A DNA stretch of 30,572 nucleotides, from NCBI RefSeq assembly GCF_006345805.1, contig NW_021832483.1, forward strand, positions 1 to 30,572. The letters are read 5' to 3'. Shown piece by piece: positions 1-30,572 of this stretch; the first letter of the stretch is position 1, and each line of letters opens with the position of its first letter. Under the pieces are notes generated by a model. The model was not told the origin of the DNA. It was given only the letters and a program-made list of their open reading frames with translations, and made no database searches. This DNA is from Octopus sinensis. Lineage: Eukaryota. The translations under genes and the position numbers were made by a program.

Positions 1-80
1 TATATATAGATATATATATATATATATATAGATAGATAGATGATAGATAGAATATAGAGATCGATAGATAGATAGATAGA
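1..80. repeat. (TA)n/(GATA)n microsatellite
   Basis: Directly visible TA and GATA runs. Confidence 0.95.
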
Positions 81-165
81 TGAAATTTTGAATTTAGTTC
101 ACGGATCCCCAGTACTACATTTGCGGACCACCAGGGATCTGCGGGCCCCAGGCTGGGGACCACTG
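81..165. mobile_element. Terminal fragment of a hAT (Charlie/Buster-like) DNA transposon or MITE
   Basis: Ends in GGCTGGGGACCACTG (151-165), i.e. CAGTGGTCCCCAGCC on the other strand, resembling hAT-Charlie TIRs. It is followed by CTATAGTA, an nnnTAnnn 8-mer. The other end is not in the window. Confidence 0.55.
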
Positions 166-240
166 CTATAGTAAAAGACACTTGCCCAAGGTGCCACGCA
201 GAGGGACTGAACCCAGAACCATGTGGTTGGGGAAGCAAAA
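166..240 (-). mobile_element. tRNA-derived CORE-like SINE (family B), 5' part, interrupted by the hAT end
   Basis: Matches the reverse complement of 3135-3235 and matches 30205-30280 (CTATAGTAAAAGACACTTGCCCAAGGTGCCACGCAG...GAACCATGTGGTTGG). Confidence 0.85.
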
Positions 241-530
241 GTGTGTGTGTGTGTGTGTGTGTGTATACTTAGATGTATATGTGCACATGCATGTATGTAT
301 ATATTTATGTGTATGTTTGTATGTATCTGTGTGTCGTATGTGCAACCAAGCATGTTACTGTTTGTGTTAATCTGTTTCGATTTGCTTACGCCCACCAACC
401 TCTGTGGACGTGTATATGGGTGTGTTTATATGTGTGTACGTGTATGATGTATGTCTCAATGTGTCTGTCTATACGTGTGTATATTTACATATATGAATGT
501 GTATATATGTGCGCGTAAGTCTATATTTGT
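241..530. repeat. Degenerate (TG)n/(TATG)n microsatellite
   Basis: Low-complexity TG/TATG run. It explains the spurious CV/YV ORFs. Confidence 0.9.
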
Positions 531-890
531 GGTTATGTACGTATATAGAAAGAGCTAAAAGTCTACAATATTTCACTTATTCCCACAATTCTAATAATGG
601 TCTGTAATTATATTATCTTAATTAGCCGTGTCCTTTCTGGTTTTATGAAACCTTTTAAGATTGTTGCCGAGAGACTTACATACAGCGAAACGCTCCAATA
701 ATTACAGCAATATACCCAAATTCAGAGCTAGGGCGGAGTATCCGCTGATTTCTCATTAGTTCGGCAACAGATACCTTATTTTTCTTTCATCTCCAAAATT
801 ATGTTAAGGTCAGCAGGATTAATGATTTGAACTTATGTGAACGATTTTTGTTCCTCATAATCCTATCGGGTCTATTATCCGTAACTCTAA

Positions 891-1267
891 GGCGGCGAGC
901 TGGCAGAATCGTTAGCACGCCGGGCGAAATGCTTAGCAGTATTTCGTCTGCCGTTACGTTCTGAGTTCAAATTCCGCCGAAGTCGACTTTGCCTTTCATC
1001 CTTTCGGGGTCGATAAATTAAGCACCAGTTACGCACTGGGGTCGATATAATCGACTTAATCCGTTTGTCTGTCCTTGTTTGTCCTCTCTGTGTTTAGCCC
1101 CTTGTGTATAGTAAAGAAATGGGCATTTCATCCGTCTTTACGTTCTGAGTCCAAATTCTGCCGAGGTCGACTTTGCCTTTCATTCTTTCGGGATCGATAG
1201 ATTAAGTAGCGGTCAAGTACTGGGGTCAACGTAATCGACTATCCCCCTCCCCACAAATTCCAAGCCT
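891..1267 (+). mobile_element. tRNA-derived SINE (family A), dimeric copy: full monomer 891-1120 plus 5'-truncated second monomer 1121-1267
   Basis: A-box-like TGGCAGAATCG and B-box-like GAGTTCAAATTCC. The central GTCGACTTTGCCTTTCATCCTTTCGGGGTCGATAAATTAAG block occurs twice and resembles the Meta/MESC-type conserved SINE domain (from memory, not searched). The same family recurs at 14128, 18350 and 20257. Confidence 0.9.
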
Positions 1268-1363
1268 CCTTCTTTCTTTCCTTTCCTGAGCGTCCAACAA
1301 CACTATACTTGTTTCCACGTCCTCGCGTTGTTGTGTTTTCTCTTTGTTCATGTTTGGATTAAC

Positions 1364-1366
<3 letters not shown>
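1268..1366 (+). mobile_element. 3' tail of a dispersed repeat (Penelope-like pLTR-type), same family as 28480-28730
   Basis: TTTCCTGAGCGTCCAACAACACTATACTTGTTTCCACGTCCTCGCGTTGTTG...CATGTTTGGATTAAC is nearly identical to 28650-28730. It ends at (TA)n. Confidence 0.7.
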
Positions 1367-1411
<45 letters not shown>

Positions 1412-1596
1412 CAACACACACCCCACACACACATACACACACACACACATATATATATATATACAGGTTTAAGGAAAGCGCTCTCACACACTAGAAAAAA
1501 AATTCTTCTCCCAAAAGGTTAATAGCAAAAGATTTCATAATATTTTTTTTAAAACCACCTTTGGACTTCAAAATCTGTATAAGTAATTCTCATAAA

Positions 1597-1598
1597 CT

Positions 1599-1679
<81 letters not shown>

Positions 1680-1760
1680 TATGGATATATATATATATAT
1701 TATAATATATATATATAGTAATATAGATATATATATATGTATATATATATGTATATATAT
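1597..1760. repeat. (TA)n microsatellite
   Basis: Direct. Confidence 0.95.
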
Positions 1761-2629
1761 TGATATGGAGGTAAGTTGAGAAACAAAGTGCTATGGCCTG
1801 GTTTCGGAGTTTGGCGCCATACAGACGGGAAAAGCTTTTTGTCCTGTCAATTTCTAAAGAATTAATGAGTTTGGAAAATACCTCTGACCCTTTTCCGGTC
1901 AAGCAAAGTTTAAGAAACCACCCTTTAAAATGCGGCGAGTTGTGAGTTTGTGGGTCAGTTCTGCCTGAGACAGTGAGTTGGCAACAGGTGCAGTCGGGAG
2001 AGGCTACGACAGGAATGACAGGCGTGGCGAGAAAGACATACACAGAGGATTGAGGAGGTGAGAGAGATTACGGCGAGAAGGCATGGCTATTGTAGTAGGA
2101 GCTTGTAACGAGAAAACATGTGGTATGTTTTGTTTATGTTTTTGGTGTTGACATGTAAAAAGAATTGTGTCAAAAAAAGAGAAGGAAAAGAAGGGAAAAG
2201 AACATTGTGAATTGTGTTAAAGAGAAAAAGAAAGAAAGAGAAAGACTTTCATGTTGAACTGTTTCGAACTGTATTGGGTTGAACATTATTTGTTTTGATT
2301 GTTTTCGGACGTTCTGTATCGTGCATGCCTTTGTTGTTTTTTCATTTTAATTCTGTTGCATGTTTTTTTCTTTAATGTATCTGCCATGTATCACATTTTA
2401 TTTGATGTTGTAATAATTGTATAAACTGTTCTTAAACATAAGCTACTGCCTTCCGCCGTGTCTATCTCTTCCTGCTGTTGTTGTTATCTCTGGTTACCGG
2501 TTCGAGTTCGCTGCCGTTCCCACCACCGTTTTCTCTGTGGCGGATTCCGTTCGACTGAGCCTGGTCAATCGTCGTCGCTCGACTTAGTAGGGTCCCGGGT
2601 TCGAGTTGAGCGACGGCAGGTTCGTAACA
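1761..2629 (+). mobile_element. Probable solo LTR (Gypsy-like), 869 bp
   Basis: Begins TGATATG and ends CGTAACA (degenerate TG...CA inverted termini, 5/7), with ATAT on both sides. TATA-like TTTAAAA (1924-1930) is followed by Inr-like TCAGTT (1955-1960). The TSD is uninformative because the element sits in (TA)n. Confidence 0.45.
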
Positions 2630-2654
2630 ATATATATATATGCATGTATACATG

Positions 2655-2726
<72 letters not shown>

Positions 2727-3134
2727 TGTATGTATGTATACATGCCTACATGTTCAATCTCATGCGGACGTCTCGTGTATAGTTTTGCACATTATATTTT
2801 GCTATGACGATCACACTGATGAGTTGCGGACAATTACGTAAGTAAATACGCAAGTGGTAGCAACGAAACTGGGTTTGTGATTAATCCTTATATTTTGTAT
2901 CTTTTCATTTGTCTCGCTCGCTTACGTTCTGGCGTTTGCTAAATTTTCTTGAGAACAATCCTTTCTTCGGGGTAAGACCATAGGGGGTCTACTTCTAGCA
3001 TAATGGATGTCCACTTATATGTATGAAATATAATTTTTCTGAATCTTCAGATTTTTCAATATGCTAGACCACTGGTTTTAAATTGATATTAATCAAATTA
3101 ATATTCAATTTTTCACCTTTATTATTTAAAACAT

Positions 3135-3628
3135 AGGCGTAGGAGTGGCTGTGTGGTAAGTAGCTTGCATACCAACCATATGGTTCCGGGTTCAGTCCCG
3201 CTGCGTGGCACCTTGGATAAGTGTCTTCTACTATAGCCTCGGACTGACCAAAGCCTTGTGAGTGGATTTGGTAGACGGAAACTGAAAGAAGCCCGTCGTA
3301 TATATATTAATGTATTATATTATATGTATGTAATGTAAATGTATTTATGTATGTATTATTATTATGTTTGTATGCATGCATGCATGCATGCATGTCTGTC
3401 TGTCTGTCTGTATGTATGTATGTGTGTGTGTGTGTGTATGCTTGTGTGTCTGTGTTTGTCCCCCTAACATCGATGTTGGGTGGTTACAGCCACGTCACTT
3501 AGCGGTTCGGCAAGAGAAACGATAGAATAAGTACTAGGCTTACAAAGAATAAGTCCCGGGGTCGATTTGCTCGGCTAAAGGCCGTGCTCCAGCATGGCCG
3601 CAGTCAAATGACTGAAACAAATAAAAAG
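3135..3628 (+). mobile_element. tRNA-derived CORE-like SINE (family B), full copy with internal microsatellite
   Basis: A-box TGGCTGTGTGG and B-box GGGTTCAGTCCC. CORE-like GGCACCTTGGATAAGTGTCTTCTACTATAGCCTC. The central TA/TGCA/TCTG/TG microsatellite spans 3300-3445. The 3' part ends GACTGAAACAAATAAAAAG. Confidence 0.9.
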
Positions 3629-3781
3629 AAAAAATATATATAAATATATATACATAAATATATATATATGGGTGGGGTGGGTGGAGGTGCGAGCATGAGT
3701 GCACTTATATTTATGTGTGTATTTGTTTCTATTTATCACACGATAAGCTGGACTTTCTTCACACGAGGCTATATATATATA

Positions 3782-5068
3782 CGAATGAGAGTCGAAAATT
3801 ACATGCACTCTTATTTTTTAATATATTTACACAAAAGCAGAGGAGAAACAGGTACGTCATTTTCCCATATAGTCCCTCTCCTTTTCGATGCACTTGGTCC
3901 AGCGGTCCACAAGTTTGCATAAGAAGTTTCGGTTGGTCGTGCAACCATTTAAACACCGCTTCCGTCACATCTTCATCTGTCGGAAATCGAAACCTCGTAA
4001 ACCACCTGTGAGTGGTCCAAAGATATGATAGTCAGAAAGGGGAAGATCTGGGCTGTAGGCAAAGTGTTCCAGCACCTTAAAATCCAATTGGTTAGTGGTT
4101 TCAACGGTCTGGGCAGTCGTGTGTGGGCATGCATTGTCACGCATCAACAAAACTTTCTTCAACAATAAACGTTTGGTGCGAATTGCTGGCTTCAGTTCGT
4201 TGGCCAGCGAAGCACTGTGTCTGGCACTGTTGATCGTAGACTCATTTTCCAGATAGTCTTCCAGTATAGGCCCTTTTGAGTCCCCAAAAATGGTTAGCAT
4301 CACCTTTCCCGCAGAAACTGAGTCTTGAATTTCTTCGTCGTTGGCAAGCCAGGATGTTTCCAGTCCATTCTCTGTCTTTTGGATTCTGCCTCATAATGAT
4401 GGACCCACATTTCATCTCCTGTGACTATTCTGCGCAAAAATTCCTCGCCCTCGTTGTAGCGATTGAATGAACGTTGGCAGACCCCAAGACGTTTTCACCT
4501 GTGCTCTGCGCTAAGCTCTCTTGGCACCCATCTTGCACAGACTTTATGGAAGCCGAGATCATCGTGGATGATTTGATAGGTAGAACCTTGACTAATCTAC
4601 AAAGAACGCGTTACCTCATCGATAATGATTCGCCGCTTCACCATTAACATCTCTCTAGCTTACTGAATCTCCTCGTCAGTGGCTGAGGTTGGCGGTCGTT
4701 CTGCTCCCGATTCGTACGCCACGCTTTGTCTGGCCACTTTTAGACTTCTTGATCCACTAATACACAGTTCTACGTGGTTGTGCCCTGTCCCCATATTGTG
4801 CTAAAATTCTCCGATGAATTTCAGCACCTGACACACCTTCCGAGCAGAGAAATCAGATCCCTGTACATTGTTCTTGTTCGATGCACATCGCTAGTGGGGC
4901 GGCCATGCTTACACTGTAAGACCAGAAAGAAAAATGGCGCGATTAGGCTCAAACTTCGATCACGTGAGCACGATAGTATCGTCTATAAGGACGCATGCGC
5001 AGAAGGCGGTGGACCAATAATAAAGATATATTGTGGCAAAAGTGCAAATTAGTTTTGACTTACCCTCG
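3782..5068 (-). mobile_element. Full-length (1287 bp) decayed mariner DNA transposon
   Basis: Imperfect 28-bp TIRs (CGAATGAGAGTCGAAAATTACATGCACT vs CGAGGGTAAGTCAAAACTAATTTGCACT, 19/28 identical) with TA on both sides. A transposase remnant lies inside. Confidence 0.9.
3857..4906 (-). pseudogene. Mariner transposase pseudogene (DD34D)
   Basis: N-terminus MAAPLAMCIEQEQ...GVSGAEIHRRILAQYGD. Catalytic segment DNACPH...YSPDLPLSDY has 34 residues between the two aspartates. C-terminus LVDRWTKCIEKERDYMGK*. Contains internal stops and frameshifts. Confidence 0.93.
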
Positions 5069-5140
<72 letters not shown>

Positions 5141-5171
5141 TGTGTGTGTGTATGTGTGTGTGTGTGTGTGT

Positions 5172-5452
5172 GGAGGTGGTAGGGCAGCGGACTCGCGATT
5201 TCGATTCCCAGACCAGGCGTTGTGAGTGTTTATTGAGCGAAAACACCTAAAGCTCCACGAGGTTCCAGTAGGGGGTGGTGTCGATCCCTGCTATACTCTT
5301 TCGCCACAACTTTCTCTCACTCTTCCTTCTGTTGGCCTGCTTGCTTAGCCAGTGGGGTGGCATCGTTTGAAGGCTAAAACAATGCAAAGCACATTGTGAC
5401 CAGCAATGTGTAGCAAGATCATGATAGCCTGGTCGGTCAAGGTGATCGCGGT
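5172..5452 (+). mobile_element. tRNA-derived SINE (family C)
   Basis: B-box-like TTCGATTCC head. Its 3' part (GCTTAGCCAGTGGGGTGGCATCGTTTGAAGGCTAAAACAATG...) recurs inverted at 13914-14022. Confidence 0.75.
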
Positions 5453-5464
5453 GTATATATATAT

Positions 5465-5510
<46 letters not shown>

Positions 5511-5512
<2 letters not shown>

Positions 5513-5667
5513 GACGAATAAGAAATGGAGGAAAAACAAGAAATAGAAGTGTGTCTGTAGTGTTAGAAAGCCATTATTTAATTAGTAATTAATTAATTAA
5601 ATATCGGCATTTTAGCACCACAGACACACTTCTATTTGTTGTTTTTTTCTCCATTTTCTTTCGTCTG
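5511..5667. mobile_element. 157-bp fold-back element (MITE-like) between TA repeats
   Basis: 5512-5562 is an imperfect reverse complement of ~5616-5666. Pairing continues inward almost to the centre (~5589). Confidence 0.65.
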
Positions 5668-5857
5668 TATATACATTAAACTACGGTTTACCTCTTAAAT
5701 TACCTGCTGCTGTATTCCTTATACCAAGGACCATACTTACTGAGGTAATTTCCAGGAGTGTGTTTGGATACTTCTATCGTTTAGAGGACTTAACACCTCT
5801 TAACTTATCTTACATAACACAACACACACACACGCATATAATATTATACTATATATA

Positions 5858-5900
<43 letters not shown>

Positions 5901-5907
<7 letters not shown>

Positions 5908-8900
5908 AAAGGCTTAGTAAAATAAATTACTTTGCCGCATACTGAACTCATTAGAAATAGCAGCTAAAAAACTTTTTTAAGGCTATTTCTAATACTTAAA
6001 GAAAATCTCTCTCATATATAGTTTTGCATAATTTAACTCACAAAAGTTTGGGGGTAATGACATCGAAAAATCAAATGCTAAGGTTATTCGAGAACGTACG
6101 TTTCAAGATTAGTCAAACACATTTCTATCATCGGCTCGGAAATTCCTTGGTTTGGATTTGGAAACACTGAAAATAAAACATACCCTCTCGAAGATCTGCT
6201 CCCAACTAACAGTGCCAGCAAATTCAAAATAAGCAAGCGAAGAATCTCTGTTCTCCCCTTTCCACCAGCGTGGGTTAAAATCATCAAACTCTATGCTTAT
6301 TTCGGTAAAGTCCGAAGCATTAATGCAGAGGGAGATTTATATTTCAACAATGAGGGCAAAATTAATTAATTATTAATCATTTCACCAAGTGTTCAGTATG
6401 CAAAGGGACCATTCAAGGCGATTTCAAATTATTACATTATATAAAAGGGCTTAGTAAAATAAATTACTTTGCCGCTACTGAACTCATTAGAAATAGCAGC
6501 TAAAAAACTTTTTTAAGGCTATTTCTAATACTTAAAGAAAATCTCTCTCATATATAGTGTTTGCATAATTAACTCACAAAAGTTTTTGGGGTAATGACAT
6601 CGAAAAATCAAATGCTAAGGTTATTCGAGAACGTACGTTTCAAGATTAGTCAAAACAACATTTCTATCATCGGCTCGGAAATTCCTGGTTTGGATTTGGA
6701 TACACTGAAAATAAGAACATACCCTCTCGAAGATCTGCTCCCAACTAACAGTGCCAGCAAATTCAAAATAAGCAAGCGAAGAATCTCTGTTCTCCCCTTT
6801 CCACCATCGTGGGTTAAAATCATCAAACTCTATGCTTATTTCGGTAAAGTCCGAAGCATTAATCAGAGAGATTAATTATAATTTCAACAATTGAGGCAAA
6901 ATTAATTAATTATTAATCAATTTCACCAAGTGTTCAGTATGCAAAGGGACCATTCAAGGCGATTTCAATTATTACATTATATAAAAGGGCTTAGTAAAAT
7001 AAATTACTTTGCCGCATACTGACTCATTAGAAATAGCAGCTAAAAAAAAACTTTTTTAAGGCTATTTCTAATACTTAAAGAAAATCTCTCTCATATATAG
7101 TGTTTGCATAATTTAACTCACAAAAGTTTGGGGGTAATGACATCGAAAAATCAAATGCTAAGGTTATTCGAGAACGTACGTTTCAAGATTAGTCAAAACA
7201 CCATTTCTATCATCGGCTCGGAATTCCTTGGTTTGGATTTGGAAACACTGAAATAAGAACATACCCTCTCGAAGATCTGCTCCCACTAACAGTGCCAGCA
7301 AATTCAAAATAAGCAAGCGAAGAATCTCTGTTCTCCCTTTCCACCAGCGTGGGTAAAATCATCAAACTCTATGCTTATTTCGGTAAGTCCGAAGCATTAA
7401 TCAGAGGGAGATTAATTATAATTTCAACAATTGAGGGCAAAATTAATTAATTATTAATCAATTTCACCAAGTGTTCAGTATGCAAAGGGACCATTCAAGG
7501 CGATTTCAAATTATTACATTATATAAAAGGGCTTAGTAAAATAAATTACTTTGCCGCATACTGAACTCATTAGAAATAGCAGCTAAAAAACTTTTTTAAG
7601 GCTATTTCTATCTTAAAGAAAATCTCTCTCATATATAGTGTTTGCATAATTTAACTCACAAAAGTTTGGGGTTAATGACATCGAAAAATCAAATGCTAAG
7701 GTTATTCGAGAACGTACGTTTCAAGATTAGTCAAAACAACATTTCTATCATCGGCTCGGAAATTCCTTGGTTTGGATTTGGAAACACTGAAAATAAGAAC
7801 ATACCCTCTCGAAGATCTCTCTCCCAACTAACAGTGCCAGCAAACTTCAAAATAAGCAAGCGAAGAATCTCTGTTCTCCCTTTCCACCAGCGTGGTTTAA
7901 AATCATCAACTCTATGCTTATTTCGGTAAAGTCCGAAACATTAATCAGAGGGAGATTAATTATAATTTCAACAATTGAGGGCAAAATTAATTAATTATTA
8001 ATCAATTTCACCAAGTGTTCAGTATGCAAAGGGACCATTCAAGGCGATTTCAAATTATTACATTATAATAAAGGGCTAGTAAAATAAATTACTTTGCCGC
8101 ATACTGAACTCATTAGAAATAGCAGCTAAAAAACTTTTTTAAGGCTATTTCTAATACTTAAGAAAATCTCTCTCATATATAGTGTTGCATAATTAACTCA
8201 CAAAAGTTTGGGGGTAATGACTCGAAAAATCAAATGCTAAGGTTATTCGAGAACGTACGTTTCAAGATAGTCAAACAACATTCTATCATCGGCTCGGAAA
8301 TTCCTTGGTTTGGATTTGGAAACACTGAAAATAAGAACCTACCCTCTCGAAGATCTGCCTCCCAACTAACAGTGGCAGCAAATTCAAAATAAGCAAGCGA
8401 AGATCTCTGTTCTCCTCCCCTTTCCACCAGCGTGGGTTAAAATCATCAAACTCTATGCTTATTTCGGTAAAGTCCGAAGCATTAATCAGAGGGAGATTAA
8501 TTATAATTTCAACAATTGAGGGCAAAATTAATTAATTATTAATCAATTTCACCAAGTGTTCAGTATGCAAAGGGACCATTCAAGGCGATTTCAAATTATT
8601 ACATTATATAAAAGGGCTTAGTAAAATAAATTACTTTGCCGCATACTGACTCATTAGAAATAGCAGCCTAAAAAACTTTTTTAAGGCTATTTCTAATACT
8701 TAAAGAAAATCTCTCTCATATATAGTGTTTGCATAATTTAACTCACAATTTGGGGGTAATGACATCGAAAAGTCAAATGCTAAGGTTATTCGAGAACGTA
8801 CGTTCAAGATTGTCAAAACAACATTTCTATCATCGGCTCGGAAATTCCTTGGTTTGGATTTGGAAACACTGAAAATAAGAACATACCCTCTCGAAGATCT

Positions 8901-11900
8901 GCTCCCAACTAACAGTGCCAGCAAATTCAAAATAAGCAAGCGAAGAATCTCTGTTCTCCCCTTTCCACCAGCGTGGGTTAAAATCATCAAACTCTATGCT
9001 TATTTCGGTAAAGTCCGAAGCATTAATCATAGGGAGATTAATTATAATTTCAACAATTGAGGGCAAAATTAATTAATTATTAATCATTTCACCAAGTGTT
9101 CAGTATGGCAAAGGGAACCATCAAGGCGATTTCAAATTATTACATTATATAAAAGGGCTTAGTAAAATAAATTACTTTGCCGCATACTGAACTCATTAGA
9201 AATAGCAGCTAAAAAACTTTTTAAGGCTATTTCTAATACTTAAAGAAAATCTCTCTCATATATAGTGTTTGGCATAATTTAACTCACAAAAGTTTGGGGG
9301 GGTAATGACATCGAAAAATCAAATGCTAAGGTTATTCGAGAACGTACGTTTCAAGATTAGTCAAAACAACATTTCTATCATCGGCTCGGATTCCTTGGTT
9401 TGGATTTGGAAACACTGAAAATAAGAACATACCCTCTCGAAGATCTGCTCCCAACTAACAGTGCCAGCAAATTCAAAATAAGCAAGCGAAGAATCTCTGT
9501 TCTCCCTTTCCACCAGCGTGGGTTAAAATCATCAAACTCTATGCTTATTTCGGTAAAGTCCGAAGCATTAATCAGAGGAGATTAATTATAATTTCAACAA
9601 TTGAGGGCAAAATTAATTAATTATTATCAATTTCACCAGTGTTTCAGTATGCAAAGGGACCATTCAAGGCGATTTCAAATTATTACATTATATAAAAGGG
9701 CTTAGTAAAATAAATTACTTTGCGCATACTGAACTCATTAGAAATAGCAGCTAAAAAACTTTTTTAAGGCTATTTCTAATACTTAAAGAAAATCTCTCTC
9801 ATATATAGTGTTTGCATAATTTAACTCACAAAAGTTTGGGGGTAATGACATCGAAAAATCAAATGCTAAGGTTATTCGAGAACGTACGTTTCAAGATTAG
9901 TCAAAACAACATTTCTATCATCGGCTCGGAAATTCCTTGGTTTGGATTTGGAACACTGAAAATAAGAACATACCTCTCGAAGATCTGCTCCCAACTAACA
10001 GTGCAGCAAAATCAAAATAAGCAAGCGAAGAATCTCTGTTCTCCCCTTTCCACCAGCGTGGGTTAAACATCAAACTCTATGCTTATTTCGGTAAAGTCCG
10101 AAGCATTAATCAGAGGGAGATTAATATAATTTCAACAATTGAGGGCAAAATTAATTAATTATTAATCAATTTCACCAGTGTTTCAGTATGCAAAGGGACC
10201 ATTCAAGGCGATTTCAAATTATTACATTATATAAAAGGGCTTAGTAAAATAAATTACTTTGCCGCATACTGAACTCATTAGAAATAGCAGCTAAAAAACT
10301 TTTTTAAGGCTATTTCTAATACTTAAAGAAAATCTCTCTCATATATAGTGTTTGCATAATTTAACTCACAAAAGTTTGGGGGTAATGACATCGAAAAATC
10401 AAATGCTAAGGTTATTCGAGAACGTACGTTTCAAGATTAGTCAAACACAACATTTCTATCATCGGCTCGGAAATTCCTTGGTTTGGATTTGGAACACTGA
10501 AAATAAGAACATACCCTCTCGAAGATCTGCTCCCAACTAACAGTGCCAGCAATTCAAAATAAGCAAGCGAAGAATCTCTGTTCTCCCCTTTCCACCAGCG
10601 TGGGTTAAAATCATCAAACTCTATGCTTATTTCGTTAAGTCCGAAGCATTAATCAGAGGGAGATTAATTATAATTTCAACAATTGAGGGCAAAATTAATT
10701 AATATTAATCAATTTCACCAAGTGTTCAGTATGCAAAGGGACCATTCAAGGCGATTTCAAATTATTACATTATATAAAAGGCTTAGTAAAATAAATTACT
10801 TGCCGCATACTGAACTCATTAGAAATAGCAGCTAAAAAACTTTTTTAAGGCTATTCTAATACTTAAAGAAAATCTCTCTCATAATAGTGTTTGCATAATT
10901 TAACTCACAAAAGTTTGGGGGTAATGACATCGAAAAATCAAATGCTAAGGTTATTCGAGAACGTACGTTTCAAGATTAGTCAAAACAACATTTCTATCAT
11001 CGGCTCGGAATTCCTTGGTTTGGATTTGAAACACTGAAAATAAGAACATACCCTCTCGAAGATCGGCTCCCACTAACAGTGCCAGCAAATTCAAAATAAG
11101 CAAGCGAGAATCTCTGTTCTCCCCCTTTCCCCCCCACACGTGGGTTAAAATCATCAAACTCTATGCTTATTTCGGTAAGTCCGAAGCATAATCAGAGGAG
11201 ATTAATTATAATTTCAACAATTGAGGGCAAAATTAATTAATTATTAATCAATTTCACCAAGTGTTCAGTATGCAAAGGGACCATTCAAGGCGATTTCAAA
11301 TTATTACATTATATAAAAGGGCTTAGTAAAATAATTACTTTGCCGCATACTGAACTCATTAGAAATAGCAGCTAAAAAACTTTTTTAAGGCTATTTCTAA
11401 TACTTAAGAAAATCTCTCTCATATATAGTGTTTGCATAATTTAACTCACAAAAATTTGGGGTAATGACATCGAAAAATCAAATGCTAAGGTTATTCGAGA
11501 ACGTACGTTTCAAGATTAGTCAAAACAACATTTCTATCATCATCGGCTCGGAAATTCCTTGGTTTGGATTTGGAAACACTGAAAATAAGAACATACCCTC
11601 TCGAAGATCTGCTCCCACTACAGTGCAGCAAATTCAAAATAAGCAACGAAGAATCTCTGTTCTCCCCTTTCCACCAGCGTGGGTTAAAATCATCAAACTC
11701 TATGCTTATTTCGGTAAAGTCCGAAGCATTAATCAGAGGGAGATTATTATAATTTCAACAATTGAGGGCAAAATTAATTAATTATTAATCAATTTCACCA
11801 AGTGTTCAGTATGCAAAGGGACCATTCAAGGCGATTTCAAATTATTACATTATATAAAAGGGCTTAGTAAAATAAATTACTTTGCCGCATACTGAACTCA

Positions 11901-12723
11901 TTAGAAATAGCAGCTAAAAAACTTTTTTAAGGCTATTCTAATACTTAAAGAAAATCTCTCTCTATATAGTGTTTGCATAATTTACTCACAAAAGTTTGGG
12001 GGTAATGACATCGAAAAATCAAATGCTAAGGTTATTCGAGAACGTACGTTTCAAGATTAGTCAAAACAACATTTCTATCATCGGCTCGAAATTCCTTGGT
12101 TTGGATTTGGAAACACTGAAAAAAACATACCCTCTCAAGATCTGCTCCCAACTAACAGTGCCAGCAAATTCAAAATAAGCAAGCGAAGAATCTCTGTTCT
12201 CCCCTTTCCACCAGCGTGGGTTAAAATCATCAAACTCTATGCTTATTTCGGTAAAGTCCGAAGCATTAATCAGAGGAGATTAATTATAATTTCAACAATT
12301 GAGGGCAAAATTAATTAATTATTAATCAATTTCACCAAGTGTTCAGTATGCAAAGGGACCATTCAAGGCGATTTCAAATTATTACATTATATAAAAGGGC
12401 TTAGTAAAATAAATTACTTTGCCGCATACTGAACTCATTAGAAATAGCAGCTAAAAAAAAACTTTTTTAAGGCTATTTCTAATACTTAAAGAAAATCTCT
12501 CTCATATATAGTGTTTGCATAATTTAACTCACAAAAGTTTGGGGGTAATGACATCGAAAAATCAAATGCTAAGGTTATTCGAGAACGTACGTTTCAAGAT
12601 TAGTCAAAACACATTTTCTATCATCGGCTCGGAAATTCCTTGGTTTGGATTTGGAAACACTGAAAATAAGACATACCCTCTCGAAGATCTGCTCCCAACT
12701 AACAGTGCCAGCAAATTCAAAAT
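5901..12723 (-). repeat. Tandem array of ~540-bp units (12 complete + partial 13th), hammerhead-bearing strand is minus
   Basis: Unit starts (TTATATAAAAGG) at about 5901, 6437, 6977, 7519, 8063, 8604, 9145, 9688, 10227, 10770, 11309, 11850 and 12387. Differences between units are mostly 1-bp indels. Confidence 0.98.
6087..6141 (-). ncRNA. Type I minimal hammerhead ribozyme-like motif (first unit; repeated in every unit of the left arm)
   Basis: Plus strand TTCGAG-AAC-GTAC-GTTTC...TCATCGG-CTCGGAA is the reverse complement of the motif detailed at 12931-12987. Confidence 0.6.
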
Positions 12724-12930
12724 TGTTGAAATTATAATTAATCTCCCTCTGATTAATGCTTCGGACTTTACCGAATAAGCATAGAGTTTGATGATTTTAA
12801 CCCACGCTGGGAAAGGGGAGACAGAGATTCTTCGCTTGCTTATTTTGAATTTGCTGGCACTGTTAGTTGGGAGCAGATCTTCGAGAGGGTATGTTCTTAT
12901 TTTCAGTGTTTCCAATCCAAACCAAGGAAT

Positions 12931-12987
12931 TTCCGAGCCGATGATAGAAATGTTGTTTTGACTAATCTTGAAACGTACGTTCTCGAA
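12931..12987 (+). ncRNA. Type I minimal hammerhead ribozyme-like motif, predicted cleavage after 12981 (GUU)
   Basis: Stem I CGAG(12934-37)/CTCG(12982-85). Core CCGATGA (12938-44, U4C variant). Stem II region 12945-69 (AGA/TCT plus GTT/GAC). GAAAC (12970-74), palindromic tetraloop GTAC, then GT-T. Confidence 0.65.
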
Positions 12988-13472
12988 TAACCTTAGCATT
13001 TGATTTTTCGATGTCATTACCCCCAAACTTTGTGAGTTAAATTATGCAAACACTATATATGAGAGAGATTTTCTTTAAGTATTAGAAATAGCCTTAAAAA
13101 GTTTTTTAGCTGCTATTTCTAATGAGTTCAGTATGCGGCAAAGTAATTTATTTTACTAAGCCCTTTTATATAATGAATAATTTGAAATCGCCTTGAATGG
13201 TCCCTTTGCATACTGAACACTTGGTGAAATTGATTAATAATTAATTAATTTTGCCCTCAATTGTTGAAATTATAATTAATCTCCCTCTGATTAATGCTTC
13301 GGACTTTACCGAAATAAGCATAGAGTTTGATGATTTTAACCCACGCTGGTGGAAAGGGGAGAACAGAGATTCTTCGCTTGCTTATTTTGAATTTGCTGGC
13401 ACTGTTAGTTGGGAGCAGATCTTCGAGAGGGTATTTCTTATTTTCAGTGTTTCCAAATCCAAACCAAGGAAT

Positions 13473-13529
13473 TTCCGAGCCGATGATAGAAATGTTGTTT
13501 TGACTAATCTTGAAACGTACGTTCTCGAA
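13473..13529 (+). ncRNA. Type I minimal hammerhead ribozyme-like motif, predicted cleavage after 13523
   Basis: Identical to the motif at 12931-12987; the predicted cleavage sites are 542 bp apart. Confidence 0.65.
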
Positions 13530-13808
13530 TAACCTTAGCATTGATTTTTCGATGTCATTACCCCCAAACTTTGTGAGTTAAATTATGCAAACACTATATA
13601 TGAGAGAGATTTTCTTTAAGTATTAGAAATAGCCTTAAAAAAGTTTTTTAGCTGCTATTTCTAATGAGTTCAGATGCGGCAAAGTAATTTATTTTACTAA
13701 GCCCTTTTATATAATGTAATAATTTGAAATCGCCTTGAATGGTCCCTTTGCATACTGAACACTTGGTGAAATTGATTAATAATTAATTAATTTTGCCCTC
13801 AATTGTTG

Positions 13809-13812
<4 letters not shown>

Positions 13813-13901
<89 letters not shown>

Positions 13902-13910
13902 GGTAGATAT
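13813..13910. repeat. (TA)n-(GATA)n microsatellite
   Basis: Direct. Confidence 0.95.
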
Positions 13911-13913
13911 ATA

Positions 13914-14022
13914 TCACGTGATTGACTAGATTATCAAATGTTATACATCGCTGGACACAATGCACTTTCTCTGTTTCAGATTTCGAATGATGCAACCCCG
14001 TTGGCTTGGCGAGCAGACCAAT
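13914..14022 (-). mobile_element. 3' fragment of SINE family C
   Basis: Diverged reverse complement of ~5335-5450. Confidence 0.7.
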
Positions 14023-14047
14023 ACATAAACGTATACATACATACATG

Positions 14048-14114
<67 letters not shown>

Positions 14115-14127
14115 AATACTAGGACAG

Positions 14128-14326
14128 TGAGCTGGCCGAATCGTTAATACGCCGGGCAAAACAGCGATAATTTCGTTCGTCTTCACGTTCTGACTTCAAA
14201 TCCCGCCGAGGTTGACTTTGCCTTTCATCCTTTCGCGGTCGATAAAAATAAGTACCGCTTGTACACTGAGCTTGAAGTAATCGTCTTAACTCCTCCTCCT
14301 CCGAAATTGCTGGCCTCGTGTCAAAA
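14128..14326 (+). mobile_element. SINE family A, monomeric copy
   Basis: GAGCTGGCCGAATCGTTAATACGCCGGGC...GACTTTGCCTTTCATCCTTTCGCGGTCGATAAA. Confidence 0.88.
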
Positions 14327-14643
14327 AGTTGTAACCAATATACACCAATACAGGAAATACAATTACACATACACACCCACACACACACACACAAACACAC
14401 ACACATACACCAATGCATTACTGAATAAACTTGTTTTCTAATGAATGGCGTTCATCTTTAATTCAAGCAAAATAGTTTCGTAACAATGTTTTTTCTAGTA
14501 TTTATTATTGTTATATTTTGGGGTTGTTTTGCTTCTTAAGAACTATTGTTGCCATGTTACTAGTCATTGCCCCACTTTTCCAAGGTTTTTCCGAACAACA
14601 ACAACAACAACAAAAACAACAACAACAAAAACAACAACAATAA

Positions 14644-14746
14644 AAATATTCTGCTCAACACCACAGTATTGAGGTAGTCATGATGGGTATACTGGGCTTC
14701 GTATATTTTACCCACGTTCCACTTTGATGCCATACACTGCTCTCTC
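14644..14746 (+). mobile_element. Truncated and internally deleted copy of non-coding retroposon family D
   Basis: AAATATTCTGCTCAACACCACAG is joined to the family D 3' end (GGTAGTCATGATGGGTATACTGGGCTTCG...CTGCTCTCTC) and followed by (AAT)n. Confidence 0.8.
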
Positions 14747-14810
<64 letters not shown>

Positions 14811-14813
<3 letters not shown>

Positions 14814-15371
14814 TGCCCTGATGCAGTACCAGGCAGTGGCTCTCATGGCTTCTGATCTTAACTGATTGGAAGTGTTATCATGTACATTGTTTTGTCTTGG
14901 TATAAAAATGGGTTACAGCAATATTCTGCTCAATATAACACAGATTTGCTTGTCAGTTGTTTGACCTTAACCAGTTGACCATGTCCCTTAGTGGCTGACT
15001 ATAGGTGCATCTCTGATCACGAGCAGAAGTAGTAGGGGAGCATCATAGCCATGTGTTGAGAGGGATTCTTTGGGGTTTGAATAATTCACCTCTGGAAACA
15101 TGGGTGGTTCGTTCAACATCCTTAAACAATCCTTATTCAGGGACCTTTTGAGCGGGATGGGCTACTCGACCTGAAGAAAATTCTAACTGGGCCCCACCTG
15201 CGAGGTCATGCGCTGTTTATCTTGATATGAGATCACCACTATGTTGCGTACATATAGTTGTGATGCATGTGCCTAGTGTACCCTTATCAGACGGGTAGAC
15301 ATGATGGGTATACTGGGCTTCGTATATTTTACCCCAGCGTCACTTTGATAGCATGCTCTGCTCTCTAACTC
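14811..15371 (+). mobile_element. ~560-bp non-coding retroposon (family D), full copy in (AAT)n
   Basis: Four related copies in the window. No credible ORF. (AAT)n upstream and AAT/AAC/ACT triplets downstream. Confidence 0.85.
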
Positions 15372-15440
15372 AGTAATACAACAACAACTACTACTACTAC
15401 TACTACTACAACTACTACCACCACCACCGCCACCACCACC

Positions 15441-15531
<91 letters not shown>

Positions 15532-15783
15532 GCCCGCTACGCATGCAAGACTCTAGGAGCTCCAACAAAACTTGTGATAAAGAGAAAATAATAATAATGA
15601 CATCAATGATAATAACAACAACATTATTAATATCATTATTGTGGTTGTTGTTCGTTTTGGGTCGATATACTAAGAACCAGTTGAGCATTGGAGTCCATGT
15701 ACTCAACTCCCCACCACCGCCACCACCCAAAATTTCAGGCCTTGAACCTATAGTAGAAAAGATTATTATTATCATTATTATTA

Positions 15784-15846
<63 letters not shown>

Positions 15847-15893
15847 TATTATTATTATTATTATTATTATCATTATTATTATTATTATTATTA

Positions 15894-15935
<42 letters not shown>

Positions 15936-15994
15936 TCTTCTTCTTCTTTCTTCTTATTATTATTACTATTATATTATTATTATTATTATTATTA

Positions 15995-16029
<35 letters not shown>
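15372..16029. repeat. Compound triplet microsatellite region (AAC/ACT/ACC/AAT then TAT) with short unique spacer
   Basis: Direct. Confidence 0.9.
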
Positions 16030-16534
16030 GAGTGAGAGAGCAGTGCATGCCATCAAAGTGACACTGGGGTAAAATATACGAAGCCCAGTATACCCATCAT
16101 GTCTACCCGTCTGATAAGGGTACACTAGGCACATGCATCACAACTATATGTACGCAACATAGTGGTGATCTCATATCAAGATAAACAGCACATGACCTTG
16201 CAGGTGGGGCCCAGTTAGAATTTTCTTCAGGTTAGTAGCCATCCCGCTCAAAAGGTCCTGAATAAGGGGTTTTGGATGTTGAAAGAACCACCCATGTTTC
16301 CAGAGGTGAATTATTCAAACCCCAAAGAATCCCTCTCAAACATGGCTATGATGCTCCCCCACTACTTCTGCTCGTGATCAGAGATGCACATAACGTCAGC
16401 CACTAAGGGACATGGTCAACTGGTTAAGGTCAAACAACTGACAAGCAAATCTGTGGTATGAGCAGAATATTTGCTGTAGCCCATCTTTTATACCAAGACA
16501 AAACAATGTACATGATAACACTTCCAATCAGTTA
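16030..16534 (-). mobile_element. Family D retroposon, 5'-truncated
   Basis: Reverse complement of ~14850-15371, flanked by (TAT)n on both sides. Confidence 0.88.
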
Positions 16535-16540
16535 TTATTA

Positions 16541-16623
<83 letters not shown>

Positions 16624-16627
<4 letters not shown>

Positions 16628-17120
16628 TAGTTTTATTTTTATAGCGTGCTTTCACTTCACTACCGAGCGCAGCTCTGTGTGCCTTGGGTATGTGCTGTGA
16701 TTTGTTGTGATGCTCTGATGGTTATTGTATGGAAAGTGTTCTGCGTAGGATGTGTGCAGTGCCTAGTAGTGCAATTTTCTGTATGTTATATGTGTTTGGT
16801 AAGTCCTGGTGTTTTTGTTATGTATTTGTCTGAATATTTTTTTTATCATGCCTATGCACCTACTATGATAGGAATTGTTTCTGTTTTCAGGTTCCACATT
16901 CTAGTTATCTCTATTTCCAGGTCTTTGTATTTTGAGAGTTTTCTCTATTTCTTTTAGAGACACGTTGTCATCTGCCGTATTGATACATCAATTAGAAAGC
17001 ATTTTTTTTCTTCATGATCTCTGACAACTATATCTGGTCTGTTGGCTTTAATTTCTCTATCTGTGTGTATCGGCATATCCCAGAGTATGGTTGCTTTCTC
17101 GTTTTCTCTGTGACCTTTTC
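16624..17120 (-). mobile_element. R4/Dong-like non-LTR retrotransposon 3' end (RLE domain), subfamily 2
   Basis: Minus strand reads ...ATILWDMPIHTDREIKANRPDIVVRDHEEKKCFLIDVSI...KYKDLEIEITRMWNLKTETIPIIVGA...GTAHILRRTLSIQ* (stop 16722-24). The 3' UTR ends in (TAA)n. Confidence 0.9.
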
Positions 17121-17196
17121 TTCTTCTTCTTCTTCTTCTTCTTCTTCTTCTTCTTTTCTTCTTCTTATTATTATTATATTATTATTATTATTATTA

Positions 17197-17230
<34 letters not shown>

Positions 17231-17231
<1 letters not shown>

Positions 17232-17706
17232 CTTTTTTTTTTCTTCTTTCAAATTTTCTTCCATTTCTTGCCGAGTGTCTTCCCGACTCCTAGGGCAAAG
17301 AAACTCATAGTGTATATTGGTAGGCCATTAAACCAAACTCAGTAGTTCGTTCATTTTTTTAAAAATTAAAATACATGAGCAGCAACAGTTCTCACATCGA
17401 CAATGCTCTTCTCAATACGTGTGATGTACCAGTTAAGACAATCTTTTGCACTTCTTGCAGGGATGGTAAGCCAGGGATCATTCTCATATAATTTTCGGTT
17501 CCCTTCTTGATCATTCCTAGTGCTCCTACGATCACTGGTATTGTAACCGCCTTGAGATGCACATTTTCTCAATTATATGAGTAGGTCCTTTATATTTTTC
17601 TGAGCTTGTCAAACTCTTTCGGCTGAGATATTATGATCACAGGGGATGCTCATGTCGATCAATAAGCAAACTTTATTGTTTTGGTCTTTCACAACAATAT
17701 CTGGTT

Positions 17707-17707
<1 letters not shown>
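17231..17707 (-). mobile_element. R4/Dong-like non-LTR retrotransposon 3' end (RLE domain), subfamily 3
   Basis: Minus strand reads KPDIVVKDQNNKVCLLIDMSIPCDHNISAKEFDKL...AVTIPVIVGALGMIKKG...GTSHVLRRALSM* (stop 17392-94). Flanked by (TAA)n on both sides. Confidence 0.88.
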
Positions 17708-17798
<91 letters not shown>

Positions 17799-17816
17799 TT
17801 ATTATTATTATTATTA

Positions 17817-17881
<65 letters not shown>

Positions 17882-18349
17882 TTCAGTCGGGCAAACTTTT
17901 TAATCATGAAAACTTGTGAAAAAAAAAGGTATCTGAGAATATACATATATATATTAAACAATCTCAGTTGGAGTGCCCACATCAACAATAAAGTCGATAT
18001 AGCTCGTAGGATGAGCTCCTGGATCCTAAGAACCTTCCGGTCCAGAGAACAAGGTGCCGTCATTCCACTTTTCTCCTCCTTTACACGGCCACACCTCGAA
18101 TACTACTGCCCCCTATGATTTCCCCATACAAAACTGAATCACCCCAGAGAGTATTCACTAAACGAATTAAGAGCATGACTGATCTCGATTACTGGGACCG
18201 CCTTAAAGCATTGAAACACTATTCTCTTCAGCGCCGCCGAAAGCGATATATTATTTGCACAATGTGGAGAATATATCACCAGCATTGCCCAAACGACTTC
18301 AACATTAGCTTCAAAATTCATCCAAGTCTAGGACCACGGGCCATACATC
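17882..18349 (+). mobile_element. CR1/L2-group LINE fragment (region C-terminal to RT)
   Basis: NNLSWSAHINNKVDIARRMSSWILRTFRSREQ...RPHLEYYCPL and PQRVFTKRIKSMTDLDYWDRLKALKHYSLQRRRKRY are characteristic CR1-type ORF2 C-terminal motifs. Frameshifted. Confidence 0.85.
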
Positions 18350-18739
18350 CCACAAGGCCCGAAATTTTTGTTTTGGGGTGGGAGGAGGGAGTCGATTAGA
18401 TCGATCCCAGTACGCAACTGGTACTTAATTTATCGACTCCGAAAGGATGAAAGGCAAAGTCGACCTCGGCGGAATTTGAACTCAGAACGTAAAGACAGAC
18501 GAAATACCTATTTCTTTATTACCCACAAGGGGCTAAATACAGAGAGGATAAACAAGGACAGACAAACGGATTAAGTGGATTATATCGACCCCAGTGAAAA
18601 ACTGGTACTTATTTAATCGACCCCGAAAGGATGAAAGGCAAAGTCGACCTCGGCGGAATTTGAACTCAGAACGTAGCGGCAGACGAAATACCGCCAAGCA
18701 TTTCGTCCGACCTGTTAACGTTTCTGCCAGCTCGCCGCC
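18350..18739 (-). mobile_element. SINE family A, dimeric copy
   Basis: Same two-monomer layout and junction as 891-1267, in the opposite orientation (monomer junction at 18508/18509). Confidence 0.9.
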
Positions 18740-18842
18740 ATTAAAATTGAAAGCCGCCCATATTTTCAGAATTATCTATGCCTCAACAACTCTCCTTCTC
18801 TTTGCATGCAAATAAGTCGAATGACGACACGTTGCTTCTACT

Positions 18843-19225
18843 TAGAAGTAACGTGTCGTCATTCGACTTCTTGTTGAAGGAGAGGTATAGGCTGTGCTAC
18901 CTCCAGAGAAAGCCTCAGGTTGCTTACGGAGACAACACGACTAATGAGAATGGTGTGCACAGATAAGTTTAGACAAGGAGATACCAACATTGAAAACAAA
19001 CCACGCAATAGGAGACCGTCACTTGTGACTCCCGACACGAATGAGCAACATGTAGGCGAATTGACTCGCATGGAGAGAGTCACAATCCGTGAGCTTGATT
19101 CATAAATGAACTGTGGTTACACTGAATTACAGAGGATGGTGGAAGAGTTTGGATATTGGAAAGTGTGCAAAATGAGTACCCTGGCAGTTGACATCTGATT
19201 TGAAGGAGAATGTTTCTGAGCAAGA
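18843..19225 (+). pseudogene. Mariner transposase N-terminal remnant (HTH plus WVP linker)
   Basis: Reading across frameshifts: ..RVVIR.FLLKE...AYGDNT...DKFRQGDTNIENKPRNRRPS...RVTIREL...GYWKVC..VPWQLTSDLKEN. Confidence 0.7.
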
Positions 19226-20256
19226 GGAACGTTGACTGCTTCCCCAACGTAGTTTAGAAACTTTGCTTTTGATACTCCGCTGCACATGTTATTCAGAAAA
19301 ATATAAATATAATATATCTTCTCATCTTTAATTCATAAACCTAAGGATATGGAGACATATCGGACGAACTCCAAAAATTATCGCCATTTTCTTTGCAAGT
19401 CGATTTCAGAAAGCAGCTCTAATTCCCAGTCTTCGCAAATTTAACATAAAATACATCGCAATGGATCTTGTTGATATCCACAAGGGACTTTTCAAATGTA
19501 TAAGAAATCAATATTTATTTCATCATGAAATATTTTGTTGAGTTTATCATCATAGTTAACATTGTTAGTTTTGGTAATTAAAGAGTCAAGAATATAAACA
19601 ACGGTTGTCATGGTTATTAATATGTAGATTTTAAGACTTGGACAATGTTGCCTTGCTAGTTTGCAACGGTGTCTCTGAACAGAAGCCGAAGTCTATTAAG
19701 TCCGTAAATTGCAAATTGGAAATGCAAAGTTGCTAGGGTTTTTTTTTACAAATTAAAGTATTTACTACTTAAAATGTCTGTTTTGTGACTTAAATGGCGG
19801 CAGATATACTAATAACAGATATAGTAGAAAAATACTCCCCTATCTAGGAGAGACAGTGTTAAAAATCTAGATGAGACAGTTGTTATTGTTGTTGTTGAAT
19901 GGTTCTAGTAGAGACAAAGGTGACAAGTTTAAGTGAGATCGAAACGACAGACGTAGCTATGGAGGAGGCAAGAGATTCAGTAGAGACAATGGCAAGAGAT
20001 GGAGTTAAGACATTGACAACATGTGTGTATAGGAAGCAGTGACGACGAAGGTAGATGAGACAATAAGAAGTCAAGTGTAGTAGAGACTCTGTCAAGAAAT
20101 ATAATTGAGGTCGTAAGAACAGATGTGGCAGTTGGAGACATTGAGAAGGAAAAAGACATGCAGTGGAGAAGAAATGTAATAATCTTTTCTACTCTAGGCA
20201 CAAAGACCGAAATTTGGTGGTGGTGGTGGTGGTGGTAGTGGTGGTGGTGGTAGTGG

Positions 20257-20431
20257 TGGGGGAAGCAGTCGATTAGATCGACACCAGTACACAACTGATA
20301 CTTAATTTATCGACCCCCGAAAGGATGAAAGGCAAAGTCGATCTCGGCGGAATTTGAACTAAGAACGTAAAGTCATACGAAACACCGCTGATCATTTTGC
20401 CCGGCGTGCTAACGTTCCTGCTAGCTCGCCT
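20257..20431 (-). mobile_element. SINE family A, monomeric copy
   Basis: GAAAGGATGAAAGGCAAAGTCGATCTCGGCGGAATTTGAAC...CTAGCTCGCC. Confidence 0.88.
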
Positions 20432-20433
20432 TC

Positions 20434-20500
<67 letters not shown>

Positions 20501-21096
20501 GAGTGAGAGAGCAGTGCATGCCATCAAAGTGGCATTAGGGTAAAATATACGAAGCCCAGTATACCCATCATGACTACCCGTCTGATAAGGGTAAACTAGG
20601 CACATGCACCACAACCATATGTGCGCAACATGGTGATCTCATGTCAAGATAAGCAGCACATGACCTTGCAGGCGGGGCCCAGTTAGAACTTTCTTCTGGT
20701 CGAGTAACCCATCTCGTTCAAAAGGTCCCTGAATAAAGGTTGTTTAAGGATGTTGAAACACCCATGTTTCCAGAGGTGAATTATTCAAACCCCAAAGAAT
20801 CCCTCTTAACACATGGGTATGATGCTCCCCCACTACTTCTGTTCATAATCAGAGATGCACATATCGTCAGCCACTAAGAGACATGCTCAACTGGTTACGG
20901 TCAAACAACTGACAAGCAAATCTGTGGTATTGAGCAGAATATTTGCTGTAGCCCATCTTTTATACCAAGACAAAACAATGTACATGATAACACTTCCAAT
21001 CAGTTAAGATCAGAAGCCATGAGAGCCACTGCCTGGTACTGCATCAGGGCATTTAGGCACCGCATCGGGGCATCCTGGTAGTGCATCAGGGCATTT
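20501..21096 (-). mobile_element. Family D retroposon, full copy with reiterated 5' end
   Basis: Reverse complement of 14811-15371 plus extra GCATC(A/G)GGGCAT reiterations at 21055-21096. (TAT)n and (CAT)n flanks. Confidence 0.9.
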
Positions 21097-21127
<31 letters not shown>

Positions 21128-21147
21128 CATCATCATCATTATTATCA

Positions 21148-21233
<86 letters not shown>

Positions 21234-21243
21234 GTTGTTGTTG

Positions 21244-21277
<34 letters not shown>

Positions 21278-21286
21278 TGTTGTTGT

Positions 21287-21317
<31 letters not shown>

Positions 21318-21351
21318 GTTGTTGTTGTTATTATTATTATTATTACTGTTG

Positions 21352-21415
<64 letters not shown>

Positions 21416-21420
21416 TGTTG

Positions 21421-21456
<36 letters not shown>
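21097..21456. repeat. Compound (CAT)n/(TAT)n/(GTT)n microsatellite
   Basis: Direct. Confidence 0.95.
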
Positions 21457-21458
<2 letters not shown>

Positions 21459-21478
21459 ATAAAGTAAGCATATCTTAA

Positions 21479-22065
21479 AACGTAAGCATATCTTTATGAT
21501 CCAGAAACGAAGGCTCATTCGTGGAATGATGTCGCTCGCCTTCTCCAAAGATTAAGGGTCGGCACAGAAAGTCAAAGAGACTTTCTCGAAGAGATTACAA
21601 GTATGTCATTATCCTTGATTTTCTGAAACCTGGTTGTACTGTGAAGAGCCAGTCGTACATTGAGTTTCACAAACAGTTTAGAGAAGCCATTAGGAAGGAA
21701 AAGGCTGGAGAAAAGGCTGAAAACGATTCTCATTCTCTATAACAATGCTTGACCGCGCACATCTTTGGTAAGAAATCAGGAAAAGTGGGTTGTTTAACGA
21801 TACTCAGTCCATCACACAACTCGTATCTGGCGCTCTTCGACGTTCACAGGTTTGGTTCAAAGATAATCTTCGGGGAAAATGAATTGATAATAAAGACGAA
21901 GTAAAAGTGGCTTTCAAGATATGGATACAACGTAAGCATATCTTTATGATCCAGAAACGAAGGTTCATTCATGGAATGATGTCGCTCGTCTTCTCCAAAG
22001 ATTAAGCGTCGGCACGGAAATATTGGAACAGAATTGGTGACAGCGGATTCATCAGAGACTGGCAA
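21479..22065 (+). pseudogene. Mariner transposase catalytic-domain remnant with a 92-bp duplicated segment
   Basis: YDPETKAHS..., ILDFLKPGCTVKSQSYIEFHKQFREAIRK..., ILYNNA*PRTS..., DNLRGK*IDNKDEVKVAFKIWIQ align by eye to mariner transposase. Confidence 0.7.
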
Positions 22066-22299
22066 AAACCAGTCGTCGAAACTCTGAAAACAGAGGAAAT
22101 GGAATCAGAAGAGATATTTAATAAGGAGGTCTGCATAGAGAGATGTAATAGGGAGCTGACAACAGATGTAGTGAAGAGAGAGAGAGGGGGGAGGGGGGAA
22201 GGTTTGGTTGAATCAGTAAGAAGATATGGGTGAAACGATGACAATTCATGTGGATGAGAGAATAGCAATCAATGAAGTTGATTGGGTCAGTAGTTGTGG

Positions 22300-22303
<4 letters not shown>

Positions 22304-22376
<73 letters not shown>

Positions 22377-22382
22377 GAGAGC
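22304..22382. repeat. (GA)n microsatellite
   Basis: Direct. Confidence 0.95.
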
Positions 22383-22455
22383 GAACACAGATATAGTAGA
22401 GGCAGTGGGGAGAGGAGGGGCGGTGGTAATCATAACGTTTTAACAATCAGTGGAA

Positions 22456-23086
22456 ATGTATGTATGTATATATATGTGTATGTGCGTGTGTATGTATGTA
22501 TGCGTGTATGTGTGTGTGTATGTATGTATGTATGTATGTATGTGTGTATGTATGTATGTGTGTATGTATGTATGTATGTGTGTATGTATGTGTGTATGTA
22601 TGTGTGTATGTATGTATGTATGTGTGTGTGTATGTATGTATGTATGTATGTGTGTATGTATGTATGTATGTATGTATGTATGTGTGTATGTATGTATGTG
22701 TGTATGTATGTATGTGTGTATGTATGTATATATGTATGTATGTATGTATGTGTGTATGTATTGTATATATATGTATGTATGTGTATGTGTGTATGTATGT
22801 ATGTATGTGATGTATGTATGTAGTGTGTATGTGTGTATGTAATGTATGTATGTATGTATGATAGTATGTGTATGTATGTATGTATGTATGTGTGTATGGT
22901 GTGTACGTATGTGTGTATGTATGTGTGTATGTATGTATGTATGTGTGTGTGTATGTATGTATGTGTGTATGTATGTATGTATGTGTGTATATATGTATGT
23001 ATATATGTATGTATGTATATGTGTGTATGTATATGTGTATGTACGCCCGTACTATTATGTACGTACGTACATACGTATGTATATAT

Positions 23087-23132
<46 letters not shown>

Positions 23133-23145
23133 CAGCAGCAGCAAT
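22456..23145. repeat. (TATG)n/(TG)n microsatellite followed by (TAG)n/(CAG)n
   Basis: Direct. Confidence 0.95.
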
Positions 23146-23232
23146 AGCAGAAGCCAGAAATATAGTGTAGAAAGTGACAACATCCGTTATAATATATAGA
23201 GTAAGAATAAATAAGTCGTGACGACGAGAAAG

Positions 23233-23320
23233 CAATAATAATAATAAATAATAATAATATAATAATAATAATAACAACAACAATAATTAATTAATAATAA
23301 TAATAATATAATATAATAAC

Positions 23321-23360
<40 letters not shown>

Positions 23361-23394
23361 TAATAATAATTTAATGATAATAATAATAATAATA

Positions 23395-23431
<37 letters not shown>

Positions 23432-23449
23432 TAATAATAATAATAATAA
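23233..23449. repeat. (AAT)n microsatellite, 5' flank of the R4/Dong element
   Basis: Direct. Confidence 0.95.
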
Positions 23450-26400
23450 ACAAGCTTGCCAATGTTAGAAGAAACATTATAAAAAAGAATTACTGACTGA
23501 AGTAGAGATTGATCAGGTTAGACAAGCAATATCGGGATAAAATGAACGAAGCTGCAGCTAGAGAAGATAATACAGAGGAAATGATTATAGACCAGCCCAG
23601 GGCTGATAAAAACGAAGAGAGGATTGAAAGAGTTAGTATAAGTGATAGGCAAAGTGAAATACGCCCTGAACCAATCATAAACACTAAGACAGATGAGCAT
23701 CAAATAGATAAAGAAAGTCACACAAATATTGACCCAACAGAACTACATGAGCTAAAAAATCAAATCATGATTGAATGGCTGAAAATTAAAGAACCAGCAT
23801 GGATGAGCGTGATTACACTTCCTAAAATCCGCAACTCTAACCAAAACATGAAAATAATTGGTAAAATCCGGCTTGCACTTAAGGATATAATTTCAGTTAA
23901 TGATGTTGATATCACAAACCTCAACCACCTATACTATGCATCCGCGAAAATCTCAACGATCCTATGTGGTGTAAAGATTAGAAAACGGCAACAGTCCCAC
24001 AAAAAGCCTTCTTGGCAAGAGCGTCTGCAACAACAATTAAAATATTTAGATCTGACATTGAATATTTGAAAAACCTTAAGGCTCACAAGATTACCAAACC
24101 TACAAAAACCCAAAAATTACTGAAAAAATACAATATGAAAACTATACTTGATATTGATGCACCATAGAAACCATCAAACAAAAGGTATCTGCCAAAGCTG
24201 CCGCATAGCGAGGTATGAAAAGCGTATTAGATTCTTCAGGGACAACAACATGTTCAAAATAAACACCAAGAATTTTTACAGGAAGATAGGAAAAAAAGCG
24301 TTTACTGCAGGGTCTGTACCATCAAAGAAGAAAGAGTGCAGAGATTTTGGAATAAAATCTGGGCAGAAGAAAAAAACACAAACGAAAAGGCCCCCTGGAT
24401 TGACAGAATATCTACAGAATTGGCCCTTAGAAGAGCAAAAGTGGAGGGGTGTCAAGGTAGAAGATATAAGATGCTCTCAGGAGGTCAAGCAAATGGAAGT
24501 CTCCAGGAAAGGATAAAACTAACTTCTGGCTGAATGCCTTCCCAGAGAGCCATGAACTGCTAACAGAACTGTACAATGATGTTTTGCAACACCCTAGTAG
24601 GATGCCTCCTTGGCTAGTTAATGGGTTAACATTCCTGCTTCCAAAAAGTGAAGAAAAACAAATGAACCAAAAAACTATAGACCCATAACCTGCTTAACAA
24701 CTATGTACAAAACACTAAAATCTGTCCTGACGGAATATACCTATAGTTTTTTAACAGACAGCAGCATATTCCCTAATGAACAGAAAGGATGTAAACGTGG
24801 ATCCTACGGCTGTAAAGACCAACTACTCATCAATAAGATGATCTTAGAAGATTGTCACAAACGACACAAAAACTTATCATAGCCTGGATAGACTATAAAA
24901 GGCTTTTGATAGCCTACCACATAGCTGGATTAGGAAATGCCTTGAATGTATAAGATAGCACCAACTCTGCGAAACTTCTTGACTGTAAGTATGAGATCAT
25001 GGAGAACCACACTAACTCTGAACAGTGACAGTGAATCCCTAAATGCTGGTGATGTAAAAATTTCGTGTGGCATTTTCCAGGGTGACTCACTGTCACCACT
25101 CCTCTTTTGTTTATCCTTAATACCTCTCTCAAAGCTGCTCAATGTGCGCAGTACGGGTATAAAATGTTTGATAAAAATATAAATCATCTCGTTTACATGG
25201 ATGATTTAAAGCTTTTTGCAAAAAATGATCAACAACTCAAGGGCTTACTAGCGATAGTCAAACAATTCAGTGACGACATCAGAATGCAATTCGGCCTCGA
25301 TAAATGTGCAAGGCTACCTTTATCAAAGGAAAAATGACAGAAACATCTAACGTAACCTTGACCAACAGAATGTAAAAAGAACTAGACCCAGCGGAGAGCT
25401 ACAAGTACCTAGGGATAATTGAAGGGAACGGAATAAGGCATTCAGAGATGAAGGAAAGGATCAGGAGAGAATGCTATCGAAGAGTGAGAGCAATACTCAA
25501 GACAGAGCTGAATGCAAGAAACAGGATCGAAGCAATCAATGCATTAGCTATACCAGTCGTGACTTACAGTTTCAATATTGTTAACTGGTCAATTACTGAA
25601 ATATGTCAGCTCGACAGAAAAATAAGGAAACTGTTGACAATGCATAGAATGCACCACCCTAAGGCAGATACAGAACGACTCTATCTGCAAGAAAAGAGGG
25701 AGCCGTGGTCTTTTTGCAACTGGCAGTAACAATGAAGATTGCTACAATTGGCCTAGACACCTACCTGAAAAACTCTGAGGACTGGATGCTAAAACTTGTC
25801 TCAAAACATGAAAAGAAGAAAGCATCATACTCAGTCACAAAACAGGCAAAGGAATATCTAAGTGAATTCCGAATACAACCAATTTCGGAATTAGAGATAG
25901 ATATACAAAGAAACAAGCACAGAAAAGCTAGGCGCATGAAAACCCGTGCCAAAACTGCGGCCTTAGATATTCTGAATAATAAATGGCAAGAAAAAACCTC
26001 TCTATGGCAAATACCCAAAGAGAGCGAATAATGCAGATATCGACAAAGCCCTGACCCATCAATGGCTAATGGCCTCTGGCTTAAAATCTGAAACAGAGAG
26101 GGGTTATCATAGCAGCTCAAGATCAATGCCTACCAACAAGAAACTACCAGGCCAACATATTAAAGATCAGAAGCAGTCCAACGTGTCGTGTATGCAAGCA
26201 ACAAAATGAAACCATTGACCATGTGGTCTCCAAGTGCAGTCTTCTAGCGCCTACAGAGTATCTCAACAGGCACGATAGAGCTGCACAATATATTCACTGG
26301 GTAATCTGTAAAAACCTGGATTTGCCCCATGAAAAAAACTGGTGGGAACACAAACCACCCCCAGTGCTTGAAATGACCACATCTCACTCCTCTGGAACTT

Positions 26401-26753
26401 CACCATTCAAACTGACAGGAAGATAGATGCAAATAGGCCAGACATCATATTGAAAAACTTCAAACAAAGAACATGCCTCCTCATTGATATGACTGTCCCA
26501 ATCGATATAAACGTATCTGTCAAGACCTACCAAAAAACTGAGCAAATATAAAGATCTTGAAATAGAAATCAGCAAAATGTGGAAGCTGAAGACTAAAACA
26601 ATACCTGTTTGACATAGGTGCCCTGGGAATGATAGCAAAAGGGGCTGTATAGCTACCTAACTCAGATACCAGGAAACCCAAAAAATGGCAGAAGTTCAAA
26701 AGATAGTGCTCATGGGAACTGCTCATATCCTACGCAAAATACTCTCTATGTAA
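23450..26753 (+). pseudogene. Frameshifted R4/Dong ORF (reverse transcriptase / restriction-like endonuclease)
   Basis: Consecutive ORF-track fragments 23509-24069, 24148-24516, 24946-25182, 25107-25337, 25448-25729, 25705-26031 and 26223-26426 tile one polyprotein. Confidence 0.92.
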
Positions 26754-26968
26754 TCTCAAGGTTTAAAACAAACATAATTTTCGGTTTAAAAAAAAAAAAA
26801 AAAAAAACCTTTTTTTTTTAGACATTCATTAGTACAACATCCCCACCCCCCAAATATATGGCACACTAGGCATAACAACAACATGAACTTCCAACCCTGT
26901 TGTCTCTTGAGGTCTCTGGGTGAGACTTGGAGCCAACTTGTACAAATATAAAGCAAAAGTCAAACATA

Positions 26969-26970
<2 letters not shown>
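23450..26970 (+). mobile_element. R4/Dong-clade non-LTR retrotransposon, 5'-truncated, ~3.5 kb (RT + CCHC + RLE), subfamily 1
   Basis: RT motifs GIFQGDSLSPLLF (~25069) and YMDD (25194-25205). CCHC knuckle CRVCKQQNETIDHVVSKC (26184-26237). RLE RPD (26435-43)...KYKDLEIEI. Stop at 26751-53. The 3' UTR ends in (AAT)n, and (AAT)n also flanks the 5' end. Confidence 0.95.
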
Positions 26971-27006
<36 letters not shown>

Positions 27007-27559
27007 GTGATAATAATAACAGAGAAGACAGTAACGGCAATAGGAATGATTGGCGGCACATTGGGACGGAGTGATATCAATCGAATGCGATGAAAGGAAC
27101 AGGTTGACGGTATCATTACGGACAACAGGTCATATAATTATGTCAGCGATATTCTTAGCTGGACGCCAGGTGAAACAGTTTAATGACAATGATACGTTAA
27201 ACTATGCAGGGACGGCAGTTTTGTAAAACAAAAGCTATTTTCGTCGTTTAACACTTACTGACGTTCGTCGGCGAGTTTCAGAAACGGGGCTTCTTTGGAA
27301 TGTAAAGTGATAATACCATTTCGACTTAGGGAAGAGACTTTAACGTCGTGTGGTGGGCAACGGACGGAAGTGAAATTGCATGGCATGAGAAACAATTACA
27401 GGAATACATTAATAAAATAATTGTTATTAATTAATAGTCGTTTACAAGTCGTCGTGTGTCGTAATTAATTAAAACTTAAAGTGATTCACAAAAGTGTATG
27501 TAATAAGATTCTAACTCGTGTCGCGGTTTTACAGCTCCTATCTTCTGGTGTTAAATATT

Positions 27560-27571
27560 AGTAGCAGTAGC

Positions 27572-27636
<65 letters not shown>

Positions 27637-27770
27637 AATAGTAGTAGTATAGTAGTAGTATAGTAGTAGTAGTAGTAGTAGTGATGGTGGTGGTGGTGGT
27701 ATTAGTAGTAGTAGTGGTAGTAGTAGTAGTGGTGGTAGTGGTGGTGGTGGTGGTGGTGGTGGTGGTTGTT
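27560..27770. repeat. (TAG)n/(TGG)n microsatellite
   Basis: Direct. Confidence 0.95.
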
Positions 27771-28479
27771 AAGCAACAAGACGTGTAAGGGTGAATAGGT
27801 AATGGTCTAGGGCTTAGGGGTGGGAGACCCCAGACCTTGGAAAAAAGAAAACTTTGGTCGCCTTGTTGTAGTCGAGGGCTCTTCGTTGACGCCCGACACC
27901 ACTGGGAGGTGGCCCTCGAAGTCGCTGGAAATGGAGATCTCCAGATCCAAATTGTTGAACGGCTGCTGTTGGTGGTGGTGGTACCAATTGTTGTAGTAGT
28001 AGTAGCAGTAGTAGTAGTATAGTAGTAGTAGTAGTAGTAGTAGACGACTAACCATTAATGAAAGTGGGACCACGATTCCTTTATATTTCTGATTTCAATT
28101 ACTGCCACCGCAATCTATTCTGTGTGTCATTCACCTCGAGCCGATACGGCATCAACTTTATTTCACTGGTCTTCACAGAATCAATTTCATATTTTCTTCT
28201 TTTACAAATGAGTGAATTTTGTGCCAATCCAAAACCCCGCCGACTCAGGACCTTTAACGGCAGTCACCCTCTTTCAGTCAGTTGTACTGGATGACATCTG
28301 CTTGAGAAAATATAAACAGTTGACGTGCTTTCACTCATCTGTATCTTTCCCCTCCGCATATATAATGCTTTCTAAAGTTTATAAGTAGAAAAGGTTTCTC
28401 AGCAGAGACACAACGACAGAAATTTGAGCCCGGACCTTTTCCCCACAAGTTTATATTTAGTTTATCTTTGTAATGACCA

Positions 28480-28730
28480 CATATATCCTTCAGCTACTTA
28501 ACGTTAAATTTGTCTTTATCTGTTTCAAGTATTCTCCGCGAGTGTCTCGTTGGCGATTTTCTTTCTCCGTCTTCCCTTCTTTGAACTTTTTCTGTATTTC
28601 TGATGAAGAGCTCCGTTCGAAACATGAAGTCCTCTTTCTTTTCTTTTCTTTCCTGAGCGTCCAAAAACACAGTACTTGTTCCACGTCCTCGCGTTGTTGT
28701 TTTTTCTTGCTTGTTCATGTTTGGATTGAC
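28480..28730 (+). mobile_element. Dispersed repeat with degenerate minimal hammerhead (Penelope-like pLTR type)
   Basis: CTGATGA-A-GAGC-TCC-GTTC-GAAAC at 28600-28623. The 3' part is shared with 1268-1366. Ends in (TA)n. Confidence 0.6.
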
Positions 28731-28828
<98 letters not shown>

Positions 28829-28834
28829 TGTGTA

Positions 28835-28995
28835 ACAAAAGACGAAGGCAAGTGGTGTAGACAACAAACAGATATATTAGTTTAACGCTCGAGAAGTGAA
28901 AAATTCTTTAACGTTTCGAGCCTACGCTCTTCCACAGAAAGGAACACAGAAAGAAACAAGGAGAGAAAATAAGGAATGTGTAGTGGCTAGCAATC
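28835..28995 (-). mobile_element. Related dispersed repeat with degenerate minimal hammerhead
   Basis: Minus strand CTTT-CTGTGGA-A-GAGC-GTAG-GCTC-GAAAC-GTT-AAAG (28906-28941), followed by a GAGCGT-containing pyrimidine-rich tail like that of 28480-28730. Confidence 0.6.
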
Positions 28996-29595
28996 TGTGT
29001 GTGTGTGTATAAGTAATATTCGTAGCAACTTTAACATGGCTGTCCGTTCGAGCGAACTCTACTGCGATTTTTTTAACCCCAAGAGGACATCTCCAGCTGG
29101 TTAACGATGCGAGTTGCAGCAGGGGAGCGAACCCCTACCATCTCCGAGCGACGGGACCAGTAGACCAGTCCTGGTTTCGGGCGATTTCTGCCACTCCTCA
29201 GTATTGGACATCTCGTCTGCTAGAGATGATAGCAGCTCGCTTATATACAGATTCTGCGTCACCAACTAACGTGTTATATATTATGCCAAAAGCATTTGGT
29301 CAGTTTCTTCCTATATATGAGAAATTGAGTTTCCAGTTTTCTGGATTACCGAACAATAAGAGCGCAATCTTTTCATGAAGGTACAACAATCAAAGAAACG
29401 GTTCTGTAAGAAGATTCCCATTTATTGTTCTGTTTATCGAAAAGAAAAAAAAATTTCTTTGTAAAATAAATAAACGGGACTTAAATGAACCGGAAACATG
29501 AAAATAAGGAACTTTTCCTACAAGTAACCTGGCGCCATTGCGAGGTGTTTCAATGACTAAACATCCATTGCTAATTTAACCATACAACACGCGGT

Positions 29596-29805
29596 CTGTT
29601 GTTCTTTTACTTGATTGCAACCATGCTGGAGCACTGCCTTGAAGGGTTTTAGTCGAACAAATCAACCCCAGGACTTATTTTTTTAAGCCTAGTTTTTATT
29701 TTATCGTTCAACTTTGCCGAACCGATAGGTTATGAGGACGCAAATACACCAACACCAGTTGCCAAGCCGTGATGGGGACAGATACAGACACAAAGACACA
29801 CACAC
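29596..29805 (-). mobile_element. SINE family B, 3' half
   Basis: Diverged reverse complement of 3445-3628 (CCATGCTGGAGCAC...CCCCAGGACTTA...GCCGAACCG). Confidence 0.8.
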
Positions 29806-29967
29806 ATAGATATACACACATACATATACATATATAAATATATAGAAAAATGTGTAATTACATATAAGAGAGCAAAGTGTACGTACGCCGCTATATATCA
29901 TATCTATATCTTATCTATAGTATAATATAATTATATATATATATATTATATATATATATATATAATA

Positions 29968-30141
29968 CAAAATGGGACAAGAAACGCAAACATCCGGACA
30001 GCTAGGTGATACAAAAAGGGACAACAAAGCATCCAGATAGACGATACAAAGAAAACAAGGACGGGTCAGTCGAAGCCCTCTATCCTCAGTCAAGTACCAG
30101 GTTATCCTCGCAATTTCGGCTGATTATTCTTGAGATTGCTC
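29968..30141. mobile_element. Unclassified repeat nested in the central microsatellite of SINE B
   Basis: Non-microsatellite block with an internal GGGACAA...CATCC duplication, lying between the two halves of SINE B. Confidence 0.45.
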
Positions 30142-30302
30142 ACGACGGGTTCCTTTCATTTTCCGTCTGTTAAATCCACTCACAAGGCTTTGGTTGGCCC
30201 GAGGCTATAGCAGAAAACACTGCCCAAGGTGCCACGCATTGAAACTGAACCCGGAACCATGTGGTTGGGAAGCAAGCTTCTTACCACACAGCCACACCTG
30301 CG
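30142..30302 (-). mobile_element. SINE family B, 5' half
   Basis: Reverse complement of 3135-3300. Confidence 0.88.
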
Positions 30303-30331
30303 TGTGTATATATATATATATATATATACAT

Positions 30332-30395
<64 letters not shown>

Positions 30396-30545
30396 CATAC
30401 ATACATACATACATACATACATACATACCACATACATACATACATACATACATACATACATACATACATACATACATACATGCGTACATATATACATATA
30501 CATACACAAATATATATACATACATGCATACATACATTCATACAT
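30303..30545. repeat. (TA)n/(TACA)n microsatellite
   Basis: Direct. Confidence 0.95.
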
Positions 30546-30572
30546 AAGAACCCACAATATGGTAGAAGCCAT

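What the first reader, a model, noticed from the sequence alone, without database searches (positions are those of the whole stretch)
5901..13812. ~540-bp satellite in which every unit carries a Type I hammerhead-ribozyme motif: candidate cephalopod retrozyme
SEEN: each unit contains, on one strand, CGAG-CCGATGA-[25 nt]-GAAAC-GTAC-GT-T-CTCG (clearest on + at 12931-12987 and 13473-13529). All elements are in hammerhead order: 4-bp helix I, C3-N4-GAUGA core, GAAA, 2-bp helix III closed by the palindromic tetraloop GUAC, and an NUH (GUU) site. Predicted cleavage sites are ~540 nt apart. KNOWN: tandem repeats bearing Type I hammerheads include newt satellite 2, Schistosoma Sm-alpha, Dolichopoda pDo500 and metazoan non-LTR retrozymes, which are processed to monomeric or circular RNAs. 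Penelope-like elements carry minimal hammerheads with palindromic loop III that cleave as dimers. INFERENCE: this array is the genomic footprint of a ~540-nt self-cleaving, possibly circular, non-coding RNA mobilised in trans. I do not know whether this family has been described.
Basis: partly seen in the sequence, partly recalled or inferred. Interest (0 to 1): 0.92.

Follow-up and report, generated by a model that had tools for sequence, protein, structure and literature searches.

The report
Tandem repeat with weak hammerhead-like motif
A 541-bp non-coding repeat array carries, once per unit, a sequence laid out like an animal hammerhead self-cleaving RNA but with a non-standard core, so it is probably a mobile "retrozyme"-type insertion whose ribozyme is weak or decayed: an interesting but not new kind of element.

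Summary
Window 5907-13812 is a ~541-bp tandem array, GC 34%, with units about 98% identical. The string CGAG-CCGATGA-(22-28 nt)-GAAAC-GTAC-GT-T-CTCG occurs exactly 14 times. A 15th copy has a 1-nt deletion in GAAA.

The layout matches validated animal retrozyme hammerheads. The closest is axolotl Ax353: U.U at the base of helix II, a 2-bp helix III and a palindromic tetraloop.

Three things count against it:
- The motif has C at core position 4, which is normally U, not "N".
- Helix II is AU-rich with a 17-nt loop.
- Helix I has only 4 contiguous pairs.

No Rfam hammerhead model matches it, even at E<=10. A model I built from four validated retrozyme hammerheads scores it 7.8 bits (E~3.7). The chance of such a motif in a shuffled unit is 0.1-0.5%.

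New supporting evidence comes from the array's shape. It is two head-to-head arms (12.6 and 2.0 units). Both 3' ends abut a (TA)n microsatellite, as expected from priming on both DNA strands by a Penelope-like element (PLE). The monomer RNA is also unusually structured (z = -4.5).

No homologous copies could be retrieved, so covariation is untested. The best reading is a young retrozyme-like insertion with a variant, weak or decayed hammerhead (~0.5). A plain satellite with a chance motif is ~0.33.

The parts
5836..5906 (.). (TA)n microsatellite abutting the 3' end of the main arm; presumed half of the insertion target
5907..12723 (-). Main arm of the array: 12.6 units of ~541 bp, motif-sense on the minus strand. 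The 5' end is at unit position 406 (window 12723). The 3' end is at unit position ~195-201 (window ~5907), inside the unit's TATATAAT
12724..13812 (+). Inverted arm: 2.0 units, motif-sense on the plus strand. The 5' end is at unit position ~281-284 (window 12724). The 3' end is at unit position ~293-296 (window 13812), where the unit continues ATTATAAT
12693..12872 (.). Head-to-head junction of the two arms. It is not a perfect foldback: the palindrome arms (31 nt nearest the junction; the full pair is 12534-12723 / 12842-13031) are separated by a 118-nt spacer. About 3 nt of microhomology (AAT) lie at 12723/12724. This palindrome also gives a spurious Rfam MIR5649 hit
   Evidence: (I8)
13813..13901 (.). 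(AT)n followed by (ATAG)n, abutting the 3' end of the inverted arm; presumed other half of the target. A compound microsatellite of the same type lies at window 1-81
12934..12985 (+). Hammerhead-like motif (consensus form): CGAG / CCGAUGA / U-AGA-(17 nt)-UCU-U / GAAA / C-GUAC-G / U-U / CUCG. Predicted cut between 12981 and 12982
13476..13527 (+). Hammerhead-like motif, consensus form; predicted cut between 13523 and 13524
12580..12631 (-). Hammerhead-like motif; variant in the helix II region (AGAAAAUGUGUUUUG)
12037..12088 (-). Hammerhead-like motif. In this copy the C that bulges from helix I is missing, which gives 6 contiguous helix I pairs. It is the best-scoring copy with model R1 (11.1 bits)
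11496..11550 (-). Hammerhead-like motif with a 3-nt GAT duplication after the first core box, which shifts the helix II register
10956..11007 (-). Hammerhead-like motif, consensus form
10417..10469 (-). Hammerhead-like motif with a 1-nt insertion in the loop 2 region
9877..9928 (-). Hammerhead-like motif, consensus form
9337..9388 (-). Hammerhead-like motif, consensus form
8791..8840 (-). Defective copy: GAAC instead of GAAAC (core deletion) and a deletion in the 3' side of helix II
8248..8296 (-). Hammerhead-like motif with three 1-nt deletions in the helix II region
7707..7758 (-). Hammerhead-like motif, consensus form
7169..7220 (-). Hammerhead-like motif with one substitution in loop 2
6626..6677 (-). 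Hammerhead-like motif, consensus form
6089..6138 (-). Hammerhead-like motif with a 2-nt deletion in loop 2

Best explanation
The array is most likely the footprint of one recent insertion of a non-coding, non-autonomous retroelement of the animal 'non-LTR retrozyme' kind.

Proposed mechanism:
1. A multimeric or circular ~541-nt RNA was reverse-transcribed by a Penelope-like element (PLE) enzyme.
2. That enzyme had nicked both strands of a (TA)n(ATAG)n microsatellite.
3. cDNA synthesis primed from both nicks produced two head-to-head arms (12.6 and 2.0 units). Their 3' ends sit in the (TA)n tract, at TA-rich positions of the unit.

Each unit carries a type I hammerhead-derived motif of the animal 'dimeric' design: a 2-bp helix III closed by the palindromic loop GUAC, so that two copies can form an 8-bp intermolecular helix III. 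If the ribozyme works, cleavage after ...GAAACGUACGUU would release 541-nt monomers that a tRNA ligase could circularise.

The motif is a weak variant: C4 instead of U4, U.U at 10.1-11.1, an AU-rich helix II with a 17-nt loop, and U17. I therefore expect at best slow, dimer-dependent cleavage. It may be a decayed, inactive relic.

Shown: the array, the motif, the geometry, the structured RNA.
Inferred: the retrotransposition origin, homology of the motif to real hammerheads, any catalysis, any circular RNA.
For: - Motif present in 14 of 15 units in the correct order; chance per shuffled unit 0.09-0.47%, or 0.025% with a palindromic helix III.
- Same layout as validated retrozyme hammerheads. 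Mussel Mg353 reads GAAAC-GCGC-GUC. Axolotl Ax353 reads CUGAUGA-U-GCC..GGC-U-GAAAC-ACGU-GUA, with a U.U base of helix II, and cleaves weakly as a monomer and better as a dimer. Ax353 and the candidate pass the same 'relaxed' descriptor and fail the strict one.
- The helix III segment ACGUACGU is self-complementary. Its duplex energy is -9.8 kcal/mol, against -10.3 for Ax353.
- U.U at 10.1-11.1 is the best-tolerated mispair, and a U4C viroid variant remains viable.
- The unit has no ORF longer than 92 aa and no protein homologue. GC is 34% and the size is within the retrozyme range.
- The circular monomer fold has z = -4.5 on the motif strand. Validated coral and mussel retrozymes give -3.4 and -1.2.
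- The arms are head-to-head and both 3' ends abut (TA)n, which covers only 2% of the rest of the window.
- PLE insertions are described as tandem with an inverted 5'-truncated upstream copy, with a bias for (TA)n. A purified PLE protein nicks and extends both strands.
- Retrozymes are proposed to be PLE derivatives.
- The units differ almost only by singleton 1-nt indels, with roughly 15 real substitutions in 7.9 kb. That fits one young event.
Against: - No Rfam hammerhead family matches, at gathering score or at E<=10, even when only 121 nt are searched.
- A covariance model built from four validated retrozyme hammerheads gives 7.7-8.0 bits (E~3.7 for the window). That is no better than random places in the window and worse than a solo motif at 29157-29207.
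- U4 belongs to the uridine turn, and single mutants there have low activity. [quoted passage not shown]
- All four validated motifs have 6 contiguous helix I pairs and a GC-rich helix II. The candidate has 4 helix I pairs and 3 weak helix II pairs.
- The hammerhead fold costs +1.7 kcal/mol (or -3.6 with all optional pairs), against an MFE of -11.3 to -12.5 that pairs the helix II region with GAAACGUACGU.
- The helix II/loop 2 stretch is the most variable 30-nt bin of the unit, and its changes ignore pairing.
- Microsatellites are very dense in this window and satellite arrays often contain inversions, so the geometry is suggestive rather than diagnostic.
- No PLE gene lies in the window.
- No other copies were found, so there is no covariation test.
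Confidence: 0.5

Rival explanations
1. An ordinary satellite DNA that grew by unequal exchange or replication slippage at the DNA level. The hammerhead-like string is a chance resemblance, copied 15 times only because the whole unit was copied. The inversion and the (TA)n flanks are incidental in a region packed with microsatellites.
For: - All 15 copies are one evolutionary observation, because the units are ~98% identical.
A per-unit chance of 0.1-0.5%, or ~3% per unit from the model E-value, is then not negligible.
- No Rfam hit.
- Non-consensus C4, a U.U mispair and a weak helix II.
- A 10-nt palindrome is expected about once every two units by chance (my estimate: 546 x 4^-5).
- The antisense strand is also strongly structured (z = -3.8), as expected from DNA-level inverted repeats rather than selection on one RNA strand.
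- TRF reports 60 repeat rows in 30 kb.
Against: - The combination of correct order, spacing, A15.1-U16.1, a non-G at position 17, helix I adjacent to both core boxes and a palindromic helix III occurs in only 0.025% of shuffled units.
- The layout matches an experimentally active motif (Ax353) feature by feature.
- Both array ends lie exactly in (TA)n, which covers 2% of the flanking sequence, and the arms have 5' ends inward and 3' ends outward. Unequal exchange does not predict this.
Confidence: 0.33
2. One reading: a fully functional type I hammerhead that efficiently processes array transcripts into abundant 541-nt linear and circular RNAs, which currently spread in trans.
For: - The array is very young, with about 0.2% real substitutions.
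- The motif is intact in 14 of 15 units.
- A dimer-capable helix III.
- A highly structured monomer RNA with helix I closing the molecule.
- Precedents exist for each single deviation: U4C, U.U and a short stem II.
Against: - Three or four weakening features are combined in one motif (C4, U.U, AU-rich 3-bp helix II with a 17-nt loop, U17). None of the four validated retrozyme motifs combines them.
- No conserved loop 1/loop 2 contact is recognisable.
- Model scores are at noise level.
Confidence: 0.2
3. The repeat is cargo of, or was generated by, another process: tandem repeats carried by a different transposon class, reinsertion of extrachromosomal circular DNA, or an inversion that is an assembly artefact of noisy long reads.
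For: - Differences between units are dominated by 1-nt indels (135 indel calls against about 15 real substitutions). This suggests an unpolished long-read assembly.
- Such assemblies can contain chimeric foldbacks.
Against: - The junction is not a perfect foldback: unit position 406 is joined to ~281, with a 118-nt asymmetric spacer.
- The inverted arm runs on into unique flanking sequence through (AT)n(ATAG)n.
- No terminal inverted repeats, Helitron-type ends or transposase are associated with the array.
Confidence: 0.07

Closest known systems
Axolotl non-LTR retrozyme Rtz_353 with hammerhead HHR_Amex2 (Cervera and de la Pena 2020, PMC7229834)
   Same: - A tandem non-coding repeat of a few hundred bp.
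- A type I motif with a U.U mismatch at the base of helix II followed by 3 pairs.
- A 2-bp helix III (A-U, C-G) closed by a palindromic tetraloop (ACGU there, GUAC here). Its helix III segment gives a -10.3 kcal/mol self-duplex, against -9.8 here.
- Weak as a monomer and better as a dimer in vitro.
   Different: Amex2 has the consensus CUGAUGA (U4), 6 contiguous helix I pairs, a GC-only helix II (GCC/GGC) with a 5-nt loop, and A17. The candidate has C4, 4 contiguous helix I pairs (6 with a bulged C), AGA/UCU with a 17-nt loop, and U17. The unit is 541 bp rather than 353 bp. There is no sequence homology outside the core.
Mytilus galloprovincialis retrozyme Mg353 (mollusc; PMC7229834)
   Same: A mollusc tandem repeat with low GC (37% against 34%). 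Helix III is GAAAC-GCGC-GUC, the same 2-bp stem plus palindromic tetraloop. The element is expressed as linear and circular RNA.
   Different: The mussel motif has a consensus core, G10.1-C11.1, a 4-bp helix II with a 5-nt loop and 6-bp helix I, and it cleaves efficiently. No homology to the candidate unit was seen beyond the motif.
Minimal hammerheads of Penelope-like elements (Cervera and de la Pena 2014, PMC4209133) and PLE insertion architecture (Craig et al. 2021, PMC8557442; Frangieh et al. 2024, PMC11167929)
   Same: - Short helix I (4-5 bp).
- An extra nucleotide after A9.
- A palindromic 15.2-16.2/loop 3 and the dimer model.
- Low in vitro activity.
- Tandem insertions with an inverted 5'-truncated copy upstream.
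- A bias for (TA)n targets, and nicking and extension of both DNA strands.
   Different: PLE minimal hammerheads keep a highly conserved G10.1-C11.1 and U4 and have a long (6-8 bp) helix II. PLEs encode RT and GIY-YIG endonuclease, which are absent here. The 30-40-bp 'tail' signature was not identified.
Newt satellite 2, Schistosoma Sm-alpha and Dolichopoda pDo500 hammerhead repeats (from my own knowledge and the introductions of PMC7229834 and PMC4209133)
   Same: Tandem or dispersed repeats that carry one type I hammerhead per unit and are transcribed and processed to unit length.
   Different: These match Rfam Hammerhead_1 with consensus cores. The candidate matches no Rfam hammerhead model.

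Membership tests
Hammerhead ribozyme, type I | First core box C3-U4-G5-A6-N7-G8-A9 | tested here: not met
   The sequence is C-C-G-A-U-G-A, so position 4 is C in all 15 copies. U4 is part of the required core. CUGA-turn mutants have low activity. A U4C viroid variant is nevertheless viable.
Hammerhead ribozyme, type I | Second core box G12-A13-A14, the A15.1-U16.1 pair, and a non-G at position 17 | tested here: met
   GAAA...U-U in 14 of 15 copies. One copy has lost an A of GAAA.
Hammerhead ribozyme, type I | Helix II starting with a standard 10.1-11.1 pair (usually G-C) and at least 2 pairs | tested here: not met
   U10.1.U11.1 mismatch, then A-U, G-C, A-U and a 17-nt loop. U.U is the best-tolerated mispair and occurs in active natural motifs. 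The strict criterion still fails.
Hammerhead ribozyme, type I | Helix I paired next to the core on both sides | tested here: met
   CGAG/CUCG, 4 Watson-Crick pairs. Two more A-U pairs follow after a bulged C, and a distal AAGG/CCUU stem. Validated animal motifs have 6 contiguous pairs.
Hammerhead ribozyme, type I | Helix III; in animal motifs a 1-2-bp stem with a small palindromic loop that allows dimers | tested here: met
   A-U and C-G closed by GUAC. ACGUACGU is self-complementary, with a duplex energy of -9.8 kcal/mol.
Hammerhead ribozyme, type I | Score at or above the Rfam gathering threshold for a hammerhead model | tested here: not met
   No hammerhead hit at gathering score, at E<=10 over 8 kb, or at E<=10 over 121 nt. 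My own model of validated retrozyme motifs gives 7.8 bits, E~3.7.
Hammerhead ribozyme, type I | Covariation that keeps helices I-III among diverged homologues | not testable with these tools
   The units are ~98% identical with almost no substitutions. No other copies were found in the window, in metagenome, genome or viral contigs, or through predicted proteins.
Hammerhead ribozyme, type I | Site-specific self-cleavage | not testable with these tools
   This needs in vitro transcription or RNA end mapping.
Animal non-LTR retrozyme | Head-to-tail tandem repeat of tens to hundreds of bp, low GC, no LTR, PBS or PPT | tested here: met
   541-bp units, 12.6 + 2.0 copies, GC 34%. The published range is 51-972 bp with GC below 50%.
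Animal non-LTR retrozyme | At least two consecutive units, each with a complete type I hammerhead | tested here: inconclusive
   Consecutive units all carry the motif, but it fails consensus descriptors at U4 and at 10.1-11.1.
Animal non-LTR retrozyme | Non-coding | tested here: met
   The longest stop-free stretch in the consensus trimer is 92 aa, and there is no homologue among 5.8 billion proteins.
Animal non-LTR retrozyme | Expressed as unit-length linear and circular RNA | not testable with these tools
   No transcript data are available. The predicted circular monomer is strongly structured (z = -4.5). This is compatible but not specific.
Animal non-LTR retrozyme | Co-occurrence with PLEs, and similarity of the unit to PLE pseudo-LTRs | not testable with these tools
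   There is no PLE in the window. The only RT is a degenerate LINE at about 23,500-26,807. The source genome cannot be searched.
PLE-type insertion signature | Tandem copies with an inverted 5'-truncated copy at the upstream end | tested here: met
   The 5' ends of both arms meet at 12723/12724 and the 3' ends point outward. This is described for PLEs. Extension of both strands is shown.
PLE-type insertion signature | Insertion into a microsatellite, often (TA)n | tested here: met
   (TA)n lies directly at both ends. (TA)n covers 2.0% of the rest of the window.
PLE-type insertion signature | 30-40-bp 'tail' extension at one end | not tested
   This cannot be defined without other insertions of the same family.

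The most novel reading that the evidence does not exclude
The motif is a naturally active hammerhead with C at core position 4, a U.U base of helix II and a GUU cleavage site. It works only as a dimer across tandem units. In this reading, the locus preserves a single insertion event in which a PLE enzyme primed on both strands of a (TA)n tract and copied a multimeric or circular 541-nt retrozyme RNA by rolling-circle reverse transcription. It would be the first retrozyme family characterised in its host lineage (possibly a cephalopod) and a rare natural core variant.
Probability: 0.2. Interest if true: 0.55.

Novelty: new member of a known kind. Interest (0 to 1): 0.35.

Why it matters
If the motif cleaves, it would add a natural U4C/U.U/U17 variant to the known hammerhead sequence space. 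It would also add a 541-nt retrozyme family to a lineage where none has been characterised.

The locus is also a clean example of the insertion geometry expected when a Penelope-like enzyme copies a multimeric retrozyme RNA from both strands of a (TA)n target. Retrozyme mobilisation by PLEs is currently inferred mainly from co-occurrence and sequence similarity, so this bears on how it works.

If the motif is a chance match or a dead relic, the locus is an ordinary young satellite. It would then mainly show that relaxed hammerhead descriptors on repeats give plausible-looking false positives.

Tried and rejected
- TRF on the window missed the array because its longest period is 500. The repeat finder recovered it.
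- Rfam at gathering score and at E<=10 gave no ribozyme of any class in the array. The only 'significant' hit, MIR5649, is the inversion palindrome.
- The MFE fold of the 81-nt motif region has z = -0.05 and is not the hammerhead fold.
- Copies elsewhere: a protein search with a spurious ORF that spans the motif, motif and unit patterns in metagenome, genome and viral contigs, and blastn of the consensus against the rest of the window. All found nothing.
- Taxon check: the upstream ORF of the LINE has no homologue. Its RT tail hits ENA Mb-scale contigs at 75% identity or less, with no organism names. 'Cephalopod' therefore stays unverified.
- tRNA/SINE origin and promoter or terminator scans found nothing above background.
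ORF-wise Pfam found only a mariner fragment.
- A literature search for a described ~540-bp octopus satellite or a cephalopod retrozyme found none.
- I considered a Helitron or other DNA-transposon origin and rejected it for lack of terminal signatures.
- I considered a perfect-foldback assembly artefact and judged it unlikely, because the junction is asymmetric.

Full report
**1. What is there**

The window is AT-rich, microsatellite-dense eukaryotic DNA. It contains a mariner transposase fragment and a degenerate LINE.

From 5907 to 13812 lies a tandem array with copies spaced 536-546 bp apart. TRF missed it only because its longest period is 500. Cutting at the predicted cleavage site gives 13 full units of 537-546 bp plus four partial ones. 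The consensus is 546 nt.

The array has two arms:
- 5907-12723 carries the motif on the minus strand (12.6 units).
- 12724-13812 carries it on the plus strand (2.0 units).

The units are about 98% identical. Of 153 variant alignment columns, 121 are singletons. Indel calls number 135, against roughly 15 genuine substitutions; most apparent 'substitutions' are shifted indels. So the array is very young or homogenised, and part of the variation is probably long-read assembly noise. The consensus has no stop-free stretch above 92 aa. A translated unit ORF has no relative among 5.8 billion proteins.

**2. The motif**

The exact pattern CGAGCCGATGA-N(20-30)-GAAACGTACGTTCTCG occurs 14 times in the window and never in shuffles. 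A 15th copy at 8791-8840 (minus) has lost one A of GAAA.

In hammerhead numbering the consensus reads:
- helix I: CGAG/CUCG
- first core box: C3-C4-G5-A6-U7-G8-A9
- helix II: U10.1.U11.1, then A-U, G-C, A-U, around a 17-nt loop
- second core box: G12-A13-A14
- helix III: A15.1-U16.1 and C15.2-G16.2, closed by GUAC
- cleavage position: U17

Helix I can be extended by two A-U pairs past a bulged C, and by a distal AAGG/CCUU stem.

Its 'C3-N4' is not. The consensus has U at position 4 and N at position 7.

**3. Chance**

My own type I descriptor leaves position 4 free. It requires at least 4 helix I pairs, GAAA, at least 2 helix III pairs and a non-G at position 17. On 20,000 dinucleotide shuffles of the unit (both strands) it hits:
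- 0.47% with no helix II requirement;
- 0.09% if three helix II pairs are required with a base mismatch allowed;
- 0.025% if helix III must be palindromic.

It hits nothing in the remaining 22 kb of the window. Four experimentally validated retrozyme hammerheads pass this descriptor. The axolotl Ax353 motif passes only the relaxed version, exactly like the candidate.

The resemblance is therefore unlikely for one unit taken alone. But all 15 copies are a single evolutionary observation, and the motif was selected after reading many windows.

**4. Model-based tests are negative**

Rfam reports no hammerhead at gathering score. It reports none at E<=10 over the 8-kb array, or over a 121-nt stretch centred on the motif.

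I built a covariance model, R1, from coral Amil224, mussel Mg353 and axolotl Ax353 and Ax330. Their sequences come from the supplement of PMC7229834. R1 scores the satellite motif 7.7-8.0 bits (E~3.7 for the window). One copy that has lost the bulged C scores 11.1 bits. Unrelated places in the window score as well.

The best hit of R1 is a different, solitary motif at 29157-29207 on the minus strand (13.3 bits). That site also draws a sub-threshold Rfam Hammerhead_HH9 match (12.5 bits). The satellite motif draws none.

**5. Energetics**

The hammerhead fold of the candidate costs +1.7 kcal/mol with the minimal pairs, or -3.6 with all optional pairs. The MFE is -11.3 to -12.5 kcal/mol, and it pairs the helix II region with GAAACGUACGU. 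The same calculation gives -3.9 to -12.2 kcal/mol for the four validated motifs. All four have 6 contiguous helix I pairs and a GC-rich helix II.

The helix III segment ACGUACGU is self-complementary, with a duplex energy of -9.8 kcal/mol. For Ax353 the value is -10.3. So the dimer route is open.

**6. Literature on the deviations**

- Animal type I hammerheads typically have a 1-2-bp helix III with a small palindromic loop and act as dimers.
- The axolotl HHR_Amex2 motif has a 2-bp helix III with a tetraloop and a U.U mismatch at the base of helix II. It cleaves 22% in one hour as a monomer and much better as a dimer. Its sequence, CUGAUGA-U-GCC-CACUA-GGC-U-GAAAC-ACGU-GUA, has the same layout as the candidate.
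- U.U is the best-tolerated 10.1-11.1 mispair. Stem II can be as short as two pairs.
- A U4C viroid variant keeps enough activity in vivo, but loses much in vitro.
- In a full single and double mutant scan, all CUGA-turn mutants other than the C:G pair swap had low activity.
- Perreault et al. reject any hit with a core change or a mispair next to the core. They remark that such rejects are mainly cryptic mutant hammerheads in repeated elements.

Each deviation has a precedent. The combination does not.

**7.

Mapping the arm ends onto the consensus gives:
- Main arm: 5' end at unit position 406 (window 12723); 3' end at about unit position 195-201 (window about 5907), inside the unit's TATATAAT.
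- Inverted arm: 5' end at about unit position 281-284 (window 12724); 3' end at about unit position 293-296 (window 13812), where the unit continues ATTATAAT.

The arms are therefore head-to-head. They are joined with about 3 nt of microhomology and an asymmetric 118-nt spacer, so this is not a perfect foldback.

Both 3' ends run directly into (TA)n. On the left this is 5836-5906. On the right it is 13813 onward, followed by (ATAG)n. (TA)n runs of at least 6 repeats cover only 2.0% of the rest of the window. A compound (TA)n(ATAG)n tract of the same type sits at 1-81.

This is the geometry expected if both strands of a (TA)n target were nicked and each 3'-OH primed cDNA synthesis on a multimeric or circular RNA. 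It fits what is published for PLEs:
- PLE insertions are tandem, with an inverted 5'-truncated copy upstream, and are biased towards microsatellites such as (TA)n.
- A purified PLE protein nicks and extends both strands, unlike R2 or LINE-1.
- Animal retrozymes are proposed to be non-autonomous PLE derivatives, spread by a rolling-circle mechanism.

This step is inference. The window holds no PLE gene, and microsatellites are dense here.

**8. RNA structure of the whole unit**

The monomer from cut site to cut site folds to -135 kcal/mol (z = -4.5; 0 of 100 shuffles fold as well). Helix I closes the molecule. Folded as a circle, the motif strand gives z = -4.5 and the antisense strand -3.8. 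The validated coral retrozyme gives -3.4 and the mussel retrozyme -1.2. This is compatible with a retrozyme RNA. It is not strand-specific enough to prove selection on RNA.

**9. What could not be done**

The host taxon could not be established. No expression data are available.

**10. Verdict**

- Observation: confirmed.
- Interpretation: partly supported.

My estimates:
- about 0.5 that this is a retrozyme-type insertion whose motif descends from a real hammerhead;
- about 0.2 that it cleaves usefully today (a sub-case of the first);
- about 0.33 that it is a plain satellite with a chance motif;
- about 0.07 for other origins or an assembly artefact.

These readings overlap, so the figures need not sum to 1.

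Even in the best case this is a new member of a known kind. Tandem type I hammerhead repeats are well described in animals, including molluscs. Retrozyme units of 51-972 bp are reported. Rfam hammerheads are already annotated in a cephalopod genome.

Interest: 0.35.

Noticed in passing
window 29140-29216, minus strand: A solitary hammerhead-like motif with a consensus core: CCAAUA-CUGAGGA-G(U)GGC-AGAAAUC-GCCC-GAAA-CCAGGACUGG-UC|UACUGG. It has G10.1-C11.1, a 4-bp helix III, and helix I with 5 of 6 pairs. It is the best window hit of my retrozyme-hammerhead model (13.3 bits, E~0.09) and a sub-threshold Rfam Hammerhead_HH9 match (12.5 bits against a gathering score of 52). It shows no similarity to the satellite unit. 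It may be a decayed remnant of a PLE or SINE-like element, or chance.
   Followed up: partly
window ~23,500-26,807, plus strand: A degenerate non-LTR (LINE) retrotransposon. RT motifs (NYRPITCL, FDSLPHSW, GIFQGDSLSPLLF, YMDDLKLF) are spread over three frames with many stops. It ends in a poly(A) run at 26788-26807. Its RT tail has 330 relatives at 75% identity or less, mostly on Mb-scale ENA contigs with no organism names. It is not a Penelope-like element.
   Followed up: partly
window 3965-4303, minus strand: A mariner/Tc1-type transposase fragment (Pfam Transposase_1, E = 3.7e-06).
   Followed up: no
window 12693-12872: The head-to-head junction of the two arms produces an Rfam 'MIR5649' match (39.7 bits, E = 2e-05, below the gathering score of 100). 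This is an artefact of the long palindrome, not a microRNA.
   Followed up: yes
window 5907-13812: Differences between units are overwhelmingly singleton 1-nt indels, many in homopolymer runs (135 indel calls against about 15 real substitutions). This looks like residual long-read consensus error in the assembly rather than biology.
   Followed up: partly
whole window, e.g. 1-81, 15762-16029, 21138-21460, 22456-23089: Microsatellite density is extremely high: 60 TRF rows in 30 kb, including (ATGT)160, (ATT)108 and (ATT)89. The compound (TA)n(ATAG)n tract at 1-81 is of the same type as the array's flanks.
   Followed up: no
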